From the NCBI RefSeq assembly GCF_013167455.1, contig NZ_CP038328.1: 64,000 bases of DNA; one strand, 5' to 3'. Both the position numbers and the translations under genes were made by a program. Positions 1 through 64,000 of the stretch are shown here, one piece after another; positions within the stretch are counted from its first letter, which is position 1, and the number at the start of each line of letters is the position of its first letter. Under the pieces are notes generated by a model that saw nothing but the letters and a program-made list of their open reading frames with translations, had not been told where the DNA came from and did no database searches. The stretch is from Escherichia coli O157:H7 (lineage in GTDB: Bacteria; Pseudomonadota; Gammaproteobacteria; Enterobacterales; Enterobacteriaceae).

Positions 1-1
1 T

Positions 2-346
<345 letters not shown>

Positions 347-652
347 CCCTGAATAGTATAAAAAATGAACGATTACCGCGATCTGTTGAGCGGGTGACAG
401 TGCACATAGCGTTGTGCTAAAAATATTTTATATATTCACATTAATTATGTGATTTAAATTGCTAAAACTGACAAATATATATTCTAAATAACAACTGGAT
501 TATTCCTTAGCAATTAATGATTACATTGTAATAAATCATATTCTTTAGCGATTATTTCAGGCAGTGTTGTGCCGAATTAAGCAAGTAGTCAATTCGTTGT
601 GTATTTATTTATACAATGATTTCGGTGTTCTGGAATTTAATTAGAGGAATCT

Positions 653-1753
653 ATGCGAGGGAAAAAACGCATTGGGTTATTGTTTTTGCTGATAGCGGTT
701 GTGGTTGGTGGTGGCGGGTTCTTGATGGCGCAAAAAGCCTTACATAAAACGTCGGATACAGCATTTTGCCTTTCCTGCCACTCGATGAGTAAACCTTTTG
801 AGGAATATCAGGGAACTGTCCACTTTTCGAACCAGAAAGGGATACGTGCGGAATGTGCCGATTGCCATATTCCAAAGTCAGGGATGGATTATTTATTCGC
901 TAAATTAAAAGCATCTAAAGATATTTATCATGAATTTGTTAGCGGCAAAATAGACAGTGACGATAAGTTCGAAGCTCATCGCCAGGAAATGGCCGAAACA
1001 GTATGGAAAGAATTAAAAGCAACTGACTCTGCAACGTGCCGTAGTTGCCATTCTTTTGATGCCATGGATATTGCCTCGCAAAGTGAATCTGCGCAGAAAA
1101 TGCATAACAAAGCACAAAAGGGCGGCGAAACCTGTATCGATTGTCATAAAGGCATTGCCCATTTTCCGCCAGAAATAAAAATGGATGACAACGCGGCGCA
1201 TGAGCTGGAAAGTCAGGCCGCTACTTCAGTGACTAATGGCGCACATATTTATCCTTTCAAAACTTCTCGCATAGGCGAGCTGGCTACCGTGAATCCTGGT
1301 ACCGATCTCACCGTCGTTGATGCCAGTGGCAAACAGCCGATCGTTCTGTTGCAGGGTTATCAAATGCAGGGCAGTGAAAACACGCTCTACCTGGCGGCAG
1401 GTCAACGGCTGGCGCTAGCCACATTAAGTGAAGAAGGTATCAAGGCGCTCACGGTAAACGGGGAATGGCAGGCTGACGAATACGGCAATCAATGGCGTCA
1501 GGCGTCTTTACAGGGTGCGCTTACCGATCCCGCATTAGCGGACCGTAAACTGCTATGGCAATACGCTGAAAAACTTGACGATACCTATTGCGCTGGTTGT
1601 CATGCCCCTATTGCCGCCGACCATTACACCGTCAATGCGTGGCCGTCCATTGCCAAAGGAATGGGGGCACGAACCAGCATGAGCGAAAACGAACTGGACA
1701 TTTTAACGCGGTATTTCCAGTACAACGCCAAAGATATTACCGAGAAACAGTGA
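653..1753 (+). CDS. torY: Pentaheme c-type cytochrome TorY (NapC/NirT family), membrane-anchored
   Basis: 366-aa ORF; N-terminal hydrophobic anchor; five CxxCH motifs (CLSCH, CADCH, CRSCH, CIDCH, CAGCH). Confidence 0.9.
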
Positions 1754-1777
1754 TCCTCGTTGATCAGGGAGGAAGTT

Positions 1778-4207
1778 ATGACATTAACAAGACGTGAATT
1801 TATTAAACACAGCGGTATTGCCGCTGGAGCGCTGGTGGTGACATCGGCAGCACCGCTACCCGCATGGGCAGAAGAGAAGGGCGGTAAAATCCTCACCGCG
1901 GGACGTTGGGGAGCGATGAACGTAGAAGTGAAGGACGGCAAGATTGTTTCTTCGACAGGCGCGCTGGCGAAAACCATACCGAACTCCTTACAGTCTACGG
2001 CGGCGGATCAGGTACACACCACGGCGCGTATTCAGCATCCGATGGTGAGAAAAAGCTATCTCGACAATCCACTGCAACCGGCGAAAGGTCGTGGCGAAGA
2101 TACCTATGTACAGGTGAGCTGGGAACAGGCATTAAAACTGATTCATGAGCAACATGAGCGTATTCGTAAAGCTAACGGACCATCGGCCATTTTTGCCGGA
2201 TCTTACGGCTGGCGCTCTTCTGGCGTGTTGCATAAAGCGCAAACCTTACTGCAACGTTATATGAACCTGGCGGGCGGTTATTCCGGGCATAGCGGCGATT
2301 ATTCAACCGGGGCAGCACAGGTGATCATGCCGCATGTGGTCGGTTCTGTAGAGGTGTATGAACAGCAGACCTCCTGGCCGCTGATTCTGGAAAACAGCCA
2401 GGTTGTGGTGCTGTGGGGAATGAACCCGCTGAATACCTTAAAAATTGCCTGGAGCAGTACCGATGAGCAAGGGCTGGAATACTTCCATCAGCTGAAAAAA
2501 TCTGGCAAACCAGTGATTGCCATTGATCCTATCCGCTCTGAAACCATCGAGTTCTTTGGCTATAATGCCACCTGGATCGCGCCGAATATGGGCACCGACG
2601 TGGCACTGATGTTAGGGATTGCGCATACCCTGATGACACAAGGCAAACACGATAAAGTGTTCCTTGAAAAATACACCACCGGGTATCCGCAGTTTGAAGA
2701 GTATCTGACAGGTAAGAGCGATAATACTCCGAAGAGCGCGGCCTGGACGGCGGAAATTACTGGCGTACCGGAAGCGCAGATAGTCAAACTCGCTGAACTG
2801 ATGGCGGCGAATCGCACAATGCTGATGGCAGGCTGGGGAATTCAGCGCCAGCAATATGGTGAACAGAAACACTGGATGCTGGTGACGCTGGCGGCGATGT
2901 TAGGGCAGATTGGTACACCGGGCGGCGGTTTTGGTTTCTCTTATCATTACTCCAACGGTGGCAACCCGACGCGTGTTGGCGGCGTGCTGCCGGAAATGTC
3001 TGCGGCGATTGCCGGACAGGCCAGCGAGGCCGCTGATGATGGCGGAATGACGGCGATTCCTGTTGCCCGTATCGTCGATGCGCTGGAAAATCCTGGCGGC
3101 AAATATCAGCATAACGGTAAAGAACAAACGTATCCGAATATCAAAATGATCTGGTGGGCGGGTGGCGGTAACTTTACCCATCACCAGGATACTAATCGTC
3201 TGATCAAAGCATGGCAGAAACCGGAGATGATCGTCGTTTCTGAATGCTACTGGACCGCAGCTGCTAAACATGCAGATATCGTATTACCGATCACCACATC
3301 GTTTGAGCGCAATGACTTGACGATGACCGGTGATTACAGCAACCAGCATATTGTACCGATGAAGCAGGCTGTCGCTCCGCAATTTGAAGCGCGAAACGAT
3401 TTTGACGTGTTTGCCGAACTTGCGGAATTACTGAAACCAGGCGGAAAAGAGATCTATACCGAAGGTAAAGATGAAATGGCGTGGCTGAAATTTTTCTATG
3501 ATGCCGCTCAGAAAGGTGCCCGTGCGCAACGCGTCACTATGCCAATGTTTAATGCCTTCTGGCAGCAAAATAAACTGATCGAAATGCGCCGCAGCGAGAA
3601 GAACGAACAGTACGTTCGTTATGGTGATTTCCGCGCCGATCCGGTGAAAAATGCGCTGGGTACGCCAAGCGGCAAAATTGAGATTTACTCCAAAACGCTG
3701 GAAAAATTTGGCTATAAGGATTGCCCGGCACACCCAACCTGGCTTGCGCCTGATGAGTGGAAAGGTACCGCCGACGAGAAGCAGTTACAGCTTCTGACCG
3801 CACATCCGGCACACCGTTTACACAGTCAGCTTAACTATGCGCAACTGCGTAAAAAATATGCGGTTGCCGATCGTGAACCAATCACTATTCACACCGAAGA
3901 TGCTGCTCGCTTTGGTATTGCGAATGGCGATCTGGTCCGTGTCTGGAACAAACGTGGTCAGATTTTGACAGGCGCTGTGGTGACTGACGGGATCAAAAAA
4001 GGCGTGGTATGCGTGCATGAAGGTGCATGGCCAGATCTGGAAAATGGCTTGTGTAAAAACGGCAGTGCGAACGTGTTAACGGCGGATATCCCCAGCTCGC
4101 AGCTGGCAAATGCCTGTGCCGGTAACTCTGCGCTGGTGTATATCGAAAAATATACGGGTAACGCACCGAAGTTAACGGCGTTTGATCAGCCAGCTGTTCA
4201 GGCATAA
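1778..4207 (+). CDS. torZ: Trimethylamine N-oxide / S-oxide reductase TorZ (BisZ), molybdopterin enzyme with Tat signal
   Basis: Twin-arginine motif TRREFIK at the N-terminus; about 809 aa from ATG at 1778 (ORF track starts 18 nt earlier at 1760); 7-nt gap after torY. Confidence 0.9.
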
Positions 4208-4254
4208 GACGTGAAAAGCGCCCGGAAACGGGCGCTGAGGTTATGCAAACATAA

Positions 4255-4360
4255 AGCTGCCTGATGCGCTATGCTTATCAGGCCTACATAGTCCCTGCAA
4301 TATATTGAATTAGCAAGGTTTTGTAGGCTGGATAAGGCGTTCACGCCGCATCCGGCAGTA
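4255..4360. repeat. REP (repetitive extragenic palindrome) pair between convergent torZ and cmoB
   Basis: gcctgatgcg...cttatcaggcctac and taggctggataaggcgttcacgccgcatccggca are classic REP sequences. Confidence 0.7.
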
Positions 4361-4371
4361 ATACCAGACCT

Positions 4372-6519
<2,148 letters not shown>

Positions 6520-6571
6520 ACAAACTCCCTTTAAAATGGCCGATGGCACCTGTCTATGATAGGTGGCAAAT

Positions 6572-7390
6572 TCAGAAAAGAGAAGATTGCTGTGGAATAG
6601 CCGGAACTGCTCCGATCTCTGGAAGCGTTTTACGTAAGTCTTCCCACAGGGTATGTACCAGTTCCGGGGCCTGGGCAATATCTGGCGTATGTAAAAAAAG
6701 ATAAGGCGTAGTGGTCTGATGCCACTGCGCTAATTTTTGTAACCAGACCTGAAATAATTCCCGGTTTTGCGTCATATCATCACTACCGATAAAACGGATC
6801 AGCGGATTTGTCGCCGTCAGTACAGCATGTACCGGAACTTTAGGTTTTTTTCGTTGAGCGTCGCGAATAGCTTCACTGTGTGGACGTGCTGCATGAACCG
6901 GGCGGCTGTCTAAAATCACCTGATTAACGCCGCGCTGATGTAAACCGCGATTAAGCGTTTGTTCCTCTTCCCCTTTGGCGAAAAACTGTGGATGGCGGAC
7001 TTCCACACCATAATTAAATTCGCCAGGGAGAGAATCGAGAAAATGCCAAAGCGCAGGCAGCTCCCGTGGGCCGAATGTGGCAGGCAGTTGCAGCCAGTAT
7101 TGCCCAATGCGCGGAGCCAACGGTGACATGCGGGTCAAAAATTCAGTCACTAAATCATCGCAATGTCGTAATGCTGCCTGATGCGAAATGGTCGCCGGAA
7201 ACTTAAAACAGAAGCGGAAGTCATCTGTGGTCTGTTCACGCCAGCGCAGGACAACCTCGGGTTTCGGCAGGGCGTAAAGCGTGGTGTTGCCCTCCACGCA
7301 GTTAAAGTGACGGGCATACTCTTCAAGGCTGGTGATCCCCAACCGCACCCATTTAGGATGCGACCATTGCGGTAGACCGATGTAAATCAT
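6572..7390 (-). CDS. yecE: DUF72 family protein YecE
   Basis: 272-aa ORF; start overlaps yecD stop by 4 nt. Confidence 0.8.
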
Positions 7391-7953
7391 AACGCGTTGA
7401 GGATCTCTTCCACGCTACGCACACGGGCGATGCGCGGGTAGATATGGTTGATACTGTTATTGTGCTGCTCGGCGCTAGCGGCACTACAGGCATCTTCGGC
7501 AATCACCAGATTAAAGCCAAGTTCCCAGGCATTGCGGGCGGTGGATTCAACTCCGATATTGGTCGAGATCCCACATAACACTATTGTATCGATACCTCGG
7601 CGGCGTAATTGCAACTCCAGATCCGTACCGTAAAACGCACCCCACTGACGTTTGATTATTTCGATATCACTGTCAGTTGCACCTAATGCAGCTGGATGTT
7701 GCCACCAGTTTTCGGGCAACACTTTAGCGGGGGAAGGGGCATCAACCGGCTGTTTTAATGCTTCGGCGTAATCGGCAGACCAGCCAACGCGCACCAGAAA
7801 CACGGGCTGACCGCTGGCGCGAAATTTCGCCGCCAGCTTCCCGGCGCGATTAACTACCTCATCGGCAGTATGTGGACCACCGGCAAAAGGTAAGATGCCT
7901 TCTTGTAAATCGATCACCACCAGCGCAGTGGTTTTAGCATTAAGTTCAAGCAT
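7387..7953 (-). CDS. yecD: Isochorismatase-family hydrolase YecD
   Basis: 188 aa from internal ATG (MLELNAK...); isochorismatase-like residues. Confidence 0.8.
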
Positions 7954-8262
7954 GATGACTCCTGAAAAAACAAAATCGTGCCTCACACCTTAATGCGATT
8001 AGCCGATGGCGGAACGACAAATTTTGTTAATTTGTATGAGTTCGGGCAACACCTTTATAGCAAACTGGCGTAGAGTCTGATTTCAGGCCCGATATAAAGT
8101 GGTAACGAGGCGTTCCAGCGCGGGCCAGGCTCTTACGGTGCGGCAGAATTTCCAGTATAATAGCCGCCTTTTTTCATTCAGTTGTGACATACAGCTAACG
8201 CTGCGACTTGGTCACCTGCGCAGCAGGGGGCATCCGCCGGCAGCTAAGTTAAGGGATATCTC

Positions 8263-10035
8263 ATGCGTACAGAATATTGTGGACAGCTCCGTTTGTCCCA
8301 CGTGGGGCAGCAGGTGACTCTGTGTGGTTGGGTCAACCGTCGTCGTGATCTTGGTAGCCTGATCTTCATCGATATGCGCGACCGCGAAGGTATCGTGCAG
8401 GTATTTTTCGATCCGGATCGTGCGGACGCGTTAAAGCTGGCCTCTGAACTGCGTAATGAGTTCTGCATTCAGGTCACGGGCACCGTACGTGCGCGTGACG
8501 AAAAAAATATTAACCGCGATATGGCGACCGGCGAAATCGAAGTGCTGGCGTCCTCGCTGACTATCATCAACCGCGCAGATGTTCTGCCGCTTGACTCTAA
8601 CCACGTCAACACCGAAGAAGCGCGTCTGAAATACCGCTACCTCGACCTGCGTCGTCCGGAAATGGCTCAGCGCCTGAAAACCCGCGCTAAAATCACCAGC
8701 CTGGTGCGCCGTTTTATGGATGACCACGGTTTCCTCGACATCGAAACTCCGATGCTGACCAAAGCCACGCCGGAAGGCGCGCGTGACTACCTGGTGCCTT
8801 CTCGTGTGCACAAAGGTAAATTCTACGCACTGCCGCAATCCCCACAGTTGTTCAAACAGCTGCTGATGATGTCCGGCTTTGACCGCTACTATCAGATCGT
8901 TAAATGCTTCCGTGACGAAGACCTGCGCGCTGATCGTCAGCCTGAATTTACTCAGATCGATGTGGAAACTTCTTTCATGACCGCGCCGCAAGTGCGTGAA
9001 GTGATGGAAGCGCTGGTGCGCCATCTGTGGCTGGAAGTGAAGGGCGTGGATCTGGGCGATTTCCCAGTAATGACCTTTGCGGAAGCCGAACGCCGTTATG
9101 GTTCTGATAAACCGGATCTGCGTAACCCGATGGAACTGACCGACGTTGCTGATCTGCTGAGATCTGTTGAGTTTGCAGTATTTGCAGGTCCGGCGAACGA
9201 TCCGAAAGGTCGCGTTGCCGCTCTGTGTGTTCCGGGTGGCGCATCGCTGACCCGTAAGCAGATCGACGAATACGGTAACTTCGTTAAAATCTACGGCGCG
9301 AAAGGTCTGGCTTACATCAAAGTTAACGAACGCGCGAAAGGTCTGGAAGGTATCAACAGCCCGGTAGCGAAGTTCCTTAATGCAGAAATCATCGAAGCCA
9401 TCCTGGATCGTACTGCCGCGCAAGATGGCGATATGATTTTCTTCGGTGCCGACAACAAGAAAATTGTTGCCGACGCGATGGGCGCACTGCGCCTGAAAGT
9501 GGGTAAAGACCTTGGTCTGACCGACGAAAGCAAATGGGCACCGCTGTGGGTTATCGACTTCCCGATGTTTGAAGACGACGGTGAAGGCGGCCTGACGGCA
9601 ATGCACCATCCGTTCACCTCACCGAAAGACATGACGGCTGCAGAGCTGAAAGCTGCACCGGAAAATGCGGTGGCGAACGCTTACGATATGGTCATCAATG
9701 GTTACGAAGTGGGCGGTGGTTCAGTACGTATCCATAATGGTGATATGCAGCAGACGGTGTTTGGTATTCTGGGTATCAACGAAGAGGAACAGCGCGAGAA
9801 ATTCGGCTTCCTGCTCGACGCTCTGAAATACGGTACTCCGCCGCACGCAGGTCTGGCATTCGGTCTTGACCGTCTGACCATGCTGCTGACCGGCACCGAC
9901 AATATCCGTGACGTTATCGCCTTCCCGAAAACCACGGCGGCAGCGTGTCTGATGACTGAAGCACCGAGCTTTGCTAACCCGGCTGCACTGGCTGAGCTGA
10001 GCATTCAGGTTGTGAAGAAGGCTGAGAATAACTGA
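8263..10035 (+). CDS. aspS: Aspartate--tRNA ligase
   Basis: 590-aa ORF; class II aaRS motifs with N-terminal OB anticodon-binding domain. Confidence 0.95.
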
Positions 10036-10152
10036 TATGACTCAAATACACGAAATCATTCGCGTTGCATCGAGGCGGCAACTGAGTGAACTCCCATGAG
10101 CATAGATAACTATGTGAATGGGATGAGCGAAGGCAGTCAACGAAGAGGCAGC

Positions 10153-10605
10153 GTGAAGGATAAAGTGTATAAGCGTCCCGTTTCGATCTTAGTGGTCATC
10201 TACGCACAAGATACGAAACGGGTGCTGATGTTGCAGCGGCGTGATGACCCCGATTTCTGGCAGTCGGTAACCGGCAGCGTGGAAGAGGGTGAAACCGCGC
10301 CGCAAGCTGCCATGCGCGAAGTAAAGGAAGAGGTCACCATTGATGTTGTCGCTGAACAACTGACCTTAATTGACTGTCAGCGCACGGTAGAGTTTGAAAT
10401 TTTTTCACATTTACGTCATCGCTATGCGCCGGGCGTGACGCGTAATACGGAATCATGGTTCTGTCTTGCGCTTCCGCATGAGCGGCAGATCGTTTTCACT
10501 GAACATCTGGCTTACAAGTGGCTTGATGCGCCTGCTGCGGCGGCGCTCACTAAGTCCTGGAGCAACCGGCAGGCGATTGAACAGTTTGTAATTAACGCTG
10601 CCTGA
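10153..10605 (+). CDS. nudB: Dihydroneopterin triphosphate diphosphatase (Nudix) NudB
   Basis: 150 aa from GTG at 10153; Nudix box [21 protein letters not shown]. Confidence 0.85.
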
Positions 10606-10633
10606 ACAGGCAGGGCTATCTGGAGATATTTTT

Positions 10634-11374
10634 ATGGCAGGTCATAGTAAATGGGCCAACACCAGACATCGTAAAGCTGCGCAGGATGCTAAGCGCGGTA
10701 AAATCTTCACTAAAATCATTCGTGAGCTGGTAACCGCGGCTAAGCTGGGCGGTGGCGATCCGGACGCTAACCCGCGTCTGCGTGCAGCAATTGATAAAGC
10801 ACTGTCTAACAACATGACCCGTGACACTCTGAACCGCGCAATTGCACGTGGTGTGGGCGGTGATGATGATGCGAACATGGAAACCATCATCTACGAAGGT
10901 TACGGTCCTGGCGGCACGGCAATCATGATTGAATGTCTGTCTGACAACCGCAACCGTACCGTTGCTGAAGTGCGTCATGCATTCAGCAAATGTGGCGGTA
11001 ACCTCGGTACTGATGGTTCCGTAGCCTATCTGTTCAGCAAAAAAGGCGTCATCTCCTTCGAGAAAGGCGATGAAGACACCATCATGGAAGCAGCACTGGA
11101 AGCAGGTGCTGAAGACGTTGTGACCTATGATGACGGCGCGATTGATGTCTACACTGCATGGGAAGAAATGGGTAAAGTGCGCGACGCTCTGGAAGCGGCA
11201 GGTCTGAAAGCAGACAGCGCGGAAGTTTCCATGATCCCGTCTACCAAAGCTGATATGGATGCAGAAACCGCACCGAAACTGATGCGTCTGATCGATATGC
11301 TGGAAGATTGCGACGACGTGCAGGAAGTTTACCATAACGGTGAAATCTCTGATGAGGTCGCAGCGACTCTCTGA
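10634..11374 (+). CDS. yebC: YebC/PmpR family transcriptional regulator
   Basis: 246-aa ORF beginning MAGHSKWAN. Confidence 0.9.
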
Positions 11375-11408
11375 TGAGGCCTGCTAAACAGCAAAACGGA
11401 GACGCGTG

Positions 11409-11930
11409 ATGGCTATTATTCTCGGCATTGATCCGGGTTCGCGCGTGACCGGCTACGGCGTCATCCGCCAGGTAGGTAGGCAACTGTCCTACCTGGGTAG
11501 CGGATGCATACGCACCAAAGTGGATGATTTACCGTCTCGTCTGAAACTCATCTATGCGGGCGTGACGGAAATCATCACCCAGTTCCAGCCCGATTATTTC
11601 GCCATTGAACAAGTCTTTATGGCAAAGAACGCTGACTCAGCCCTGAAACTGGGCCAGGCGCGCGGCGTGGCGATTGTGGCGGCGGTGAATCAGGAGTTGC
11701 CAGTATTTGAATACGCGGCACGTCAGGTAAAGCAAACGGTGGTAGGTATTGGTAGTGCCGAAAAAAGCCAGGTGCAGCATATGGTCCGCACCTTGCTGAA
11801 ACTGCCCGCTAATCCACAGGCGGATGCCGCCGATGCGCTGGCGATTGCCATCACCCACTGCCACGTTAGTCAGAATGCGATGCAGATGAGCGAATCGCGG
11901 CTGAACCTGGCGAGAGGGCGACTGCGTTAA
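11409..11930 (+). CDS. ruvC: Holliday junction resolvase RuvC
   Basis: 173 aa from the second ATG ([18 protein letters not shown]). Confidence 0.9.
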
Positions 11931-11931
11931 G

Positions 11932-12534
11932 TTATACCGCCTCGGTCAGTTCCGGCTGAGGCGTTTCCACTCCCTCCGCATGAATCAACACCAAACCTGG
12001 ATGATGCCACAAACTGGCTGGCGTGACGGTTTTACGCTCCCACGGAATAGAACCCAGGAACCAGAATTTCCAGAAAGTGAGTTTTGCATTCGGATTGCTA
12101 TTTAACAATTCTCCAAACGTCTCTATTTCACCCACCGGAATACATAGCGCTTCTTTATAAATATCAAAAACAAATTTTGAACAGAACTGGCGCGAAGATT
12201 CGTATTTAAAACCGGTGTGGTAAAGTTTGCGTAGCCGGGAGGGAACCTGTTCAACAATTCGTTGTTTTTGTTGTTCTGTCAGCCCAGCGTCTAATCGCTT
12301 TATAGCATAGCGTTGATTAGACGAACGTTTAATAAAACGAGATAGCGTGGTGATGGTTGAAAGGGGAACCCGGCTTTCTGCAACCAGGAAGTCTTCACCG
12401 TTATGACCGATAATGATCCCGACGTGATTACTCCAGCAATTTGATGCAGCTGATATTTGACCAAATAAGGCAGCACCTATACATGTAAAGACTTTATCTC
12501 CAATTTCATATTCAGCAGGGTAATTAATATTCAC
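11932..12534 (-). CDS. yebB: Uncharacterised protein YebB
   Basis: About 200 aa if started at GTG 12534 (reverse complement cac at 12532..12534); convergent with ruvC. Confidence 0.7.
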
Positions 12535-12741
12535 GTTGTCATTCCATTGAAATAGATACGAATATACGTAATAGCATAAAAAATTTATTTTTTCAGGAGG
12601 CGCAATGTATATTTTTATTACGCATTTCTTCACTGAATATGTAATATTAAAATATTTACTTCCAATATAACCTGTAGAATAAATTATACTGTGCCATTTT
12701 TCAGTTCATCGAGACACCTCGCAAGTTTTTTTCATCCTTCG

Positions 12742-12757
12742 CTGGATATCTATCCAG
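12742..12757 (+). promoter_or_regulatory. LexA (SOS) box upstream of ruvAB
   Basis: CTGGATATCTATCCAG, palindromic CTG-N10-CAG, 52 nt upstream of the ruvA start. Confidence 0.75.
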
Positions 12758-12808
12758 CATTTTTTTATCATACAGCATTATCTTTGATTCATTACGCAGG
12801 AGCGTCAT

Positions 12809-13420
12809 GTGATAGGCAGACTCAGAGGCATCATCATTGAAAAACAACCCCCGCTGGTGTTAATTGAAGTGGGCGGCGTAGGCTATGAAGTGCATATGCC
12901 GATGACCTGTTTTTATGAACTCCCTGAAGCGGGTCAGGAAGCGATCGTTTTCACCCACTTTGTGGTGCGTGAAGACGCGCAACTGCTGTACGGTTTTAAC
13001 AATAAACAAGAGCGCACGTTGTTCAAAGAGTTGATCAAAACCAACGGCGTCGGCCCGAAGTTGGCGCTGGCGATCCTCTCCGGAATGTCAGCGCAGCAGT
13101 TCGTTAATGCCGTTGAGCGTGAAGAAGTGGGGGCACTGGTGAAACTGCCGGGTATTGGCAAAAAAACCGCCGAACGCTTGATTGTTGAAATGAAAGACCG
13201 ATTTAAAGGTTTGCATGGCGATCTCTTTACGCCAGCCGCCGACCTGGTACTCACGTCTCCTGCCAGCCCGGCGACCGACGATGCTGAACAAGAAGCGGTT
13301 GCCGCGCTGGTGGCGCTGGGCTATAAACCACAAGAAGCAAGCCGCATGGTGAGCAAAATCGCTCGCCCTGACGCCAGCAGTGAAACATTAATTCGCGAAG
13401 CCCTACGCGCCGCGTTATGA
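12809..13420 (+). CDS. ruvA: Holliday junction branch migration protein RuvA
   Basis: 203-aa ORF. Confidence 0.95.
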
Positions 13421-13425
13421 GGTAA

Positions 13426-14439
<1,014 letters not shown>

Positions 14440-14440
14440 G

Positions 14441-14675
14441 TCGGATTGGTCGCTCGCACCGCATCCGACATTGGCAGTGTGCCTGATGCGACGCTATTCG
14501 CGTCTTATCAGGCATATACCAGAGATAGCGAACCGTAGGTCGGAAAAGGCGCTCGCGCCGCATCCGACATTGGCAGTGTGCCTGATGCGACGCTGTTCGC
14601 GTCTTACCAGGCCTACCAGAGATAGCGAACCGTAGGTCGGATAAGGCGCTCGCGCCGCATCCGACAAATGTGTTC
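14441..14675. repeat. BIME-like cluster: tandem 98-bp units each carrying REP palindromes
   Basis: catccgacattggcagtgtgcctgatgcgacgct recurs at 14463 and 14561 (period 98 bp), with a partial third copy near 14655. Confidence 0.8.
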
Positions 14676-14684
14676 AGCGATAGA

Positions 14685-15470
14685 TTAGCTGGCCTGCTTT
14701 TTCATCATACTGATAATAAATAACAGTGCCGCACATAGCACCACCGACGGACCCGCCGGCGTATCGTAAAACGCGGAAAAGGTTAAACCGTCAGTTACTG
14801 CCACCATCCCCACCAAAACAGCGACACCAGCCATCTGTTCCGGCGTACGGGCAAAGCGACGCGCAGTAGCTGCAGGAATAATCAGCAACGAAGTAATAAT
14901 CAACGCACCGACAAATTTCATCGCTACACCAATCGTCAATGCCGTCACCAGCATCAACAACAATTTCACTCGCTGTAATTTCACACCATCAACAAACGCC
15001 AGATCCGGGCTAATCGTCATCGACAGCAAATTGCGCCATTGCCAGAACAAAATAGCCACCACGATGACCACGCCAATTGCAATAGAGATGAGATCTTCTG
15101 GCGTCACTGCCAGTAAATCACCGAACAGGTAAGCCATCAAATCAACACGAATGTTAGACATCAGACTAACGACCACCAGGCCCAGCGACAGGGCACTGTG
15201 CGCCATAATCCCTAATAACGTGTCGATCGCCAGCTGTGGACGCTTCTCCAGCCATACCAGACCGCCCGCCAGCAGCAGCGTAACGGCAATCACCGCATAG
15301 AATGGATTCACGTCCAGCAACAAACCAAACGCGACACCAAGTAATGAGGCATGAGCCAGCGTATCACCGAAATAAGACATACGACGCCAGACTACAAACG
15401 AACCCAGCGGACCCGCGGCACAGGCGAGCATGATCCCGGCTAACCAACCGGGAAATAATAATTCAATCAT
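14685..15470 (-). CDS. znuB: Zinc ABC transporter permease ZnuB
   Basis: 261-aa ORF, polytopic membrane protein; 4-nt overlap with znuC. Confidence 0.9.
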
Positions 15471-16222
15471 GAGCGATCATTTCCCCGACGCAAAACAATT
15501 CGTCCCTGTAAATCGTGACGATGATTATGATGATGGCGATAGATACCCAGTTGTTCAGCACCACGAGGACCAAACATTGAAATAAACTCCGGATGCAGGG
15601 AAACAACTTCCGGTGTGCCGGAACAACAAATGTGATGATTCAGGCACAGCACTTCATCGGTTTTTGCCATCACCAGATGAAGATCGTGAGAAACCATTAA
15701 AACGCCACAATCCAGTTCACGACGCAGTTGGTCAATAAGGTCATATAACGCCACCTGGCCATTTACATCCACGCCTTGAGTGGGTTCATCCAGCACTAAT
15801 AATTGCGGGCGATTTAACAATGCTCGCGCTAACAGTACACGCTGCGTTTCGCCACCAGAGAGCTTTTGCATCGGTGCGTTAATCAGGTGCCCGGCCTGGA
15901 CACGTTTCAGTGCAGGCAAAATATCTTCTTTATGTGTACCAGGGCGTAAGCGTAAAAAACGGTTTACGGTCAGTGGCAACGTGGTGTCGAGATACAGCTT
16001 CTGCGGTACATAGCCGATGCGCAGTTTTCCGTTGCGCTTGATAACCCCTTCATCGGGTGTTACCAGCCCGAGCACTACCCGTACCAGTGTCGACTTACCT
16101 GCGCCATTTGGCCCAAGTAAAGTCAAAATTTTTCCAGGTTTAAGTTCCAGCGACACATCAGAGAGGACGCGGCGTTGGCCAAAAGAAACCGAGACATTTT
16201 CCAGGGAAACCAGACTTGTCAT
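15467..16222 (-). CDS. znuC: Zinc ABC transporter ATP-binding protein ZnuC
   Basis: 251-aa ORF; Walker [13 protein letters not shown] signature LSGGETQR. Confidence 0.9.
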
Positions 16223-16246
16223 GTTAATTTTAGTCTTGCAGTAGTC

Positions 16247-16269
16247 ATGAAATGTTATAATATCACACT
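16247..16269. promoter_or_regulatory. Zur operator in the divergent znuCB/znuA promoter
   Basis: Imperfect palindrome gaaatgttataatatcacacttc between the divergent starts. Confidence 0.7.
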
Positions 16270-16300
16270 TCTCATATTCATTACGATGATTGGTCGCATT

Positions 16301-17233
16301 ATGTTACATAAAAAAACGCTTCTTTTCGCAGCATTATTCGCCGCTCTCTGGGGCGGTGCAACACAGGCCGCAGATGCCGCCGTTGTCGCTTCGCTTAAAC
16401 CCGTTGGGTTCATCGCTTCTGCCATTGCTGATGGGGTAACAGAAACGGAGGTTTTACTTCCTGACGGCGCTTCAGAACATGATTATTCACTGCGTCCATC
16501 GGATGTAAAACGCTTACAGAACGCGGACTTAGTCGTTTGGGTTGGCCCGGAGATGGAAGCGTTTATGCAAAAACCGGTAAGCAAATTACCAGAAGCGAAG
16601 CAGGTAACGATTGCGCAGCTTGAAGATGTGAAACCGCTACTGATGAAAAGTATTAACGGCGATGATGATGATCACGACCACGCGGAAAAAAGTGACGAAG
16701 ATCACCATCACGGCGATTTCAACATGCATCTTTGGCTTTCCCCAGAGATAGCGCGGGCTACAGCGGTTGCAATCCATGGAAAATTAGTGGAACTTATGCC
16801 GCAAAGTCGAGCCAAACTTGACGCCAACCTGAAGGATTTTGAGGCACAATTAGCCTCAACCGAAACGCAGGTTGGTAACGAGCTCGCGCCGCTCAAGGGG
16901 AAAGGTTATTTCGTTTTTCACGATGCTTACGGCTATTTCGAAAAACAGTTCGGACTGACACCGCTTGGTCATTTTACCGTTAACCCTGAGATTCAACCTG
17001 GCGCGCAGCGTTTACATGAAATAAGAACACAGTTGGTTGAGCAAAAAGCAACCTGCGTTTTTGCTGAGCCACAGTTCAGGCCAGCGGTCGTTGAGAGCGT
17101 CGCACGAGGGACATCCGTTCGTATGGGAACGTTGGATCCCTTGGGGACGAATATCAAACTGGGTAAAACAAGCTATTCAGAATTCCTGAGTCAATTAGCC
17201 AACCAGTATGCGAGCTGCCTGAAAGGAGATTAA
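16301..17233 (+). CDS. znuA: Zinc ABC transporter periplasmic binding protein ZnuA
   Basis: 310 aa from ATG 16301 ([14 protein letters not shown] signal peptide); His/Asp/Glu-rich loop [19 protein letters not shown]. Confidence 0.9.
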
Positions 17234-17248
17234 TGAGGAAGTGATTAC

Positions 17249-18571
17249 GTGCAACAGATAGCCCGCTCTGTCGCCCTGGCGTTTAATAATTTACCGCGAC
17301 CACACCGCGTTATGTTGGGGTCGCTCACCGTTCTTACTCTGGCCGTCGCTGTCTGGCGGCCCTATGTTTATCACCGCGATGCCACGCCAATTGTCAAAAC
17401 CATTGAGCTGGAACAGAACGAAATTCGTTCGCTCTTACCTGAAGCCAGTGAGCCGATTGATCAAGCTGCACAAGAAGATGAAGCCATTCCCCAGGACGAA
17501 CTGGATGACAAAATCGCCGGTGAAGCGGGCGTGCATGAATATGTTGTTTCCACTGGCGATACGCTAAGCAGCATTCTCAATCAGTATGGTATTGATATGG
17601 GTGATATCACCCAACTGGCTGCGGCCGACAAAGAATTGCGTAACCTGAAAATCGGTCAACAACTCTCCTGGACATTAACCGCGGACGGCGAACTGCAGCG
17701 CCTCACCTGGGAAGTGTCTCGTCGTGAAACCCGAACCTATGACCGTACTGCCGCTAACGGTTTTAAAATGACCAGCGAAATGCAGCAAGGAGAGTGGGTT
17801 AACAATCTGCTGAAAGGTACCGTCGGGGGGAGCTTTGTTGCCAGCGCCAGAAACGCCGGTTTGACCAGCGCCGAAGTGAGCGCAGTGATTAAAGCCATGC
17901 AGTGGCAAATGGATTTCCGCAAACTGAAAAAAGGCGATGAATTTGCGGTATTAATGTCTCGAGAAATGCTTGATGGTAAACGTGAGCAAAGCCAGCTGCT
18001 GGGCGTACGTTTGCGTTCAGAAGGTAAAGATTATTACGCTATCCGCGCTGAAGATGGCAAATTCTACGATCGTAACGGTACTGGTCTGGCGAAAGGATTC
18101 TTGCGATTCCCGACGGCGAAACAGTTCCGTATCTCGTCTAACTTTAACCCGCGTCGTACTAATCCGGTGACCGGTCGCGTTGCACCACACAGAGGTGTTG
18201 ATTTCGCCATGCCGCAGGGTACGCCAGTGCTTTCAGTGGGTGACGGTGAAGTGGTGGTTGCCAAACGCAGTGGCGCAGCAGGTTATTATGTGGCTATTCG
18301 TCATGGTCGCAGCTACACCACGCGTTATATGCACTTGCGCAAGATTCTGGTGAAACCGGGGCAGAAGGTGAAACGTGGCGACCGTATCGCGCTTTCCGGT
18401 AATACCGGACGTTCAACCGGGCCGCATCTGCACTATGAAGTATGGATAAACCAGCAGGCCGTAAACCCGCTGACGGCAAAACTGCCGCGTACCGAAGGGC
18501 TGACCGGCTCCGATCGTCGCGAATTCCTGGCGCAGGCCAAAGAGATTGTGCCGCAGCTACGGTTTGATTAA
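17249..18571 (+). CDS. mepM: Murein DD-endopeptidase MepM (YebA), LysM + M23 peptidase
   Basis: 440 aa, GTG start; M23 motif near the C-terminus (HLHYEVW). Confidence 0.9.
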
Positions 18572-18587
18572 TTAACATCCATTCGCA

Positions 18588-18618
18588 GCCGGTACGCAGT
18601 CAGTACCGGCTTTTTTTA
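18588..18618 (+). terminator. Rho-independent terminator after mepM
   Basis: Stem gccggtac / gtaccggc followed by a T7 run. Confidence 0.75.
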
Positions 18619-18690
18619 TTTGGTGCGGGGCAAGTTGCGCCGCTACACTATCACCAGATTGATTTTTGCCTTATCCGAAACTGGAAAAGC

Positions 18691-19662
18691 ATGGAAACGA
18701 AAAAAAATAATAGCGAATACATTCCTGAGTTTGATAAATCCTTTCGCCACCCGCGCTACTGGGGAGCATGGCTGGGCGTAGCAGCGATGGCGGGTATCGC
18801 TTTAACGCCGCCAAAGTTCCGTGATCCCATTCTGGCACGGCTGGGACGTATTGCCGGACGACTGGGAAAAAGCTCACGCCGTCGTGCGTTAATCAATCTG
18901 TCGCTCTGCTTTCCAGAACGTAGTGAAGCTGAACGCGAAGCGATTGTTGATGAGATGTTTGCCACCGCGCCGCAAGCGATGGCAATGATGGCTGAGTTGG
19001 CAATACGCGGGCCGGAGAAAATTCAGCCGCGCGTTGACTGGCAAGGGCTGGAGATCATCGAAGAGATGCGGCGTAATAACGAGAAAGTTATCTTTCTAGT
19101 GCCGCACGGTTGGGCCGTCGATATTCCTGCCATGCTGATGGCCTCGCAAGGGCAGAAAATGGCAGCGATGTTCCATAATCAGGGCAACCCGGTTTTTGAT
19201 TATGTCTGGAACACGGTGCGTCGTCGCTTTGGCGGTCGTCTGCATGCGAGAAATGACGGTATTAAACCATTCATCCAGTCGGTACGTCAGGGGTACTGGG
19301 GATATTATTTACCCGATCAGGATCATGGCCCAGAGCACAGCGAATTTGTGGATTTCTTTGCCACCTATAAAGCGACGTTGCCCGCGATTGGTCGTTTGAT
19401 GAAAGTGTGCCGTGCGCGCGTTGTACCGCTGTTTCCGATTTATGATGGCAAGACGCATCGTCTGACGATTCAGGTGCGCCCACCGATGGATGATCTGTTA
19501 GAGGCGGATGATCATACGATTGCGCGGCGGATGAATGAAGAAGTCGAGATTTTTGTTGGTCCGCGACCAGAACAATACACCTGGATACTAAAATTGCTGA
19601 AAACTCGCAAACCGGGCGAAATCCAGCCGTATAAGCGCAAAGATCTTTATCCCATCAAATAA
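18691..19662 (+). CDS. lpxM: Lipid A myristoyltransferase LpxM (MsbB)
   Basis: 323-aa ORF. Confidence 0.9.
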
Positions 19663-19663
19663 A

Positions 19664-19692
19664 AAAGCCTCTCGCGAGGAGAGGCCTTCGCC
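19664..19692 (-). terminator. Hairpin with U-run on the minus strand; likely pykA terminator, placed right after the lpxM stop
   Basis: gcctctcgcgaggagaggc stem preceded by aaaaaa on the plus strand. Confidence 0.55.
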
Positions 19693-19737
19693 TGATGATA
19701 AGTTCAAGTTTGCTTCAGAATATTCGAAATCTGTTGA

Positions 19738-19785
19738 ACTATCATTGAACTGTAGGCCGGATGTGGCGTTTTCGCCGCATCCGGC
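19738..19785. repeat. REP element
   Basis: gtaggccggatgtggcgttttcgccgcatccggcaacg. Confidence 0.7.
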
Positions 19786-19792
19786 AACGTAC

Positions 19793-21235
19793 TTACTCTA
19801 CCGTTAAAATACGCGTGGTATTAGTAGAACCCACGGTACTCATCACGTCGCCCTGGGTGACAATCACCAGGTCACCAGACATCAAGTAACCTTTATCGCG
19901 CAGCAGATTAACCGCTTCGCTGGCAGCTGCTACGCCGTCATTAGCGCTATCAAAGTGCACCGGCGTAACGCCACGATAGAGAGCAGTCAGGTTCAGCGTA
20001 CGTTCATGGCGCGACATGGCGAAAATTGGTAGACCAGAGCTGATACGGGAGGTCATCAGCGCGGTACGACCCGATTCGGTCATGGTAATGATCGCCGTAA
20101 CGCCTTTCAGGTGGTTAGCTGCGTACATTGCTGACATGGCAATAGCTTCTTCCACATTGTCGAACTGAACGTCCAGACGGTGTTTAGAAACGTTGATGCT
20201 CGGGATTTTTTCCGCACCCAGGCAAACGCGCGCCATGGCTGCAACAGTTTCTGACGGATACTGCCCAGCGGCAGTTTCTGCAGACAGCATCACAGCGTCA
20301 GTACCATCCAGAACGGCGTTTGCTACGTCCATGACTTCTGCACGCGTCGGCATCGGGTTAGTAATCATTGACTCCATCATCTGGGTCGCCGTGATTACCG
20401 CTCGGTTTAGCTGACGCGCACGACGGATCAACGCTTTCTGAATGCCGACCAGTTCCGGGTCGCCAATTTCCACACCGAGGTCGCCACGTGCAACCATTAC
20501 CACGTCAGAGGCGAGGATGATGTCATCCATTGCATCCTGGCTGCAAACGGCTTCCGCACGTTCAACCTTGGCAACAATTTTCGCATCACATCCTGCATCG
20601 CGTGCCAGGCGACGGGCATAGTTCAGATCTTCGCCACAGCGTGGGAAGGAGACAGCCAGGTAATCTACGCCAATCAACGCCGCAGTCTTAATGTCTGCTT
20701 TGTCTTTTTCGGTCAGCGCTTCAGCCGACAAACCGCCGCCAAGTTTGTTGATACCTTTATTGTTGGAGAGGGGACCACCGACGGTGACTTCGGTGAACAC
20801 TTTCATGCCCTGAACTTCCAGTACTTTTAACTGGACGCGACCATCGTCCAGCAGCAGGATGTCACCAGGCACGACGTCAGCAGGCAGGCCTTTGTAGTTG
20901 ATACCGACTTTTTCTTTGTCGCCTTCACCTTTACCCAGGTTGGCGTCGAGCAGGAATTTATCCCCAATATTGAGGAAAACTTTGCCTTCTTTAAAGGTGG
21001 ATACACGGATTTTGGGCCCCTGGAGGTCACCCAGAATAGCCACATGACGCCCCAGTTTTGCGGCAATCTCACGAACTTTATCCGCGCGCATTTTGTGATC
21101 TTCAGGCGAGCCGTGAGAAAAGTTCATACGTACAACGTTGGCACCCGCCGCGATAACTTTTTCAAGATTATTATCGCGATCTGTTGCTGGGCCTAACGTG
21201 GTAACGATTTTTGTTCTGCGAAGCCTTCTGGACAT
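19793..21235 (-). CDS. pykA: Pyruvate kinase II
   Basis: 480 aa from the internal ATG ([16 protein letters not shown]); upstream 47 codons of the ORF-track entry are read-through. Confidence 0.9.
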
Positions 21236-21362
21236 GTAATACTCCGTTGACTGAAACAACCAGGTGTTGCTTGAACATGAAATCCGAATGAAATAACGCC
21301 GCGATGGCGATAAAATAATCTCATTCGGATGTCGTATAAGATTAGAACAGTGACAGTCGCTT

Positions 21363-22232
21363 TTAGCGATCGTCACTTAAATTAAGTAACTGCTTATCAA
21401 AACGCGATTCCTTCAGCGCTTCCTTGACCCGCTTCAAGTTATCTCTGAATTTTGCACCGCGTCGCAAAGTAAATCCTGTCGCCAGCACATCTATCACGGT
21501 CAGCTGTGCAAGTCGAGAAACCATGGGCATATAAATGTCAGTATCTTCCGGTACGTCGAGGGTAATTGCCAGCGTTGCTTCCCGGGCGAGCGGGGTACCC
21601 GCAGAGGTGAGGGCAATCACCATAGCGTCGTTTTCGCGTGCCAGCTGCGCCAGCTCGACCAGATTTTTTGTTCTTCCGGTGTGAGAAATCAGCACCACCA
21701 CGTCTCCGTCGCTACAATTCATACAACTCATGCGTTGCAGCACAATATCATCGGAGTACACCACCGGAACATTAAAACGAAAGAACTTATTCATCGCATC
21801 GTGGGCAACGGCGGCTGAAGAGCCTAATCCGAAAAAGGCGATTTTTTTTGCCTGAGTGAGCAAGTCGACGGCGCGGTTGATGGCAGATTTATCCAGTGAA
21901 TGACGGACATGATCGAGCGTTGCCATTGCGGACTCAAATATTTTCCCTGTGTATGATTCAACGCTGTCATCTTCATTGACGTTGCGATTAACATAGGGAG
22001 TGCCATTCGCCAGACTCTGTGCCAGATGAAGTTTAAAATCAGGAAAACCGCGCGTGTCCATGCTGCGACAGAAACGATTCACCGTCGGTTCGCTAACATT
22101 GGCTTCCAGTGCCAGAGCAGCAATACTCGAATGGATCGCGTTATCGGGCGAAGCCAGAATGACCTCGGCAACTTTGCGCTCTGATTTGCTCAAATGTTCC
22201 AGCTGAGACTGGATTTTTTCCAGCATATTCAT
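21363..22232 (-). CDS. hexR: RpiR/HexR family transcriptional regulator (HTH + SIS domain)
   Basis: 289-aa ORF. Confidence 0.85.
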
Positions 22233-22569
22233 GATGTAAAGAGACTCACGGGTAATGACGATTTCCGCACTGAAAGAAATCGAAATGCAGTTTTGTCAGA
22301 TATTACGCCTGTGTGCTGTGTTAATGACAAAAGCAGATAAAAAAGTTGTTATTTTTTTTCATAACATGATCAGTGTCAGATTTTTACCCAATGGAAAACG
22401 ATGATTTTTTTATCAGTTTTGCCGCACTTTGCGCGCTTTTACCGTAATCGCACGGGTGGATAAGCGTTTACAGTTTTCGCAAGCTCGTAAAAGCAGTACA
22501 GTGCACCGTAAGAAAATTACAAGTATACCCTGGCTTAAGTACCGGGTTAGTTAACTTAAGGAGAATGAC

Positions 22570-24045
22570 ATGGCGGTAACGCAAACAGCCCAGGTCTGTG
22601 ACTTGGTCATTTTCGGCGCGAAAGGCGACCTTGCGCGTCGTAAATTGCTGCCTTCCCTGTATCAACTGGAAAAAGCCGGTCAGCTCAACCCGGACACCCG
22701 GATTATCGGCGTAGGGCGTGCTGACTGGGATAAAGCGGCATATACCAAAGTTGTCCGCGAGGCGCTCGAAACTTTCATGAAAGAAACCATTGATGAAGGT
22801 TTATGGGACACCCTGAGCGCACGTCTGGATTTTTGTAATCTCGATGTCAATGACACTGCTGCATTCAGCCGTCTCGGCGCGATGCTGGATCAAAAAAATC
22901 GTATCACCATTAACTACTTTGCCATGCCGCCCAGCACTTTTGGCGCAATTTGCAAAGGGCTTGGCGAGGCAAAACTGAATGCTAAACCGGCACGCGTAGT
23001 CATGGAGAAACCGCTGGGGACGTCGCTGGCGACCTCGCAGGAAATCAATGATCAGGTTGGCGAATACTTCGAGGAGTGCCAGGTTTACCGTATCGACCAC
23101 TATCTTGGTAAAGAAACGGTGCTGAACCTGTTGGCGCTGCGTTTTGCTAACTCCCTGTTTGTGAATAACTGGGACAATCGCACCATTGATCATGTTGAGA
23201 TTACCGTGGCAGAAGAAGTGGGGATCGAAGGGCGCTGGGGCTATTTTGATAAAGCCGGTCAGATGCGCGACATGATCCAGAACCACCTGCTGCAAATTCT
23301 TTGCATGATTGCGATGTCTCCGCCGTCTGACCTGAGCGCAGACAGCATCCGCGATGAAAAAGTGAAAGTACTGAAGTCTCTGCGCCGCATCGACCGCTCC
23401 AACGTACGCGAAAAAACCGTACGCGGGCAATATACTGCGGGCTTCGCCCAGGGCAAAAAAGTGCCGGGATATCTGGAAGAAGAGGGCGCGAACAAGAGCA
23501 GCAATACAGAAACCTTCGTGGCGATCCGCGTCGACATTGATAACTGGCGCTGGGCCGGTGTGCCATTCTACCTGCGTACTGGTAAACGTCTGCCGACCAA
23601 ATGTTCTGAAGTCGTGGTCTATTTCAAAACACCTGAACTGAATCTGTTTAAAGAGTCGTGGCAGGATCTGCCGCAGAATAAACTGACTATCCGTCTGCAA
23701 CCTGATGAAGGCGTGGATATCCAGGTACTGAATAAAGTTCCTGGCCTTGACCACAAACATAACCTGCAAATCACCAAGCTGGATCTGAGCTATTCAGAAA
23801 CCTTTAATCAGACGCATCTGGCGGATGCCTATGAACGTTTGCTGCTGGAAACCATGCGTGGTATTCAGGCACTGTTTGTACGTCGCGATGAAGTGGAAGA
23901 AGCCTGGAAATGGGTAGACTCCATTACTGAGGCGTGGGCGATGGACAATGATGCGCCGAAACCGTATCAGGCCGGAACCTGGGGACCCGTTGCCTCGGTG
24001 GCGATGATTACCCGTGATGGTCGTTCCTGGAATGAGTTTGAGTAA
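22570..24045 (+). CDS. zwf: Glucose-6-phosphate 1-dehydrogenase
   Basis: 491-aa ORF; G6PD signature RIDHYLGKE. Confidence 0.95.
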
Positions 24046-24072
24046 TATCTGCGCTTATCCTTTATGGTTATT

Positions 24073-24082
24073 TTACCGGTAA
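24073..24082. promoter_or_regulatory. Candidate GntR operator of the edd-eda promoter
   Basis: Perfect palindrome TTACCGGTAA in the zwf-edd intergenic region. Confidence 0.45.
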
Positions 24083-24125
24083 CATGATCTTGCACAGATT
24101 GTAGAACAATTTTTACACTTTCAGG

Positions 24126-24158
24126 CCTCGTGCGGATTCACCCACGAGGCTTTTTTTA
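24126..24158 (+). terminator. Rho-independent terminator after zwf
   Basis: cctcgtgcggattcacccacgagg stem followed by a T7 run. Confidence 0.7.
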
Positions 24159-24279
24159 TTACACTGACTGAAACGTTTTTGCCCTATGAGCTCCGGTTAC
24201 AGGCGTTTCACTCATAAATCCTCTGAATGAAACGCGTTGTGAATCATCCTGCTCTGACAACTCAATTTCAGGAGCCTTT

Positions 24280-26091
24280 ATGAATCCACAATTGTTACGC
24301 GTAACAAATCGAATCATTGAACGTTCGCGCGAGACTCGCTCTGCTTATCTCGCCCGGATAGAACAAGCGAAAACGTCGACCGTTCATCGTTCGCAGTTGG
24401 CATGCGGTAACCTGGCACACGGTTTCGCTGCCTGCCAGCCAGAAGACAAAGCCTCTTTGAAAAGCATGTTGCGTAACAATATCGCCATCATCACCTCCTA
24501 TAACGACATGCTCTCCGCTCACCAGCCTTATGAACACTATCCAGAAATCATTCGTAAAGCCCTGCATGAAGCGAATGCGGTTGGTCAGGTTGCGGGCGGT
24601 GTTCCGGCGATGTGTGATGGTGTCACCCAGGGGCAGGATGGAATGGAATTGTCGCTGCTAAGCCGCGAAGTGATAGCGATGTCTGCGGCTGTCGGGCTGT
24701 CCCATAACATGTTTGATGGTGCTCTGTTCCTCGGGGTGTGCGACAAGATTGTCCCGGGTCTGACGATGGCAGCCCTGTCGTTTGGTCATTTGCCTGCGGT
24801 GTTTGTGCCGTCTGGACCGATGGCAAGCGGTTTGCCAAATAAAGAAAAAGTGCGTATTCGCCAGCTTTATGCCGAAGGTAAAGTGGACCGCATGGCCTTA
24901 CTGGAGTCAGAAGCCGCGTCTTACCATGCGCCGGGAACATGTACTTTCTACGGTACTGCCAACACCAACCAGATGGTGGTGGAGTTTATGGGGATGCAGT
25001 TGCCAGGCTCTTCTTTTGTTCATCCGGATTCTCCGCTGCGCGATGCTTTGACCGCTGCCGCTGCGCGTCAGGTTACACGCATGACCGGTAATGGTAATGA
25101 ATGGATGCCGATCGGTAAGATGATCGATGAGAAAGTGGTGGTGAACGGTATCGTTGCACTGCTGGCGACCGGTGGTTCCACTAACCACACCATGCACCTG
25201 GTGGCGATGGCGCGCGCGGCCGGTATTCAGATTAACTGGGATGACTTCTCTGACCTTTCTGATGTTGTACCGCTGATGGCACGTCTCTACCCGAACGGTC
25301 CGGCCGATATTAACCACTTCCAGGCGGCAGGTGGCGTACCGGTTCTGGTGCGTGAACTGCTCAAAGCAGGCCTGCTGCATGAAGATGTCAATACGGTGGC
25401 AGGCTTTGGTCTGTCTCGTTATACCCTTGAACCATGGCTGAATAATGGTGAACTGGACTGGCGGGAAGGGGCGGAAAAATCACTCGACAGCAATGTGATC
25501 GCTTCCTTCGAACAACCTTTCTCTCATCATGGTGGGACAAAAGTGTTAAGCGGTAACCTGGGCCGTGCGGTTATGAAAACCTCTGCCGTGCCGGTTGAGA
25601 ACCAGGTGATTGAAGCGCCAGCGGTTGTTTTTGAAAGCCAGCATGACGTTATGCCGGCCTTTGAAGCGGGTTTGCTGGACCGCGATTGTGTCGTTGTTGT
25701 CCGTCATCAGGGGCCAAAAGCGAACGGAATGCCAGAATTACATAAACTCATGCCGCCACTTGGTGTATTATTGGACCGGTGTTTCAAAATTGCGTTAGTT
25801 ACCGATGGACGACTCTCCGGCGCTTCAGGTAAAGTGCCGTCAGCTATCCACGTAACACCAGAAGCTTACGATGGCGGGCTGCTGGCAAAAGTGCGCGACG
25901 GGGACATCATTCGTGTGAATGGACAGACAGGCGAACTGACGCTGCTGGTAGACGAAGCGGAATTGGCTGCTCGCGAACCACACATTCCTGACCTGAGCGC
26001 GTCACGCGTGGGAACAGGACGTGAATTATTCAGCGCCTTGCGTGAAAAACTGTCCGGTGCCGAACAGGGCGCAACCTGTATCACTTTTTAA
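24280..26091 (+). CDS. edd: Phosphogluconate dehydratase (Entner-Doudoroff)
   Basis: 603-aa ORF, IlvD/Edd family. Confidence 0.95.
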
Positions 26092-26127
26092 GACGACAAA
26101 TTTGTAATCAGGCGAGAGAAAACTCTG

Positions 26128-26769
26128 ATGAAAAACTGGAAAACAAGTGCAGAATCAATCCTGACCACCGGCCCGGTTGTACCGGTTATCGTGGTAAAAA
26201 AACTGGAACACGCGGTGCCGATGGCAAAAGCGTTGGTTGCTGGTGGGGTGCGCGTTCTGGAAGTGACTCTGCGTACCGAGTGTGCAGTTGACGCTATCCG
26301 TGCTATCGCCAAAGAAGTGCCTGAAGCGATTGTGGGTGCCGGTACGGTGCTGAATCCACAGCAGCTGGCAGAAGTCACTGAAGCGGGTGCACAGTTCGCA
26401 ATTAGCCCGGGTCTGACCGAGCCGCTGCTGAAAGCTGCTACCGAAGGGACTATTCCGCTGATTCCGGGGATCAGCACTGTTTCCGAACTGATGCTGGGTA
26501 TGGACTACGGTTTGAAAGAGTTCAAATTCTTCCCGGCTGAAGCTAACGGCGGCGTGAAAGCCCTGCAGGCGATCGCGGGTCCGTTCTCCCAGGTCCGTTT
26601 CTGCCCGACGGGTGGTATTTCTCCGGCTAACTACCGTGACTACCTGGCGCTGAAAAGCGTGCTGTGCATCGGTGGTTCCTGGCTGGTTCCGGCAGATGCG
26701 CTGGAAGCGGGCGATTACGACCGCATTACTAAGCTGGCGCGTGAAGCTGTAGAAGGCGCTAAGCTGTAA
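26128..26769 (+). CDS. eda: KDPG / KHG aldolase
   Basis: 213-aa ORF. Confidence 0.95.
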
Positions 26770-26777
26770 AAGTCAAA

Positions 26778-26805
26778 ATGCCCGATCGAGGATCGGGCAT
26801 TTTTG
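26778..26805. terminator. Bidirectional hairpin terminator between convergent eda and purT
   Basis: gcccgatcgaggatcgggc flanked by A-run and T-run. Confidence 0.7.
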
Positions 26806-26824
26806 TAGCGTTTATTTGCCGGGT

Positions 26825-28003
26825 TTAACCCTGTACTTTTACCTGTCCGGCGGCGTGCTTCGCGCGTTCAATGGCGTCAACAACACTCTCTGCAGTAGCC
26901 AGTGCCACCCCCAGACGACGGCTGCCATCAATTTCCGGCTTACCAAATAAACGAATCTGCAAATCTGCGCCTACGGCATTCTGCACATTATCAAACGTGA
27001 CATTCTGACTGGTCAGTTGTGGCAGAATAACGGCAGAAGCTGCAGGACCATACTGACGGATCCCGCCAACCGGAAGTCCGAGGAAGGCACGTACATGCAG
27101 GGCAAACTCTGAGAGATCTTGAGAAATTAACGTCACCATCCCGGTATCATGTGGACGAGGGGAGACCTCACTGAAAATCACCTCATCACCACAGACAAAC
27201 AGCTCGACACCAAACAGACCATAACCGCCCAGTGCCAGCACCACTTTACGGGCAATCTCCTGCGCACGTTCAAGGGCAAGCGGGCTCATTTGCTGTGGTT
27301 GCCAGGATTCACAGTAGTCGCCATCTTCCTGGCGATGACCTACTGGTGCACAGAAATGGACGCCATCCACCGCGCTGACGGTTAGCAGGGTAATTTCGAA
27401 GTCAAACTTAACGACGCCTTCAACAATTACGCGGCCCGCTCCGGCGCGACCGCCTTGCTGAGCGTATTCCCATGCCTGAGCAAGTTGCTCTGCAGAGCGA
27501 ATAAACGTCTGCCCCTTGCCGGAAGAGCTCATCACCGGTTTTACAATGCAGGGATAGCCAATGGCGGCAACCGCCTCGCGGAAAAGGCTTTCGCTATCGG
27601 CAAAACGATAAGTGGAAGTGGGCAGCTGCAGCTCTTCTGCCGCCAGGCGACGGATACCCTCGCGATTCATCGTTAATTTCGTTGCGCGAGCGCAGGGGAC
27701 AACATTCAGTCCTTCCTCTTCAAGTTGGATCAGCATATCGGTGGCAATAGCTTCGATCTCCGGCACGATATAATGTGGTTTTTCCAGTTCAACCACACGG
27801 CGTAATGCATCACCATCAAGCATATTAATGACATGGGAGCGATGCGCGACATGCATGGCTGGTGCGTCGGCATAGCGATCGACGGCAATCACCTCTACGC
27901 CGAGACGCTGACACTCGATTGCCACTTCTTTACCCAGTTCACCGGAGCCTAATAACATCACGCGAGTTGCTGCCGGACGCAGCGCAGTGCCTAATAACGT
28001 CAT
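26825..28003 (-). CDS. purT: Formate-dependent phosphoribosylglycinamide formyltransferase PurT
   Basis: 392-aa ORF, ATP-grasp. Confidence 0.95.
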
Positions 28004-28040
28004 AACGAATATCCCCTGATTAATTCCGCGCGCAGTATAA

Positions 28041-28056
28041 ACGAAAACGTTTGCGT
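28041..28056. promoter_or_regulatory. PurR box upstream of purT
   Basis: acgaaaacgtttgcgt matches the PurR operator core (aaacgtttgcgt). Confidence 0.6.
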
Positions 28057-28101
28057 GTGTCTTTATTGCTGGTGTTGATCTCTCAACCGAAAAGAAATAT
28101 A

Positions 28102-28117
28102 CTGTATAGAATCACAG
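28102..28117 (+). promoter_or_regulatory. LexA (SOS) box upstream of yebG
   Basis: CTGTATAGAATCACAG = CTGT-N8-ACAG, 20 nt before the yebG start. Confidence 0.75.
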
Positions 28118-28136
28118 TTATTATGAGAGGCTGCAA

Positions 28137-28427
28137 ATGGCGGTTGAAGTTAAATACGTAGTCATTCGTGAGGGCGAAGAGAAAATGTCGTTTACCAGCA
28201 AAAAGGAAGCCGATGCTTATGACAAAATGCTTGATACGGCGGATCTGCTTGACACCTGGCTGACAAATTCTCCAGTGCAAATGGAAGACGAGCAACGTGA
28301 AGCCCTTTCGCTATGGCTGGCAGAACAAAAAGATGTGCTGAGCACCATTCTGAAAACCGGCAAATTACCGTCCCCACAGGTCGTCGGTGCTGAATCCGAA
28401 GAGGAAGATGCCTCACACGCGGCCTGA
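28137..28427 (+). CDS. yebG: DNA damage-inducible protein YebG
   Basis: 96-aa ORF. Confidence 0.85.
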   Translation: MAVEVKYVVIREGEEKMSFTSKKEADAYDKMLDTADLLDTWLTNSPVQMEDEQREALSLWLAEQKDVLSTILKTGKLPSPQVVGAESEEEDASHAA

Positions 28428-28445
28428 AGCAACTTGCGCTCCTGA

Positions 28446-28850
<405 letters not shown>

Positions 28851-28867
28851 TGGGTTCTGATAATTCG

Positions 28868-28965
28868 ATTGACCGTTGGCGGATGCGGCGCGAGTGCCTT
28901 GTCCGCCCCAGAACGCACCACAATCGTAGGCCTGAGAAGACGCAACAGCGTCGCATCGGGCAATC
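28868..28965. repeat. REP elements in the yebF-yebE intergenic region
   Basis: ggcggatgcggcgcgagtgccttgtccgcc and gtaggcctgagaagacgcaacagcgtcgcatcgggc. Confidence 0.6.
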
Positions 28966-29176
28966 AGCATCAAACAATGCCACTCAAAACGACAAACTAC
29001 TTTCACCTAAAATACCCTTATCACCTGATATACAGTAAATACCTTACCTGGCGCGAATTTCTTTGAATAACGGCCTACCGCCCCGCTTATTTGCGCATCT
29101 TTTGTCTCGATATACATTTTCTGACATCCTCATCCTCTATGCTACAGGCACTAAAAATGGTTATTGAGGAGCAAAT

Positions 29177-29836
29177 ATGGCTAACTGGTTAAATCAACTG
29201 CAATCCCTGCTTGGGCAAAGCAGTTCTTCTACCTCCTCGTCTGCGGATCAGGGATTGGGCAAACTTTTAGTGCCGGGCGCATTAGGCGGACTGGCTGGAC
29301 TGCTGGTCGCAAATAAATCAGCACGTAAACTTCTTACGAAATATGGCACCAACGCGTTGCTGATTGGCGGCGGAGCGGTAGCGGGTACGGTGCTGTGGAA
29401 TAAATACAAAGATAAAATTCGCGCGGCGCATCAGGACGAACCGCAGTTTGGCTCGCAAAGTACGCCGCTGGATGAGCGTACGGAACGTTTGATCCTTGCG
29501 CTAGTCTTTGCCGCTAAAAGTGATGGTCATATTGATGCCAAAGAACGTGCGGCAATCGACCAGCAATTGCGTGAAGCCGGCGTGGAAGAGCAGGGGCGGG
29601 TACTCATTGAGCAGGCAATCGAACAACCGCTGGATCCACAACGCCTGGCTACCGGGGTCCGCAATGAAGAAGAGGCGCTGGAAATCTATTTCCTGAGCTG
29701 CGCGGCTATTGATATTGACCATTTTATGGAACGCAGTTACCTGAATGCACTGGGTGACGCGCTGAAAATCCCCCAGGATGTTCGTGAAGGCATTGAACGC
29801 GATCTCGAACAGCAAAAACGCACTTTGGCGGAATAA
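29177..29836 (+). CDS. yebE: DUF533 inner membrane protein YebE
   Basis: 219-aa ORF. Confidence 0.85.
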
Positions 29837-30017
29837 TTCCGCTCTCTGGATAGCCTGAAGTTGACTATTTCGGGCTATCCAGAACAGCACAGCCATTTGA
29901 ACAGGCTGATTTTCTCTGTCTGCATAACATTCGATATTCGCGCCATTACCTGTCATCATCTAAGCAATGACTGCCCTGTTTCGCTTGCATCCCCGGTGAG
30001 TTTTGCCACCCTTATAA

Positions 30018-32764
<2,747 letters not shown>

Positions 32765-32787
32765 GGCATGCTCCAGGCCGAAAAAGC

Positions 32788-33444
32788 CTAGCGTAATGGA
32801 ATGATATCGCCTTGCCAACCCTGTGATGAACGCTGACCGACTAACAATAATGAACCACGATCGGCGCGAACGATGAGACGACCATGTTCATCCCATAGTG
32901 CACTGTTACCACGGGCATTTGCCATCAGCACAGCAATCGAGTACTGATGTGAAAAAAATTGTAAGCGACGGGCCGATGCCAGCAGGTCGGGTTCTCCCAG
33001 ACATTGCCCTGTCGTAAACAGTGAACAGGTCGGGTCCATATCCATACCTTGCGGTTGTTCATCGACCACCGTGATGGTTCTGGAACGACGGCCCAGACAT
33101 GCACCATGACTCTGATGGTAGATCCCAGGCGTTTTTCGCCACGGTGCGAACACCGCAATTCCACGAATAAAGCGATCGTTATATTCAACGGGAAGGCCGG
33201 CAATGATGGTCATTCGCCAGGTCGTTGCGGCATAACAAAGCGGGTCTAACAGTGAGAGATCGGGTGGGGCAGGAAGGGCACGTCGCGAATAATCACACCC
33301 CAGTAAAGAAAGCGATGGAAAAACTAACAGCTGACATTGTTGCCTGGCGGCGGCCCTCACAAACTCCAGATGATGAGCTACCTGTTCGGTGAGTGAGGTT
33401 TTACGAGGCTCATATTGCGCTGCTGCAACTTTCCAGAACGACAT
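32788..33444 (-). CDS. yobB: Carbon-nitrogen hydrolase family protein YobB
   Basis: 218-aa ORF. Confidence 0.8.
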   Translation of the reverse strand: MSFWKVAAAQYEPRKTSLTEQVAHHLEFVRAAARQQCQLLVFPSLSLLGCDYSRRALPAPPDLSLLDPLCYAATTWRMTIIAGLPVEYNDRFIRGIAVFAPWRKTPGIYHQSHGACLGRRSRTITVVDEQPQGMDMDPTCSLFTTGQCLGEPDLLASARRLQFFSHQYSIAVLMANARGNSALWDEHGRLIVRADRGSLLLVGQRSSQGWQGDIIPLR

Positions 33445-33545
33445 AATGACTTCCTTTTCAAAATGACTGCAAATTATGGGTGCGGTTTAGAAAATACTCA
33501 TAATTTAGCAGGCGTTATGTAAGAAAGTGTAACTCTGTATAAGTT

Positions 33546-33776
33546 TTATTTAAGTTTGGGCTCGTAAGGTAAACGTGACAGATTGACCGAAGCCAAACGG
33601 TGGGCAATAAGCCGCTCGCGAAACCAGCTGCGCAAATGTTCAGGCTGTTCACGTTCAACCGCTTCAGCGATCACTGGCATATTGTAGCGTTCTTTAAATG
33701 CCACCCCGGCCGCCGCCAAATCGACATTCACTTTATCCATTTCTGTTTGATCCAGTTTAGCCAGATTCTTCAGCAT
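33546..33776 (-). CDS. holE: DNA polymerase III theta subunit
   Basis: 76 aa from the internal ATG ([27 protein letters not shown]). Confidence 0.85.
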
Positions 33777-33914
33777 TCTTAATCTCCTCATCATTCGCGG
33801 GCAAAAGTTACTAAGAGTGAGCCTGGATGGCAAGCCGGAATTGATGATCCTCGACTCAGACATTAGACAAGGTTATGCTCTGTAAAAAAGTTATTACAAA
33901 AAGGAATAGATAAT

Positions 33915-34289
33915 ATGGCTTCAACTGCACGCTCCCTTCGCTACGCGCTGGCAATCCTGACCACTTCGTTGGTGACACCTTCCGTCTGGGCACATGCGCA
34001 TTTAACGCATCAGTATCCTGCGGCAAACGCGCAAGTGACAGCTGCACCGCAGGCAATCACTTTAAACTTCTCGGAAGGTGTTGAAACAGGATTCAGTGGT
34101 GCAAAAATCACGGGGCCAAAAAACGAAAATATTAAAACATTACCGGCGAAGCGAAATGAGCAGGACCAAAAGCGACTGATTGTTCCACTGGCCGATTCGC
34201 TGAAACCCGGAACCTACACCGTTGACTGGCATGTTGTTTCGGTGGACGGGCATAAAACGAAAGGACACTACACCTTTAGCGTGAAATAA
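33915..34289 (+). CDS. yobA: CopC-family periplasmic copper-binding protein YobA
   Basis: 124 aa; signal peptide ending VWA then mature N-terminus HAHL. Confidence 0.85.
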   Translation: MASTARSLRYALAILTTSLVTPSVWAHAHLTHQYPAANAQVTAAPQAITLNFSEGVETGFSGAKITGPKNENIKTLPAKRNEQDQKRLIVPLADSLKPGTYTVDWHVVSVDGHKTKGHYTFSVK

Positions 34290-34292
34290 ATC

Positions 34293-35165
34293 ATGCTGGC
34301 GTTTACCTGGATCGCGCTGCGATTTATCCATTTCACCTCGCTGATGCTGGTCTTTGGCTTCGCAATGTACGGTGCCTGGCTGGCACCCTTAACGATTCGT
34401 CGCTTGCTGACGAAGCGTTTTCTGCGTTTACAACAGCACGCTGCCGTCTGGAGTTTGATCAGTGCCACTGCAATGCTCGCCGTTCAGGGCGGGTTGATGG
34501 GAACGGGATGGAAAGATGTATTTTCGCCAAACATTTGGCAGGCTGTTTTGCAAACGCAGTTTGGTGGCGTCTGGTTATGGCAAATTGTTCTCGCCCTCGT
34601 AACGTTGATCGTCGCCCTTATGCAACCGCGGAATATGCCACGTTTGCTGTTTATGCTCACTACCGCGCAATTTATTCTGCTGGCGGGAGTGGGGCATGCG
34701 ACGCTGAATGAAGGGGTAACGGCGAAAATCCATCAGACTAATCACGCGATTCACCTGATTTGTGCGGCGGCGTGGTTTGGGGGATTACTGCCGGTGCTCT
34801 GGTGTATGCAACTCATCAAAGGCCGTTGGCGACACCAGGCTATTCAGGCGCTGATGCGTTTTTCCTGGTGCGGGCATTTTGCGGTGATCGGCGTACTGGC
34901 AAGCGGCGTGCTTAATGCATTGTTGATTACCGGATTTCCCCCCACGCTTACGACTTACTGGGGCCAACTCTTATTGCTCAAAGCCATCCTGGTGATGATT
35001 ATGGTGGTCATTGCGCTGGCTAATCGTTATGTTCTTGTACCGCGCATGAGGCAGGATGAAGATCGTGCGGCACCCTGGTTTGTGTGGATGACTAAACTCG
35101 AATGGGCGATAGGTGCGGTAGTGCTGCTGATCATCAGCCTGCTTGCGACTCTCGAACCTTTTTGA
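34293..35165 (+). CDS. yebZ: CopD-family inner membrane protein YebZ
   Basis: 290-aa polytopic membrane ORF, 3 nt after yobA. Confidence 0.85.
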   Translation: MLAFTWIALRFIHFTSLMLVFGFAMYGAWLAPLTIRRLLTKRFLRLQQHAAVWSLISATAMLAVQGGLMGTGWKDVFSPNIWQAVLQTQFGGVWLWQIVLALVTLIVALMQPRNMPRLLFMLTTAQFILLAGVGHATLNEGVTAKIHQTNHAIHLICAAAWFGGLLPVLWCMQLIKGRWRHQAIQALMRFSWCGHFAVIGVLASGVLNALLITGFPPTLTTYWGQLLLLKAILVMIMVVIALANRYVLVPRMRQDEDRAAPWFVWMTKLEWAIGAVVLLIISLLATLEPF

Positions 35166-35177
35166 TGGATTACGAAA

Positions 35178-35519
35178 ATGATGAAAAAAAGTATTCTGGC
35201 GTTTCTGTTACTCACCAGTTCTGCAGCGGCGCTGGCTGCACCGCAGGTGATTACCGTCAGCCGTTTTGAAGTGGGTAAAGACAAATGGGCGTTTAATCGC
35301 GAAGAGGTGATGCTGACTTGCCGACCGGGTAATGCTTTGTATGTCATCAACCCAAGTACCCTCGTGCAGTATCCTTTAAACGATGTCGCACAGAAGGAAG
35401 TTGCCAGTGGGAAGACTAAAGCCCAACCCATTTCGGTGATTCAGATTGATGATCCCAACAATCCCGGCGAAAAAATGAGTCTGGCACCGTTTATAGAACG
35501 AGCTGAAAAACTCTGTTAA
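35178..35519 (+). CDS. yebY: Periplasmic DUF2511 protein YebY
   Basis: 113-aa ORF with signal peptide. Confidence 0.8.
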
Positions 35520-35549
35520 TTACCTAAAATAGCCTTTTGATTTCCAATA

Positions 35550-35592
35550 AAAAAACCGCCTCAGTTCTTTCACCAGAACGGGCGGTTTTTAA
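35550..35592. terminator. Bidirectional rho-independent terminator (yebY on plus, probably RyeA on minus)
   Basis: aaaaaaaccgcc...ggcggttttt: GC stem flanked by A-run and T-run. Confidence 0.7.
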
Positions 35593-35677
35593 CATTTAAG
35601 CTGATGACCACCGCGCTTTTTATTGACCATTTTGCACGCAAACTGGAAAACCTGGCGTCGTCATCTATTCTTAAAGG

Positions 35678-35780
35678 GCAAGGCAACTAAGCCTGCATTA
35701 ATGCCAACTTTTAGCGCACGGCTCTCTCCCAAGAGCCATTTCCCTGGACCGAATACAGGAATCGTGTTCGGTCTCTTTTT
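35678..35780 (+). ncRNA. sdsR: SdsR (RyeB) sigma-S-dependent sRNA
   Basis: Sequence gcaaggcaactaagcctgcattaatgcc...gaccgaatacaggaatcgtgttcggtctcttttt recognised; sigma-S-like -10 CTATTCT at 35665..35671; terminal hairpin GACCGAA/TTCGGTC plus U-run. Confidence 0.8.
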
Positions 35781-35914
35781 ATCTGTTAAAAGCCAGAAGC
35801 ATTTCCTTCGCTGACTTTATAGTCAACCATAACACACACTCTACTGTCTGAGTCCAGCGTTTTTTAACATTCTTGTTAAGATTATGTGATCTTTAGCGCG
35901 GGAGGAAAATATTG

Positions 35915-36571
35915 ATGAAACAGCCTGCGCCCGTTTATCAGAGAATTGCGGGTCATCAATGGCGACATATCTGGCTTTCTGGCGATATACACGGTTGTCT
36001 TGAGCAGTTGCGCCGCAAATTATGGCATTGTCGTTTTGATCCGTGGCGAGATTTACTTATCTCAGTGGGAGACGTTATCGATCGTGGGCCGCAAAGTTTA
36101 CGTTGTCTGCAGTTACTGGAACAACATTGGGTTCGTGCGGTAAGAGGCAATCATGAACAGATGGCGATGGATGCGCTGGCATCCCAGCAGATGTCTTTGT
36201 GGTTGATGAATGGCGGCGACTGGTTTATTGCGCTGGCAGATAATCAACAGAAACAAGCGAAAACGGCGCTGGAAAAATGTCAGCATTTGCCCTTTATTCT
36301 TGAAGTACACAGCCGCACCGGCAAACATGTTATTGCTCATGCCGATTATCCAGATGATGTTTATGAATGGCAAAAGGACGTTGATTTGCATCAGGTCTTG
36401 TGGAGCCGCTCGCGATTAAGTGAACGCCAAAAAGGGCAGGGAATTACAGGTGCTGATCATTTCTGGTTTGGTCATACACCGTTGCGCCATCGCGTGGATA
36501 TTGGCAACCTGCATTATATTGATACCGGCGCTGTCTTTGGGGGCGAACTGACTTTCGTGCAATTGCAATAA
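35915..36571 (+). CDS. pphA: Serine/threonine protein phosphatase 1
   Basis: 218 aa; calcineurin-like metallophosphatase motifs GDIHG, GDVIDRG, GNHE. Confidence 0.85.
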   Translation: MKQPAPVYQRIAGHQWRHIWLSGDIHGCLEQLRRKLWHCRFDPWRDLLISVGDVIDRGPQSLRCLQLLEQHWVRAVRGNHEQMAMDALASQQMSLWLMNGGDWFIALADNQQKQAKTALEKCQHLPFILEVHSRTGKHVIAHADYPDDVYEWQKDVDLHQVLWSRSRLSERQKGQGITGADHFWFGHTPLRHRVDIGNLHYIDTGAVFGGELTFVQLQ

Positions 36572-36763
36572 TTAAAAATCACCATACTCCTGTGCTGGTC
36601 GCCAGAAACCATCTATAAAATCCTCAATCGGAAAACAACCGCCATGACGGATCCGTTGATCGCTCATAGAATAAAGACACTGCTGTTCCGTGTTGTAGAC
36701 ATCCACAACAATATCTTCACAACCGCCATCCAGGTAGCAAACAAAAAGTACCAGCGCGAACAT
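36572..36763 (-). CDS. yebW: Uncharacterised protein YebW
   Basis: 63 aa from the internal ATG; stop abuts the pphA stop. Confidence 0.65.
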   Translation of the reverse strand: MFALVLFVCYLDGGCEDIVVDVYNTEQQCLYSMSDQRIRHGGCFPIEDFIDGFWRPAQEYGDF

Positions 36764-36867
36764 TTCATCCCCGAAGTGTGGTGCCGTACCGTTAAGTTTA
36801 GGAGAGATTTTACAACGGGGGAATAACCAGGACAAATAACCCGCCATGCCGACGGGTTCTTTTTGGA

Positions 36868-37104
36868 TCAGGCAAGACGCATAATCCAGGCATCAGATTG
36901 TTGATCGTAACGGGTACGGTAAAGGACAGAGTGTTCGCCATTTAGCAGGGCAGGGATACTGGTTTCAGCATCCCAGGCATCCAGTTGCATACATAAATCG
37001 GGGTCTGATTTACAAGGAATGGTTAACGTTCGATCACCCGGCGATTCACCGTGTAATTCGCCGTCGTCGATTTCAAAAGCGCCTATGCGCACACTGGTTT
37101 TCAT
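36868..37104 (-). CDS. yebV: Uncharacterised protein YebV
   Basis: 78 aa from the internal ATG (MKTSVRIGAFEIDDGELHGE). Confidence 0.7.
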   Translation of the reverse strand: MKTSVRIGAFEIDDGELHGESPGDRTLTIPCKSDPDLCMQLDAWDAETSIPALLNGEHSVLYRTRYDQQSDAWIMRLA

Positions 37105-37221
37105 CTTCGTGCTCTCCATTTAGCTGCCGGTTGTGGTACGACCAGTCCGATCGCACCATTTTTCAGCCTAGTTGAGGCCGCCGAATGTGCCAGTCAAAAA
37201 GTGCGCTTTTTTTGTGCGCTG

Positions 37222-38661
37222 TCATGCGTTACTGGTAAAAAGTTTCCCGTCCCGCACCAGTTCACGCGGGTAGCTGTTTTTCAGTCGCGAACCAATCCGT
37301 TTGGCTAAACCAATCGGCTGATGCTGGAAAGTAACCAACACGTCATCCGCCACTGGCGCGGCTTGCGGGTAAACATCGCGCCCGCGATACCACTCCTCCG
37401 CTTCTTGCGGTGTCAGTTCAAAAGCGTTCTCGTTGTCGGGGGAGGCAAGGGCAATAACCGCTTCATGCTGCCAGCGATAACCTTTGTTGTGCGTTTCGGC
37501 AAGTTTAATCCCCAGGCGAGAAAATCGGACTTTACCGATCAGGGCTTCAATGCCTACCGGAAACAACCACACTTCTTTGTCGCGCTGCCAGAGTCGCAGG
37601 TTTCCATCCCAGTTTAAGCCAACACTTGCAGCCGCCTGACGAATTTGTGCGGCTTCGCGATCTTTCACCGGGCTGAACGGGAAATTGCCCACTTTGTATT
37701 TTGGGGTGGGTAAGGCGGGAATGGCCTGAGTTTTACGCAGACGAGCAACGAAGAAGCCTTCGCAGTCGTAAATTTGTGGGAAAACATGCAAAAAGCCTTC
37801 TTCGGTCAGCGCTTTGTTTGCACCAGGGAAGAGATCGCCAAGTGGTAAAAACTCTACTGCGTCGGGGTAAGTCTCTTTAAGCCACAGGCAAACGGATTCG
37901 TTTTCTTCCCGGTTTAAGGTACAGGTCGAGTAAACCAGTGTACCGCCAGAGCGTAATGCATGAAAGGCACTGTCGATCAGTTCCCGTTGGGTAGCTGCGA
38001 TTTCCTGATTGCTTTCTGGTGACCAATTTTTTAGCGCATCGGGATCTTTACGCACCACGCCTTCGCCGGAGCAGGGAGCGTCCAGCAAAATGGCATCGAA
38101 CATTTCTGGCAATGCCGCACCAAACACGCGGCCATCAAAATGTGTGAGCGCAACATTACTGATACCACAGCGGCTGATATTGGCATGTAACACTTTTACC
38201 CGACTGGCGGAAAACTCATTGGCAAGGATTGCCCCTTCGTTATTCATCCGCGCGGCAATTTGCGTCGTTTTGGAGCCTGGCGCAGCAGCGACATCCATCA
38301 CCCGCTGTGGTGCATTACCGTCAGCAAACAAGGCGGCGACGGGCAACATTGAACTGGCTTCCTGAATATAAAACAGGCCACTTAAATGCTCGGCGGTACT
38401 ACCCAATGGCAATGCATCTTCATCGTCGCGTTCAATCCAGAAACCTTCTTCACACCACGGAATTGGCGTAAGCGTCCAGCCATAAGGAGCGGTTAATCGC
38501 AGGAAATCAGCAACGGAGGTTTTCAGCGTATTAACGCGAATGCTGCGGCGCAACGGGCGCTGACAGGCGGCAAGAAAATCATCAAAAGAGAGCGTCGAAG
38601 GCATTGCTTCGCGCATTTGCGTCAGAAAGGCGTCCGGGAAATAAACGGTGTGTTGGGCCAC
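37222..38661 (-). CDS. rsmF: 16S rRNA m5C1407 methyltransferase RsmF (YebU)
   Basis: 479 aa from GTG 38661; SAM-binding motif and catalytic Cys region. Confidence 0.85.
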
Positions 38662-38741
38662 GAGCATATACCACTGGCAAAAAAAACAGGCGCGCAGTTT
38701 AGCATAAACGCTCCGGCGCAGGCACGCCGGAGCAGTGGGCA

Positions 38742-41375
38742 TTATTTGGGAAGCGCAGTTCCCCATTCACGCCACTCTTTCGGTTCACTTTCCTGCAACA
38801 GGAAGTGCTTGCCTTCCTGGGCTTTCGGTGCCAGTGGCGTACCCGGAGGCGTGGCGAAGGCGATGCCGCCACGGATAAACTGGTTAAAGGTGCCGGTTTT
38901 CACTACGCCGCCCGTCAGACCAAAGTCCAGACTGTAACCCGATGCCAACCAGAAGACGGAATTGTTACGCACCAGGTGTTGATAGCGTTTACTGATGCGC
39001 ATCGCAATCATCACGCGATCTGACAATGTCCCCAGCGTCATTCCGGTAACCGTACCGACTTCCAGACCACGGAACAGCACAGGCGTACCGATGCCTAACG
39101 AACAGGCTTCCGGCGCTTCAACAATAATGCTTAAACCATCCAGGTAACGCGAATCAGTAATGGTGGCCTCTTGTAATTCAAAGTCGCGACGAGGATTGCC
39201 ACGGCCTGGTTCGACGTTGATATACGGCTGGAGGATAGTATCAAGATGCTCAACGCCAGCTGCCGAAATTTGCGGTGTGACCACTGAGAAGCGCGTACCA
39301 CCGCGAGCAAAGGTCTGGACATATTCCGGATAGAGCACCGCCTTTGCCTGTACTTCATTGCGCGCGGTAATCAGATCCAGCGTCTGGATTTGCCCGATAT
39401 CAATACCGAGATAGCGAATTGGCATCCCGACCGCCAGTTTTCCGGCATCGAAAGCATGAAGCGTAATCTGCCCGCCAACCGCACGGGCCGCTGTTTCGGA
39501 AGCATACAGAATACGCTTATCGCCTTTACGCTGACTGGCGCTGGCACCGCTGAGGTTATCGAAGCTAATGGCTCCCTTTAATGCTCTGGAGAGTGGGGAT
39601 GCCTGTACGGTCAGGCCACTACCATTCAGCTGAACTTTCGCCCCGCCTTCTGCCCAGAACACGCTATTGTTGGTCAGAAGGTTGCGATACTCCGGCTTAA
39701 TATGCAGATCGATATCAAACGCGTTAGCTCGCGGACGCACGGTAATAACTTCACCAACTTCAAATTTACGGTACAGCACTACCGATCCTGCCTGCACATC
39801 CGGCAGCGTCTCTGCACTCAAACTCACGGTTGTGGTGGGTAAATCGCTAAGGCTGTTCTCCAGCGCTTTTTCCAGATTGGCATACAGTGGATAGCTGGCT
39901 TTCATCTCACCTTTATCGCCCGGCAGAATACGTATCCCGCCATTGATCCATTCTGAGGCGCTGGCACCGAGAAACTCAACGCCATCCAGCCCCACCTTCA
40001 CATCGACACGGCTGTTGACGACAAATTTGCTATCGCCTTTTACCAGTTCGCGATGCTGAGGCTCAATGGCGACGGTAAAGGTAACGCCTTTGCTGGTGAG
40101 TTTACGATCAATAACCTGGCCTACCTGCACGCCGTGAAGAATGAGCGGCTGACCAGCATCAATACCGTAACTTTCCGGTGCTGTCAGGGTCAGTGTCAGA
40201 ACATCAGGTTCATGCAGCAGTGCTTTTTCGCCTGGCACAACAACGAACTCTTTGCGTGGCTCGCCATCGCCAGGCACCAACTCAAAGGTTTTTCCGGTCA
40301 GCAGGGCGCTGAGATTGGCATCGCTAAGGGATAATTTCGGGTTGCGTAATTCGATGCGGGTATTTTCCCGTAACAGCGTAACGACGCTGGGATCAACGGT
40401 CATTTCTCCGGTGACTTTACCACCAGGATTTAAATCCAGTTTAGTCAGCTGTCCGACTTCCAGCCCCTGATACATTAACGGCGTCGAGTCGGCGGTTAAT
40501 CCGGCCCCACTCGGCAGTTCCAGTTTTATTATTACGCCACGCTGGCTGTGGGCCAGATCTTCATACAGACCAAAGGTATCTTCCGCCTCGGCAGGTTTCG
40601 ACTCTTCTGGTGAATCGAAGGCAATCGCACCGTTAACCAGTGCCGCCAGACTTTCCAGTTTCACCTTCGCGCCACTGATACTGACGTTGGCATCAACGCC
40701 TGAAACGTTCCAGAAACGGCTACCTTTTTTCACCAGGTCGGTAAAACGCCGCTCGATCAGGACATCAATCACCACGCCTTGTTTATTGGGATTGATGGCA
40801 TAGTCGTAGACTTTTCCCACCGGGATCTTGCGGAAATAGACCAATGAACCGCTGTTCAGCGAACCGAGATCGGGAGCTTGCAGGTGGATCATCAGATCGC
40901 CGTTATCCAGCCGATACTTCGGTTGGGTATCGAGCGCGACAAAGTGATCCTGCTCTTTACCTTTACCTGGCATCATGCCGATATAGTTACCACCGACGAG
41001 GGCGTCCAGCCCGGAGACACCTGCCAACGATGCTTTTGGCGTCACCAGCCAGAACTGAGTCTCTTCGCGCAGCGCATCTTTCATATCGGACTTGATGCTG
41101 ACCTTGACTTCAATCTTACGAAGATCGTCGCTGAGGCTGATATCCTGCACTGTTCCGACTTCAACGCCCTGATAACGAACAGGCGTACGGCCCGGGACAA
41201 TACCATCCGCCGACATAAAGTCGATGGTGACGGTATTACCCCGGTCCTGATAACTGTCCCAAATCAGCCAACCGGCAATCATTAGCGCGATGAACGGCAG
41301 CAGCCAGAAAGGTGAGATACGGCGTTTATTTTTAATCTGCGCTTCAGTCGTCGAAGCGGGCGTTTCCTGACTCAT
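38742..41375 (-). CDS. letB: Lipophilic envelope-spanning tunnel protein LetB (YebT), multi-MCE-domain
   Basis: 877 aa from the internal ATG ([10 protein letters not shown]); N-terminal TM helix then repeated MCE-like modules. Confidence 0.85.
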
Positions 41376-42627
41376 GTGCATCCCAAAGTAAGCGGCTGTC
41401 CAGCCATTCCACAGCAAGAATAGTCAAAATTACCGCTGCGCCGAAATAAAACGCAGCCGGTCCCATAGTAAAAGCGAGGATCTGATCGCGATTAATCAGC
41501 GACATGGTTAAAGATATGACAAACAGGTCGAGCATCGACCAGCGACCAATCCAGGTCACCATCCGCAGTAACAGAATGCGTGTGCGTAAACCTTGCTGGC
41601 ATTTAAAATGAATGCTCAACAGTAAAGTGAACATGACGATCACTTTAGTAAACGGTACCAGAATACTGGCGATAAACACGATTCCTGCAACCGCAATGTT
41701 GCTACTTGCCAGCGACATAATTCCGGAAAGAATTGTATCTTCCTGCCGTCCTCCGTTCAGATAAATGATAGAAATAGGCAACAGGTTGGCAGGTAACAAT
41801 AAAACGATTGACGCTAACAGCGCCGCCCAGCATTTTTGCAGACTATGACGGCGACGCAGGCGTAGCGGAATATGACAACGCGGGCAGCGACCACGCTGAT
41901 CAGGATAGCCGGTAAAATGGCACCCAAGACAGACACGAAGTTTCTCGTCCCTACGCGTAGCGGGGCGCTGCGGATAAAATCGCTCCCACAGCTCCTCGAC
42001 ATTAAGATGTGACAACGTCACCGTCGTTAAAATCACCAACGCCACAAAAGAGAACAAGCCGACACCCGCCTGGATATGGGCATAATCCTGTACCTTTATA
42101 GAAGCAACGCCAATGCCGACCAGGTAGATATCGAGCATTACCCACTCTTTAAGTCGCTCAAGCATCAGCAGTACCGGGCGTAGATTCATTCCCAGTCGGT
42201 TACCAAACCATAAATAAGCTATGGAGGTCACCAGAATGAGCGGGGCACCAATAACGCAGAAAAAGACCATCGACCCCGTTATCGCATCGCCCTGTTTGGT
42301 CATTTGCCAGATGCCTTGCATAACGTTGGCGTCAATACGAATGCCTAACAGCCAGATATGCAACAGCGGTTCGCCCCAGGCAAACGGCATCAGCAACAGC
42401 ATGGTGAAGGCCATTGCCGCCAGGCGCGTTAGCGACCAGTCGCGCCCGTCACGAATTTTTGCCTGACAGCGCGGACAATAGGCACTTTGATGAGAATTTA
42501 TCTCGGGCAGGCTAAACAGCATGTCACATTGCGGGCAACGTTGGTAATCACCACGCGGCAGTTCCTCGCCGATTGCCCTCACTGTTATCTTTTTTGTCGG
42601 CGTAATTTGTGGTGTGTTAAGAGCCAT
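41344..42627 (-). CDS. letA: PqiA-family inner membrane protein LetA (YebS)
   Basis: 427 aa; two Cys4 clusters (CPQCDMLF...CPRCQ and CLGCHF...CPRCH); 3' end overlaps the letB start by 32 nt. Confidence 0.85.
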
Positions 42628-42756
42628 GACGTGCCAAATGTAATAAGAATTAACATTAATCTTAACCCATGATGGGAATGATCTTGAGCATTAACGCATT
42701 TAATGCTTATTTTAATAGGCTGGCAGTTCCAGGTAAGACAACCAAGTGATTATATA

Positions 42757-43254
42757 ATGAACAAAACAGAATTTTACGCGGATTTAAATCGCGACTTTAA
42801 CGCGCTGATGGCGGGAGAAACCAGTTTTCTGGCAACGCTTGCGAACACCAGTGCGTTGTTATATGAGCGTCTCACTGACGTAAACTGGGCAGGTTTTTAT
42901 TTGCTTGAGGACGATACACTGGTGCTCGGACCATTTCAGGGCAAAATTGCCTGTGTCCGGATACCCGTCGGGCGTGGCGTGTGCGGCACTGCGGTTGCCC
43001 GCAATCAAGTGCAGCGTATCGAGGATGTTCATGCGTTTGACGGGCATATTGCCTGTGATGCGGCGAGTAATTCTGAAATTGTTCTGCCGCTGGTGGTGAA
43101 AAATCAGATTATTGGTGTTCTCGACATCGATAGTACCGTCTTCGGTCGCTTTACAGACGAGGACGAGCAAGGCTTACGTCAGCTTGTGGCACAGCTTGAA
43201 AAAGTGCTTGCAACGACGGATTACAAAAAATTCTTTGCGAGCGTCGCAGGATAA
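42757..43254 (+). CDS. msrC: Free methionine-(R)-sulfoxide reductase (GAF domain)
   Basis: 165 aa from the internal ATG (MNKTEFYADL). Confidence 0.85.
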   Translation: MNKTEFYADLNRDFNALMAGETSFLATLANTSALLYERLTDVNWAGFYLLEDDTLVLGPFQGKIACVRIPVGRGVCGTAVARNQVQRIEDVHAFDGHIACDAASNSEIVLPLVVKNQIIGVLDIDSTVFGRFTDEDEQGLRQLVAQLEKVLATTDYKKFFASVAG

Positions 43255-43350
43255 TCAACGGATAACGTAGCATTTACTGATAGCGTCATTATAATGACGC
43301 CTGTTCATGCCTGCGCTTGTTGGCTACGTCCGTTGTAATCAGGAAATTTC

Positions 43351-44049
43351 ATGGAAAATCAACCTAAGTTGAATAGCAGTAAAGAAGTAATCGCGTTTCT
43401 GGCCGAACGTTTTCCCCACTGTTTCAGTGCGGAAGGTGAAGCGCGTCCGCTGAAAATCGGTATTTTTCAGGATTTGGTCGATCGTGTTGCCGGGGAAATG
43501 AACCTGAGCAAAACGCAATTACGATCCGCTTTACGTCTCTACACTTCGAGCTGGCGTTACCTTTACGGTGTTAAACCCGGCGCAACGCGTGTCGATCTTG
43601 ACGGCAACCCATGCGGTGAGCTGGACGAGCAACATGTAGAGCATGCTCGCAAGCAGCTTGAAGAAGCGAAAGCGCGTGTTCAGGCACAGCGTGCTGAACA
43701 GCAAGCGAAAAAACGCGAAGCTGCCGCAGCTGCTGGTGAGAAAGAAGACGCACCGCGTCGCGAACGCAAGCCACGTCCGACCACGCCACGCCGCAAAGAA
43801 GGCGCTGAACGTAAACCTCGTGCGCAAAAGCCGGTAGAGAAAGCGCCAAAAACAGCAAAAGCACCTCGCGAAGAACAGCACACCCCAGTTTCTGACATTT
43901 CAGCTCTGACTGTCGGACAAGCCCTGAAGGTGAAAGCGGGTCAAAACGCGATGGATGCCACCGTATTAGAAATCACCAAAGACGGCGTCCGCGTCCAGCT
44001 GAATTCGGGTATGTCTTTGATTGTGCGCGCAGAACACCTGGTGTTCTGA
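43351..44049 (+). CDS. proQ: RNA chaperone ProQ
   Basis: 232 aa; FinO-like N-domain, Lys/Arg/Ala-rich linker, C-terminal Tudor-like domain. Confidence 0.9.
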
Positions 44050-44068
44050 AACGGAGGCCGGGCCAGGC

Positions 44069-46117
44069 ATGAACATGTTTTTTAGGCTTACCGCGTTAGC
44101 TGGCCTGCTTGCAATAGCAGGCCAGACCTTCGCTGTAGAAGATATCACGCGTGCTGATCAAATTCCGGTATTAAAGGAAGAGACGCAGCATGCGACGGTG
44201 AGTGAGCGCGTAACGTCGCGCTTCACCCGTTCTCATTATCGCCAGTTCGACCTCGATCAGGCATTTTCGGCCAAAATCTTTGACCGCTACCTGAATCTGC
44301 TCGATTACAGCCACAACGTGCTGCTGGCAAGCGATGTTGAACAGTTCGCGAAAAAGAAAACCGAGTTAGGCGATGAACTGCGTTCAGGCAAACTCGACGT
44401 TTTCTACGATCTCTACAATCTGGCGCAAAAGCGTCGTTTTGAACGTTACCAATACGCTTTGTCGGTACTGGAAAAGCCGATGGATTTCACCGGCAACGAC
44501 ACTTATAACCTTGACCGCAGCAAAGCGCCCTGGCCGAAAAACGAGGCTGAGTTGAACGCGCTGTGGGACAGTAAAGTCAAATTCGACGAGTTAAGCCTGA
44601 AGCTGGCAGGAAAAACGGATAAAGAAATTCGTGAAACCCTGACTCGCCGCTACAAATTTGCCATTCGTCGTCTGGCGCAAACCAACAGCGAAGATGTTTT
44701 CTCGCTGGCAATGACGGCGTTTGCGCGTGAAATCGACCCGCATACCAACTATCTTTCCCCGCGTAATACCGAACAGTTCAACACTGAAATGAGTTTGTCG
44801 CTGGAAGGTATTGGCGCAGTGCTGCAAATGGATGATGACTACACCGTTATCAATTCGATGGTGGCAGGTGGTCCGGCAGCGAAGAGTAAAGCTATCAGCG
44901 TTGGTGACAAAATTGTCGGTGTTGGTCAAACAGGCAAGCCGATGGTTGACGTGATTGGCTGGCGTCTTGATGATGTGGTTGCCTTAATTAAAGGGCCGAA
45001 GGGCAGTAAAGTTCGTCTGGAAATTTTACCTGCTGGTAAAGGGACCAAGACCCGCACTGTAACATTGACCCGTGAACGTATTCGTCTCGAAGACCGCGCG
45101 GTTAAAATGTCGGTGAAGACCGTCGGTAAAGAGAAAGTCGGCGTGCTGGATATTCCTGGCTTCTATGTGGGTTTGACAGACGATGTCAAAGTGCAACTGC
45201 AGAAACTGGAAAAACAGAATGTCAGCAGTGTGATCATCGATCTGCGTAGCAATGGTGGTGGGGCGCTGACCGAAGCGGTATCGCTCTCAGGTCTGTTTAT
45301 TCCTGCGGGTCCTATTGTTCAGGTCCGTGATAACAACGGTAAAGTTCGTGAAGACAGCGATACCGACGGACAGGTTTTCTATAAAGGCCCGCTGGTGGTA
45401 CTGGTTGACCGCTTCAGTGCTTCGGCTTCAGAAATCTTTGCCGCGGCAATGCAGGATTACGGTCGTGCACTGGTTGTGGGTGAACCGACGTTTGGTAAAG
45501 GCACCGTTCAGCAATACCGTTCATTGAACCGTATTTACGATCAGATGTTACGTCCTGAATGGCCAGCGCTGGGTTCTGTGCAGTACACGATCCAGAAATT
45601 CTATCGCGTTAACGGCGGCAGTACGCAACGTAAAGGCGTAACGCCAGACATCATCATGCCGACGGGTAATGAAGAAACGGAAACGGGTGAGAAATTCGAA
45701 GATAACGCGCTGCCGTGGGATAGCATTGATGCCGCGACTTATGTGAAATCAGGCGATTTAACGGCCTTTGAACCGGAGCTACTGAAGGAACATAATGCGC
45801 GTATCGCGAAAGATCCTGAGTTCCAGAACATCATGAAGGATATCGCGCGCTTCAACGCTATGAAGGACAAGCGCAATATCGTTTCTCTGAATTACGCTGT
45901 GCGTGAGAAAGAGAATAATGAAGATGATGCGACGCGTTTGGCGCGTTTGAACGAACGCTTTAAACGCGAAGGTAAACCGGAGTTGAAGAAACTGGATGAT
46001 CTACCGAAAGATTACCAGGAGCCGGATCCTTATCTGGATGAGACGGTGAATATCGCACTCGATCTGGCGAAGCTTGAAAAAGCCAGACCCGCGGAACAAC
46101 CCGCACCCGTCAAGTAA
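44069..46117 (+). CDS. prc: Tail-specific protease Prc (Tsp)
   Basis: 682 aa from the internal ATG (MNMFFRLTALAGLLA signal peptide); PDZ + S41 peptidase. Confidence 0.9.
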   Translation: MNMFFRLTALAGLLAIAGQTFAVEDITRADQIPVLKEETQHATVSERVTSRFTRSHYRQFDLDQAFSAKIFDRYLNLLDYSHNVLLASDVEQFAKKKTELGDELRSGKLDVFYDLYNLAQKRRFERYQYALSVLEKPMDFTGNDTYNLDRSKAPWPKNEAELNALWDSKVKFDELSLKLAGKTDKEIRETLTRRYKFAIRRLAQTNSEDVFSLAMTAFAREIDPHTNYLSPRNTEQFNTEMSLSLEGIGAVLQMDDDYTVINSMVAGGPAAKSKAISVGDKIVGVGQTGKPMVDVIGWRLDDVVALIKGPKGSKVRLEILPAGKGTKTRTVTLTRERIRLEDRAVKMSVKTVGKEKVGVLDIPGFYVGLTDDVKVQLQKLEKQNVSSVIIDLRSNGGGALTEAVSLSGLFIPAGPIVQVRDNNGKVREDSDTDGQVFYKGPLVVLVDRFSASASEIFAAAMQDYGRALVVGEPTFGKGTVQQYRSLNRIYDQMLRPEWPALGSVQYTIQKFYRVNGGSTQRKGVTPDIIMPTGNEETETGEKFEDNALPWDSIDAATYVKSGDLTAFEPELLKEHNARIAKDPEFQNIMKDIARFNAMKDKRNIVSLNYAVREKENNEDDATRLARLNERFKREGKPELKKLDDLPKDYQEPDPYLDETVNIALDLAKLEKARPAEQPAPVK

Positions 46118-46123
46118 TATCAA

Positions 46124-46152
46124 TCAGGCACAAGAAATTGTGCCTGATTTTT
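46124..46152 (+). terminator. Rho-independent terminator after prc
   Basis: aatcaggcacaagaaattgtgcctgatt followed by a T-run. Confidence 0.7.
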
Positions 46153-46231
46153 TAACAGCGGCAAGATGCCGTAAATCAGATGCTACAAAATGTAAAGTTG
46201 TGTCTTTCTGGTGACTTACGCACTATCCAGA

Positions 46232-46258
46232 CTTGAAAATAGTCGCGTAACCCATACG
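46232..46258 (+). promoter_or_regulatory. Sigma-32 (heat shock) promoter of htpX
   Basis: CTTGAAA at 46232..46238, 12-nt spacer, CCCATACG at 46251..46258; close to the sigma-32 consensus. Confidence 0.6.
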
Positions 46259-46308
46259 ATGTGGGTATCGCATATTGCGTTTTGTTAAACTGAGGTAAAA
46301 AGAAAATT

Positions 46309-47190
46309 ATGATGCGAATCGCGCTCTTCCTGCTAACGAACCTGGCCGTAATGGTCGTTTTCGGGCTGGTACTGAGCCTGACAGGGATACAGTCGAGCAG
46401 CGTTCAGGGGCTGATGATCATGGCCTTGCTGTTCGGTTTTGGTGGTTCCTTCGTTTCGCTTCTGATGTCCAAATGGATGGCATTACGATCTGTTGGCGGG
46501 GAAGTGATCGAGCAACCGCGTAACGAAAGGGAACGTTGGCTGGTCAATACTGTAGCAACCCAGGCTCGTCAGGCGGGGATCGCTATGCCGCAAGTGGCTA
46601 TCTACCATGCGCCGGACATCAACGCTTTTGCAACCGGTGCGCGCCGTGATGCCTCTCTGGTTGCTGTCAGCACCGGTTTGCTGCAGAACATGAGCCCGGA
46701 TGAAGCCGAGGCGGTAATTGCTCACGAAATCAGCCACATCGCCAATGGTGATATGGTCACCATGACGCTGATTCAGGGCGTGGTGAACACCTTCGTTATC
46801 TTTATTTCCCGTATCCTGGCGCAGCTTGCCGCGGGTTTTATGGGCGGAAATCGTGATGAAGGTGAAGAGAGCAACGGCAACCCGCTGATCTACTTTGCGG
46901 TTGCAACGGTTCTGGAACTGGTGTTTGGTATTCTGGCGAGCATTATCACCATGTGGTTCTCGCGTCATCGTGAATTCCATGCTGATGCCGGTTCGGCAAA
47001 ACTGGTTGGTCGCGAGAAAATGATTGCCGCGCTGCAGCGCCTGAAAACCAGCTATGAACCGCAAGAAGCAACCAGCATGATGGCTTTCTGCATTAACGGT
47101 AAGTCGAAATCGCTCAGTGAGTTGTTTATGACTCACCCGCCGCTGGATAAACGTATTGAAGCTCTGCGTACGGGTGAATACCTGAAGTAA
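46309..47190 (+). CDS. htpX: Heat-shock membrane zinc metalloprotease HtpX (M48)
   Basis: 293 aa; HEISH zinc motif. Confidence 0.95.
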
Positions 47191-47206
47191 TATGAAGTAA
47201 ATACTA

Positions 47207-47238
47207 AAAAGCGCGTCCTGCTCGACGCGCTTTTTTTA
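47207..47238. terminator. Bidirectional terminator between convergent htpX and yebQ
   Basis: aaaagcgcgtcctgctcgacgcgcttttttt. Confidence 0.75.
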
Positions 47239-48609
47239 TGCCCTGGATCTTGGCTGAGTGATACGTAACCCACTGATACAGGCAGCAATCACTGCCAGAA
47301 TAGCCGCAGCCATCAGCGAGACGTGTGTACCATTATCTCCAAACTGATTTAGCATCAGCGCCACCAGCGCCGCGCCGCTACTCTGACCCAGTAGACGAGC
47401 CGTTCCTAACATGCCACTGGCTCCACCGCTACGTTCGCGAGGCGCGGAGGTAATAATGGTGTGGTTATTGGGTGACTGGAACAAGCCAAATCCAGCGCCA
47501 CATAAGATCATCGGCCAGATAATATTGATATCCGCAGGTGACGCGGGCAGCAGAACCAGGGAAAAAAGCCCCGCAGCCATGATGAATAATCCTAAAGCAC
47601 CCAGCAATCCTGCATGTACGCGTTCAATCAAATAGCCTGCCAACGGAGCCATCACCATCGTTGCTAACGGCCACGGTGTCAGAAGTAAACCTGTTTCGAC
47701 TTCACTACGCCCGAGCACGGTTTGCAGGTAAAAGGGCAGGGAAACCATTGCCAGCATTTGTGCGCAGAAAGAGCAAACAGATGTGCAAATAGAAAGTGAA
47801 AACAGCGGGATACGCAGTAAATCCACCGGTAGCAGCGGTACTGGAAGAGAAAGCTGGCGGCGAATAAAGAAAATACCAACGACAACCATTACAACCAGTT
47901 CCGCAGCAATTAACGTCAGCGATTGCCCCTGAGCGAAACCACTCAACGCAGTGATAAGCAGGCCGAAGGTTAACGCGTTCATCACGGCGCTGGGCAGGTC
48001 GAAACGGGGTTTACTGGCGCGAGAACCATTGGGTGGCAGAAAACGCATCGCCAGAAGCAGGGCGATAATACCCAACGGTACGTTGATTAAAAATAACCAT
48101 TTCCAGGATGCGATGGAGAGGATTGCTGCAGCAATTGTCGGCCCGGCAGCAGAAGAGACGGCAACAATAAACGAGTTTATGCCCATCCCTCTACCCAGAA
48201 AACGTTGTGGATAGATCAGGCGGATAAGGGCGGTATTAACGCTCATCAACGCTGCACCGCCGAAACCTTGTATGACACGCGCAAGGGTGAGTATTTGCAG
48301 CGAATCAGAAAGGGCGCAGAACAGTGAAGACAACAGAAAAACGACCAGACCGCATTTATAAATACGTCGATAGCCAAACATATCACCCAGAAACGAAAAC
48401 GAGAGCAGGGAGATGACAATGGCGATTTGATAGGCGTTCACTACCCAGATGGAACTGGCTGGCGTGGCATGAAGGTCCGTGGCGATTGTTGGCAGGGCGA
48501 CGTTGGCGATTGCGCCGTCAAGGACAGCCATCGAAATACCAATCACAATGGTTAATATCGCACCGTATCGCTGGGGCAATGGCAGGCCGTCGGCCTGAAC
48601 TTTTGGCAT
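47236..48609 (-). CDS. yebQ: MFS transporter YebQ
   Basis: 457 aa from the internal ATG (MPKVQADGLP); 14-TM-type MFS. Confidence 0.85.
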   Translation of the reverse strand: MPKVQADGLPLPQRYGAILTIVIGISMAVLDGAIANVALPTIATDLHATPASSIWVVNAYQIAIVISLLSFSFLGDMFGYRRIYKCGLVVFLLSSLFCALSDSLQILTLARVIQGFGGAALMSVNTALIRLIYPQRFLGRGMGINSFIVAVSSAAGPTIAAAILSIASWKWLFLINVPLGIIALLLAMRFLPPNGSRASKPRFDLPSAVMNALTFGLLITALSGFAQGQSLTLIAAELVVMVVVGIFFIRRQLSLPVPLLPVDLLRIPLFSLSICTSVCSFCAQMLAMVSLPFYLQTVLGRSEVETGLLLTPWPLATMVMAPLAGYLIERVHAGLLGALGLFIMAAGLFSLVLLPASPADINIIWPMILCGAGFGLFQSPNNHTIITSAPRERSGGASGMLGTARLLGQSSGAALVALMLNQFGDNGTHVSLMAAAILAVIAACISGLRITQPRSRA

Positions 48610-48785
48610 AGGAATTTTAAATCTTTGGTGAATAATCAACAGGGGTATGATTCTAGCACTGATATTCACGGTGGATGTCGCAGAATTGTAACTAACCGGC
48701 AAAAGATGGATTGCGACCACCCTGGTGCGAAATTATAATAAAAAACAGTTCTGATTTTTATAAAACACTCGCAATGAGGTGATAA

Positions 48786-49577
48786 ATGGCTAACGCAGAT
48801 CTGGATAAACAGCCTGATTCTGTATCTTCCGTGCTAAAAGTTTTTGGCATTTTGCAGGCGCTGGGTGAAGAGCGCGAAATAGGGATAACCGAGCTGTCGC
48901 AGCGCGTCATGATGTCAAAAAGCACCGTTTATCGCTTTTTACAGACCATGAAAACCTTAGGTTATGTGGCGCAGGAAGGGGAGTCGGAGAAATATTCCCT
49001 GACCCTGAAATTGTTTGAACTGGGCGCTCGCGCGTTACAAAACGTCGATTTAATTCGTAGCGCAGATATCCAGATGCGTGAGATCTCCCGCCTGACCAAA
49101 GAAACTATCCACCTCGGCGCACTGGACGAAGACAGTATTGTTTACATTCACAAAATTGACTCTATGTACAATTTGCGCATGTATTCACGGATTGGGCGTC
49201 GTAATCCACTGTACAGCACCGCGATTGGTAAGGTACTGCTGGCATGGCGCGATCGCGATGAAGTGAAGCAAATTCTTGAGGGCGTGGAGTATAAACGCAG
49301 TACCGAGCGGACCATCACCAGTACAGAAGCGTTATTACCGGTTCTGGACCAGGTGCGCGAGCAGGGGTATGGCGAAGATAACGAAGAGCAGGAAGAAGGG
49401 CTGCGATGCATTGCGGTTCCGGTATTTGATCGCTTTGGCGTGGTCATTGCCGGTTTGAGCATCTCCTTCCCGACGTTGCGTTTCTCTGAAGAGCGTTTAC
49501 AGGAATATGTCGCAATGTTGCATACCGCAGCGCGCAAAATTTCTGCCCAAATGGGTTATCACGACTATCCGTTCTGA
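48786..49577 (+). CDS. kdgR: IclR-family transcriptional regulator KdgR
   Basis: 263-aa ORF; N-terminal HTH. Confidence 0.9.
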   Translation: MANADLDKQPDSVSSVLKVFGILQALGEEREIGITELSQRVMMSKSTVYRFLQTMKTLGYVAQEGESEKYSLTLKLFELGARALQNVDLIRSADIQMREISRLTKETIHLGALDEDSIVYIHKIDSMYNLRMYSRIGRRNPLYSTAIGKVLLAWRDRDEVKQILEGVEYKRSTERTITSTEALLPVLDQVREQGYGEDNEEQEEGLRCIAVPVFDRFGVVIAGLSISFPTLRFSEERLQEYVAMLHTAARKISAQMGYHDYPF

Positions 49578-49586
49578 TGAGAGTAA

Positions 49587-49624
49587 GAACCTGTCGGAAT
49601 ATCAAACAGACAGGTTCTTTATTT
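49587..49624 (+). terminator. Rho-independent terminator after kdgR
   Basis: gaacctgtc...gacaggttc followed by a T-run. Confidence 0.75.
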
Positions 49625-49720
49625 AGCATGAGAAAAATAAAGTTGAAGGTGGCGTTAGATTAAACGCAGTTGATATAAGAATATTTTACTCATGAGTGAG
49701 AATCTGGTTATTTATTACAC

Positions 49721-49960
49721 TTAACCATTATCGACCACGATATTGCTTTTGCGTAACAGCGGGCAATCTGTTATCCCCAAAAAACCACTTTTAGTGTGCA
49801 AGTATTGTACCGTGCTGGTGCCTCTGGCAGTCAGATAGGTACATTGCAAACCTAATTCTGCGGCATTCTCTTTGCTTCCAATCAAAACGCCATATCCGCT
49901 GAGTAATAATCCTATCCATACCAGTGCTATCAGCATAACTGTGCGAATGATGAATCGCAT
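49721..49960 (-). CDS. yobH: Small protein YobH (signal/TM peptide)
   Basis: 79-aa ORF. Confidence 0.75.
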   Translation of the reverse strand: MRFIIRTVMLIALVWIGLLLSGYGVLIGSKENAAELGLQCTYLTARGTSTVQYLHTKSGFLGITDCPLLRKSNIVVDNG

Positions 49961-50052
49961 TACAACCTCTTCTCTTTTTTATGTTCGCTTAATCGTAGCG
50001 GCAATATGCGCTGAAGCAAGCGACTCATTCCGAAAAAGCACGAATATCGACA

Positions 50053-50069
50053 TAGTTAGACGCTGTTTA
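50053..50069 (+). promoter_or_regulatory. Candidate PhoP box at the -35 position of the mgrB promoter
   Basis: TAGTTA gacgc TGTTTA: direct repeat with 5-nt spacer, 4/6 and 6/6 matches to the TGTTTA half-site; TTTAAT -10 candidate at 50085..50090. Confidence 0.45.
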
Positions 50070-50119
50070 ACTAACGCATGGTAGTTTAATGACATAAGGT
50101 AGGTGAAACGGAGATTGGA

Positions 50120-50263
50120 GTGAAAAAGTTTCGATGGGTCGTTTTGGTTGTCGTGGTGTTGGCTTGCTTGCTGCTTTGGGCGCAGGTATTCAACATGATG
50201 TGCGATCAGGATGTACAATTTTTCAGCGGAATTTGTGCCATTAACCAGTTTATCCCGTGGTGA
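50120..50263 (+). CDS. mgrB: MgrB, 47-aa membrane peptide (PhoQ feedback inhibitor); below the ORF-track size cutoff
   Basis: GTG start with GGAG SD 6 nt upstream; translation [47 protein letters not shown]. Confidence 0.85.
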
Positions 50264-50337
50264 TATCATTTTTTCAGCACTAGATTTTCTTCCTCTCCAG
50301 CAGTGGTAGAATAGCGCCTCTACTCAGAGGTGGTGAA

Positions 50338-50625
50338 ATGAACGAAGTTGTAAATTCAGGCGTGATGAACATTGCGTCTTTGGTTGTATCGGTGGTGGTT
50401 CTTCTTATCGGGCTCATCTTGTGGTTTTTTATTAATCGTGCCAGTTCTCGGACTAACGAACAGATTGAACTGCTTGAGGCGTTGCTGGATCAGCAAAAAC
50501 GTCAAAATGCACTGTTACGTCGTTTGTGCGAAGCAAACGAACCAGAGAAAGCAGATAAAAAGACTATTGAGAGTCAAAAATCGGTTGAAGACGAAGATAT
50601 TATTCGCCTGGTCGCCGAACGATAA
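50338..50625 (+). CDS. yebO: Small membrane protein YebO
   Basis: 95-aa ORF with N-terminal TM helix. Confidence 0.75.
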   Translation: MNEVVNSGVMNIASLVVSVVVLLIGLILWFFINRASSRTNEQIELLEALLDQQKRQNALLRRLCEANEPEKADKKTIESQKSVEDEDIIRLVAER

Positions 50626-50640
50626 TCCTTCCTCAATCTT

Positions 50641-50668
50641 GAGTAACCCCGTCGTTGAAGGGTTACTC
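50641..50668 (+). terminator. Hairpin after yebO (no clear U-run)
   Basis: gagtaaccc cgtcgttgaa gggttactc. Confidence 0.4.
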
Positions 50669-51293
50669 AATTCATCCTGATTATACGCACTGTCATGGTG
50701 CAACTGCTTCAAATTAAAACTCTGGTCTGACTTCAAATAATTATCATATTATTTATTTGCGTAACGGGATATCAGAAAAAGATATTTACCCCATTAATTT
50801 ATTAGGATGTTTACATCGGATTTGTGATTAAGCGTGGTATTATTTATTAGCGAAACGTTTCTCTCTTGATTTTTTTTGCTTATTCATCAATTTTTCTTAT
50901 TTTAAATTTCCAATTCCTTTGGGATTGACTTCTCTTTGGGGTGATTGAGAGCCGTTAACTGCCTGTTTTATGAGAAAAAGTGATATAACTTTTTATTCAT
51001 TGCATAGCAGAAAATGTGATATTGCACGCACTATGTAATAACTTCTCCCACTGACCTGGAACAACTGAACTTATTGAACTATGTTAGAAACTACGTCAGT
51101 TTAAGTATCTGCGGAACTGACAAGGTTAAGCACAATGATATATCGGCGCGTATTCCGTTGCATAAGTGTGCAAAAAAAGTGGAAGACGTATCGAGATTTG
51201 TGCGTCTGATCGAGACATGTTTAAAAATGGCTTGCCATAATTAACGTTGTATGTGATAACAGATTTCGGGTTAAACGAGGTACAGTTCTGTTT

Positions 51294-51437
51294 ATGTGTG
51301 GCATTTTCAGTAAAGAAGTCCTGAGTAAACACGTTGACGTTGAATACCGCTTCTCTGCCGAGCCTTATATTGGTGCCTCATGCAGTAATGTGTCAGTTTT
51401 ATCTATGTTATGCCTGCGGGCGAAGAAAACAATCTAA
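51294..51437 (+). CDS. yobF: YobF, 47-aa small protein in the cspC leader; below the ORF-track size cutoff
   Basis: ATG 51294 to TAA 51435..51437; translation [47 protein letters not shown]; 12 nt before cspC. Confidence 0.8.
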
Positions 51438-51449
51438 GGAATTTTTCAA

Positions 51450-51659
51450 ATGGCAAAGATTAAAGGTCAGGTTAAGTGGTTCAACGAGTCTAAAGGTTTT
51501 GGCTTCATTACTCCTGCTGATGGCAGCAAAGACGTGTTCGTACACTTCTCCGCTATCCAGGGTAATGGCTTCAAAACTCTGGCTGAAGGTCAGAACGTTG
51601 AGTTCGAAATTCAGGACGGCCAGAAAGGTCCGGCAGCTGTTAACGTAACAGCTATCTGA
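51450..51659 (+). CDS. cspC: Cold-shock-domain protein CspC
   Basis: 69 aa; RNP1 motif KGFGFI. Confidence 0.95.
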
Positions 51660-51703
51660 TCGAATCCACTGATCTGAAGTGTGAATACGCTTCAATCTCG
51701 CTA

Positions 51704-51732
51704 TAAAGCCTCGTCGAATGCGAGGCTTTTTA
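51704..51732 (+). terminator. Rho-independent terminator after cspC
   Basis: aaagcctcgtcgaatgcgaggcttttt. Confidence 0.75.
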
Positions 51733-51824
51733 CTATGCTTTATCTTCGCTCCTGGCGTTCGGATATTTGCCCGCCGCGTGATTCGCGTTACACTTGCGGC
51801 CTTTAGTATCCTGCCGGAGTTGTC

Positions 51825-52634
51825 ATGTCGTTTTCCTGTCCACTTTGCCATCAGCCTCTTACGCGTGAAAAAAACAGCTATATCTGTCCCCAACGACATC
51901 AGTTTGATATGGCGAAAGAAGGGTATGTCAATCTGCTGCCCGTTCAGCATAAACGGTCTCGTGATCCGGGCGACAGCGCGGAAATGATGCAAGCACGCCG
52001 CGCATTCTTAGATGCCGGACATTATCAGCCGCTGCGTGATGCAATTGTCGCCCAACTGCGTGAACGGCTTAATGAAAAGGCCACGGCGGTGCTGGATATT
52101 GGCTGTGGTGAAGGGTATTACACACACGCATTTGCCGATGCGTTGCCCGAAATCACCACGTTTGGTCTGGATGTTTCGAAGGTAGCGATAAAAGCGGCGG
52201 CGAAACGCTATCCGCAGGTCACTCTTTGTGTCGCTTCCAGCCACCGTTTGCCGTTTTCCGATACCAGTATGGACGCCATAATACGTATTTACGCGCCGTG
52301 TAAAGCAGAAGAATTAGCACGAGTAGTGAAGCCCGGCGGCTGGGTCATTACTGCCACGCCGGGACCGCGACATTTGATGGAGCTGAAGGGGCTGATTTAC
52401 AATGAAGTACATCTTCATGCACCTCATGCAGAACAACTGGAAGGTTTTACATTACAGAAGAGTGATGAGTTGTGTTATCCGATGCGTCTTCGCGGTGATG
52501 AAGCCGTCGCATTATTGCAGATGACGCCGTTTGCCTGGCGTGCGAAGCCAGAAGTCTGGCAAATACTGGCAGCAAAAGAAGTGTTCGACTGCCAGACGGA
52601 CTTTAATATTCACCTCTGGCAGCGTTCTTATTAA
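51825..52634 (+). CDS. rlmA: 23S rRNA m1G745 methyltransferase RlmA
   Basis: 269 aa; N-terminal Cys4 zinc motif (CPLC...CPQRH), SAM motif DIGCGEGY. Confidence 0.9.
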
Positions 52635-53197
52635 CCGTGGAAGTGCGTCCAGAGGATCTGGACGCCGATGCCGATCAGCACCAGCCCGCCGAGAATTTCC
52701 GCTTTTTTCCCAATAATTGAGCCGATAAAGCGACCAACCATCATCCCTAATGTCGACATAATCAAGGTTGCACAACCAATGGCCAATGCGGTCGCGATAA
52801 TGTTGACCTGAAGGAAAGCAAGACCAACACCCACAGCCATGGCATCCAGGCTGGTGGCAATCGCGGTGGTTACCAGTAGCCAGAAACCGTGCCGACGGCG
52901 CGGCTCTTCATCTTCATCATCTGCGCCACGAAAACCCTCAATAATCATTCGCCCGCCGAGGAATATCAGCAGCACAAACGCAATCCAGTGATTCCATTCA
53001 AGGACAAACCGGCTGGCTAACATGCCCATTCCCCAGCCGATCAGCGGCGTCAGGGTTTCGACGGCACCAAAAATAAGGCCGGTTCGCAATGCTTCAGAAA
53101 ATTTCGGTTTATGGAGGGTGGCACCTTTACCGATTGATGCAGCAAATGCATCCATCGACATACCAAACGCAAGAAGAACAGTAGCAGTGATATTCAT
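52631..53197 (-). CDS. mntP: Manganese exporter MntP
   Basis: 188 aa from the internal ATG ([18 protein letters not shown]); the 81 upstream codons of the ORF-track entry read through the riboswitch leader. Confidence 0.85.
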
Positions 53198-53435
53198 GAC
53201 AACGTCCTGACCGGGGTATCCATAAAACACATCATCGCCCCCAGCAAACATGCATACATGAACAACAAGCCGCGATGGGTTTTCGCGTTCATGCAGGCAT
53301 AGCGATTGATGTGCATATGGTCTCGCCTGACTGAAAGTCTTCAGTCCGTACGTGCCACGTTTTGCAACGAGTATGTTGACACGTACATTTCCGGAATCTG
53401 GAAATTGGCTACTCCCCAAATGAGGGCGCAACCTT
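53198..53435 (-). ncRNA. sraF: yybP-ykoY Mn2+ riboswitch (SraF) in the mntP 5' leader; 5' bound approximate
   Basis: Reverse complement of 53409..53418 reads GGGGAGUAGC, the hallmark yybP-ykoY motif; roughly 240-nt leader ahead of the mntP ATG. Confidence 0.7.
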
Positions 53436-53561
53436 AACATATTTTGAGAATATAAAACAACTGTTGGAATATATTATTTTATTGCTTTGTTGATAACGAT
53501 TTTCATTTAGATTTATATATCAATGAAACGTTATAATAAATAACAAATAAGGGAAGAGGTA

Positions 53562-53620
53562 ATATAGCCTAAGCTATGTCTGATTATTAAAAATACACTA
53601 AACATAGCTTTGGCTAAATT
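53562..53620. promoter_or_regulatory. Two candidate MntR operators upstream of the mntP promoter
   Basis: atatagcctaagctatgt (53562..53579) and aacatagctttggctaaa (53601..53618) resemble the MntR palindrome AACATAGC-N4-GCTATGTT. Confidence 0.55.
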
Positions 53621-53626
53621 AATAAC

Positions 53627-54085
53627 TCATTGAGTTGAAACGAGAAGTTTATAAATTCTTTCCAGATCGTCGATATTTCGAACGCGGATTAACAGCCGAC
53701 GCTGTTCTAATTGCATCACCAACACGCCATCTTCCGACAAGTTCATCGCTTTGATTCGGCTATATTCAATCCAGACATTGGCGAAGAAAAAACCTTTTTG
53801 TTTAAAGATGATCTTCGGAACGCGGATCCAGAATATATAAAAACCCATCAGAGCCAGTGCGCTTAATAACCATGTCGTTATTAACGCACCATGATTCGTG
53901 ACGTTGTTATAGATAAGAATGACAATCAATCCGACGAAGATAACGCTATCGATGCGACCACGCCGGAGCAAAGGAATTGCCAGCAGGGTGGGGCCGTTAC
54001 GGCGGGGCATGATGAACTGATCGTAGATCGCGAAGGCCAGGAGTGCGGCGATGAAAAGAATCAGTACCAGGTCCGTGATTGTCAT
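53627..54085 (-). CDS. yobD: DUF986 inner membrane protein YobD
   Basis: 152-aa ORF. Confidence 0.8.
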
Positions 54086-54097
54086 TAATCCTCCAGA

Positions 54098-54124
54098 TAA
54101 AAAAACGGGGCCAAAAGGCCCCGG
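54098..54124 (-). terminator. Rho-independent terminator of the manXYZ operon
   Basis: ggggcc aaaa ggcccc with U-run on the minus strand. Confidence 0.75.
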
Positions 54125-54139
54125 TAGTGTACAACAGTC

Positions 54140-55000
54140 TTACAGTCCCAGCAGGCCGCAAGCGTAACCAGCGATACCGATGACGAAGAAGCCAACGATG
54201 ATCCACAGCGGGTTAACTTTTTTGCGCAGTAGCCACATACAAGCAAAGGTCAGCAGCAGTGGTACCAGGCCTGGCATTAACTGGTCCAGAATAGTCTGGA
54301 CAGTAGTAACGTGTTCTTTGCCCGTCTGGTCAGTAATGCGAGAGACAACCAGCGGGATGTTGACATGTGTCCACTTGTTAACCAATGCCCCCATGACAAA
54401 CAGGCCGAGGATAGACGCCCCTTCCGTCAGTTTTTGCAGGAAGCCACCACCCATATCTTTAACGATATCGATACCTTTGGAGTAACCATACGCTACGCCG
54501 TAGTAACGGGTTGCCAGACGCACCAGGTTAAACAGGATGAAGAACAGCAGCGGACCTAACAGGCTGCCGCTCATCGCGATACCGGCACCCAGTGCTGCAA
54601 ATACCGGACGTACGGTTCCCCAGAAGATCGGGTCGCCTACACCAGCCAGCGGCCCCATCAAACCGACTTTGATACCGTTGATAGCACCGTCGTCGATCTC
54701 TGCGCCATTAGCACGCTGTTCTTCCAGCGCCAGGGTTACGCCGAGAATCGGCGCAGCCACGAACGGCTGGGTGTTAAAGAACTCCAGGTGACGGCGAATA
54801 GCTTGTTTACGAGCTTCGTTGTTCTCAGGGTAGAGGCGACGAATTGCCGGTACCATAGAGAAGCAGAAACCCAGTGCCTGCATACGTTCGAAGTTCCATG
54901 AACCCTGGAAGAGGTTAGAACGCAGGAAGACGCCACGAATATCACTTTGAGTGAGTTTTTTCTCGGTGGTAGTTTGAGTTGTATCAACCATTTCGCTCAC
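54140..55000 (-). CDS. manZ: Mannose PTS EIID component
   Basis: 286-aa ORF. Confidence 0.9.
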   Translation of the reverse strand: MSEMVDTTQTTTEKKLTQSDIRGVFLRSNLFQGSWNFERMQALGFCFSMVPAIRRLYPENNEARKQAIRRHLEFFNTQPFVAAPILGVTLALEEQRANGAEIDDGAINGIKVGLMGPLAGVGDPIFWGTVRPVFAALGAGIAMSGSLLGPLLFFILFNLVRLATRYYGVAYGYSKGIDIVKDMGGGFLQKLTEGASILGLFVMGALVNKWTHVNIPLVVSRITDQTGKEHVTTVQTILDQLMPGLVPLLLTFACMWLLRKKVNPLWIIVGFFVIGIAGYACGLLGL

Positions 55001-55003
55001 CTG

Positions 55004-55804
55004 TTAGTCCAGTTCGTTATCGAGATCGTTGTTACCAGCTGCCTGAGCAGGCGCACCGGCTACGCGGTTGTATTTCGGGCTAAGTTGGATGTAGAGCACT
55101 GCCATAACAGTACCAATCACACCCAGAGCAACCAGGTTAAAGTTGGTGAATGCTGCGGTTACGAAGCCGAGGTAGAAGAACGGCATCAGGTAGCCAGCAC
55201 GCATCATGTTGATAACCATCGCATAACCAACCACCACGATCATGCCACCGGCGATATTCAGACCATTGGTCACCACTTCCGGAATCGCATTCAGCATGTT
55301 CTGTACTTCGCTGGTACCTACAGACAGCGCAACGATGACGGCCGGAATAGCCACACGCATTGCTTGCAGGAACAGAGAAGAAACGTGGATCCAGGAAATC
55401 GCTGTCAGGTTGCCGTTATCAGCAGCCTTATCCGCAGCGTGCTGGAAAGCAACGGTAATAGTACGAACGATGATGGTCAGTACCTGGCCCGCAGCGGCCA
55501 GAGGGATTGCCAGTGCAATACCTGCACCAATGCTCTGATGACCTGCGATAACCAGAATGGTAGAAATGATAGATGCCAGAGCGGCGTCAGGCGCAACTGC
55601 AGCACCGATGTTCATCCAGCCCAGCGCGATCATTTCCAGCGTACCACCGATAATAATACCGGTTTTCATATCCCCAAGAACGATACCCACCAGGGTACAC
55701 GCGATTAGCGGACGGTGAAACTGAAATTCATCGAGGATTGATCCCATACCTGCGATACAGGCTACGATAAATACCAGCACAATTTGAAGAGTGGTAATCT
55801 CCAT
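55004..55804 (-). CDS. manY: Mannose PTS EIIC component
   Basis: 266-aa ORF. Confidence 0.9.
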   Translation of the reverse strand: MEITTLQIVLVFIVACIAGMGSILDEFQFHRPLIACTLVGIVLGDMKTGIIIGGTLEMIALGWMNIGAAVAPDAALASIISTILVIAGHQSIGAGIALAIPLAAAGQVLTIIVRTITVAFQHAADKAADNGNLTAISWIHVSSLFLQAMRVAIPAVIVALSVGTSEVQNMLNAIPEVVTNGLNIAGGMIVVVGYAMVINMMRAGYLMPFFYLGFVTAAFTNFNLVALGVIGTVMAVLYIQLSPKYNRVAGAPAQAAGNNDLDNELD

Positions 55805-55866
55805 TGTACTTCTCCTGTTTACGTATGACTAAAGTGTGAAAACTGACTGATAATCAACACAATACG

Positions 55867-56838
55867 TTACTTATCGATTTTGCTGATCAGATCCATCATT
55901 TTCAGTTTCGGATCGGTGGAAACCTTACGGACTTCCAGCTCAATACCGCGTGCATTCAGTTTTTTGAACGCCTCGATATCTTTTTCATCAACCGAAACCG
56001 CGTTATTCACTTGGGTTTTACCCTGACGGAATGCCATACCACCGACGTTAACAGAGGTGATTTTCACGCCGCCTTCAACGAGACGCTCTACATCTGTTGG
56101 GTTGGTAAATAACAGCATTACACGTTCGCCAGCATATTTCGGGTTGTTGTAGACGCGAATCATTTTGGCAACATCAACTACGTGTGCTGTTACGCCCGGA
56201 GGTGCAACCTGGGTGAGCAGTGTCTTACGAACAGTATCCGCAGCCACTTCATCACTAACAACAATAATACGGGAGACATTGGTTTCTTTGGTCCAGCGGG
56301 TGGCGACCTGACCGTGAATCAGACGGTCGTCGATACGCGCAAGGCCAATAACCATGTAGTCGTTTGGCCCCATTGGTTTTGCCGGAGTTGGAGCCGCTTT
56401 GGGTGCTGCGGCAGCGGGTGCTGGCGCGGCTTTTTCAACCGGTTTGGCTTTCAGTGCTTTCACGCCTTCACGGCCTGTTTCTACTGCCAGCGCAACCAGT
56501 TCATCAAAGCTTGGGTCATCATCACGAGCCATTAACGTTTCCACGAGCATTGGAATGTTAACGCCTGCAATGACTTCATAATGCTCTTTGTCGACGACAA
56601 TGCGGCTGGCAGCATTGAACGGGCTGCCTCCCCATGTATCAACGAGAAACAGCACGCCTTTAGTGGTGTCGAGTTTTGCCAACTGAGCGTTGTACTTTTC
56701 AATCAGCGTTTCGGCATTTTCACCTGGAACGAAATCGATCCAGCCGACGTTTTCCTGCTCGCCTAACAGCATTTCTGCCGTTTTAAGCAACTGCTCTGCA
56801 GCCCAACCATGTGTGCCTATAACAATAGCAATGGTCAC
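55867..56838 (-). CDS. manX: Mannose PTS EIIAB component
   Basis: 323 aa; Ala/Pro-rich linker between IIA and IIB domains. Confidence 0.95.
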   Translation of the reverse strand: MTIAIVIGTHGWAAEQLLKTAEMLLGEQENVGWIDFVPGENAETLIEKYNAQLAKLDTTKGVLFLVDTWGGSPFNAASRIVVDKEHYEVIAGVNIPMLVETLMARDDDPSFDELVALAVETGREGVKALKAKPVEKAAPAPAAAAPKAAPTPAKPMGPNDYMVIGLARIDDRLIHGQVATRWTKETNVSRIIVVSDEVAADTVRKTLLTQVAPPGVTAHVVDVAKMIRVYNNPKYAGERVMLLFTNPTDVERLVEGGVKITSVNVGGMAFRQGKTQVNNAVSVDEKDIEAFKKLNARGIELEVRKVSTDPKLKMMDLISKIDK

Positions 56839-57300
56839 TTGCTACCTCCTTTATTATCGTTAACACCTCAACGTGCCAGATGTATTTTTGAATCGTCGTC
56901 CACAATCGAATCGATTCAGATAAGGGCTACAACCAAAAACCCCTGCGTTTCGCGATTTATTTTAGATATCGAAAAAATTATTTTATGTGATGAAGATCCG
57001 TAATTTAACTTTCGATTAGCAGAAATTTCGAAAGGTAAAATATCCTTGTCACATTCGTTTGCAAAGGAAGGTAAATCTTTGCCAAATCAGAGGCGTCTCT
57101 GATATGTTTAACTCCCGTTTAACAATCATGGAGTATAGGGCAGTAGCCCGCAGTATGGATCGTCACCGACGTCATTTCAGCATCAGGCCTTTTAACGCCT
57201 GCCTTTCTGGCACTCTATGCCGCACCTTTCGTTTGCATTTTGTCGTTACGCCTGCATTATTTCTGGCGTCGAATAGCTATTCCTTAAGCAGGAGCTTGTC

Positions 57301-58857
57301 ATGGAATTCTTAATGGACCCCTCAATTTGGGCGGGGCTACTCACGCTTGTTGTTCTCGAAATTGTGCTGGGTATCGATAACCTGGTCTTCATCGCCATTC
57401 TTGCTGACAAACTGCCGCCAAAACAACGCGATAAAGCGCGTTTGCTGGGGTTATCACTGGCGCTGATTATGCGTCTGGGGCTGCTGTCGCTGATTTCATG
57501 GATGGTCACGCTGACCAAACCGCTATTTACCGTCATGGATTTCTCCTTCTCCGGACGCGACCTGATTATGTTGTTCGGGGGGATATTCTTGCTGTTCAAA
57601 GCAACAACCGAACTGCATGAACGGCTGGAAAACCGCGATCATGATTCCGGCCACGGTAAAGGCTACGCCAGTTTCTGGGTGGTCGTCACACAGATTGTCA
57701 TCCTTGACGCCGTCTTCTCGTTGGATGCGGTAATTACTGCAGTAGGGATGGTTAACCATCTGCCGGTGATGATGGCGGCGGTAGTGATTGCGATGGCGGT
57801 TATGTTGCTGGCATCCAAACCGCTGACGCGATTCGTTAACCAGCACCCCACGGTGGTGGTGCTCTGTCTGAGCTTCCTGTTAATGATTGGTCTGAGTCTG
57901 GTGGCAGAAGGTTTCGGTTTCCACATTCCGAAAGGTTACCTGTATGCCGCGATTGGCTTCTCGATCATCATCGAAGTGTTTAACCAGATTGCGCGTCGCA
58001 ACTTTATTCGTCACCAGTCGACTTTGCCGCTGCGAGCGCGTACTGCCGATGCCATCCTGCGTTTGATGGGCGGGAAACGTCAGGCCAATGTTCAGCACGA
58101 TGCCGATAACCCGATGCCGATGCCGATCCCGGAAGGTGCATTTGCCGAAGAAGAACGTTACATGATTAACGGCGTACTGACGCTGGCGTCGCGTTCTCTG
58201 CGCGGGATCATGACGCCGCGCGGTGAAATAAGCTGGGTTGACGCTAATCTCGGGGTCGATGAAATCCGCGAGCAGCTGCTCTCCTCACCGCACAGCCTGT
58301 TCCCGGTATGTCGCGGTGAACTGGATGAAATCATCGGAATCGTACGTGCTAAAGAACTGCTGGTGGCGCTGGAAGAGGGCGTTGATGTGGCGGCGATTGC
58401 TTCGGCGTCTCCGGCGATTATCGTCCCTGAAACCCTCGATCCGATCAACCTGCTGGGCGTGCTGCGTCGTGCTCGCGGGAGCTTTGTTATCGTGACCAAC
58501 GAGTTTGGTGTGGTACAAGGCTTGGTCACGCCGCTGGATGTGCTGGAAGCCATTGCGGGTGAATTCCCGGACGCTGACGAAACGCCGGAAATCATTACTG
58601 ATGGTGACGGCTGGCTGGTAAAAGGCGGTACAGATTTGCATGCCTTGCAGCAGGCGCTTGATGTTGAGCACCTTGCCGATGACGATGATATCGCGACGGT
58701 CGCGGGCCTCGTGATCTCGGCAAATGGTCACATTCCCCGTGTGGGCGATGTGATTGATGTAGGGCCACTGCATATCACCATCATTGAAGCCAATGATTAT
58801 CGTGTTGATCTGGTTCGCATTGTTAAAGAGCAACCGGCGCACGATGAAGATGAGTAA
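57301..58857 (+). CDS. yoaE: TerC-family membrane protein with C-terminal CBS / CorC domains, YoaE
   Basis: 518-aa ORF. Confidence 0.85.
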
Positions 58858-58860
58858 GCG

Positions 58861-60459
58861 TTAACGTAACGGCATAATGGGCGTGATATGTCCATTATGC
58901 CGGGCGGGCGGCGGTTGGCTGCCCGCCAGCCATTTGGGAAAATCACGTAGCGGCATCGGCTGTGCGTACAAATACCCTTGCAAAATATGCACGCCATGAC
59001 GGCGCAAATACTTCGCCTGTTCTTGCGTTTCCACGCCCTCCGCCACCAGTTCAATATTCAGTCTTTGCCCCAGCGCGATGATGATATCGGTCACCGTCGA
59101 GTTAACCGCGTCAGAACCTATAGCTGCGGTAAATGACTTATCAATTTTCAGCACGTCAGGACGTAATGTTTCAAGCCAGGAAAATGAACTGTTGCCGGTG
59201 CCGAAGTCATCAATCGCCAGTTTGACGTTTTTACGATGTAGCTCGCGGGCAATCCGATAATCAACATCCAGTAAGGCATCGCGTTCGGTGATTTCGAGGA
59301 TCAGTTGCTGAATCGGGTGAGCGCTAAACCAGTACTGATTGAGATCTTTTATCAGCACACCACGGCGAAAATGGCTGGGTGCGACGTTAATGCCAACATG
59401 AAACTGACTACTCATCGGGAAAACATGGCGCTGACGAATGGTTTCTGCCATCACATAGCGGGTCAGTGGCACAATTAAATGATGTTCTTCCGCGATAGGA
59501 ATAAACACATCCGGTGAAATCCAGCCCTGACGCGGATTGTTCCAGCGCAGCAAAATCTCTACACCAATACATTGCTGGCTGCGCGCATTAAGCAAAGGCT
59601 GACAGAACAATTCGAACTCATGTTGCGCCAGGCCCAGATTGATTTCGCGGGAAAAGCTCATTCGGTAAGCGGTCGCCAGCCAGGCGATGTAGCCCACCAG
59701 TAAACTTAGCAGTACCGCCAGCGGTAATTGTGTTGGAAGATAGTGCCATGCCAGCGCCGGAGCCCCCGGACCATTAACGTTAATGGTAAAAGAAAAGCGT
59801 TGCGAAGAAACCTGATAGTTTTCATTGTCTTCAGGTTGTGGAAGGGAATCTACCAGCCCATTACCATAGAGCAAATGCCGTTTGTCCACCGTCAGGCTGG
59901 CGCTACTGATTTGCGGCAGTTGTGGCTCAAGCAGCATTGCCGTCAGTAAGTCGATGTTAATCATCTCCATGACCCCAGCATTGCTACTGCTCGCTGCAGG
60001 CGTCCATTGAATCAAAACCGGACTGCCTTTAATCAGGACACGGTCGGTCGTCAGGCGTAAAAGTGGTTGCGGTGCAGGAAGTTCAGCCAGAATGTCCACG
60101 ACGGGCACATTGCGATAACCAAAAATGCTGGAGCAATAAAGTGTGCCGTCTTGCACCAGGCCAATGGATCGCACAGTTTGGAGTTTTGCCGCCTGTTTAC
60201 GTAATGGCAAATGGGCGACAGAGCAGGGCAGACCAATCAGCGGAAGCAAGACTTCGCTACCTGCCTGTAGGGGAAGCAGTACTTTATCTAATTCCTCTAC
60301 AGCGTGATTGGCGAATTGTACTACCCGTTGTTGATTTAAGTTACGCTGTGAAATAAATCGCACGCTCAGGGTCGAAGCGAGCGTAACGAGTGCGCAAATC
60401 GTACAAACAATCATTCGATTACGGCGATAGGTTTTAATGATCCGTTGTGCTTTTTGCAT
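58861..60459 (-). CDS. pdeD: c-di-GMP phosphodiesterase PdeD (YoaD), CSS-EAL type
   Basis: 532 aa from the internal ATG (MQKAQRIIK); EAL-domain motifs incl. EITER at the usual EAL position. Confidence 0.85.
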   Translation of the reverse strand: MQKAQRIIKTYRRNRMIVCTICALVTLASTLSVRFISQRNLNQQRVVQFANHAVEELDKVLLPLQAGSEVLLPLIGLPCSVAHLPLRKQAAKLQTVRSIGLVQDGTLYCSSIFGYRNVPVVDILAELPAPQPLLRLTTDRVLIKGSPVLIQWTPAASSSNAGVMEMINIDLLTAMLLEPQLPQISSASLTVDKRHLLYGNGLVDSLPQPEDNENYQVSSQRFSFTINVNGPGAPALAWHYLPTQLPLAVLLSLLVGYIAWLATAYRMSFSREINLGLAQHEFELFCQPLLNARSQQCIGVEILLRWNNPRQGWISPDVFIPIAEEHHLIVPLTRYVMAETIRQRHVFPMSSQFHVGINVAPSHFRRGVLIKDLNQYWFSAHPIQQLILEITERDALLDVDYRIARELHRKNVKLAIDDFGTGNSSFSWLETLRPDVLKIDKSFTAAIGSDAVNSTVTDIIIALGQRLNIELVAEGVETQEQAKYLRRHGVHILQGYLYAQPMPLRDFPKWLAGSQPPPARHNGHITPIMPLR

Positions 60460-60589
60460 GCGGGCCACTCTGTAAGCGTATGGCGACAAACGCCTGACGC
60501 AACAGTGGAAGTGTAGTGGGGAATATTACAGCAGACGAGAAAGCGGGGATAAATTCGCCCATCCGTTGCAGATGGGCGAGTAAGAAGTA

Positions 60590-61954
60590 TTAGTCACACT
60601 GGACTTTGATTGCCAGACCACCGCGTGAGGTTTCGCGGTATTTGGCGTTCATGTCCTTACCGGTTTCGTACATCGTTTCGATGACCTTATCCAGCGAGAC
60701 GCGCGGTGCACTGGTGCGGCGCAGAGCCATCCGTGCGGCGTTAATCGCCTTCACAGAGGCAATGGCATTACGCTCAATGCACGGCACCTGAACCTGCCCT
60801 GCAACCGGGTCGCAGGTTAAACCAAGGTTGTGTTCCATGCCAATTTCCGCCGCCACGCAAACCTGTTCCGGGCTACCGCCCAGCAGTTCTGCAAGACCCG
60901 CAGCAGCCATTGAACAGGCAACACCCACTTCGCCCTGGCAACCAACTTCCGCACCGGAAATAGAGGCGTTCATTTTATACAATGCACCAATCGCGCCCGC
61001 TGCCATAAAGTAACGGGTATAGATGTCCGGGCTGACCGATTCAATAAAGTGGTCATAGTAAGCCAGCACTGCCGGAACGATACCGCAGGCACCGTTGGTT
61101 GGCGCAGTTACCACACGACCACCGGCGGCGTTTTCTTCGTTAACTGCCAGCGCAAACATGTTTACCCAGTCAATGACATTCATCGGATCGTTAGACAGTT
61201 TATCGCTGGAAACCAGCATCCGGCGCAGGGCAGACGCACGACGTGGCACGCGCAGCGGGCCTGGCAGTACACCTTCGGTGTTCATCCCGCGATCGATACA
61301 TGCCTGCATGGTTTGCCAGACATGCGCGAAATACTCGTCGATCTCTTTCTTGCTGTGCAGCGCCAGTTCGTTCTGCATAGCGAGACCAGACAGCGAATAG
61401 CCGGTTTCATTACAGTACGCGAGCAGTTCGGTGGCAGATTTGAACGGATACGGCACGCTCACTTCGTTGGCAGTATCCTGACCAAAGTGTTCTTCATCGA
61501 CGATAAAACCGCCGCCGATGGAATAATAAGTTTTGCTGTAGACGACTTCATCGCCGTTATAGGCGTGGATTTGCATACCGTTTTCATGCAGCGGCAGGTT
61601 GCCGTTATGAAAACGCATCCCGTTGTCGCGCGGGAAATCCACTTCATGCCGTCCCTGTGCCAGCAGCAGACGTTCGCGCTCTTCTACGTCGCGAATAAAA
61701 CCGGGAATACTGTCGATATCCACGGTGGCAGGTTCGTTACCTGCAAGACCCATAATAATGGCGATATCGGTGTGGTGGCCTTTACCCGTCAGCGACAGTG
61801 AACCATAAACGTCCACGGCAACGCGAGTAACGCTATCCAGTAAGCCTTTTTCGACCAGATCATCGACGAACTGTTTACCCGCCTTCATAGGCCCTACGGT
61901 ATGGGAAGATGAGGGACCAATCCCCACCTTAAACATGTCGAATAGACTAATCAC
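60590..61954 (-). CDS. sdaA: L-serine dehydratase 1
   Basis: 454-aa ORF. Confidence 0.95.
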
Positions 61955-62137
61955 GATAATACTCCTGACAAGGTGACTGGACTTCCAGTAACGAACTAAT
62001 AACAGCGCATAGTGTAAGAGGGAACGCGGCGACTGGCTTAACTATTCACATGAATTAAACTAATCAAAAACCGCGATTTAACTAATATTGCGATGATTGT
62101 CTCAAGTAGTGTTTTGTAGATGTAAAGATAAGTATAG

Positions 62138-62716
62138 TCAGGGTTTCACACCAATTTGCAGCGCCAGCTCACGAATTATGCCTGCGGTCATTCCCCATAC
62201 AAAATACTGTTCGTACCAGGATAGCCATACCCGATGTGAATCGCCGCGGCGGTAGATATCTAAAGGGTGATAACGACCCAGATGTAATGCCTGGGCGAGC
62301 GGCATTTCAAACACAGCGGAAACTTCATCTTCACTGGCGCGATACGGCAGATCGGGCGGGATAATGCCGACCACTGGGGTTACCTGGTAGCCAGTTACGC
62401 TATCGACGGGCGGCAGCACGCCGATAACTTCAACGGCGGAAGGCGGTATAGCAACCTCTTCTTCAGCTTCGCGCAGCGCGGCGGCGATAACTGATGCGTC
62501 CGTGTCATCGACTGCACCTCCAGGGAATGCCACTTGTCCAGCGTGTTTACGCAGATGAATTGAACGCTGAGTCAGCAACAACCCCGGTTGCGGTCGACGG
62601 ACGATGGGGATTAACACGGCAGCCTGACGATGATTTAGGGTTTCCCGGTTAATTTGCGGGCGCAAAAGTTGAAAGCGCGATAAAAAATCATCAAGCGTCA
62701 GGCTACGGTATTCCAC
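62138..62716 (-). CDS. nudL: CoA pyrophosphatase NudL (YeaB), Nudix
   Basis: 192 aa; Nudix box [14 protein letters not shown]. Confidence 0.85.
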
Positions 62717-62719
62717 GTC

Positions 62720-64000
62720 TTACTTCTCCAGTTGGCGTAATATCTTATTAACTTTATCAAAAGTTTCCTGATATTCCGCTTCTTCCTGGCTATCGGCGAC
62801 AATTCCACCTCCCGCAGAGCAGTATATTTGTCCGTTAATGGCAGTCAGCGTGCGGATAGTAATGCTGGTATCCATGTTGCCGCAAAAGCTCAAATAGCCA
62901 ATGCTGCCGCACCAGGCATTACGTCGCTGCGGTTCCAGTTCGTCGATAATTTCCATAGCCCGTACTTTCGGAGCCCCGGTTATTGAGCCACCAGGAAAAG
63001 CTGCGCGCAGCAGATCGCTGGCGTGTAACTGTTCTGGTAGTTGCGCCGTTATGGTGCTGACCAGATGATGCACGGCAGGGAAGGGTTCCACCACGAACAG
63101 CTCTGGTACTTTTACCGAACCTGCTACGGCAACACGACCGATATCATTACGCATTAAATCGACAATCATCAGATTTTCGGCACGATCTTTCGCTGAGTTC
63201 GCCAGTTTTTCTGCTTGTTTGCTATCTTCCTGAGGAGCGGGCAGGCGTGGTAGCGTGCCTTTAATCGGGCGGGTCTGGATTTCACTATTATCACAAAGAA
63301 TAAACCGCTCTGGCGAAAGGCTTAAAATTGCACCCTGTTCAAGACGTAAAAAAGCGCTAAATGGCGCGCGGTTGGCCTGATTAAGCTGAAGGAATGCCTG
63401 CCATTCATCGCCAGAATAGGTCGCATGAAAACGCTGGGCGAGATTCACCTGATAGCAATCACCGCTGTGCAGATATTCCTGTACCCGGCGAAATTTTTCG
63501 CCGTACTGCTCGCGGGTCATATTGGATTGCCAGTCGGAAGTGAGCGTGAAATCTTCCTGCGGTGAGAATTGCTGGCTTTCCAGCCAGGCCCGACGGGCAT
63601 TGACATCATTATGACTCAGCAAAGAAACTGTATGACGCTGGTGGTCGACAATGAGCGCCCAATCGTAGATACCCACTGCCATATCCGGCAGAACGATATC
63701 TTGTTCCGCAATTTCTGGCAGTGACTCAAAACGGCGGCCCAGATCGTAGCCAAACAACCCCAGTGCGCCGCCCTGAAATGGCAAATCTTCGTTATGCGTT
63801 GGGCGAATGTCTGCGCGATCCAGCACCTGCTGGAGCACCTGTAGCGGGTCATCAGTGGTCGTTGTGCGTTTTTCGCTTTCACTAACAACGGTTTCTTTAC
63901 CTAAAGTGGTTAAAGTGCAAATCGGATCGGCGACCACAATATCAAAGCGGCTATACGGATGATCGGCATAGCCGGAGTGTAAAAGCATCGCCCACGGCAG
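62720..64000 (-). CDS. pabB: Aminodeoxychorismate synthase component I PabB; 5' end (about 31 codons) lies beyond the window
   Basis: ORF open to the window edge; chorismate-utilising enzyme motifs. Confidence 0.9.
   Translation of the reverse strand: MPWAMLLHSGYADHPYSRFDIVVADPICTLTTLGKETVVSESEKRTTTTDDPLQVLQQVLDRADIRPTHNEDLPFQGGALGLFGYDLGRRFESLPEIAEQDIVLPDMAVGIYDWALIVDHQRHTVSLLSHNDVNARRAWLESQQFSPQEDFTLTSDWQSNMTREQYGEKFRRVQEYLHSGDCYQVNLAQRFHATYSGDEWQAFLQLNQANRAPFSAFLRLEQGAILSLSPERFILCDNSEIQTRPIKGTLPRLPAPQEDSKQAEKLANSAKDRAENLMIVDLMRNDIGRVAVAGSVKVPELFVVEPFPAVHHLVSTITAQLPEQLHASDLLRAAFPGGSITGAPKVRAMEIIDELEPQRRNAWCGSIGYLSFCGNMDTSITIRTLTAINGQIYCSAGGGIVADSQEEAEYQETFDKVNKILRQLEK

Follow-up and report, generated by a model that had tools for sequence, protein, structure and literature searches.

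The recombination-repair genes ruvA and ruvB, controlled by the DNA-damage repressor LexA, have figured in textbooks as an SOS operon since 1988. In the stretch of Escherichia coli DNA analyzed here, 64,000 nucleotides (nts) long and hereafter called the window, the palindrome CTGGATATCTATCCAG stands shortly before ruvA, and a run of T residues follows it. The question raised by this locus is whether the palindrome serves ruvAB as its LexA operator (SOS box), and whether the same letters, read from upstream, would also form the stem of an intrinsic terminator.

The palindrome upstream of ruvA

The original prediction placed a LexA box upstream of ruvAB, and CTGGATATCTATCCAG was read from the window at exactly the position given there, 12742-12757. 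Its description as a near-perfect palindrome holds, as 7 of the 8 symmetric pairs are complementary; when compared with its own reverse complement, 14 of the 16 bases match. The distance to ruvA, given as 52 nts, was reproduced by counting from the last base of the box to the first base of the GTG initiation codon (12809). The box and the features downstream of it are as follows.

12740-12759, unstranded: the 20-mer used for scoring, CGCTGGATATCTATCCAGCA
12742..12757, unstranded: core 16-mer CTGGATATCTATCCAG of the very probable LexA operator (SOS box), from sequence, heterology index, K-12 identity and conservation
12743..12748, + strand: -35 hexamer TGGATA, inside the LexA box, from the promoter scan and PMC3946193
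12766..12771, + strand: -10 hexamer TATCAT after a 17-nt spacer, from the promoter scan and PMC3946193; it fits the mapped start site
12777, + strand: transcription start site (TSS) of ruvAB, an A, leaving a 32-nt 5′ UTR, from SMRT-Cappable-seq (PMC6131387, supplementary file 4)
12798..12802, + strand: Shine-Dalgarno sequence AGGAG of ruvA, from the sequence, in columns conserved across species
12809..13420, + strand: ruvA, 203 aa, initiated at GTG, the operon's first gene, an ORF annotated as RuvA
13429..14439, + strand: ruvB, 336 aa, the operon's second gene, an ORF annotated as ruvB in O157-type chromosomes and co-transcribed with ruvA from one start site

The window is E. coli DNA of the O157 type, and the 1-kb region around the box is 100% identical to O157-type chromosomes. 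K-12 and the window do not differ at all over 12731-12811, and three SNPs (12560, 12658 and 12730) lie farther upstream of the box. The 25-mer TTCGCTGGATATCTATCCAGCATTT, given as the LexA motif of ruvA among the UV-induced K-12 genes in Table 4 of PMC3009722, is identical in the window.

Heterology index of the box and of other sites

The heterology index (HI) was calculated by the Berg-von Hippel/Lewis formula with a matrix from the 18 LexA boxes in Table 4 of Thomassen et al. 2010 (PMC3009722), and an independent matrix was made from 16 published E. coli boxes, leaving out ruvA and yebG. With the 16-site matrix the 20-mer at 12740-12759 scored 8.0, and by leave-one-out it scored 8.5, the 17 other published boxes ranging from 0.6 to 12.6. 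Fernandez de Henestrosa et al. 2000 reportedly arrived at about 9.2 for the ruvA site. Among the 127,962 20-mers on both strands of the window, the ruvA box ranked second, and a site with HI of 8.6 or lower was present in one of 20 random 64-kb Markov sequences. The original prediction had named a LexA PWM scan with HI calculation as its check and an index well above the range of functional sites as the outcome that would speak against it. The scores of 8.0-8.5 lie within the functional range, and the box is thus an imperfect CTG-N10-CAG palindrome with HI below approximately 12.6-15, the cut-off used for LexA-repressed genes being about 15 (PMC11002266).

Copies of the bare CTG-N10-CAG layout number 27 in the window, compared with 12.7 expected from shuffles; most lie in coding sequence, and the codon usage of CTG and CAG presumably accounts for the excess. 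The layout by itself therefore over-calls SOS boxes and is a poor detector at this number of matches per 64 kb, whereas the HI scan singles out exactly the two true boxes. For such a scan, the ruvA box is useful as a positive control.

The only site that scored better than the ruvA box, and therefore the best LexA-like site in the window, is 28100-28119 (HI 5.9). A second SOS box had been proposed at 28102-28117, and it is real, standing 19 nts upstream of a 96-aa yebG-like ORF (28137-28427). This yebG box reads TACTGTATAGAATCACAGTT in the window and TACTGTATAAAATCACAGTT in published K-12, with one central A-to-G change. Four further sites (29183-29202, 424-443, 40422-40441 and 52435-52454) have HI of 11.5-12.0, nominally in the functional range, and most of them are without an intact CTG or CAG arm.

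One more copy of the layout lies near the ruvA box.

12689..12704, unstranded: second CTG-N10-CAG, CTGTGCCATTTTTCAG (20-mer TACTGTGCCATTTTTCAGTT), just after the yobI stop

If this motif were an operator too, ruvAB would be controlled by two cooperating LexA sites. It stands 53 nts upstream of the ruvA box with consensus-like TA/TT flanks, and the 1988 ruv papers may have mentioned two SOS-like sequences. However, its HI of 15.1-16.9 is at or above the usual cut-off, its box positions differ among E. coli (CTGT to CTGC, CAGTT to CAGAT), none of the other genera examined has the motif, and its location at about -88 to -73 from the TSS is upstream of the promoter. We consider a pair of cooperating operators very unlikely. 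The motif was rejected as a second operator for its HI of 15-17 and its lack of conservation even within E. coli and is probably non-functional in that role.

Promoter overlap and LexA control

A consensus scan returned one sigma-70-like promoter, TGGATA-17-TATCAT. Shimada et al. 2014 assigned the same two hexamers to a SELEX peak of the RNA polymerase sigma-70 holoenzyme, located between yobI and ruvA (PMC3946193). The TSS was transferred from MG1655, where SMRT-Cappable-seq places the start of the operon b1861 and b1860 (ruvA and ruvB) at 1946008 on the reverse strand (PMC6131387). The ruvA start of MG1655, 1945976, equals position 12809 of the window, and the identity of K-12 and the window in this region gives 12777. 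The supplements of the 2016 Cappable-seq study list no TSS near the ruvA box. Relative to the TSS at 12777 the box extends from -35 to -20 and contains the -35 hexamer, the classical placement, in which bound LexA would occlude the promoter and should block RNA polymerase. By the standard SOS mechanism, a LexA dimer on the ruvA box would keep RNA polymerase from the -35 region, and upon DNA damage RecA-ssDNA filaments would cause self-cleavage of LexA and so free the ruvAB promoter.

Published expression data from K-12, whose sequence is identical here, indicate that the downstream gene is induced by damage. In a UV tiling array ruvA was among the induced genes carrying the motif (PMC3009722), and in a ciprofloxacin time course ruvA and ruvB showed a log2 fold change of about 1.0-1.6, or approximately 2-3 fold (PMC11002266). 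A review catalogues ruvAB under 'known SOS box' in E. coli (PMC6590174). The box is a middling one, with CTGG/CCAG arms instead of CTGT/ACAG and poor flanks, and would thus be expected to give leaky repression and a modest induction of about 2-3 fold. The modest response to ciprofloxacin fits such an operator. In Salmonella, ruvA was absent from the loci that nalidixic acid upregulated and was added to the list by hand, and it was grouped with the genes of LexA-independent basal expression (PMC8072944); LexA regulation of ruvA may be weak there. A further Salmonella report (PMC9879122), consulted for ruvC and ruvA expression, gave mutant phenotypes only.

Conservation of the box

CTGGAT-N4-ATCCAG was unchanged in all of the 78 usable ruvA loci of Enterobacteriaceae, and in 76 of them the distance from the box to the GTG was 50-55 nts. 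Variation in these loci was confined to the central 4 nts and the flanks, with HI of 7.4-11.1. The same pattern was present in Serratia, Providencia, Erwinia and Pectobacterium, 82 Enterobacterales species altogether, indicating that the operator is kept at the orthologous promoters of relatives. Across 39 distinct sequences from five families, the six core pairs (12 stem bases) were constant while the loop and flanks varied. Stems that are purely structural, such as those of terminators, normally drift through compensatory change. Because the core pairs never vary while loop and flanks do, the constraint appears to be sequence-specific and not merely structural. Within E. coli, the box region was found in 5,425 of 5,426 complete genomes, and the box, T-run, -10 hexamer and UTR were unchanged even in the most divergent strains.

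In Pseudenterobacter timonensis and Enterobacter sp. RIT418, about 125 nts are inserted between the unit of box, T-run and -10 hexamer and ruvA. The box stands beside the ruvC stop in both, 178 nts from the GTG, and the 5′ UTR is much longer.

That the palindrome arose by chance and has no function might be argued from the abundance of CTG-N10-CAG in the window, at twice the expectation. The HI rank, the overlap with the promoter, the published induction and the invariance in 82 species speak against it; conservation effectively refutes this reading, and we regard it as next to impossible. The claim of a LexA box upstream of ruvAB is instead supported by the HI, the identity with the K-12 motif, the listing as a known SOS box, the -35 overlap and the conservation. 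Thus, CTGGATATCTATCCAG is very probably the LexA operator of the ruvAB operon, LexA binding itself and lexA-dependent expression being taken from reviews. The ruvAB SOS box is already known, the site is base-for-base that of K-12, and there is nothing new in it as a LexA box.

A hairpin and a T-run over the operator

The original prediction recognized the LexA site correctly but missed the weak motif at 12689 and also the terminator anatomy, in which the palindrome is combined with a T-run.

12741..12758, + strand: RNA/DNA hairpin GCTGGAT-ATCT-ATCCAGC, 7-bp stem and 4-nt loop, flagged as terminator-like by the scan, from scan and folding
12760..12766, + strand: T7 run right after the hairpin, a putative U-tract that lies also in the promoter spacer, from sequence and conservation

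The hairpin of the window folds with -10.6 kcal/mol (z = -5.7), and none of 200 shuffles folded equally well. The consensus scan that returned the promoter also called an intrinsic terminator here, formed by GCTGGAT-ATCT-ATCCAGC and the letters after it, ATTTTTTT, with an A and then U7 after the stem. A stable stem-loop followed by a U-rich tract was found in the window as well as in Salmonella and 46 other loci. Attenuation of the ruvAB mRNA itself by this hairpin was considered and rejected, since the TSS at 12777 is downstream of both the hairpin and the T-run; the ruvAB mRNA begins 3′ of the hairpin and is therefore not attenuated by it.

Anatomy and comparative data suggest that, read from upstream, the palindrome and T7 would form an intrinsic terminator. 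Alternatively, the element may be LexA operator and promoter only, the hairpin being a by-product of the palindrome and the T-run mere spacer, an explanation that concerns the terminator layer alone. What bears on this choice is the context of the hairpin in other genomes. ruvC was located in 61 loci, and in 47 of these, which are without yebB and yobI, it lies immediately upstream of the element on the same strand. The ruvC-ruvA intergenic region of the 47 loci is 73-83 nts long, and the ruvC stop is 6-14 nts (median 12) ahead of CTGGAT. Their stem is 9-10 bp long, (A/G)AGGCTGGAT-N4-ATCCAGCCT(T), with -14.6 to -15.3 kcal/mol, and is followed by T6-7; for the Salmonella hairpin, the terminator scanner and the folding tool agree with this stem length. 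The GG/CC flanks that extend the stem raise the HI from 8.0 to 10.6 and, because they worsen the LexA score, are not selected for LexA binding, which is difficult to reconcile with an element that is operator and promoter only.

The extension of the stem also accompanies the adjacency of ruvC. Stems had a median length of 9 bp at loci with an adjacent ruvC (n = 49) and of 7 bp at those with a separated one (n = 29), a difference whose nominal p of approximately 1e-11 comes from loci that are not phylogenetically independent. In 47 loci of Enterobacteriaceae, and in 3 of the 4 loci from outside this family, the hairpin begins 1-22 nts past the ruvC stop, and the intergenic region of about 80 nts holds no other terminator candidate; in Pectobacterium the full box is 145 nts after the ruvC stop owing to an insertion. 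Where ruvC is separated, the hairpin is in most loci preceded, at a distance of 30-85 nts, by the end of another + strand ORF, and in the window the hairpin is 71 nts past the yobI stop.

The T-run lies between the -35 and -10 hexamers, so that its conservation could be related to the promoter, in line with the operator-and-promoter explanation. Nevertheless, it is more than 90% conserved across species, which is unusual for spacer sequence, and adjacent positions of the spacer and UTR vary. Moreover, Serratia, Erwinia, Pectobacterium and Providencia have an extended -10, TGnTATAA(G/C/A/T), 4 nts farther downstream than in E. coli, and the T-run is kept as T6 in these families. Its retention despite the shifted -10 argues against a purely promoter-spacer explanation.

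Three other observations favor an operator without a terminator. The Term-seq table of K-12 (Adams 2021, PMC7815308) has no 3′ end at MG1655 19460xx and none under yobI or ruvA, and a search of the TERMITe data (PMC12207403) by gene name and partial coordinates gave no 3′ end at the site, these tables being of strong ends only and yobI being possibly poorly expressed. Covariation of the hairpin was no better than in shuffles, the six core pairs being constant and the outer pairs varying without compensation; however, the test is uninformative because the stem is invariant. Finally, the tiny yobI is the sole co-directional gene upstream in E. coli. An Rfam scan of 12450-12900 found no known RNA family, with a chance match only (E = 0.95, 21.7 bits versus a gathering score of 50). 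Weighing these points, we regard an element of operator and promoter only as possible but doubtful.

The opposite extreme is a pure intrinsic terminator of ruvC or yobI, with a coincidental likeness to an SOS box and no LexA control of ruvAB. Its canonical anatomy would agree with this, as would the modest induction of ruvA and its escape from one Salmonella screen. A terminator alone, however, does not account for 12 stem bases identical in 39 distinct sequences of five families with a varying loop, nor for a functional HI that is second best in 64 kb, the induction of ruvA by UV and ciprofloxacin and its catalogued SOS box, or the coincidence of the box with the -35 of a mapped promoter. This explanation is extremely unlikely.

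The reading we lean towards, from sequence comparison, is that of an element of about 30 nts, Enterobacterales-wide, with three jobs: LexA operator, -35 of ruvAB and terminator stem of nudB-yebC-ruvC. In K-12, nudB-yebC-ruvC is recorded as an operon of its own (PMC6131387). In most Enterobacterales the hairpin would end the nudB-yebC-ruvC transcript, and termination there would stop constitutive read-through that bypasses the LexA control of ruvAB. That the hairpin functions as a terminator in genomes with ruvC directly against it is moderately likely; that it terminates yobI transcripts in E. coli is a little less likely.

Insertions between ruvC and the hairpin

In E. coli the gene upstream of the hairpin is a different one.

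12605..12670, + strand: yobI, a small protein of 21 aa, whose transcript would run into the hairpin; annotation from a 100%-identical E. coli record

In O157-type annotation, the genes upstream of ruvA are yobI (+), yebB (-) and ruvC. The yobI promoter reads TTGTCA-15-TACGAA at 12536-12562, and the SNP at 12560 falls in its -10 hexamer, the K-12 promoter having been published as TTGTCA-15-TACAAA (PMC3946193). ruvC (+, ends 11930) and yebB (-, ORF ends 11932) converge with their stops 1 nt apart (window 11928-11934), which in E. coli leaves no intergenic room for a terminator of either gene.

The junction at which the ruvC stop meets the hairpin resembles a hotspot of insertion (window 11930-12741; loci L002-L081 and L084). 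yebB (-) and yobI (+) are found there in E. coli and a few other genera, an SDR-like ORF of about 290 aa in Kosakonia and Phytobacter, and a + strand ORF of about 220 aa in several genera; the E. coli strain R32_14_1F carries a different hypothetical gene at this place. The break of homology at the junction is always just 5′ of the hairpin. In Pectobacterium atrosepticum (L086:1274-1500), the ruvC-ruvA spacer is 227 nts long; a shortened copy of the left arm, GGCTGGATATTCATCC, directly follows ruvC, the full box comes 145 nts past the stop, and the two are separated by an insert of about 127 nts that is rich in GC and folds strongly. This insert resembles a small mobile element of the MITE or REP kind that entered the hairpin with target duplication.

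In our reading the element is ancestrally composite, joining the terminator of the ruvC operon, the LexA operator and the -35 of ruvAB. In E. coli, the entry of yebB and yobI between ruvC and the hairpin would have relaxed the terminator constraint, with the operator and promoter constraint staying. The stem would then have shrunk to the LexA core and one G-C pair, and would at most terminate yobI transcripts.

Implications of the proposed overlap

The proposed overlap of operator, terminator and promoter is a small, testable addition to a known site and a modest example of regulatory compaction. If it is true, about 80 nts of intergenic DNA would insulate the SOS-regulated ruvAB from the constitutive ruvC unit, and a resolvase gene expressed constitutively and a branch-migration operon induced by damage would be regulated separately at that distance. 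It would also give a concrete reason for the middling LexA affinity, explaining the LexA-poor GG/CC flanks, and would explain why decay has left only the LexA core of the stem wherever genes of foreign origin entered the junction of ruvC and the hairpin; gene insertions would thus relax one of two overlapping constraints and leave the other frozen. The searchable literature yielded no description of an operator/terminator overlap here, and the ruv papers of 1988-1991 may have remarked on it.

Comparison with known systems

The K-12 ruvAB SOS box (ruvAp) has the same 25-mer, gene order, promoter hexamers and TSS, and there is no difference within the element. With canonical intrinsic terminators, the element shares a G/C-containing stem of 7-10 bp, a 4-nt loop, U6-7 and a position just after a co-directional stop. 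It differs from them in that the ruvA stem is frozen, holds the -35 and the operator, and has no 3′ end in the E. coli tables searched.

Compared with other LexA boxes, the CTG-N10-CAG architecture and the position over the promoter are shared with those of sulA, umuDC, recN and yebG. These boxes carry CTGT...ACAG arms between TA flanks, score 0.6-6 in HI and are rich in A/T, and the hairpins expected of them would be weak, whereas the ruvA box differs from such strong boxes in its G/C-richer arms, an HI of about 8 and a modest induction. In the LexA box of cho (ydjQ), CACTGGATAGATAACCAGCA, the arms are likewise the unusual CTGG...CCAG, with G for T at position 4. Its HI is 7.9 versus 8.5 for ruvA by leave-one-out, and its palindrome, with the center GATAGATAAC, is weaker than that of ruvA.

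Follow-up and report, generated by a model that had tools for sequence, protein, structure and literature searches.

What is the repetitive DNA that fills the gap between ruvB and znuB in Escherichia coli O157:H7, and what might it do there? The window analysed here, a stretch of 64,000 nucleotides, carries ruvB on the + strand (13429–14439, stop codon TAA at 14437–14439) and, convergent with it, znuB on the - strand (14685–15470, stop codon at 14687–14685). Both genes were assigned from the list of open reading frames and from the RefSeq annotation of a 100% identical E. coli O157:H7 chromosome. Few bacterial repeats have been known for as long as REP/BIME elements, and strains are on record as differing in their BIME-2 copy number. 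Considering identity and inferred mode of action as a whole, we are confident that the ruvB-znuB array is best explained as belonging to BIME-2, the tandem class of the REP (palindromic unit) repeats of E. coli. It is a known kind of element, at a locus already catalogued as BIME-2 in K-12. The copy of the MG1655 reference record in which we sought a REP annotation lists no repeat features.

The existence of a periodic repeat between the two genes, as claimed by the original prediction, is confirmed. Tandem Repeats Finder reported a single array, at 14451–14666, with a period of 99, 2.2 copies, 94% matches and a score of 379. A gap-free repeat finder gave copy spacings of 99 and 97 bp and extended the homology back to 14434, where CCGTAA is matched to CCGTAG. 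Finally, exact string positions place CATCCGACAT at 14462 and 14561, for a first period of 99, and GTAGGTCGGA at 14535 and 14632, for a second period of 97. The first Z2 REP has 2 bp (AT) inserted, which accounts for the difference between the two periods. The period of 98 given by the original prediction is therefore the mean of the two real values rather than either of them; its anchor coordinate of 14463 was off by one, since CATCCGACAT begins at 14462, and its extent of 14441–14675 needs to be replaced by 14436–14666. The full array thus spans 231 nt and consists of 2.36 head-to-tail units of 97–99 bp that are 94% identical: unit 1 at 14436–14534 (99 nt), unit 2 at 14535–14631 (97 nt) and a terminal Y REP at 14632–14666. 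The first four bases of the array, GTAA, include the ruvB stop codon.

In each unit, a Y REP is followed by 9 nt of linker, then by an inverted Z2 REP and a second linker of 15 nt, for five REPs overall in the array, and these elements together with an 18-nt tail account for all 245 bp of the ruvB-znuB spacer. REP1 (14436–14470, + strand) is a degenerate Y-type REP whose best match is the published Y sequence (25/35), with a predicted RNA hairpin of -14.2 kcal/mol. Its GTAG reads GTAA, the last three bases of which are the ruvB stop codon, and its stem starts at 14440, the base after the stop. The non-GTAG feet of REP1 and REP2 are joined by the 9-nt linker TTGGCAGTG (14471–14479). REP2 (14480–14519, - strand) is an inverted Z2 REP that matches the published Z2 at 32/37 positions and folds with -22.3 to -22.7 kcal/mol; on the minus strand it reads GTAT-AT-GCCTGATAAGACGCG..., with the 2-bp AT insertion and the loop variant CTATTCG. 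The 15-nt linker CAGAGATAGCGAACC (14520–14534) connects REP2, at its CTAC foot, to REP3, at its GTAG. REP3 (GTAGGTCGGAAAAGG..., 14535–14569, + strand) is of Y type (29/35), with one mismatch relative to REP5. The second copy of TTGGCAGTG (14570–14578) then leads to REP4 (14579–14616, - strand), an inverted Z2 REP (34/37) with the loop variant CTGTTCG, and the second copy of CAGAGATAGCGAACC (14617–14631) leads to REP5 (14632–14666, + strand), a Y-type REP (30/35) that is the best conserved of the locus across Escherichia. The unique tail, AATGTGTTCAGCGATAGA (14667–14684), separates REP5 from the znuB stop codon. Within the array, both linkers are exactly duplicated.

The reference sequences for typing the REPs as Y, Z1 or Z2 were those given by Durrant et al. 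2024. REP1, REP3 and REP5 best match Y (25, 29 and 30 of 35), with REP3 and REP5 keeping both the GTAG and the palindrome. REP2 and REP4 score 25 and 30 against Z2 but only 13 and 14 against Z1, which can be aligned to them only with gaps. Orientation alternates as well: the Y REPs read GTAG-> on the + strand and the Z2 REPs read GTAG-> on the - strand. The five REPs are arranged as Y> <Z2 Y> <Z2 Y>, and the earlier suggestion that the array is built of REP palindromes, and is hence a BIME, is upheld by this typing and by the alternating orientation. A pattern for the 35-nt Y REP, allowing up to 3 mismatches, has 2 matches in the window and 0 in 100 dinucleotide shuffles. Other REPs in the window lie near 4274–4356 and at about 19773–19785, as expected for a dispersed family. 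A CRISPR-like array was considered and ruled out because the repeats alternate in orientation and there are no unique spacers. Two small open reading frames within the array (14471–14635, + strand; 14494–14667, - strand) are mechanical ORFs in repeat DNA, and RefSeq does not annotate them.

Which type of BIME is this? In the nomenclature of Gilson, Bachellier and Hofnung, as summarised in Ton-Hoang et al. 2012 (PMC3333891), BIME-1 combines y and z1 REPs in a single copy with a long, conserved L linker that frequently contains an IHF site, and BIME-2 pairs y with z2 REPs, has short linkers and is repeated in tandem a number of times that varies between strains; BIME-2 linkers are not uniform in either length or sequence (Ton-Hoang et al. 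2012, PMC3333891). The original prediction had attributed IHF binding to the ruvB-znuB units. That some BIMEs do bind IHF (PMC3333891) is the sole argument for an IHF-recruiting element of the BIME-1 / RIP-RIB type. BIME-1, or RIP (RIB), elements likewise pair a Y REP with an inverted Z-type REP at gene 3ʹ ends. However, BIME-1 has Z1, a single copy and a long L linker with an IHF site, and the array has none of these: the partner of Y is Z2 rather than Z1, the linkers are 9 and 15 nt long, the unit is repeated in tandem, and the IHF consensus WATCAANNNNTTR has no match in 14400–14720 on either strand with 0–1 mismatch. On these grounds we assign the array to BIME-2, regard a BIME-1 identity as having practically no chance of being correct, and do not retain the claim of IHF binding, the IHF site being a property of the long L linker of BIME-1. 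In its alternating Y and Z2 REPs, short linkers, tandem module, extragenic position at gene 3ʹ ends, polymorphic copy number and gyrase cleavage in the K-12 ortholog, the array resembles BIME-2, and there are no essential differences. Specific to the locus are the degenerate REP1 over the ruvB stop codon and a first Z2 REP with the 2-bp insertion and with GTAT in place of GTAG.

Do the units encode small RNAs? The sole Rfam match at the array is RF02564, naRNA4, which aligns end to end to both units, at 14538–14613 (+ strand, 61.5 bits, above the gathering score of 59.5) and at 14439–14514 (+ strand, 51.2 bits, under the gathering score). The model was derived from REP325, the BIME-2 between yjdM and yjdN, and describes no more than two hairpins, Y and Z2, joined by a linker; in the array, the linker joining them is shorter by 2 nt. 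These matches, together with the report that RNAs from REP325 units bind HU and that ~80% of REPs are transcribed (Qian 2015), could be taken to mean that the array consists of several small RNA genes of the naRNA4 kind, with products that bind to HU and bring about condensation of the nucleoid. However, since RF02564 is merely a Y-linker-Z2 REP pair, any BIME-2 unit will match it. In addition, there are no promoter-like sites in 14000–15100; with none in or near the spacer, any RNA from the array would be 3ʹ UTR of ruvAB or znuCB. The nucleoid function is itself now disputed: a preprint from laboratories that had proposed it found no measurable effect of REP325/naRNA4 on nucleoid compaction or REP-REP contacts (Harris et al. 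2026). The two loci share the two-hairpin Y-linker-Z2 unit but differ in setting, REP325 having six units between co-directional genes of one operon whereas two units lie between convergent operons here. We consider the small RNA reading highly improbable. The naRNA4 match is an independent confirmation of the architecture of the BIME-2 unit and is not evidence for an sRNA gene.

A similar case is found elsewhere in the window. The REP near 4.3 kb looks like an inverted pair and is hit by Rfam RF02751, ES036/CssrF, at 4280–4322 on the - strand; this “ES036 sRNA” match is probably another REP-derived Rfam family and not a distinct sRNA gene. The Rfam scan at gathering thresholds also identified MicL (37–344, + strand), the overlapping SraC/RyeA and SdsR/RyeB pair (35640–35784, - strand, and 35681–35780, + strand) and a cspA-type thermoregulator 5ʹ UTR (51274–51734, + strand). 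These are expected E. coli features and are unrelated to the array.

Is the number of units a fixed property of the locus? It is not. As had been anticipated, copy number varies between strains, with spacers of 146, 243–245 and 340 bp corresponding to one, two and three units across E. coli genomes. The 146-bp spacer is that of K-12 MG1655 and many others, the 243–245-bp spacer that of O157:H7 and of the non-O157 strain Z1323HEC0393, and the 340-bp spacer that of KL53, BLR(DE3), an O9:H10 strain and B strains. To estimate allele frequencies, we took two systematic samples down the hit ranking, 98 E. coli chromosomes in total, and called alleles from span lengths; the resulting frequencies are approximate and come from a clinically biased database. 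About 69% of the sampled chromosomes have one unit, about 9% have two and about 8% have three, while the array is disrupted by IS1397 in about 10%, a 216-bp allele with an IS remnant accounts for about 2%, and an IS621 insertion is found in about 1%. Counts based on at least 80% of the query being covered, with short-flank queries, were discarded, since one-unit genomes still show 100% coverage when BLAST pieces reuse the same subject bases. The allele in the window is found in identical form in about 347–349 (~350) of 5,426 complete E. coli genomes; among those listed, the identical records are O157:H7 or name no serotype. The window carries the two-unit allele typical for O157:H7.

How did the additional units arise? 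The extra upstream units of two- and three-unit alleles have the Z2 loop variant CTATTCG in common, and the znuB-proximal unit has CTGTTCG, as does the single unit of K-12. For this handful of alleles, the shared CTATTCG suggests that the expansions probably have a single origin rather than recurring in each lineage. The two units of O157:H7 differ by 4 substitutions and a 2-bp indel, and hence the duplication is not recent. We infer that the extra unit arose by duplication of the whole Y-linker-Z2-linker module, either because the 35-nt Y REPs recombined unequally or allowed slippage, or by the action of the Y1 transposase associated with REPs. The array resembles REPINs and the REP doublets mobilised by RAYT (TnpA-REP) in its inverted REP pairs and in the conserved 5ʹ GTAG that TnpA-REP needs for binding and cleavage. 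Recombination by TnpA-REP can add REPs in vitro, which is a possible route to the gain of units (PMC3333891).

Insertion sequences have also entered the locus. IS1397 (IS3 family, 1,432 bp, with a 3-bp TGT duplication) occupies the centre of a Z2 loop in DA33135 (NZ_CP029576.1, 373–1804 of the extracted locus). Its presence in the ruvB-znuB BIME of about 10 of the 98 sampled complete genomes suggests that the insertion probably marks a large clone. IS621 (IS110 family, a bridge-RNA recombinase element of 1,279 bp) lies in a Z2 foot in 2016C-3878 (NZ_CP029747.1, 2675–3953 of the extracted locus), exactly at the published natural target ATCAGGCCT|AC. The foot of REP4 in the window, ACCAGGCCTAC (14606–14616), is one mismatch from the natural IS621 target sequence ATCAGGCCTAC (Durrant et al. 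2024, PMC11208160); in REP2, the AT insertion abolishes the equivalent site. A 60-bp fragment that corresponds, with one mismatch, to the first 60 nt of the IS621 left end is found inside the last Y REP, flanked by TATCCGACCT direct repeats, in SF-166 (NZ_CP012633.1, 607–666 of the extracted locus) and in DA33135 (from about 1856 of the extracted locus). The inner junction of this fragment coincides with CCGTATCGGGCCT, a target-like sequence in the IS621 left end. The fragment may therefore be the footprint of an aberrant IS621 recombination between the REP target and the left end of the element itself.

A comparison with other species indicates how the locus has evolved. We located 56 Enterobacteriaceae loci, one genome per species, with a degenerate-pattern scan for the RuvB C-terminus. 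The convergent order of ruvB and znuB is conserved among these loci, and the spacer measures from 28 to about 300 bp, reaching >2 kb in the comparison between genera. All five of the other Escherichia species have a Y-Z2-Y skeleton (134–148 bp) whose first REP overlaps the stop codon of ruvB; hence, the three-REP state, one unit plus a terminal Y REP, is ancestral for the genus as judged from these sequences. In E. albertii, E. whittamii and E1V33, the first REP has an intact GTAG, the TAG of which serves as the stop codon of ruvB. The 31-nt stem-loop of REP5 is identical in Escherichia sp. MOD1-EC7003 and has one to a few substitutions in other Escherichia species, and its hairpin stays between -15 and -19 kcal/mol in all Escherichia compared. 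Conservation across the genus is asymmetric: the REP at the ruvB stop codon decays, from a hairpin of -19 down to -1 kcal/mol, whereas the znuB-proximal Y REP is almost invariant. Outside Escherichia, the ruvB/znuB spacer contains REP-like palindromes of the genus's own or a simple GC hairpin, with a genus-specific REP-like palindrome in most genera. Klebsiella has a palindrome of the GTAGCCCGG type, Citrobacter has Z1-like REPs right after the stop codon and Salmonella arizonae has a single REP. Different REP families appear to have settled at this site on repeated occasions.

Could the REP over the ruvB stop codon be the functionally important part? A ribosome-stalling, tmRNA-dependent mechanism for stop-proximal REPs was reportedly described by Liang, Rudd and Deutscher in 2015. 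As summarised in PMC12306157, REPs that lie no more than 15 nt from a stop codon are reported to cause ribosome stalling and reduced translation. On this basis, REP1 might stall terminating ribosomes and lower RuvB through tmRNA, making the array mainly a translational brake on ruvB. REP1 falls within this distance, since its GTAG equivalent contains the stop codon and its stem begins 0 nt downstream; only ruvB qualifies for such an effect, because REP5 stands 18 nt from the znuB stop codon. However, no other REP of the locus is as weak or as degenerate as REP1 (-14 kcal/mol, 25/35), and its counterparts have decayed in most Escherichia lineages, with hairpins of between -1 and -8 kcal/mol in four of them, which is unlike a conserved regulatory hairpin. 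A brake on ruvB would also leave the downstream units unexplained. We therefore think it improbable that braking of ruvB is the main function. The distance from the stop codon to the first paired base, calculated from MFE folds for 46 species, was uninformative because nearly every fold pairs near its ends.

What could the BIME-2 array as a whole do for the transcripts that end there? As RNA, each REP folds with -14 to -23 kcal/mol on either strand, the spacer is more strongly folded than its shuffles (z = -5.4 and -6.7 on the two strands), and the array is the only structured sequence between the two convergent operons, ruvAB and znuCB. Strong GC-rich hairpins between convergent genes speak for an intrinsic, Rho-independent bidirectional terminator, and ~40% of REPs between convergent genes lie within previously predicted bidirectional terminators. 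However, no T or U run follows the REP stems on either strand, and a terminator scan identified no intrinsic terminator in 14440–14684, its lone match, inside znuB, being at chance level. We give an intrinsic terminator very little credence. Other members of the family suggest a role at 3ʹ ends. REP325 acts as a partly Rho-dependent terminator and a stabiliser of the upstream mRNA, and for convergent genes, the presence of REPs between them correlates with higher expression of the two. The effects of REPs depend on context, and terminal REPs are not generally associated with longer half-lives (Harris et al. 2026). The literature search on REPs at ruvB/znuB returned nothing relevant on transcript 3ʹ ends, half-life or termination; in the accessible part of the Harris et al. 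2026 supplements, there is no entry for a ruvB/znuB REP, and znuB appears only in an expression table.

By analogy with the family, GC-rich REP stem-loops on either transcript would block 3ʹ-to-5ʹ exonucleases, and the REPs would give partial, factor-dependent termination that is partly dependent on Rho. The array would then serve as a shared 3ʹ-end structure for two convergent operons that have no intrinsic terminator. The role of “insulator” or mRNA stabiliser put forward in the original prediction is thus plausible at the ruvB-znuB array.

The proposal that the array is bound by gyrase has published support from Topo-seq at the orthologous K-12 locus, which has one unit. Sutormin et al. 2019 (Table DS3) list K-12 znuB>-<ruvB as a BIME-2 with 2 cleavage sites under each of Cfx, RifCfx and Oxo (ciprofloxacin, rifampicin + ciprofloxacin and oxolinic acid) and 0 under Micro (microcin B17), so that sites were recorded in three of the four conditions. 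BIME-2 regions are enriched in gyrase sites, with y REPs preferred to z2 REPs, and these sites persist or increase when transcription is blocked (Sutormin et al. 2019). Cleavage was measured in the one-unit K-12 ortholog; for the two-unit O157:H7 allele, it is a prediction. At the level of DNA, the Y REPs would be preferred sites for gyrase binding and cleavage, and gyrase would thereby be positioned where the positive supercoils of convergent transcription accumulate. Together, the hairpins, the functions of the family and the gyrase sites lead us to read the array as a shared 3ʹ-end structure for ruvAB and znuCB that probably doubles as a resident gyrase site.

An alternative explanation is that the array is functionally neutral, selfish DNA tolerated in convergent spacers, and that the polymorphism of one, two or three units is neutral repeat instability with no effect on ruvB or znuB. 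Healthy lineages differ freely in copy number and in insertions (IS1397, IS621 and the 60-bp IS remnant), spacers of 28–50 bp suffice in other genera, and effects at the level of the family depend on context and are often small. However, the znuB-proximal Y REP is nearly invariant across Escherichia while the neighbouring sequence diverges, gyrase cleaves the K-12 copy in vivo, and some GC-rich palindrome is found in most of the 46 other Enterobacteriaceae spacers analysed, which suggests that a hairpin is needed in the spacer. Neutrality is a possibility to be taken seriously, but we consider it unlikely. A more novel reading combines several effects: the stop-codon REP would brake RuvB synthesis by stalling ribosomes, selection would act in opposite directions at the two ends of the BIME, as seen in the repeated erosion of REP1 and the strict conservation of REP5, and the number of units (1, 2 or 3) would tune gyrase loading and the transcriptional insulation between the SOS and zinc-uptake operons in a lineage-specific manner. 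We regard this combined scenario as very unlikely.

As a BIME-2 already catalogued in K-12, the ruvB-znuB array matters little alone. Genome scans should label such arrays BIME-2, without attributing IHF binding to them and without reading a naRNA4 match as an sRNA gene. The locus is also a compact example of REPs as landing pads for REP-specific mobile elements, represented here by IS1397 and IS621. Finally, the length of its spacer (146, 245 or 340 bp, or disrupted by an IS) is a simple lineage marker, the 245-bp allele of which tracks O157:H7.

Follow-up and report, generated by a model that had tools for sequence, protein, structure and literature searches.

The window analysed here, a stretch of 64,000 nucleotides, is part of the chromosome of Escherichia coli O157:H7. 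An 801-bp query taken around the finding was 100% identical to many O157 genomes, and the same query was found in 5425 of the 5426 complete E. coli genomes. The finding concerns the spacer between the divergent genes znuC and znuA, which are listed in Table 1 together with their neighbors and with the elements discussed below. Here we present a description of this spacer and of the palindrome within it, together with an assessment of what the palindrome does.

The znuC-znuA spacer and its surroundings

The znuC start codon is the ATG at 16222-16220 and the znuA start codon the ATG at 16301-16303; in an alignment of 76 unique rows from related species (described below) both the columns 16220-16222 and the znuA start are invariant. 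The preliminary description, made from the letters of the sequence, had placed the two divergent starts 78 nt apart, which is exact, and RefSeq annotation shows an identical 78-nt znuC/znuA gap in O157:H7 and K-12 MG1655. No recognizable Shine-Dalgarno sequence is present at the expected position for either znuC or znuA. The stretch before the znuC ATG (16223-16235, minus strand) reads GACTAAAATTAAC on the znuC strand, and the stretch upstream of the znuA start reads GATTGGTCGCATT, of which only the G at 16293 is invariant. A conserved ACGATGA block is located at 16283-16289.

Several other elements were observed in the window. The interval 14434-14666, between ruvB and znuB, holds a REP/BIME-like repeat array with direct repeats of 83 and 53 nt, a spacing of about 98 nt and internal palindromes (GCCTGATGCGACGC); one unit of the array matches Rfam naRNA4 (RF02564, 61.5 bits). 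The mntP leader (53329-53425, minus strand) matches the manganese (yybP-ykoY) riboswitch aptamer with 40.1 bits, a score below the Rfam gathering score of 45; the match was missed by the default search and found in E-value mode only. Further Rfam matches at 37-344, 35640-35784, 51274-51734 and 4280-4322 include the MicL sRNA (373.7 bits), the overlapping antisense pair SraC/RyeA and SdsR/RyeB, a cspA-type thermoregulator leader (136.9 bits) and ES036/CssrF.

Table 1. Coordinates of genes and sequence elements at the znuC-znuA locus (positions of the window)
Feature	Position	Strand	Details and basis
ruvB	13429-14439	+	Local gene order
znuB	14685-15470	-	Local gene order
znuC	15467-16222	-	Zinc ABC transporter ATPase; ORF list and RefSeq annotation of an identical O157:H7 genome
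znuA	16301-17233	+	Periplasmic zinc-binding protein; ORF list and RefSeq
mepM	17249-18571	+	Local gene order
lpxM	18691-19662	+	Local gene order
Divergent control region	16223-16300	none	78 nt, 31% G+C
Imperfect palindrome, 23 nt	16249-16271		11-1-11 with central A; 9/11 arm positions pair; centre 16260
Two-dimer Zur box, 20 bp	16248-16267		TGAAATGTTATAATATCACA; 0 mismatches to the structure-based motif TGWNAYRWTATAWYRTNWCA
Zur-protected and crystallized DNA, 31 bp (probable placement)	16242-16272	-	AGAAGTGTGATATTATAACATTTCATGACTA, read on the znuC strand
Dimer site	16249-16261		Centre 16255
Dimer site	16254-16266		Centre 16260
Conserved core	16252-16267		ATGTTATAATATCACA; alignment of 76 unique rows
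TTGCAG, candidate znuA -35	16236-16241	+	3/6 versus TTGACA
TGtTATAAT, extended -10, candidate znuA -10	16253-16261	+	-10/extended -10 scan
TAATAT, alternative znuA -10	16258-16263	+	16 nt from TTGCAG
TGaTATTAT, extended -10, candidate znuCB -10	16257-16265	-	-10/extended -10 scan
TGtGATATT, overlapping extended -10	16267-16259	-	znuC strand
5' end of the znuA transcript, -29 from the ATG	16272	+	Mendoza-Vargas 2009, Table S1; 454, one read, weak
Minor 5' end in the znuC direction, 72 nt upstream of znuC	16294	-	Kim 2012, TSS table; 3 reads

The palindrome, its Zur-box matches and its conservation

The 23-mer gaaatgttataatatcacacttc occurs once in the window. The preliminary description had reported it as an AT-rich imperfect palindrome at 16247-16269; the palindrome does exist, but it lies 2 nt further to the right than was written there (Table 1). 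Its position in the middle of the spacer, claimed at the same time, is correct, the centre being 1.5 nt off the spacer midpoint. A repeat search reported only an overlapping palindrome of 9 nt, and the 11-1-11 arms were then scored directly. Among 5000 dinucleotide-preserving shuffles of the spacer, 85 (about 1.7%) contained an 11-1-11 palindrome at least equally good, and the palindrome alone is thus only modestly unusual and is weak evidence in an AT-rich spacer. It is regarded as more than chance because of its match to the Zur box, its match to a structure-based motif and its conservation across species.

Compared with the published 23-bp gamma-proteobacterial Zur box (GAAATGTTATANTATAACATTTC), the palindrome shows two differences. 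No second site with three or fewer mismatches to this box is present in the 64 kb, and a scan of 100 shuffles of the window with the same box yielded 0 sites within three mismatches. The 19-bp Zur consensus is matched in the spacer with two mismatches. The structure-based 20-bp motif, TGWNAYRWTATAWYRTNWCA, and the accompanying RNNNYxxxRNNNY rule (PMC4219657) are matched in the spacer by the two-dimer box of Table 1, where the skeleton RNNNYRNNRYNNYRNNNY and the central TATA (16256-16259) are both present, and the next-best matches to the 20-bp motif in the window have at least two mismatches. The element is also located between znuC and znuA, at the promoter of zinc-acquisition genes, as a Zur operator should be. 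The second-best match to the 20-bp motif in the window is TGAAACGTTATAATAAATAA (53524-53543, two mismatches). It lies upstream of mntP, where the sequence is AT-rich, and is probably due to chance or a piece of the site of another regulator.

Conservation was determined in a scan with ZnuA that considered one genome per species and yielded 80 loci with ZnuA identities of 75-98%. The taxa include Escherichia, Salmonella, Citrobacter, Enterobacter, Klebsiella, Kluyvera, Lelliottia, Cedecea, Buttiauxella and others. In all 80 other Enterobacteriaceae species znuC and znuA are divergent and separated by a spacer of 77-79 nt, and the 80 loci were reduced to 76 distinct sequences, which form the rows of the alignment. 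Regarding the 16 columns of the core, 15 are invariant, and the only variation is an A-to-T exchange at 16260 in one species. The corresponding numbers were 10 of 62 columns for the rest of the spacer, 6 of 60 for the third codon positions of the first 60 znuA codons and 1 of 17 for the fourfold-degenerate sites within the same codons. The mean pairwise identity was 0.998 in the core, whereas it was 0.732 in the rest of the spacer. The operator is conserved considerably more than expected for neutral sequence. Among E. coli genomes, its 31 bp were 100% identical in 5191 records and had a match in 5424 of 5426 genomes. The preliminary description had named a lack of conservation in aligned enterobacterial znu loci as the outcome that would speak against it; the core proved to be near-invariant in 80 species. 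Its identification of the palindrome as the Zur site of znuC and znuA is likewise upheld by the motif matches, the identity with K-12 and this conservation.

Operator register and promoter anatomy

The Zur operator of znuA/znuCB in E. coli K-12 is the same element as that described here, with the same gene order, the same 78-nt spacer and an identical 31-bp operator. The spacers of O157 and K-12 differ by one substitution, which is located outside the operator at 16288 (G in O157, T in K-12); 12 further substitutions are found in the flanking coding sequence of znuC and znuA. A functional difference between the two operators is not to be expected, and because the 31-bp operator is the same, experiments on K-12 apply directly. 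The comparison with the footprinted znuA operator that had been suggested as a check was thereby carried out, with the result that the two are equal over the 31 bp. The K-12 znuA/znuCB Zur operator was reportedly studied by Patzer & Hantke (1998/2000) and by Outten & O'Halloran (2001).

The element is already known, down to the crystal structure, and is among the best-characterized metalloregulatory sites. In footprinting on K-12 DNA, Zur protects 31 nt, and the crystal of Zur on the 31-mer contains a dimer of dimers (Gilston et al. 2014, PMC4219657; PDB 4MTD). The same study reports a dimer-to-duplex stoichiometry of 2:1 on the operator, the reading of two purines per R-N-N-N-Y element by each Zur monomer via Arg65 and Tyr45, and eight contacted bases (G7, A11', A12, A15, A16', G19', A20 and G24'). 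Binding was described as cooperative in an all-or-none manner with a Kd-app of 8.2e-18 M^2, was also observed by EMSA and became weaker when contacted central purines were mutated; in vivo, znu was repressed about 6.6-fold (PMC4219657). According to the part of PMC2611976 that summarizes earlier work, the znuA and znuCB promoters are both active in vivo, and run-off assays showed that Zn-Zur blocks the binding of RNA polymerase at znuC and represses its transcription. A partial recognition sequence of ZntR has been proposed to overlap the Zur box, and apo-ZntR speeds up the unbinding of Zur from the 31-bp DNA (PMC11618457). The SoxS-dependent induction of znuACB is regarded as indirect, as gel shifts detected no binding of SoxS to the promoter (PMC12818246).

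The register of the published 31-mer was searched for by considering all placements that satisfy the eight published contact identities. Two mirror-image placements fit all eight contacts, 16242-16272 on the znuC strand and 16248-16278 on the plus strand. The former is probably the published register, and is preferred because the central TATA is present and the 20-bp motif is matched with 0 mismatches. The mirror register on the plus strand was rejected; it has a central TATC instead of TATA and three mismatches to the published motif. With the preferred placement the dyad would fall between 16257 and 16258, left of the 23-mer's centre by 2.5 bp, and the 23-mer covers the central dimer site together with a possible further site on either flank. 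The earlier wording of a single Zur palindrome consequently stands in that there is a single operator, but this operator comprises two overlapping dimer sites, which are occupied cooperatively by two Zur dimers.

The promoters are the less certain part of the region. A scan of 16100-16420 for promoters and terminators found neither; for sigma-70 promoters (TTGACA and TATAAT each with at least 4/6 matches, spacing 16-18 nt) it returned 0 sites because no -35 element reaches 4/6, the best -35 candidates having 3/6. Judged by their sequence, both znu promoters look like the extended -10 type rather than the canonical -35/-10 type. The extended -10 elements found on both strands jointly span 16253-16267, which is the 7-1-7 heart of the palindrome. 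TGtTATAAT is the candidate -10 element of znuA and TGaTATTAT that of znuCB, and the znuC start is predicted near 16248-16253. In the candidate -35 element TTGCAG, there is no variation at T, T, G and A, and 72 of the 76 rows have the C.

Published transcript data refer to both directions. In Table S1 of Mendoza-Vargas 2009, GTTATAAT is assigned as the znuA -10 element ('ext TG: yes') and TTGCAG as the -35 element. The znuA 5' end listed there is located 11 nt beyond TATAAT and fits the alternative element TAATAT better. In the other direction, the entry of Kim 2012 ends with ...CATAATGCGA, the reverse complement of 16294-16303, and thus marks a start upstream of the Zur box and away from the predicted znuC start. 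The promoter for this minor start would fall into the first znuA codons, and its TAACAT -10 element would overlap the znuA start codon (16306-16301). It was measured in a zinc-replete culture (Kim 2012), in which the main promoter controlled by Zur should be repressed. Transcripts from 16294 would need to read through the Zur box. The Cappable-seq supplements (PMC4782308) contain no entry for the znu coordinates or genes. The SELEX paper of Shimada 2014 predicts ATGAAA-17-TCTCAT and ATGAGA-17-TTTCAT, with the palindrome then serving as the spacer of the promoters. We do not take these hexamers to be the main promoters: their sequence is not conserved, and the znuA start that they predict falls downstream of the mapped 5' end by about 10 nt. 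Altogether, the earlier claim that the palindrome can occlude both promoters is well supported, with the exact E. coli hexamers, including those on the znuC side, being the candidate assignments given above.

Function of the operator and comparison with other systems

The palindrome is almost certainly the operator through which Zur controls the bidirectional promoter of znuA and znuCB. As long as the cytosol contains enough free zinc, Zur in its zinc-loaded form binds this single site (about 16242-16272) as two cooperating dimers, which occupy the overlapping RNNNYxxxRNNNY sites of Table 1. The conserved 15-bp centre (16253-16267) presents the extended -10 motifs TGtTATAAT towards znuA and TGaTATTAT towards znuC, and bound Zur would keep RNA polymerase off both promoters simultaneously. 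Because the shared centre would carry -10 elements on both strands, one Zur site would suffice to shut both promoters. Upon zinc depletion Zur would be released and both operons would be transcribed. Nothing contradicts the binding of Zur itself; the weak points lie in the anatomy of the promoters.

Conservation of the palindrome merely as two overlapping divergent -10 elements, with the binding of a repressor being incidental, is very improbable. Such an origin of the conservation would agree with the coincidence of the invariant 15-bp centre with TGtTATAAT on the plus strand and TGaTATTAT/TGtGATATT on the minus strand, as well as with the poor conservation of 16249, the Zur contact furthest out, where 8 of the 76 rows have a G and 27 a purine. 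However, footprint, EMSA and crystal structure show Zur on this exact sequence, and mutations of the central purines weaken its binding. Moreover, -10 elements normally tolerate substitutions, yet 15 of the 16 core columns never vary across 80 species, which argues for a constraint in addition to that of the -10 elements; the two roles, -10 element and Zur-binding site, are complementary, not exclusive. Binding by a different regulator, i.e., a Fur (iron) box or a generic site of the Fur family instead of a Zur-specific one, can hardly be considered credible. Zur and Fur boxes are alike in being AT-rich inverted repeats of similar sequence (PMC2706843), but within the spacer extended by 10 nt in both directions, the best match to the 19-bp Fur consensus (GATAATGATAATCATTATC) has mismatches at 7 of 19 positions and is located off the palindrome, and the central TATA contacted by Tyr45 is, according to PMC4219657, specific to Zur and missing from the Fur box.

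The palindrome might also be part of a coding sequence, if ZnuA were N-terminally extended and began at the ATG at 16247 (328 aa) or at the ATG at 16286, which would leave a spacer of 24 or 63 nt. Both ATGs are in frame with znuA with no intervening stop codon, and the majority bases at 16286-16288 are A, T and G (in 76, 71 and 60 of the 76 rows). Against this, only Escherichia has the ATG at 16247 (8 of the 76 rows carry a G at 16249), and the mapped znuA 5' end, 16272, is downstream of it. K-12 has ATT at 16286-16288 as its sole spacer difference from O157, and RefSeq starts the proteins of both O157 and K-12 at 16301. The 310-aa form of ZnuA already opens with a signal-peptide-like N-terminus (MLHKK followed by a hydrophobic stretch and AxA), and an extended protein is accordingly very improbable too, slightly more so than conservation due to the -10 elements only. 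The least probable explanation, to the point of being negligible, is that of a chance AT-rich palindrome or of an RNA hairpin in the 5' leader. The frequency of about 1.7% among shuffles of the AT-rich spacer is in favor of chance, which is refuted by a conservation far above neutral. Regarding the hairpin, the segment 16240-16300 folds at -4.3 kcal/mol (z = +1.5), 186 of 200 shuffles being at least as good, and most of the box is located upstream of the mapped znuA 5' end.

The Zur operator as described may vary in detail between genera. In the published register for E. coli, the second Zur dimer would be on the side proximal to znuC, with the G at 16249 as its outer-left contact. Most genera have a G at 16250 instead, one position inward. 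At the corresponding outer-right position on the mirror side, 16271, 66 of the 76 rows have a C and 70 a pyrimidine. According to the RNNNY rule it may be speculated that many operators outside Escherichia fit a combination of the centre and the right site better than one of the left site and the centre; the 20-bp motif does not clearly separate these registers, as most sequences have 2-3 mismatches in either. In most Enterobacteriaceae the second dimer might therefore perhaps bind on the opposite flank, displaced from the central dimer by 5 bp. A core frozen by three jobs, as the central Zur dimer site and as two extended -10 elements, in combination with a genus-dependent position of the second dimer, is a tentative proposal that we consider rather unlikely. 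If it were true, a flipped second dimer could bias the repression towards znuA or znuCB. Two observations may be mildly new, namely that the outer Zur contact of E. coli is not conserved outside Escherichia, and that the stretch which does not vary between species is also where extended -10 motifs of the two directions overlap.

The znu operator controls high-affinity zinc uptake, a system relevant for virulence, and nothing in it differs in the O157:H7 window. A textbook metalloregulatory operator was thus correctly recognized from the raw sequence alone.

A close counterpart is found in Yersinia pestis, in which znuA and znuCB are also divergent with a short spacer (73 bp) and Zur represses both (PMC2706843). 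There, primer extension and footprinting showed that the Zur site overlaps the mapped -10 elements of both promoters (PMC2706843). However, Y. pestis has two separate DNase I footprints, with the Zur box in site 1 only, whereas a single protected region of 31 bp was reported for E. coli. Within E. coli, the Zur boxes of zinT, ykgM/L31p and pliG have the 20-bp motif and the two-dimer skeleton RNNNYxxxRNNNY in common with the znu operator (PMC4219657). The latter is among the weaker Zur binders, its Kd-app indicating binding about 150-330 times weaker than that of zinT and L31p (PMC4219657). Among the four E. coli Zur operators, a bidirectional promoter is described for znu alone (PMC11618457, PMC2611976). 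The Fur box GATAATGATAATCATTATC is also an AT-rich inverted repeat, to which a single Fur-family dimer binds or a pair of dimers on opposite DNA faces, but its best match here has seven mismatches, and it does not contain the central TATA that is read by Tyr45 of Zur.

Follow-up and report, generated by a model that had tools for sequence, protein, structure and literature searches.

Putative GntR operators flank an edd-eda promoter that overlaps the zwf terminator in Escherichia coli

Why should a palindrome that resembles the operator core of the gluconate repressor GntR lie between the zwf stop codon and the zwf terminator, ahead of the edd-eda operon? A sequence-only reading of a 64,000-nucleotide stretch of Escherichia coli O157:H7 DNA (the window) had noticed this palindrome and proposed that it places edd-eda under gluconate control independently of zwf, while remarking that a site before the terminator hairpin is slightly unexpected for a promoter operator. 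The region is E. coli zwf-edd-eda, with all three open reading frames on the + strand (Table 1). Many E. coli chromosomes annotated zwf and edd match a 501-bp spacer query at 100% identity, and 5425 of 5426 complete E. coli genomes contain a match. Between 24030 and 24320, the window differs from K-12 MG1655 at two bases, neither within the palindrome; MG1655 (NC_000913.3) coordinates equal 1,958,884 minus the window position. The perfect 10-bp palindrome (TTACCGGTAA, 24073-24082, + strand) was present as described and is the sole copy in the window, where 0.04 copies are expected by chance. It lies 28 bp past the zwf stop codon, with the edd ATG 198 bp further downstream, and thus follows zwf and precedes both the zwf terminator and the edd start, in the order that had been reported.

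Table 1. Features of the zwf-edd-eda junction, in window coordinates
Feature	Position	Strand	Basis or remark
zwf CDS (glucose-6-phosphate dehydrogenase)	22570..24045	+	ORF list; zwf annotation in identical E. coli genomes and MG1655; upstream neighbour
O1, putative GntR operator, ATTTTACCGGTAACAT	24070..24085	.	core TTACCGGTAA at 24073-24082; centre 24077.5, at -93.5 relative to edd-eda +1
zwf intrinsic terminator	24125..24157	+	hairpin 24125-24150 (GCCTCGTG-C-GG ATTCA CC-CACGAGGC) and T7 tract 24151-24157
-35 of P1, TTCACC	24137..24142	+	in terminator loop and 3′ arm; GGATTCACC sequence-invariant
-10 of P1, TACACT	24160..24165	+	TTACACT invariant or nearly so in 61 species; ends 6 nt before mapped start
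Cra (FruR)-type box, ACTGAAACGTTTTT	24167..24180	+	overlaps +1; exact match to RSTGAAWCSNTHHW
edd-eda start (P1 +1)	24171	+	SMRT-Cappable-seq, operon b1851/b1850
edd Shine-Dalgarno, AGGAG	24270..24274	+	from sequence; conserved
edd CDS (phosphogluconate dehydratase)	24280..26091	+	ORF list; annotation in identical genomes and MG1655
O2, putative GntR operator, perfect 16-bp palindrome TTGTTACGCGTAACAA	24292..24307	.	edd codons 5-9; centre 24299.5
eda CDS, second gene of the operon	26128..26769	+	ORF list; MG1655 annotation

The palindrome forms the core of a 16-bp candidate site, O1, which differs from the GntR consensus ATGTTA-N4-TAACAT by one mismatch. Its left half-site (TTTTA) is imperfect, and the imperfection is itself conserved. 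To score the site, we trained a position weight matrix (PWM) on six GntR-type sites from the MG1655 gntT, gntK, and idnD/idnK control regions and their complements, with edd excluded. The gntT region contributed ATGTTACCCGTATCAT and ACGTTACCCATAACAA, which are 141 bp apart, one of them just upstream of the start codon. The gntK region contributed ATGTTACCGATAACAG, which overlaps CAGTTACCCGTAACAT, and an overlapping arrangement of gntKU sites has been described (PMC4052901). The idnD/idnK region contributed TTGTTACATTACTATG and ATGTTACGCATAACGT; a review of LacI-family regulons reports that GntR recognises IdnR sites (PMC4052901). In a scan of ~64,000 positions (window 16-mers: mean -20, SD 8.4), O1 ranked first with 20.1 bits. 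The second-ranked site (19.8 bits) was O2, a putative operator within edd, and the top score outside the edd region, third in the window, was 12.7 bits. Five of the six training sites score between 18.2 and 21.1 bits, a range that includes O1, and the sixth scores 1.8. As a CRP-like site, the conserved flank (CATGATCT..ACAGA) agrees by eye at only ~6 of 10 core positions, and we set this reading aside.

We determined how O1 and its surroundings have been maintained in relatives of E. coli. An Edd-protein scan of species-representative genomes yielded 597 edd relatives, of which 80, from Enterobacterales loci, formed the comparative set. Those with edd after zwf comprise 60 Enterobacteriaceae, with zwf-edd gaps of 218-380 bp; the spacer alignment covered 61 Enterobacteriaceae sequences. 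The block containing O1 (24067-24090, GTTATTTTACCGGTAACATGATCT) is invariant or nearly so in these 61 sequences, and the DNA from the zwf stop codon to O1 is unalignable across the same spacers. In the 60 Enterobacteriaceae, TTTTACCGGTAACA is found, exactly or with slight variation, ~195-218 bp before the edd ATG. The O1 core TTAC[C/T]GGTAACATGATC is found in 61/61 sequences; the left half-site varies in 6 of 60 loci. O2, and O1 together with its flanks, occur at constant positions in about 55-60 of the 60 species. Conservation also extends to the terminator hairpin top and loop (GGATTCACC), the T-tract with TTACACT, the box at 24167-24184, the Shine-Dalgarno sequence, and O2. Among E. coli genomes, a 40-mer containing O1 was present in 5404 of 5426, and the spacers of divergent strains vary only outside the conserved blocks. 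The distance from O1 to the edd -10 element is fixed (81.5-83.5 bp in 59 species), while that from O1 to the zwf stop codon is variable. O1 is thus part of the edd promoter rather than of zwf. The PWM score, the single mismatch to consensus, and the conserved block all support the resemblance to a GntR operator core that had been proposed, and these comparisons make it very likely that O1, as the upstream candidate, and O2 are both GntR operators.

Several features of individual lineages were evident in the comparison. In three Buttiauxella loci (L043, L046, and L047), the zwf-edd gap has grown to ~380 bp by insertion between the zwf stop codon and O1, and O1 and everything 3′ of it are unchanged. 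Directly to the right of O1, GATCT (24086-24090), which contains a Dam GATC, is invariant in 61/61 species; it lies a few bases outside the expected 20-bp operator footprint. In most genera a second TAACAC follows GATCT, resulting in a direct repeat, TAACAT-GATC-TAACAC, where Escherichia has TTGCAC instead.

In more distant Enterobacterales, perfect TGTTACCGGTAACA boxes occur upstream of edd at other positions. Edd is unlinked to zwf in Serratia sp. Ag1, Xenorhabdus, Erwinia, Proteus, Rahnella, and one Enterobacteriaceae metagenome-assembled genome (L079). Perfect GntR boxes were found at -83 to -156 upstream of edd in genera where it is separated from zwf (Serratia, Yersinia, Rahnella, Erwinia, Proteus, and Xenorhabdus). 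When up to one mismatch was allowed, several Serratia and Yersinia loci still had no GntR box within 450 bp. In loci L071, L076, L078, L079, and L081-L084, single or tandem GntR boxes replace O1 and O2, ~76-195 bp upstream of edd. The boxes in zwf-unlinked loci are mostly perfect TGTTACC[C/G/A][G/A]TAACA, with an offset of 14-15 bp.

To understand why O1 precedes the zwf terminator, we compared the terminator with the published ends of the two transcripts. The terminator hairpin is G+C-rich and strongly folded as RNA (-22.2 kcal/mol, z = -5.0). Its lower stem co-varies, with compensatory changes in 6 of 10 pairs; 92% of cells pair, compared with ~50% in slid controls. By SMRT-Cappable-seq, a zwf transcript starting at 1,936,374 has its 3′ end at 1,934,727, which is the last T of the tract (window 24157), with 14 reads ending there and 4 reading through (PMC6131387). 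The same study maps the edd-eda start to NC_000913.3 position 1,934,713 on the reverse strand (Supplementary Data 2; PMC6131387), which places the centre of the palindrome at -93.5. The 3′ end of zwf and the edd start are therefore separated by 14 nt. The elements that precede this start, TTCACC-17-TACACT, ranked first among the sigma-70 candidates of the spacer on a simple hexamer score, each hexamer matching the consensus at 4 of 6 positions, and the T-tract falls within the promoter spacer. Thus, the edd promoter P1 overlaps the zwf terminator, and it is because of this overlap that O1 stands before the terminator. The overlap also accounts for the hairpin top and loop (GGATTCACC) being fixed in sequence while the lower stem co-varies, since the loop carries the -35 element of P1.

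Other sources were searched for these elements. A promoter and terminator pattern scanner found neither in 23900-24400; the hairpin is bulged, and the promoter matches at 8 of 12 positions, against a threshold of 9 of 12. We overrode this result because of the folding, the covariation, and the published start and end mapping. The start-site and 3′-end tables of Ettwiller 2016 and Adams 2021 contained nothing for P1, and that of Kim 2012, from glucose-grown cells, held weak starts inside zwf only and likewise nothing for P1. A second promoter-like sequence, TTGCAC-18-TACACT (24090-24119), which has O1 beside its -35, was rejected. It is Escherichia-specific and not conserved elsewhere, it reads TTGCGC in K-12, a transcript from it would run into the terminator, and no start has been mapped there. 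The earlier surprise at the position of the palindrome is thus explained, by the overlap of P1 with the terminator and by the second GntR-type site in edd; its description as a promoter operator can be refined, as O1 is not promoter-proximal and is paired with O2 in edd.

The P1 start itself lies within a Cra-type box (Table 1). The box matches exactly RSTGAAWCSNTHHW, which we take to be the Cra/FruR consensus; the window contains two exact matches, compared with 0.57 expected by chance. The second, GGTGAATCGTTTCT at 22070-22083 on the - strand, lies in the yebK (hexR-like) ORF upstream of zwf and is probably a chance match. The box at P1 is partly conserved, reading CTGAAGCGATTTTGCCC in other genera, and a conserved TTTTGCCC follows ACTGAAACGTTTTT (together 24167-24184). 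A review assigns to edd-eda a Cra site that overlaps or follows the site of RNA polymerase (PMC4393010).

Elsewhere in edd, positions 25729-25780 make up the most conserved nucleotide stretch of the gene (ATGCCAGAATTACATAAACT ... GGTGTATTATTGGACCG), with 14-16-mers invariant in 61 species. This stretch lies just upstream of a mapped eda-only start at 1,933,106 (window 25778), and another start has been placed at 1,933,042 (window 25842). This is the region of the internal eda promoter, and TTACATAAACTCATG looks like a Pho box.

We characterized the intragenic site O2, whose centre lies 128.5 bp downstream of the P1 start and 222 bp from that of O1. The codons beneath it encode L-L-R-V-T. The sequence TGTTACG[C/G]GTAACA occurs at +14 in all 60 Enterobacteriaceae loci, exactly in 58 and with one mismatch in 2. 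Codons 6 (TTA) and 8 (GTA) have invariant third bases, that of codon 9 (ACA) is kept in 59/61, and only the central spacer base, in codon 7 (CGC/CGG), varies within O2. Among the 474 amino-acid-conserved codons of edd as a whole, 3.2% have invariant third bases, and the majority third base is common to 66% of species on average. R-V-T is retained in Serratia, Yersinia, Rahnella, Erwinia, Proteus, and Xenorhabdus, where the Val and Thr codons are free and the O2 palindrome is absent. Folding revealed no unusual mRNA structure around O2 (z = +0.9). Synonymous sites that are frozen, yet free in relatives without O2, argue that O2 is selected at the DNA level. O2 offers comparative genomics a clear case of a putative in-gene operator that constrains synonymous codons.

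Gluconate/GntR control of edd-eda from the separate promoter P1 is already known and belongs to classical E. coli physiology, having reportedly been established by Egan et al. in 1992 and by Murray and Conway in 2005. Both edd GntR sites are presumably entered in RegulonDB and EcoCyc. GntR represses edd and eda; its loss raises edd expression 11.2-fold and eda expression 5.1-fold, and in a gntR knockout edd-eda is expressed without gluconate (PMC9648032). The derepression of edd, together with the separate P1 start, supports the earlier proposal that gluconate controls edd-eda independently of zwf.

How could two sites so far from the promoter repress it? O1 and O2 flank P1, and neither overlaps the core promoter. 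Within 24040-24330, we found no third GntR-like site near or over the core promoter, the best other PWM score being 3.7 bits. Given two distal operators and no GntR site on the core promoter, O1 and O2 would most likely cooperate by a loop. In the mechanism that we favour, without gluconate one GntR dimer would occupy O1 and a second would occupy O2. The two bound dimers would cooperate through a ~222-bp loop enclosing P1, like GalR at gal OE and OI, and the loop would shut P1 off; gluconate would release GntR. We infer both site occupancy and looping, and consider it reasonably probable that O1 and O2 act cooperatively at P1 in this way. LacI and GalR, which belong to the same family as GntR, loop DNA (PMC3877293), and the gntT promoter also has two GntR sites (bioRxiv 10.1101/2024.12.09.627516).

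If a loop forms, the spacing of the operators might be expected to respect the helical repeat. Across species, the O1-O2 distances fall into three groups: 209-214 bp (12 species), 218-223 bp (48 species), and 232 bp (one species); the intervals 215-217 and 224-231 bp are empty. The distances thus cluster at ~20, 21, and 22 helical turns, with a spread of about half a turn within each cluster. The spacings of the sister taxa L050 and L051 are separated by a clean insertion of exactly 10 bp. When the 12 distinct distances, drawn from species that are not independent, were put to a Rayleigh-type test, the resultant was 0.50 (p ~0.05). The spacing is therefore only suggestive of helical phasing and of a loop. 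The two gntT sites, at 141 bp, are ~13.4 turns apart at 10.5 bp/turn, a phase unlike that of the edd pair. To our knowledge, GntR is without the C-terminal tetramerisation helix of LacI, so a loop would have to rely on a different interface or on a helper such as HU.

O1 and O2 could also both bind GntR and act independently, with no loop. O2 would then be a roadblock to elongating RNA polymerase, halting P1 transcripts and zwf read-through alike, and O1 would have a smaller, separate role, either blocking the contact of an upstream activator or UP element or stalling polymerases that leave zwf before they reach P1. The position of O2 inside the transcript and its better palindrome suit this explanation, and since 4 of 18 zwf transcripts (~20%) read through the terminator, a downstream block would be useful. 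The distance from O1 to the promoter is tight (82.5 +/- 1 bp) and that from the promoter to O2 varies, which fits O1 acting on the promoter, and the phasing evidence for a loop is only marginal. However, the indels between the promoter and O2 come in ~10-bp steps, which a pure roadblock does not need, and a site at -93.5 without a known activator has no obvious mechanism of its own. Moreover, paired distal operators in the LacI/GalR family usually cooperate (PMC3877293). We regard independent action as possible, though rather doubtful, and prefer cooperation through a loop.

Other explanations concern the palindrome itself. Its main ligand might be another LacI-family protein, especially the GntR paralogue IdnR (GntH). 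The idnD/idnK control region has the same type of motif, and given that IdnR sites are also recognised by GntR and that GntH has a negative effect on genes under GntR control (PMC4052901), cross-binding is plausible. But edd-eda is derepressed by loss of GntR itself (PMC9648032), O1 fits the idn sites no better than those of gntT and gntK, and IdnR binding would add to GntR binding, not replace it; a site meant mainly for IdnR is thus very unlikely. A slightly smaller chance still attaches to the conserved block being an RNA element of the zwf 3′ UTR (a stability hairpin or small-RNA seed) rather than a DNA operator. The zwf mRNA includes the block, past its stop codon and before its mapped 3′ end, and the palindrome could fold into a small hairpin. 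Yet the 4-bp A/U-rich stem around CCGG would be very weak, and no Rfam family matched in the spacer (best hit, E = 0.66 and 23 bits; gathering score, 59). The same motif is found in edd codons 5-9 and at the gntT, gntK, and idn promoters, and it is from the edd promoter, not from the zwf stop codon, that O1 stands at a constant distance. That the palindrome is a functionless product of chance has a negligible probability: a copy did appear in 4 of 100 window shuffles, but a 24-bp block invariant in ~60 species amid unalignable DNA effectively refutes this, and O1 has PWM rank 1 of 64,000.

These results add little to what is already in use, since metabolic engineers exploit GntR control of edd-eda (PMC9648032) and have replaced P1 (PMC4172795). 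A sequence-string search of the literature returned recombineering primers only. The overlapping terminator and promoter, the distal-only geometry, and the freezing of codons under O2 are refinements, possibly not new. We advance only tentatively, and as unlikely to hold in full, the combined proposal that P1 is shut off purely through two distal operators, by a ~21-turn loop around DNA shared between the terminator and the -35 and spacer of P1, and that this arrangement has been kept across Enterobacteriaceae with frozen codons. Such a distal-only, looped terminator-promoter architecture may not have been described as such before. What the analysis provides is a coordinate-level map of a compact junction, in which a terminator, a promoter, a Cra-type box, and two putative GntR operators share 240 bp, and the testable suggestion that repression operates through a loop enclosing an overlapping terminator-promoter pair. 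The map also matters for engineering of the zwf-edd junction: altering the zwf terminator alters the edd promoter, and recoding edd codons 5-9 deletes a putative repressor site.

The closest relatives of the edd sites are the GntR operators of gntT and gntKU, which are 16-bp inverted repeats of the same type (ATGTTA-N4-TAACAT) and, like those of edd, come in pairs; the inducer of GntR is gluconate (PMC3877293). Unlike at gntT and gntKU, the edd sites are 222 bp apart and off the core promoter, with one in a coding sequence and the other upstream of the terminator of the preceding gene. The gal operon offers the nearest likeness in geometry. Its operators OE and OI, sites for GalR, flank the promoter without overlapping it, as LacI/GalR-family sites do at edd, and the downstream one lies inside the first structural gene. 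There, GalR represses by DNA looping (PMC3877293). The gal loop is ~113 bp and needs HU, whereas the edd spacing is ~222 bp and a GntR loop there is proposed by analogy. In lac, too, one auxiliary operator (O2) is in the early coding region, within lacZ, and another (O3) is upstream near -90, an arrangement like that of edd; the main lac operator, O1, overlaps +1, however, and P1 of edd has none there. A single LacI-family operator inside the coding region of purB serves as a roadblock for PurR and imposes codon constraints, and edd O2 resembles it as an in-gene operator but differs in having a matched upstream partner.

Follow-up and report, generated by a model that had tools for sequence, protein, structure and literature searches.

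The 133 nucleotides between purT and yebG of Escherichia coli O157:H7 (28004..28136) form the whole of a divergent intergenic region in the window, the 64-kb (64,000-nt) stretch of DNA analysed here. The start codon of purT, on the minus strand, ends at 28003 and the ATG of yebG lies at 28137; between these two start codons the first-pass annotation, made from the letters alone, had seen two regulons packed back to back, a description that our analysis upholds. Several O157:H7 chromosomes match the segment 27500..28900 at 100% identity, and in them the RefSeq annotation lists purT, yebG and yebF; the translated yebG reading frame matches the Pfam family PF07130 YebG (E=4e-34), so that both gene names stand as originally given. 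The genes and regulatory features of the region are as follows:

26825..28003, minus strand: purT coding sequence, formate-dependent GAR transformylase, 392 aa (open reading frame and RefSeq annotation; K-12 b1849)
28013..28017, minus strand: predicted purT Shine-Dalgarno AGGGG (from the sequence; CCCCT block conserved in the alignment)
28034..28039, minus strand: purT promoter -10 hexamer TATACT (promoter scan; near-invariant block across 59 species)
28041..28056, no strand: PurR operator ACGAAAACGTTTGCGT (PWM rank 1; takes up 16 bp of the 18-bp spacer between the purT hexamers)
28058..28063, minus strand: purT promoter -35 hexamer AAGACA (promoter scan; TGTCTT block conserved)
28064..28074, no strand: 11-bp gap between the -35 hexamers (variable and insertion-tolerant; all larger insertions align here)
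28075..28080, plus strand: yebG promoter -35 hexamer TTGATC (promoter scan; TTGATT in K-12; TTGA conserved in most genera)
28098..28103, plus strand: yebG promoter -10 hexamer TATACT (promoter scan; ATATACTG near-invariant)
28100..28119, no strand: LexA (SOS) box, 20-mer TACTGTATAGAATCACAGTT (PWM rank 2; 16-mer core CTGTATAGAATCACAG at 28102..28117)
28125..28130, plus strand: predicted yebG Shine-Dalgarno GAGAGG (from the sequence; GAGGCTGC block conserved)
28137..28427, plus strand: yebG coding sequence, DNA damage-inducible protein YebG, 96 aa (open reading frame and RefSeq annotation)

Searching 27500..28600 against Rfam at E<=1 returned zero RNA families, with nothing to indicate that the spacer holds a riboswitch or small RNA, and no terminator-like sites were found in 27800..28500.

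Operator scores against the window background

Bare core patterns occur at chance level in a sequence of this length, a PurR palindrome with up to three mismatches being expected 0.54 times per 64-kb window and the pattern CTGT-N8-ACAG 0.8 times in the shuffled 64-kb window. A search with the idealised 20-mer LexA consensus, allowing three mismatches at most, had no match in the window and thus missed the yebG box, which carries five mismatches to it. For these reasons we used PWMs derived from published sites instead: a symmetric PurR matrix from the 27 ChIP-chip motifs of Cho et al. 2011 (PMC3159470), with purT excluded, and a symmetric LexA matrix from the 17 boxes of Table 4 in PMC3009722, with yebG excluded. 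Chance scores were obtained from 200 dinucleotide shuffles of the entire window.

With these matrices both operators stand well above background, at exactly the coordinates at which the first-pass annotation had placed a PurR-like operator near purT (28041..28056) and a LexA box near yebG (28102..28117). The PurR box ranks first in the window at 23.8 bits, followed by a match of 12.9 bits; its score was reached in 1 of the 200 shuffles and exceeds all leave-one-out scores of the 27 training sites. It is a 16-bp imperfect palindrome that fits ACGNAAACGTTTGCNT with a central CG and agrees with ACGCAAACGTTTGCGT at 15 of 16 positions. The LexA box, at 19.8 bits, ranks second in the window behind the ruvA box, with the next unrelated match at 11.7 bits; 1 of the 200 shuffles reached this score, which falls within the 3.5-28.1 bits spanned by true sites when each is left out in turn. 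The box has an exact CTGT-N8-ACAG with an AT-rich spacer, the consensus for the type being TACTG(TA)5CAGTA. Weaker PurR-like matches at 47913 and 37886, and LexA-like matches at 40422 and 29183, score below the mean maximum of the shuffled windows and were set aside as noise.

The top LexA match in the window, the ruvAB box CGCTGGATATCTATCCAGCA (12740..12759, 21.2 bits), served as a positive control, being a member of the training set and identical to the published sequence. An open reading frame of 203 aa (12809..13420) begins about 50 nt downstream of it and is followed by one of 336 aa, sizes that fit RuvA and RuvB.

Promoter architecture of the divergent pair

A promoter scan of 27800..28500 returned exactly two sigma-70-like promoters: AAGACA-18-TATACT for purT (minus strand, 28063..28034) and TTGATC-17-TATACT for yebG (plus strand, 28075..28103). 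Both have their counterpart in the RpoD-holoenzyme SELEX of Shimada et al. 2014 (PMC3946193), which lists TTGATT-17-TATACT and AAGACA-18-TATACT for the K-12 yebG/purT spacer. The -35 hexamers are separated by 11 bp and the operator centres by 61 bp.

The PurR box thus sits within the core promoter of purT, a gene of purine/pyrimidine metabolism, and its binding and effect at this site are documented in K-12. Cho et al. 2011 (PMC3159470) give in their Table 1 a purT ChIP-chip motif, ACGAAAACGTTTGCGT, that is the same as the sequence in the window, with a PurR signal at purT of 2.00 with adenine versus 1.02, and report direct repression of purT. Belliveau et al. 2018 (PMC6003448) describe purT by Sort-Seq as a case of simple repression in which the repressor site falls between -35 and -10; DNA affinity chromatography enriched PurR, and the repressor feature vanishes in a purR deletion. 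In Y. pestis, deletion of purR raised purT expression about 16-fold (log2 ~4), the strongest derepression among the purine genes listed (PMC10673613). Compared with the K-12 purT promoter, the operator, -35, spacer and -10 are identical, and the entire purT side of the intergenic region matches.

On the opposite side, the LexA 20-mer shares 4 bp with the yebG -10 hexamer and spans the predicted transcription start. The K-12 box, TACTGTATAAAATCACAGTT, appears among the LexA boxes of UV-induced genes (PMC3009722), and Sort-Seq confirms both the LexA and the RNA polymerase sites of yebG as well as its induction by mitomycin C (Belliveau et al. 2018, PMC6003448). In K-12, AZT induces yebG 4.4-fold; the lexA dependence of the gene is 9.7-fold and its heterology index 6.3 (PMC11228462). 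Belliveau et al. (PMC6003448) place the yebG RNA polymerase site 9 bp downstream of the 1997 annotation (Lomba et al. 1997). In the window, a TTGCTG at 28066 lies exactly 9 bp upstream of the TTGATC at 28075; together with the conservation pattern and the SELEX listing, this offset suggests that the Sort-Seq site probably corresponds to TTGATC/TATACT. Taking TAGAAT (28107..28112, 9 bp downstream) as the Sort-Seq -10 appears less likely, since it has no acceptable -35 hexamer and since TTGATC/TATACT fits both the conserved TTGA and TATACT blocks and the SELEX-based listing.

Sequence variation within E. coli and conservation across species

The O157 and K-12 spacers differ at three positions:

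28072: O157 G, K-12 A; in the gap between the -35 hexamers
28080: O157 C, K-12 T; final base of the yebG -35 hexamer
28109: O157 G, K-12 A; in the AT-rich spacer of the LexA box

Relative to the K-12 yebG SOS promoter (Lomba et al. 1997; PMC3009722; PMC6003448), the position of the box, its CTGT and ACAG arms, the -10 and the distance to the ATG are all the same, and the O157 promoter differs at 28109, the one base by which its box departs from that of K-12, and at 28080, the end of the -35. The change at 28109 gives a LexA score of 19.8 bits in O157 versus 20.5 bits in K-12. The exact O157 41-mer around the box was found in 291 of 5424 matching complete E. coli genomes; in both the LexA box and the -35 hexamer of yebG the O157:H7 lineage carries a minority variant, a small addition to the known picture. 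The species is polymorphic in this box, and another E. coli representative, in our survey (L002), has a stronger one (TACTGTATAAAAATACAGTT, 26.4 bits). In Salmonella enterica, yebG has one LexA box, at a distance of 17 bp from its ATG, and its SOS induction is among the strongest (41-fold with nalidixic acid); a natural single-base change in the Salmonella box shifts the ON subpopulation and expression heterogeneity (PMC8072944). By analogy with Salmonella, the O157 variant might conceivably have a small quantitative effect, slightly altering basal yebG expression.

To place the region in a wider context, species-representative genomes with YebG were surveyed (80 loci, Escherichia to Yersinia). 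PurT lies divergently upstream of yebG in 79/80 loci. A PurR box adjoins purT in 79 of the 80 species, at 18.8-23.8 bits and 35-87 nt from the purT ATG, and a LexA box precedes yebG in equally many (79/80; 16.9-29.5 bits, 14-38 nt away). The compact arrangement is found in 59 loci of the Enterobacteriaceae and Erwiniaceae, with a spacer of 128-141 nt and a single exception of 261 nt; in these loci 35-43 nt separate the PurR box from the ATG of purT, and 14-19 nt separate the LexA box from that of yebG. Near-invariant blocks of the alignment coincide with both purT hexamers, the PurR box, the TTGA of yebG, and TATACTGTAT..ACAG, and both ribosome-binding sites are well conserved. Free variation is seen in the 11 bp that separate the -35 hexamers and in the spacer of the yebG promoter.

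Of the 59 compact loci, 54 have their operator centres 59-63 bp apart and four have them 69-73 bp apart; in Klebsiella spallanzanii the distance is 188 bp. In this species (locus L048, about 2300..2430) an insertion of ~127 bp falls exactly between the -35 hexamers; it contains the inverted repeat CTTACCCCGGTCACGTAC ... GTACGCTCCCGGGGATGCGC and, judged by the ERIC primer sequences, may be an ERIC-type intergenic repeat. The four loci at 69-73 bp, from Escherichia whittamii (L005) and from Superficieibacter and a relative (L025-L027), carry insertions of 8 to 12 bp in the gap, that of E. whittamii resembling a short tandem duplication, CTTGATTG.

Adjacency of purT and yebG is not kept wherever both genes and their operators exist: in 20 Yersiniaceae loci the dbpA RNA helicase gene, with Pfam DEAD, Helicase_C and DbpA domains, stands between them, and the start codons are 1.67-2.07 kb apart. 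An example is:

L078 1025..2407 (Yersinia pestis), same direction as yebG: dbpA

The other 19 such loci are L053, L055, L056, L058-L061, L065-L068, L071-L075, L077, L079 and L081. In these genomes the divergent partner of purT is dbpA, not yebG, and the LexA box is found in the short gap between dbpA and yebG. All 20 split loci have a PurR box of 20-24 bits beside purT and a LexA box of 18-29 bits located 16-38 nt upstream of yebG, and this retention indicates that each operator belongs to, and moves with, its own gene. Yersinia nurmii (L054) is the sole locus of the 80 without a PurT match within 2.5 kb upstream of yebG, and it is also the LexA exception of the survey: the left arm of its box has been lost (TCGCGGATATTAATACAGTT, 7.6 bits; 2440..2500), which suggests a rearrangement that broke the operator.

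Probable independent repression and the question of cross-talk

Taken together, these results very probably describe two independent simple-repression promoters placed back to back, each operator acting on its own promoter alone. Binding and regulation are taken from the literature; our own computation supplied the motifs and their scores, showed where they lie with respect to promoter-like hexamers, and traced their conservation. We infer occlusion as the physical mechanism, along with the exact transcription start sites in O157:H7, which are predicted at about 28027 for purT and about 28110 for yebG. With purT transcribed leftward and the PurR operator filling its promoter spacer, PurR carrying hypoxanthine or guanine would exclude RNA polymerase from the purT promoter when purines are abundant. 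Transcription of yebG proceeds rightward, and because the LexA box overlaps the -10 and predicted start, LexA would block initiation until DNA damage leads to its RecA-stimulated self-cleavage, upon which the block on yebG would be lifted. Divergent promoters arranged back to back with separate regulators are common in bacteria, and some divergent pairs, such as bioA/bioB with BirA, share one operator. Unlike bioA/bioB, the purT/yebG pair has no shared operator, each repressor site lying inside its own core promoter.

The first-pass annotation had also raised possible cross-talk between purine repression and the SOS response, and this part of it finds no support. Under such a scheme PurR occupancy would affect yebG, or LexA occupancy or SOS-induced yebG transcription would affect purT, with competition for upstream DNA, DNA bending and supercoiling coupling as possible routes. 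We consider it very unlikely. A mere 11 bp separates the -35 hexamers, which might favour such an interaction, but each operator is clear of the core elements of the other promoter: the PurR box ends (28056) 19 bp upstream of the start of the yebG -35 hexamer (28075), the LexA box begins (28100) 37 bp upstream of the end of the purT -35 hexamer (28063), and neither box overlaps core elements of both promoters. Sort-Seq with three 60-bp windows per reporter across the spacer found regulation on each gene's own side alone, in the 60-bp window of its own promoter; that work (Belliveau et al. 2018, PMC6003448) speaks of "directional regulatory features" and brings together all the sites of the spacer in a single figure panel. 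The gene yebG is absent from the main text of the PurR regulon study (Cho 2011, PMC3159470), and purT from that of the UV tiling-array study (PMC3009722).

The constancy of operator spacing, 59-63 bp in 54 of the 59 compact loci of Enterobacteriaceae and Erwiniaceae, could likewise be read in favour of cross-talk. However, this narrow range is explained by the fact that almost all bases outside the 11-bp gap are promoter element or operator; insertions of 8-12 bp and of ~127 bp are tolerated between the promoters, and the Yersiniaceae retain both operators with the genes 1.7-2.1 kb apart. A further point on the side of cross-talk is that the published reporters are plasmid-borne and that purT under SOS induction does not feature in the available Sort-Seq text (PMC6003448). 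Weak coupling of both promoters on the chromosome, which the spacing of about six helical turns could reflect, would escape plasmid reporters under non-inducing conditions; SOS derepression of yebG, for example, might affect initiation at purT if it altered local supercoiling or brought the promoters into competition for upstream DNA. We give this version, too, very little credence.

That one or both motifs are functionless chance matches can be dismissed as next to impossible: the bare core patterns are indeed expected about 0.5-0.8 times per 64 kb and the LexA box departs from its idealised 20-mer at five positions, but the PWM scores lie far above the window background, both motifs fall exactly on promoter elements, 79/80 species retain them while flanking spacer bases vary, and the published evidence of direct binding and regulation (ChIP-chip, Sort-Seq, expression) refutes it. 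That two sites scoring so high should both fall on promoter elements within a single 133-nt spacer is no coincidence.

The region is already known in full through PurR ChIP-chip (Cho 2011), SELEX-defined promoters (Shimada 2014) and Sort-Seq (Belliveau 2018), for which it served as a validation case, and its significance beyond annotation is accordingly small. It provides a clean case of two independent simple-repression promoters held in a short spacer, to which the present survey makes the small addition that, where dbpA splits the pair in Yersiniaceae, each operator accompanies its own gene.

Follow-up and report, generated by a model that had tools for sequence, protein, structure and literature searches.

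The sdsR/ryeA antisense RNA locus of an Escherichia coli O157:H7-type chromosome and its unoccupied prophage attachment site

The small RNA genes sdsR and ryeA of Escherichia coli have been under study since 2001-2003, and detailed mechanistic papers on them appeared in 2011 and 2019. In the curated record of K-12 MG1655, they are found between pphA and yebY as b4433 (sdsR or ryeB, 104 nt) and b4432 (ryeA or sraC, 272 nt). In Salmonella, the ryeA/ryeB locus is reportedly an insertion hot spot for horizontally acquired DNA, the subject of a paper by Balbontin et al. in J Bacteriol in 2008, which PMC6610125 and PMC3333887 both cite. RyeA of K-12 and its expression reciprocal to that of SdsR have been described by Northern blot, RACE and in vitro transcription, and the two RNAs degrade each other (PMC6610125). 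The pair also stands in TADB 3.0 (PMC10767807) as an experimentally validated type VIII toxin-antitoxin locus. The likeness to such systems, creTA being another, is that both partners are RNAs and that the antisense partner promotes decay.

The window, i.e. the whole stretch of 64,000 nucleotides of E. coli O157:H7 DNA that was analysed, contains a complete copy of this locus. The initial annotation had proposed an overlapping antisense SdsR/RyeA pair between yebY and pphA, and all its structural details proved right in the alignment to K-12, in Rfam, in the folds and against published primers. The frame of the locus is as follows:

35178 to 35519, plus strand: yebY coding sequence (ORF and RefSeq), the conserved upstream neighbour of sdsR
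35520 to 35914: yebY-pphA intergenic region, 395 nt, complete (ORF list and RefSeq annotation)
35915 to 36571, plus strand: pphA, serine/threonine phosphatase 1 (ORF and RefSeq annotation)

The longest ORF of pphA opens at TTG 35912 and RefSeq has ATG 35915, a trivial difference (35912-35917).

A 1.2-kb query (35100-36300) was 100% identical to many O157:H7 chromosomes, and the intergenic region, like the 1.2-kb query, was found in 5,425 of 5,426 complete E. coli genomes, which is beyond chance. The intergenic region of K-12 MG1655 aligned to the window without gaps over 395 nt, with 2 substitutions. In this alignment, which the initial annotation had put forward as a check, sdsR was 100% identical and ryeA identical at 270 of 272 nt. 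The substitutions in ryeA (35598, A for C; 35613, G for A) lie in the RyeA 3' part, outside the overlap with SdsR that would form the duplex, outside the promoter and outside the terminator. Thus, sdsR of the window agrees with that of K-12 over all 104 nt, in its place downstream of yebY, in its sigma-S -10 element with C(-13), in its hairpins and in its terminator; the RNA is without difference, and what differs is the host, an O157:H7-type strain and not K-12. Likewise, ryeA has the same extended -10 (TGT-TATGGT), start (35818) and terminator as in K-12, and only the 2 nt in its 3' part differ.

The sdsR/ryeA locus is already known and well studied. The copy in the window is almost certainly the canonical E. 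coli locus and would be expected to work as in K-12. From the identity to K-12 we infer that transcription, sigma dependence, RNA ends, degradation, interference and targets would carry over to the O157-type strain; that RyeA and SdsR are transcribed there is assumed on the same ground. For discovery the locus therefore adds little, and its practical value is in annotation. An O157-type RefSeq record identical over 35100-36300 lists no ncRNA at the locus, so routine annotation would miss both RNAs, the empty attachment site described below and the fact that pphA depends on the sdsR promoter. The pair had been called invisible to ORF-based annotation. This holds for the O157-type record but not for the curated K-12 record, where both RNAs are annotated.

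The elements of sdsR in the window are:

35643 to 35648, plus strand: -35-like hexamer CTGGAA, with a 17-nt spacer to the -10 element
35665 to 35671, plus strand: sigma-S-type -10 element, C(-13) and TATTCT, placed by a published mutagenic primer and by conservation
35677 to 35780, plus strand: SdsR (RyeB) sRNA, 100% identical to K-12 b4433, 104 nt
35746 to 35780, plus strand: SdsR Rho-independent terminator, an 11-bp stem (35746-35774) followed by a T-run, from terminator scan and fold

SdsR follows yebY in the same orientation, with the end of yebY at 35519 and the start of SdsR at 35677/8. The plus-strand SdsR named by the initial annotation is confirmed, and K-12 sdsR matches the window exactly at 35677-35780. 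Its fold had a free energy of -35.2 kcal/mol (z -3.8). In K-12, the start has been mapped 1 nt downstream of the older annotation, which corresponds to 35678, and the 3' ends fall at 35777-35779 (PMC6610125). A start at 35678 makes TATTCT the hexamer from -12 to -7 and C35665 the -13 cytosine. With its flanks, the -10 element reads TCTATTCTTAA and agrees at 10 of 11 positions with the sigma-S consensus KCTAYRCTTAA. The -13 cytosine is the sigma-S determinant of the sdsR promoter (PMC3333887), and the dependence of sdsR on sigma-S has been described (PMC3333887, PMC6610125). Primer PM_SdsRR (GTCATC-CTCGAG-TAAAGGGCAAGGCAAC) swaps exactly TATTCT for CTCGAG, and the mutant is without SdsR (PMC6610125). 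The sigma-S-type -10 CTATTCT noticed initially is thus found at 35665-35671, with the very hexamer that the published primer replaced, and the intrinsic terminator noticed with it corresponds to the 11-bp stem and T-run. From its position, CTGGAA would act as the -35 element.

A generic promoter scan, which models canonical sigma-70 sites only, detected neither the sdsR nor the ryeA promoter. Its sole match (35503-35530) was rejected as no more than chance expectation.

On the opposite strand, the elements of ryeA are:

35547 to 35818, minus strand: RyeA (SraC) antisense RNA, 272 nt, spanning all of SdsR and the sdsR promoter, gapless against K-12 b4432
35826 to 35834, minus strand: ryeA sigma-70 promoter with the extended -10 TGT-TATGGT (hexamer from 35831 to 35826), identical to K-12
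35549 to 35590, both strands: bidirectional intrinsic terminator with an A-run (35549-35555), a stem (35556-35585) and a T-run (35586-35590)

Primer PM_RyeAF swaps the plus-strand ACCATA (35826-35831) for CTCGAG and thereby abolishes RyeA, and ryeA is transcribed in vitro by E-sigma-70 only (PMC6610125). The replaced hexamer identifies TATGGT on the minus strand as the ryeA -10, and the TGT ahead of it makes it an extended one. The RyeA start at 35818 is identical to K-12, and the RNA folded with -87.8 kcal/mol (z -3.05). The bidirectional terminator had been placed at 35550-35592 by the initial annotation and was found within a few bases of this, with the U-run on the minus strand (seven U after the stem). 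Its folds were well below shuffled controls on both strands (-19.8 kcal/mol, z -4.7, on the plus strand; -20.6 kcal/mol, z -3.3, on the minus strand). The generic terminator scan missed it because of an internal bulge, and it was recovered by folding. This element is predicted to end yebY transcripts on the plus strand and RyeA on the minus strand. Published RyeA 3' ends, +261 to +270, correspond to 35558-35549 (PMC6610125). The ends +269 and +270 fall at 35550 and 35549, consistent with the end of RyeA at this hairpin that had been supposed. SdsR and RyeA both terminate Rho-independently in vitro (PMC6610125). Read on the RyeA strand, the SdsR terminator hairpin is weak (-11.1 kcal/mol, z -1.3) and has no U-run after it.

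Between the SdsR terminator and pphA lies one further element:

35781 to 35914, plus strand: sdsR-pphA read-through leader, which also holds the RyeA 5' end and promoter on the minus strand; identical to K-12

In K-12, most pphA transcription starts at the sdsR promoter and passes the SdsR terminator by read-through; pphA is repressed in cis by ryeA transcription and not by RyeA RNA in trans (PMC6610125). A mechanism for the window can be proposed from this K-12 work. In stationary phase, the C(-13)-TATTCT promoter would direct the sigma-S polymerase to start at 35678. The majority of transcripts would end at the hairpin and T-run of 35746-35780 and give an SdsR of ~102 nt, which, reportedly associated with Hfq, would pair with targets in trans over short stretches and repress them (tolC, yhcB and mutS in E. 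coli; ompD in Salmonella), and some would pass the terminator by read-through and reach pphA. The sigma-70 promoter TGT-TATGGT (35834-35826, minus strand) would be active in exponential phase and yield the 272-nt RyeA, which would cross all of SdsR and the sdsR promoter in antisense and halt at the bidirectional terminator of 35549-35590. RyeA would curb SdsR in two ways. Firstly, the two RNAs would form a duplex and be mutually degraded. Secondly, convergent transcription would interfere in cis with sdsR and sdsR-pphA transcription. As an outcome, expression of SdsR and PphA would be confined sharply to stationary phase. The size of the RyeA effect is modest and disputed, since deletion of the sraC promoter raised SdsR only ~1.5-fold (PMC3333887).

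The whole window was scanned with Rfam at gathering thresholds, a check that the initial annotation had named, and two matches were obtained at the locus. SdsR_RyeB (RF00111) matched 35681-35780 on the plus strand with 114.4 bits (gathering score 38) over model positions 1-100 of 100, and SraC_RyeA (RF00101) matched 35784-35640 on the minus strand with 175.1 bits (gathering score 37). Both families were thus far above threshold; RF00101, however, is unable to tell RyeA from SdsR. This model has 145 nt and covers 145 of the 272 nt of RyeA (35640-35784), which is the antisense of SdsR and of the sdsR promoter, and it includes none of the first 34 nt and none of the last 93 nt of RyeA. Therefore, its match is not independent evidence for RyeA. 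RF00101 scored 120-175 bits in every Enterobacterales locus tested and was above threshold in Shewanella and Paraglaciecola too; it matched in Yersinia, Dickeya and Shewanella, genera that lack the RyeA promoter known from E. coli. Taking RF00101 matches in other genera as conservation of RyeA was rejected accordingly, as the model spans 35640-35784 only and matches even Shewanella. For specialists this is a useful caveat: by construction, the Rfam model of RyeA cannot show that RyeA exists.

The same scan gave other RNA matches in the window. A full-length match to MicL (RF02654, 373.7 bits), a sigma-E-dependent sRNA within the 3' end of cutC, was found at 37-344 on the plus strand. The cspA thermoregulator family (RF01766) matched 51274-51734 on the plus strand with 136.9 bits and many non-canonical pairs; synteny places this match in the yobF-cspC region, and the PGAP gene name is cspE. 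A naRNA4/CssrE match at 14538-14613 on the plus strand (61.5 bits) was just over the gathering score of 59.5 and resembles a REP-type element, and ES036/CssrF matched 4322-4280 on the minus strand with 45.5 bits.

To describe conservation, species-representative genomes were scanned with a pattern of the SdsR central hairpin. At least 120 loci were obtained, from at least ~40 Enterobacterales genera and from Shewanella and Paraglaciecola. As the pattern selected the central hairpin only, the columns of the sdsR promoter lie outside it. Among the matches listed, identity to the window was high only over ~35642-35781, i.e. the sdsR promoter and SdsR, and outside Escherichia it collapsed at 35782. 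In the same listed matches, C-13 was kept in 108 of 109 loci and the T, A, C and T positions of the hexamer in 106-109 of 109. Further upstream, in the CTGGAAAA block, the TGG of 35644-35646 was retained in 105-106 of 109 loci and the remaining positions in 87-104; in the -35-like hexamer these are C35643 and A35647 (87 of 109 each) and A35648 (99 of 109), all among the matches listed. In nearly every Enterobacterales locus examined, the SdsR core was preceded by a YebY homologue that ended 176-234 nt upstream of it.

At the level of structure, RNAalifold recovered the central and the terminator hairpins from the 101 distinct SdsR sequences among the matches listed. The central hairpin is without variation because the search pattern fixed it. 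The terminator showed compensatory changes at four pairs, and G.U pairs at five positions of SdsR occurred in 66, 34, 9, 8 and 5 sequences (again among the matches listed). Since each of these G.U pairs would be a C.A mismatch in the opposite strand, they point to structural selection on the SdsR strand, with which the weak fold of the hairpin on the RyeA strand agrees. The stem of the 5' hairpin was not called by RNAalifold, and indels make the MAFFT alignment of the 5' 20 nt unreliable.

An unannotated small protein, with the RNA signals as secondary, would be another way to read such a conserved block. Mechanical ORFs of 20-63 aa do exist on both strands, e.g. 35623-35814 (plus strand, 63 aa) and 35570-35686 (minus strand, 38 aa). 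Six of them were intact in just 0, 0, 1, 2, 3 and 16 of 108 homologous loci among the matches listed, and the conserved block, which stops at the terminator, shows almost no variation at any of the three codon positions. On the persistence of these ORFs, the small-protein hypothesis was rejected, and we regard it as extremely improbable.

Homologues of SdsR were also seen beyond Enterobacterales, in Shewanella (L031 at 9565-9667, L067 at 2041-2143, L054 and L111) and Paraglaciecola (L098 at 11011-11110), with RF00111 scores of 62-87 bits. These have the central hairpin and the terminator in common, differ in the 5' part and lack an upstream yebY; a C-TAYACT -10 box is retained in the Shewanella copies. 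One record titled Martelella alba BGMRC 2031 (L120) holds a typical Enterobacterales yebY-sdsR locus (RF00111 109 bits, YebY 52% identical). Martelella is an alphaproteobacterium, which would suggest that this assembly is mislabelled or contaminated.

The RyeA side of the locus behaved differently from sdsR. The RyeA 5' part and promoter (35782-35860) could be aligned downstream of SdsR at 74 of 79 positions in E. coli and at 49 of 57 in Escherichia sp. E1V33. Among the matches listed, they were unalignable in E. albertii, Salmonella and Citrobacter, where sdsR itself is conserved, and only Escherichia matched. Conservation of sraC has been described as confined to its overlap with sdsR (PMC3333887), and the alignment here reproduces this conclusion. 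Given the scope of RF00101 and the restriction of the RyeA 5' part to Escherichia, the evidence for RyeA in the window is therefore its identity to the mapped K-12 gene, promoter and terminator included.

From this pattern it could be argued that RyeA has no selected function, being antisense transcription that a chance promoter in variable DNA sets off incidentally, and that only SdsR matters. Among the matches listed, conservation indeed stops exactly at the SdsR terminator and RyeA-specific sequence is restricted to Escherichia; sdsR conservation alone explains the RF00101 matches, and SdsR has been considered the primary RNA of the locus, with SraC promoters that differ between species (PMC3333887). 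However, in K-12, mutation of the ryeA promoter makes SdsR appear earlier, raises pphA mRNA and lifts an sdsR-lacZ read-through fusion ~4-fold (PMC6610125). Moreover, SraC antisense species occur in Salmonella and Shigella with a different promoter position (PMC3333887), which suggests that antisense transcription persists. The A-run/stem/T-run form of the bidirectional terminator, in which the upstream A-run gives the antisense U-run, was kept in 66 of 109 loci among the matches listed; this form may reflect widespread antisense termination, with which it is compatible without being proof. We therefore hold a RyeA devoid of function to be quite improbable and retain a RyeA that acts on sdsR and pphA.

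The 3' end of sdsR showed a further property, at the following site:

35750 to 35781: attB core, 32 bp, unoccupied, coinciding with the SdsR terminator

In ~237 E. coli genomes, the intergenic region was split into two places. In strain PV0838, a lambdoid prophage of ~49 kb with nleG7 lies between sdsR and pphA, and a tyrosine integrase and an excisionase adjoin attL, starting 91 nt after the SdsR terminator core. Here, attL holds intergenic positions 1-262 and attR positions 231-395, so that the duplicated core corresponds to 35750-35781 of the window. The prophage junction was found in 227 of 5,426 complete E. coli genomes (4.2%), and phage PP818812.1 matched from the exact first base of the core through int. 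Thus, the core is duplicated at both prophage ends, a tyrosine integrase adjoins it and the core is present in a phage genome, as befits an attachment site. Integration restores an intact sdsR at attL and leaves the ryeA promoter and pphA at attR, ~49 kb off. The likeness to the hot spot reported at the Salmonella ryeA/ryeB locus is the use of the sdsR 3' end as integration site; in the window the site is empty.

Two side observations concern this site and its surroundings. Positions 46270-46739 of PP818812.1 contain the sdsR-terminator core and share 96.4% identity with the integrase region of the E. coli prophage; the phage was deposited as 'Actinobacillus phage vB_Apl-pPE4', a host assignment that is odd given an attP with E. 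coli sdsR sequence. In E. coli FDAARGOS_944 (L004, ~19233-19998), an IS1A lies in the 5' part of sdsR/ryeA, at ~35687 in window terms. This insertion is, judged from the sequence, a natural knockout of both RNAs in one complete genome.

These data also bear on the view of the pair as a true type VIII toxin-antitoxin system, in which SdsR would be a toxin that arrests growth through repression of yhcB and RyeA would be needed continuously. SdsR toxicity was reportedly seen, in the 2018 work of Choi, on overexpression. The initial annotation was accurate in saying that a toxin/antitoxin-like RNA duo is how the pair has been described, as PMC6610125 calls the two RNAs toxin and antitoxin and TADB 3.0 (PMC10767807) lists them as type VIII. 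The mutual degradation of the two RNAs fits such a system (PMC6610125), as does toxicity through yhcB, to the extent that PMC6610125 cites Choi 2018 for it. On the other hand, mutation of the ryeA -10 leaves cells viable and changes only 17 genes in exponential phase and 5 in stationary phase, and the wording 'SdsR-overexpressing cells' in the same paper suggests that toxicity arose on overexpression (PMC6610125). SdsR rises only ~1.5-fold without the sraC promoter (PMC3333887). The comparative results point in the same direction: among the matches listed, E. coli and one Escherichia species alone had an alignable RyeA 5' part and promoter, the G.U pairs indicate structural selection on the SdsR strand, and in the 227 of 5,426 E. 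coli genomes with the junction the prophage puts the ryeA promoter ~49 kb from the sdsR body and leaves sdsR intact. Toxin and antitoxin of a type VIII system would be inherited jointly; here, sdsR and its promoter were conserved across at least ~40 genera, the RyeA part was confined to Escherichia and the prophage splits the two. Therefore, unlike type VIII systems, this is a chromosomal core locus whose 'antitoxin' is not co-conserved with its 'toxin' and is dispensable, as promoter mutants show; natural uncoupling is found in 4.2% of E. coli genomes. We consider a true type VIII system unlikely. The toxin/antitoxin framing appears to overstate the comparative and published data, and as a label it is weak. 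Natural lysogens offer a ready test of the claim.

We tentatively suggest, as a possibility short of an even chance, that RyeA could be a young, Escherichia-specific antisense brake that lies in variable DNA immediately past a phage integration site, that lysogeny could rewire the circuit of this sigma-S-dependent sRNA and that the window could represent the ancestral state, with the site unoccupied. If this were true, integration would cut the sdsR promoter off from pphA and from the ryeA promoter. Lysogens would then make SdsR earlier or in larger amounts, and their pphA would be deprived of its sigma-S promoter. Some of the prophages at the SdsR terminator carry T3SS effector genes such as nleG7.

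Follow-up and report, generated by a model that had tools for sequence, protein, structure and literature searches.

In the Mla system, a single MCE ring works together with the ABC permease MlaE/MlaF, which is driven by ATP, and with MlaC as a soluble shuttle. A further system, LetAB, is of biological importance because it moves phospholipids and maintains the outer membrane of Gram-negative bacteria. For LetAB, work published in 2025/2026 combines a cryo-EM structure with deep mutational scanning and with a model in which phospholipid is loaded stepwise (PMC13017536). LetA was found to consist of two related "LetA modules", each formed by a cytoplasmic zinc ribbon and a four-helix transmembrane domain (Santarossa et al., Nature 2026, PMC13017536; bioRxiv 2025). 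The fold of this transmembrane domain is tetraspanin-like (PMC13017536), and LetA represents a transporter fold outside the known families. In the complex, which others established on the same protein that is described here, a single LetA lies beneath the seven MCE rings that six LetB chains build. A model of six steps, accompanied by lipid crosslinking, describes how phospholipid of the inner membrane is loaded into the LetB tunnel (PMC13017536).

Identity and context of the letA-letB locus

The DNA analysed in this study is a window of 64 kb (64,000 nucleotides). In this window we identify, with a probability of about 97%, the chromosomal letA-letB (yebS-yebT) operon of O157:H7-type E. coli. 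It encodes an already known phospholipid transport system of the Gram-negative envelope which belongs to the MCE family. In the open reading frame listing of positions 36500-45000, both genes are located on the minus strand in the region 38742..42627. An earlier note on this DNA had given exactly these coordinates for letA-letB, the strand being absent from it. As is usual in this family, letA is adjacent to and upstream of the MCE-protein gene letB on the same strand. The two genes and their overlap are as follows.

41344..42627, minus strand: letA (yebS) coding sequence, 427 aa, stop codon included (open reading frame; RefSeq yebS in a 100% identical genome; PDB 9n8w chain A; TIGR00155)
38742..41375, minus strand: letB (yebT) coding sequence, 877 aa, stop codon included (open reading frame; RefSeq; PDB 9n8w chain B)
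41344..41375, minus strand: 32 nt shared out of frame by the 3' end of letA and the 5' end of letB (open reading frames; same as RefSeq)

The complete window is the reverse complement of positions 1956919-2020918 of NZ_CP030767.1, to which it is collinear and 99.98% identical (5 mismatches, 1 gap). By megablast with the 3886 nt query, the letA-letB locus was found in 5424 of 5426 complete E. coli genomes; in O157:H7-type strains it is 100% identical and annotated as yebS/yebT. The matching genome locus in RefSeq (L001) carries yebS at 4001-5284 and yebT at 5253-7886. According to the RefSeq annotation, letA is preceded by the divergent gene msrC and, beyond it, by proQ-prc, and letB is followed by rsmF, yebV, yebW and pphA.

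Both gene products were compared with solved protein chains. LetA of the window is identical to chain A of PDB 9n8w (LetAB cryo-EM, 9n8w/9n8x) in 427 of 427 residues and LetB corresponds to chain B in 874 of 877, with S35G, S569N and G758C as the differences; the earlier LetB structures 6v0c-j, 6kz3/4 and 6vci match as well. Among the NCBIfam models, TIGR00155 (PqiA/YebS family), which has a cutoff of 260.35, gives LetA a score of 704.9 bits. The gene names letA-letB (yebS-yebT), which had been proposed before, are thus borne out by the RefSeq annotation, by NCBIfam and by the identity to solved structures.

The paraquat-inducible pqiA-pqiB genes are paralogues that share both Pfam families (PqiA, MlaD) and the order of the genes with letA-letB, and the NCBIfam equivalog models of PqiA and PqiB do match the two proteins (E=1.3e-62 and 8.6e-142). 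However, both scores remain below the cutoffs (212 versus 562 for the PqiA equivalog NF011683, 474 versus 525 for the PqiB equivalog), which marks the pair as the Let paralogue and not as Pqi. Moreover, LetB has 877 aa and seven MCE domains, the PqiB chain of known structure (5uvn, 453 residues) aligns with LetB over residues 45-275 only (E=3.3e-37), letB is followed by rsmF instead of a pqiC-like gene, and the chains which were deposited under the names YebS and YebT show complete or 99.7% identity to the two proteins. We rejected the pqiA-pqiB identity on account of the missed cutoffs, the count of MCE domains and the identity to the deposited chains, and its probability is next to nil. The identification as letA-letB stands on both counts, since LetA and LetB are nearly identical to the solved chains and the PqiA and MCE domains are present. 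Across domain scans, NCBIfam and the structure-chain comparison, no evidence against it was found.

Duplicated modules and zinc ribbons of LetA

The following features were assigned within LetA.

42433..42558, minus strand: N-terminal zinc ribbon, residues 24-65, with Cys31/34/51/54 (CPQC-x16-CPRC; Cys conservation; limits from PMC13017536)
41974..42432, minus strand: N-terminal membrane domain, residues 66-218 (Pfam PqiA PF04403 at 66-217, E=1.3e-38)
41845..41973, minus strand: C-terminal zinc ribbon, residues 219-261, with Cys233/236/248/251 (CLGC-x11-CPRC; Cys conservation; limits from PMC13017536)
41374..41844, minus strand: C-terminal membrane domain, residues 262-418 (Pfam PqiA at 263-418, E=8.4e-43)

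Two PqiA-type membrane domains thus stand in tandem in a single polypeptide, as is characteristic of the family. The hydropathy profile shows about 4+4 hydrophobic segments across the two halves, those of the N-terminal membrane domain being located at residues 64-89, 113-142, 159-180 and 182-211. A BLASTP comparison of residues 1-220 with residues 221-427 gave 29% identity over 175 aa (E=3e-16). Together with the two PqiA domains found by Pfam, this substantiates the internal duplication that the earlier note had suggested. The alignment of the halves begins at the second CxxC motif of either half, hence the duplicated unit includes the ribbon.

LetA contains 11 cysteines. Eight of them form the motifs CPQC (31-34), CPRC (51-54), CLGC (233-236) and CPRC (248-251), that is, two Cys4 clusters, one in each half, with motifs exactly as quoted previously; the others are Cys124, Cys266 and Cys343. 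Each membrane domain is preceded by a CXXC-Xn-CXXC motif with n=16 and n=11, respectively, in accordance with the family and with the published ribbon motif, for which n=11-18 is given (PMC13017536). When 1.84 billion representative proteins were scanned in full with HMMER, 2934 LetA relatives were obtained at E<=1e-3, and an alignment of 113 rows was built from LetA and 112 full-length homologues among the top 150 (23-49% identity). All eight ribbon cysteines are retained in 105 of the 113 sequences. Individual positions are kept in 108-112 rows, the N-terminal ribbon accounting for this whole range and the C-terminal ribbon for 110-111. Cys124, Cys266 and Cys343 are not conserved (13, 13 and 2 of 113 rows). 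Judged by this alignment, the cysteine clusters of LetA are not a product of chance. In three of the 113 sequences the C-terminal cluster is wholly or mostly lost, in line with the published statement that ZnR-C is missing from some homologues.

Apart from the ribbons, seven alignment columns are invariant (S321, P325, K328, G361, W363, D367 and F395). All of them belong to the C-terminal membrane domain and fall where the published "polar network" lies (PMC13017536).

The matches of the clusters to Pfam zinc-finger families are marginal, with zf-FPG_IleRS at E=0.01 for the N-terminal and Spt4 at E=2.9 for the C-terminal cluster. Consequently, the zinc-ribbon call rests on the cysteine conservation and on the published structure, and these two lines support the earlier proposal of one zinc-ribbon module per LetA half. 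Zinc binding itself was established by others on the K-12 protein, which is identical in sequence: about 2 Zn per LetA were determined by ICP-MS (PMC13017536). In the mutational data, the metal-binding cysteines are intolerant to exchange and C124, C266 and C343 are dispensable (PMC13017536).

A different role of the Cys4 clusters would be that of redox or iron-binding, rubredoxin-like sensors which regulate transport and are not purely structural zinc sites. The very strong conservation of the ribbon cysteines would agree with such a function, and iron binding is possible for Cys4 ribbons of this kind, whose metal specificity can depend on conditions (PMC13017536). Nevertheless, zinc was the sole enriched element among 80 in purified LetA, no ribbon residue other than the cysteines was sensitive to mutation, LetA kept its function when the zinc ribbons of PqiA were swapped in, and LetA without ZnR-C remained partially functional, with ZnR-C being absent from some homologues (PMC13017536). 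The loss of all or most of the C-terminal cluster in the three aligned sequences points in the same direction, so that a sensor function appears very unlikely. We therefore retain the reading of structural zinc ribbons.

LetB domains and the O157-lineage allele

The features of LetB are an anchor and seven MCE domains.

41250..41321, minus strand: single N-terminal transmembrane helix, residues ~19-42 (only hydrophobic segment in the hydropathy scan; KNKRR precedes)
40965..41243, minus strand: MCE domain 1, residues 45-137 (Pfam MlaD PF02470, E=4.7e-19)
40716..40889, minus strand: MCE domain 2, residues 163-220 (Pfam MlaD, E=6.9e-8)
40317..40538, minus strand: MCE domain 3, residues 280-353 (Pfam MlaD, E=9.2e-10)
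40011..40196, minus strand: MCE domain 4, residues 394-455 (Pfam MlaD, E=4.8e-7)
39609..39836, minus strand: MCE domain 5, residues 514-589 (Pfam MlaD, E=1.1e-4)
39204..39470, minus strand: MCE domain 6, residues 636-724 (Pfam MlaD, E=2.3e-12)
38952..39137, minus strand: MCE domain 7, residues 747-808, including the Cys758 codon (Pfam MlaD, E=1.4e-9)

LetB had been described as a protein of 877 aa with a single N-terminal transmembrane helix followed by repeated MCE-like domains. Both parts of this description agree with our results: hydropathy analysis shows one segment at residues 19-42 and none elsewhere, and the Pfam domain scan finds seven MlaD/MCE domains between residues 45 and 808. A lone N-terminal anchor and seven tandem PF02470 domains, all with E<=1.1e-4, are also what is expected from a LetB family member.

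The three substitutions of the O157-lineage LetB are distributed over the transmembrane helix (S35G), MCE5 (S569N) and MCE7 (G758C). Cys758, encoded by a TGT codon at 39102..39104, is the only cysteine in LetB. The exact 55-mer centred on this codon occurs in 294 of 5426 genomes and is a lineage marker; among the matches listed are O157:H7 or cattle and human isolates. With G758C, MCE ring 7, which lies closest to the outer membrane, would contain six periplasmic thiols. These could form disulfides between protomers or be redox-sensitive and in this way alter the gating of the distal tunnel in the O157:H7 pathotype, a sequence-based idea which we consider very improbable.

The letA/letB overlap and the start of letB

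The overlap of 32 nt mentioned in the earlier note is exact (41344..41375) and is annotated identically in RefSeq for yebS/yebT (L001). The annotated start codon of letB is the ATG at 41375 (MSQETPAS...), a second in-frame ATG is located 6 nt upstream (MHMSQ...), and the frame is open upstream to a TTG at 41417. In front of this letB ATG there is a weak Shine-Dalgarno-like element, GGGA, located 5 nt upstream of the codon. The minus-strand region 41340-41440, which spans the letA/letB junction, shows no unusual RNA structure (-26.5 kcal/mol, z=-0.12 versus shuffles).

Gene callers often choose the longest open reading frame, and with two in-frame ATGs only 6 nt apart the overlap might be regarded as an annotation artefact, the true LetB start being located downstream of the letA stop. 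The letA stop codon, however, coincides with LetB codons 10-11, the transmembrane helix begins at about residue 19, and there is no Met in LetB between residue 1 and the helix. A similar arrangement was observed in two orthologous loci (L004 and L006), where LetA has 50% and 44% identity and prc-proQ is located upstream in both cases: the sole in-frame start codon ahead of the LetB helix sits inside letA there as well. In addition, PDB 9n8w contains the full-length LetB chain with the same 877 residues from MSQETPAS onward. An artefact is thus extremely unlikely, and we continue with the annotated start inside letA.

In L004 and L006, letA and letB overlap by 56 and 38 nt. On the basis of these two distant orthologous loci, the overlap is a conserved habit of the operon, the length of which is not conserved. 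In the window, the overlap codes for LetA residues 418-427 and for LetB residues 1-11, which precede the transmembrane helix. Since LetA residues 419-427 have no cryo-EM density (PMC13017536) and LetB residues 1-11 lie in front of the helix, we infer that both ends are unstructured tails, which should tolerate dual coding.

The overlap places the initiation site of letB inside letA, so that the two genes are co-transcribed and probably coupled in translation as well, the latter being reasonably deduced from the overlap alone. The stoichiometry of one LetA to six LetB implies that letB is initiated independently or additionally, or else more efficiently. In the range 38400-43000, sigma-70-like promoters and terminators were found in numbers at or below shuffle expectation, and the sigma-70-like scan of the msrC-letA intergenic region gave no convincing match for a letA promoter. 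The only notable site in the scan of 38400-43000 is a G+C-rich hairpin directly after the letB stop codon.

Proposed mechanism

According to the gene structure combined with the published data, LetA is a pseudodimer in the inner membrane, the halves of which are two homologous LetA modules. In each module a cytoplasmic Cys4 zinc ribbon precedes a tetraspanin-like membrane domain of four helices. LetB contributes six chains with one N-terminal helix apiece as the anchor, and their seven MCE domains stack into seven hexameric rings and enclose a hydrophobic tunnel of ~225 A in length which spans the periplasm. The single LetA under ring 1 keeps this ring open and passes phospholipids of the inner membrane on to the tunnel. 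The role of the zinc ribbons is structural, as they stabilise the LetA fold and hold its two halves together.

The mechanism and substrate of the system had been regarded as still being worked out. This is no longer accurate with respect to the structure and the phospholipid-loading model, which are published, and remains valid for the energy source (passive or driven by the proton-motive force) and the direction of transport, both of which were left open by the authors (PMC13017536).

Comparison with known systems

Every element of the earlier interpretation was confirmed, yet letA-letB is already known and the same elements are already published (PMC13017536). As a discovery the locus carries little weight, as the operon, the duplication, the ribbons, the seven-ring tunnel and the loading mechanism have been described for proteins that are identical or 99.7% identical. 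The additions from our study are small: the cysteine conservation in 105 of 113 sequences, the recurrence of the overlap in two further loci and the substitutions in the O157 LetB.

The closest system is LetAB of E. coli K-12 (9n8w/9n8x). Its LetA is identical, including all 11 cysteines, and the overlap, the neighbouring genes and the seven MCE domains are the same; the sole difference consists in the three LetB substitutions of the O157 lineage. E. coli PqiABC is similar in combining a two-module PqiA-family protein, which carries two Cys4 ribbons, with a multi-MCE protein that spans the periplasm. However, in PqiB a long helical needle comes after three MCE domains, and the lipoprotein PqiC is its partner (PMC10897342), whereas the locus described here encodes seven MCE domains and no pqiC-like gene. 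With MlaFEDB, LetAB shares the MCE (MlaD, PF02470) fold, the principle of the hexameric ring and the traffic of phospholipids for outer-membrane integrity (PMC13017536). Unlike MlaFEDB, LetAB has no ABC component, and the fold of LetA is unrelated to that of known transporters (PMC13017536). Finally, split LetA homologues, as in Pseudomonas aeruginosa with two adjacent single-module genes, are built from the same module of ZnR and four helices. In the LetA of our window both modules are instead fused in one polypeptide of 427 aa, and E. coli LetA still works when it is split into two genes (PMC13017536).

Conservation and sequence variation in LetA and LetB

Family conservation in LetA is strongly asymmetric between its two modules. 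In the alignment of 113 sequences (LetA and 112 homologues at 23-49% identity) seven columns are invariant. The C-terminal module holds them all, whereas the N-terminal module has no invariant column. The segment concerned is:

41374..41844, (-): LetA residues 262-418, containing the seven invariant columns

This distribution fits the published functional asymmetry of LetA, in which a polar network and a periplasmic pocket are present only in TMD-C (PMC13017536).

LetB differs from the K-12 protein, as represented in the PDB (9n8w chain B), by three substitutions:

39102..39104, (-): G758C, in MCE ring 7
39669..39671, (-): S569N
41271..41273, (-): S35G, in the TM helix

The first of these creates the sole cysteine of LetB, Cys758. 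Of the 5426 complete E. coli genomes, 294 share an exact 55-mer that surrounds its codon, and these 294 apparently represent the O157:H7 lineage.

Small RNAs and RNA elements

Directly 3' of the letB stop codon, within the gap of 80 nt between letB and rsmF, a G+C-rich hairpin was detected:

38709..38734, (-): G+C-rich hairpin, 11 pairs, 8 of them G-C

Because its T-tail is poor (TTTATGCTAA), this structure may act as a weak terminator or attenuator, or as an mRNA-stabilising stem.

Elsewhere in the window, the following elements were observed:

37..344, (+): MicL sRNA, within cutC or at its end (Rfam RF02654, 373.7 bits, full length)
14434..14666: self-overlapping inverted repeat (about 136 nt, 91% identity), znuB-ruvB intergenic region
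35640..35784: known antisense sRNA pair SraC/RyeA (-) and SdsR/RyeB (+), between pphA and yebY
51274..51734, (+): Rfam 'cspA thermoregulator' match (136.9 bits), spanning the yobF-csp gene region

The znuB-ruvB repeat is REP/BIME-like and is overlapped by an Rfam match to naRNA4 (nucleoid-associated ncRNA, CssrE) at 14538-14613. This match reaches 61.5 bits, the gathering score being 59.5. The cold-shock gene beside yobF is named cspE in RefSeq, whereas in K-12 the gene at this chromosomal position is cspC; the RefSeq name is possibly an annotation quirk.

Partner arrangement of a LetA homologue

A LetA homologue of 419 aa (32% identity) is carried by a metagenomic contig (L007, 3458..5659), where the next gene is convergent and encodes a protein of 297 aa with one MlaD domain. 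In contrast to letA-letB, no co-directional multi-MCE gene follows this homologue; its partner arrangement is a different one.

Follow-up and report, generated by a model that had tools for sequence, protein, structure and literature searches.

What directs the transcription of htpX in Escherichia coli O157:H7, and which form of RNA polymerase reads its promoter? The gene has been counted in the sigma-32 regulon since 1991 and in the Cpx regulon since 2002, and the standard E. coli databases include its promoter. Kornitzer and coworkers reportedly recognized it in 1991 as a sigma-32-dependent, monocistronic heat-shock gene, and heat-inducible, rpoH-dependent transcription of htpX is said to have been described both there and by Nonaka and coworkers in 2006. 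For the stretch of 64,000 nucleotides analysed here (hereafter, the window), a first-pass annotation made from the letters alone had proposed a near-consensus sigma-32 promoter with a short spacer ahead of htpX, and we assessed whether this assignment holds and how the promoter elements are arranged.

The stop codon of prc ends at 46117 and the ATG of htpX lies at 46309, leaving an intergenic spacer of 191 bp, which has the same length in MG1655, where htpX (b1829) is on the minus strand (a window position w corresponds to 1958885 − w in MG1655). A query of 351 bp across the site matched 5,421 of 5,426 complete E. coli genomes at an identity of at least 99%, and O157:H7 strains at 100%; the site was flanked by prc and htpX annotations in the E. 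coli genomes, the name htpX being given in 5,424 of them and in MG1655. The features of the spacer that bear on the sigma-32 assignment are as follows.

46122–46154, plus strand: intrinsic terminator of prc, with a 12-bp stem (hairpin 46122–46149), a GAAA loop and a T run
46232–46238, plus strand: −35 element CTTGAAA, a perfect sigma-32 −35, of which TTGAAA agrees with the sigma-70 −35 at 5 of 6 positions
46250–46257, plus strand: sigma-32 −10 element in the classical register, ACCCATAC, 11 nt past the 7-mer −35
46267, plus strand: A, the published transcription start (Kim et al. 2012, supplement), which leaves a 5′ UTR of 42 nt
46309–47190, plus strand: htpX coding sequence, 293 aa, a membrane zinc protease

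The terminator hairpin was predicted to be stable (dG −18.3 kcal/mol, z = −6.35). The promoter had been placed immediately after this terminator, which is loose, as about 78 nt, including a conserved CpxR-like box, separate the T run from the −35 box. The motif itself was found exactly as claimed, with CTTGAAA at 46232–46238, a 12-nt spacer AATAGTCGCGTAA at 46239–46250 and CCCATACG at 46251–46258, and the distance of 50 nt to htpX proved exact from G46258 to the ATG at 46309; the range originally given, 46229–46262, corresponds to the motif with 3–4 nt of padding on each side.

To score the site, a matrix was built from the MG1655 promoter regions of established sigma-32 targets, chosen via a published target table, by taking the best two-block match per promoter with spacings of 8–17 nt allowed (n = 18: dnaK P1, dnaK P2, clpP, lon, htpG, clpB, grpE, rlmE/ftsJ, ibpA, hslV, fxsA, groS, cnoX, ybeD, hspQ, topA, ycjX and prlC). 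CTTGAAA matched at 7 of 7 positions and reached the matrix maximum of 12.06 bits. Compared with the consensus CCCCATNT (also written CCCCATWT), ACCCATAC matched at 5 of 7 specified positions and scored 6.7 bits, the 18 training promoters spanning 5.8–13.0 bits. In a scan of both strands of the window, the htpX site was the best match at 18.8 bits, a score for which 0.22 sites are expected in simulated 64-kb sequences. The pattern CTTGAA-N10-16-CCCAT occurred once in the window against 0.39 expected, with at least one match in 27 of 100 shuffles, and a looser pattern was no more frequent across the window than expected by chance. The motif by itself is thus only mildly unusual at window scale. 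It is lifted beyond chance by its placement, correctly oriented in the 191-bp spacer ahead of a heat-shock gene, and further by its conservation and by the published start and ChIP signal described below. The runner-up match to the matrix, CTGGAAA-N15-CCCCATCT (17.5 bits, 5020–4991, minus strand), sits in an ORF of 323 aa (4372–5343, minus strand) with a methyltransferase-like LDVGCGSG motif, and is probably a chance match. One genome, E. coli SCPM-O-B-8794, carries a C→G change at the position equivalent to 46251 (AGCCAT), lowering the −10 score from 6.7 to 3.1 bits, and differs at two further positions that closely precede the −35 box.

In their supplement, Kim et al. 2012 (PMC3415461) report a single start for htpX, 42 nt before the ATG, with 73 reads, and the accompanying promoter string, which ends in ...CCCATACGATGTGGGTA / ...CTTGAAAATAGTCGCGTAACCCATACGATGTGGGTA, places this start at A46267, 9 nt downstream of ACCCATAC and 7 nt downstream of a sigma-70-type TACGAT. 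Start mapping thus located the published start directly downstream of the motif and not elsewhere. The RNA came from mid-log cultures grown in M9 glucose at 37 °C, and data from such unstressed cells cannot tell which sigma factor made the htpX transcript. The Cappable-seq supplement contained no entry for htpX.

Occupancy by sigma-32 itself was reported by Waldminghaus and Skarstad (2010; PMC2996942), who used a cleaned-up ChIP-chip protocol meant to remove false positives and detected the htpX promoter after heat shock with a log2 value of 1.6, the unshocked 30 °C control being subtracted; the probe position precedes A46267 by about 35 bp. In their list, htpX is one of the targets known beforehand from Wade 2006 and from the non-ChIP studies of Nonaka 2006 and Zhao 2005. 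The signal is in the lower third of their list, ranking about 27th of 34 detected sigma-32 targets. As a separate observation, Table S7 of Cho 2014 gives about 4-fold lower htpX (b1829) mRNA in an rpoS deletion in stationary phase (log2 about 11.8 in the wild type versus about 9.9); since dnaK falls similarly there, the effect is probably indirect and common to the whole heat-shock regulon.

The site was then compared with 80 htpX loci from other species (81 with E. coli). TTGAA-N13-(N)CC(N)T was present at the equivalent place in 48 of the 80, with invariant spacing and a freely varying spacer sequence, in Escherichia, Citrobacter, Enterobacter, Pectobacterium, Dickeya, Erwinia, Pantoea, Yersinia, Serratia, Rahnella, Edwardsiella, Hafnia, Budvicia, Photorhabdus, Providencia and Moellerella. 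The footprint TTGAA-N13-(N)CC(N)T-A..AT therefore describes 49 sequences, E. coli included, from Escherichia to Photorhabdus and Budvicia, and C46232, ahead of the TTGAA, was retained in 92% of these species. As a control for circularity, loci were anchored on the −35 alone with no requirement on the −10. Of the 81 loci, 61, among them all Enterobacterales, had [C/G/A]TTGAA[A/T] at a distance of 63–135 nt from the ATG, on its upstream side, and in these 61 the −10 region was still kept (C46252 in 52, C46253 in 56, T46255 in 55, A46256 in 58, A46259 in 51 and T46260 in 51). The A of CCCAT, A46254, is replaced by C or T in about one third of species. In three Yersinia/Rahnella loci the promoter lies 108–135 nt before the ATG, compared with the usual distance of about 77 nt, and the htpX 5′ UTR has gained 30–60 nt of lineage-specific sequence.

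Three further features, absent from the first-pass annotation, were recognized around the same −35 box.

46255–46260, plus strand: sigma-70-type −10 hexamer TACGAT, with a 16-bp spacer from TTGAAA and a 1-base overlap with CCCAT
46191–46206, plus strand: CpxR-like box TGTAAAGTTGTGTCTT (GTAAA-N5-GTctt), whose centre precedes the start by about 68 nt
46214–46218, plus strand: moderately conserved ACTTA, downstream of the CpxR-like box and ahead of the −35 (T46216 conserved at 90%, T46217 at 88%, A46218 at 80%)

A sigma-70 scan returned TTGAAA-16-TACGAT at 46233–46260 with 9 of 12 matches, and the conserved T46255, A46256 and T46260 are the positions of most weight in a sigma-70 −10. Upstream, TGTAAAGTTGTGTCTT was the most conserved non-coding block of the prc–htpX spacer (13 columns, 49 species): the columns of TGTAAAGTTGTGT / TGTAAAGTTnTGT (46191–46203) were 92–98% conserved in the 49 aligned species, except 46200. 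These columns lay outside the pattern by which loci had been selected, and their distance to the −35 box is fixed at about 35 nt. In E. coli, GTAAA-GTTGT-GTCTT agrees with the CpxR consensus GTAAA-N5-GTAAA at 5 of 5 positions in the first half and 2 of 5 in the second. A second GTAAA, less conserved, occurs 21 bp upstream of the box (46171–46175). The ACTTA block may represent a CpxR half-site in inverted orientation (GTAAG when read on the opposite strand) or belong to an UP-like element.

Few genes respond to the Cpx system as strongly as htpX: its induction amounts to 25-fold in cpxA24 and 38-fold upon NlpE overproduction and depends on CpxR, the value being 0.6-fold in a cpxR deletion; the control of htpX by Cpx is attributed to Shimohata 2002, as cited in another paper. 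The conserved CpxR-like box fits this strong Cpx control, and we infer from its similarity to the consensus that CpxR may bind at 46191–46206. No htpX site appears among the CpxR sites listed in PMC9600279. Considering these features together, the −35 box probably also serves an overlapping sigma-70/CpxR promoter, which the earlier annotation had missed, and one −35 box common to two holoenzymes is the most economical reading.

The spacing between the sigma-32 elements deserved closer attention. Measured uniformly from the CTTGAAA 7-mer to the CCCCATNT 8-mer, canonical sigma-32 spacers were 13 nt (n = 11) or 14 nt (n = 8, comprising 7 of the 18 matrix promoters and the rpoD heat-shock promoter), and the 11 nt of htpX falls outside the 13–14 nt seen in 19 of 19 canonical promoters. 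The spacer had been called 1–3 nt shorter than typical; the direction was right, and the figure becomes 2–3 nt on the uniform measure, the earlier count of 12 nt having arisen because the first position of the 8-mer had been left out of the −10. The 11-nt spacing (N11) was conserved in 33 of 49 species, and in the other 16 the best sigma-32 −10 was at N13, 2 bp downstream (CCCTACGA, CCTTATTT). Sites of canonical spacing were present at the equivalent place in Xenorhabdus (N14, CCCCATTT), Haemophilus (N13, CCCCACTA), Tolumonas (N13, CCCTATGA) and also Arsenophonus. In the dnaK sigma-32 promoter of Ehrlichia, a spacer 3 bp shorter (14-bp-equivalent) cut activity by 96%.

These data raise the question of whether sigma-32 in E. 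coli might read a −10 placed 2 bp further downstream, CTTGAAA-N13-CCATACGA, in which case the spacer would not be short at all, the likeness to CCCAT would be partly incidental, C46252 and C46253 would be the CC of an "extended −10", and A46256 would be the −11 adenine. Such a reading would bring htpX in line with the N13–14 of all 19 canonical promoters and, in cryo-EM numbering, would reproduce the geometry of dnaK P1, with CTTGAA at −35 to −30, CC at −15/−14 and the start at +1; the invariant columns C46252, C46253, T46255 and A46256, beside the varying A46254, agree with it, as do the 16 of 49 species in which N13 scores best and the clear N13–14 sites of Xenorhabdus, Haemophilus and Tolumonas. 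The E. coli 8-mer at N13, however, scored −3.6 bits versus +6.7 for ACCCATAC and lacks the T at position 6 that was found in 17 of 18 promoters. Moreover, C46251 was present in 32 of the 35 loci with A46254 and in 6 of the 26 loci without it (Fisher p = 6e-8, with loci counted without correction for phylogeny), and since C46251 accompanies A46254 in this way, the alignment suggests that CCCAT is kept as a unit across loci. Nor is the 9-nt gap from the CCCAT register to the start abnormal, as the lon start lies 10 nt past CCCCATAT; this same gap in lon makes the htpX gap non-diagnostic, and start-site geometry was thus rejected as a test of the register (in the Kim et al. 2012 data, the other canonical genes have 37 °C starts from other promoters). 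A third register, TACGATGT at N16, which resembles GACGATAT of the rpoD heat-shock promoter, was also tried and rejected: it scored −4.3 bits, and the start would fall only 4 nt past the 8-mer. On balance we lean towards N11 (CCCAT) as the sigma-32 register in E. coli and regard N13 as rather doubtful. A composite of the two can be offered tentatively, in which the −35 and the sigma-70-type TAnnAT have been frozen across Enterobacterales and the C-rich sigma-32 −10 has slid between registers 2 bp apart, so that Morganellaceae, Pasteurellaceae, Tolumonas and some Erwiniaceae may use N13–14 and Escherichia, Citrobacter, Enterobacter, Yersinia, Serratia and Pectobacterium may use N11. The −10 register given to each holoenzyme is likewise a proposal. 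The short sigma-32 spacing may, as the first-pass annotation suggested, tune the strength of the htpX promoter; the only hint is the lowish ChIP signal, which would be compatible with such an effect but is no evidence for it.

A more radical view would dispense with sigma-32 altogether and treat the site only as a CpxR-activated sigma-70 promoter, with CCCAT a coincidence and the heat induction of htpX indirect. The good geometry of TTGAAA-16-TACGAT, a start 7 nt downstream of it in unstressed cells, the conservation of precisely the T, A and T that matter most to sigma-70, and the strong Cpx dependence of htpX expression are all accommodated by this view. It is nevertheless very unlikely, because the sigma-32 ChIP-chip signal is specific to heat-shocked cells and agrees with earlier ChIP and non-ChIP studies, because the invariant CC at 46252–46253 has no role for sigma-70 and is a sigma-32 hallmark, and because full CCCCAT sites stand at the equivalent place in relatives. 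Less probable still, to the point of being barely credible, is that the match has no promoter function and arose by chance, or that it belongs to a sigma-E promoter (GGTGACTT ... TGAAA). The 0.2–0.4 matches expected at window scale leave some room for chance, and TGACTT-N16-TGAAA loosely resembles the sigma-E consensus, GGAACTT-N16-TCAAA; against both stand the start mapped directly downstream, the deep conservation with fixed spacing and the sigma-32 ChIP occupancy. The sigma-E candidate was rejected, its −35 lacking AAC, its −10 lacking C, and its −35 region being only 65–70% conserved.

Since the −35 and −10 scores, the mapped start, the ChIP-chip signal and the conserved boxes with invariant spacing bear out a sigma-32 promoter ahead of htpX, we consider it highly probable that the site is the known sigma-32 heat-shock promoter of htpX, with an overlapping CpxR-activated sigma-70 promoter. 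In the mechanism that we propose, sigma-32 RNA polymerase would recognize CTTGAAA (46232–46238) and the C-rich CCCAT(AC) (46251–46257), and transcription from A46267 or near it would yield an htpX mRNA that is monocistronic and has a leader of 42 nt, so that htpX expression would increase as sigma-32 builds up in response to heat or to misfolding stress in the cytoplasm. The −35 hexamer would be shared with TACGAT (46255–46260, 16-bp spacer) to form the overlapping sigma-70 promoter, which CpxR-P would most likely activate when bound at the conserved GTAAA-N5-GT box, some 68 nt ahead of the start. Activation of this kind would account for the strong response of htpX to Cpx. Sigma-32 would then answer cytoplasmic and heat stress, and sigma-70 with CpxR-P would answer membrane stress.

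The start of the htpX mRNA also contains an inverted repeat, CGCAtatTGCG (46269–46279), followed by TTTTG and spanning +3 to +17, and in Enterobacteriaceae, Erwiniaceae and Hafniaceae a CGC...GCG is seen again, with a loop that varies. RNAalifold found zero consensus pairs for a 5′-UTR hairpin, the 4-bp stem had 73% of cells paired, barely above controls, the htpX leader folded no better than shuffles (z = −0.83), and an Rfam search of 45900–46500 gave no match. A functional 5′-UTR hairpin is thus a weak proposition.

Comparison with known promoters places the site in a familiar setting. The htpX promoter of E. coli K-12 has the same locus and sequence as that in the window, with nothing different, and these exact hexamers are reportedly named by Kornitzer et al. 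1991 (J Bacteriol 173:2944) and in the sigma-32 regulon lists of Nonaka 2006, Zhao 2005 and Wade 2006. The closest parallel is lon, where GTTGAAT-N13-CCCCATAT overlaps a sigma-70-type TATACT lying two bp downstream of the sigma-32 register (CCCCA-TATACT, compare CCCA-TACGAT in htpX); unlike htpX, lon has a sigma-32 spacer of 13 nt rather than 11 and a sigma-70 spacer of 18 bp rather than 16, and carries no CpxR box. Its published 37 °C start is 10 nt past the sigma-32 8-mer and 7 nt past TATACT (Kim et al. 2012, PMC3415461). That position fits the sigma-70 register. Like htpX, dnaK P1 and groES carry CTTGAA in the −35 and a C-rich −10 that contains CCAT, but they have four Cs, a T as the eighth base and spacers of 13–14 nt, whereas htpX has three Cs, a C as the eighth base and a spacer of 11 nt. 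The resemblance to cpxP and degP consists of the GTAAA-N5-GT box upstream of the −35 and strong CpxR-dependent induction; they differ in that the second half-site is degenerate in htpX (GTCTT, compared with GTAAA-N5-GTAAA in cpxP and degP) and in that the CpxR site here is predicted. Extensive overlap of sigma-32 and sigma-70 promoters is said to have been the main claim of Wade and coworkers in 2006.

With the promoter already catalogued as sigma-32-dependent and Cpx-regulated, the assignment is correct but ordinary, and serves chiefly as a calibration, in that a sigma-32 promoter called from sequence only proved right. Only three points are mildly new, and they may already be contained in Nonaka 2006 or Shimohata 2002: a spacing that is both an outlier and conserved, the occurrence of two registers across Enterobacterales, and the close overlap of the site with a sigma-70/CpxR architecture that is itself conserved. 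Because the spacing is an outlier (11 versus 13–14 nt), is conserved, and coincides with the overlap with the sigma-70/CpxR promoter, htpX offers a convenient natural setting in which to ask how far the sigma-32 holoenzyme tolerates a shortened spacer and how two holoenzymes share a −35 box. If sigma-32 truly initiates from N11, it tolerates a spacer 2–3 bp below that of any canonical target, and it would be the overlapping CpxR/sigma-70 promoter that keeps the spacing in place.
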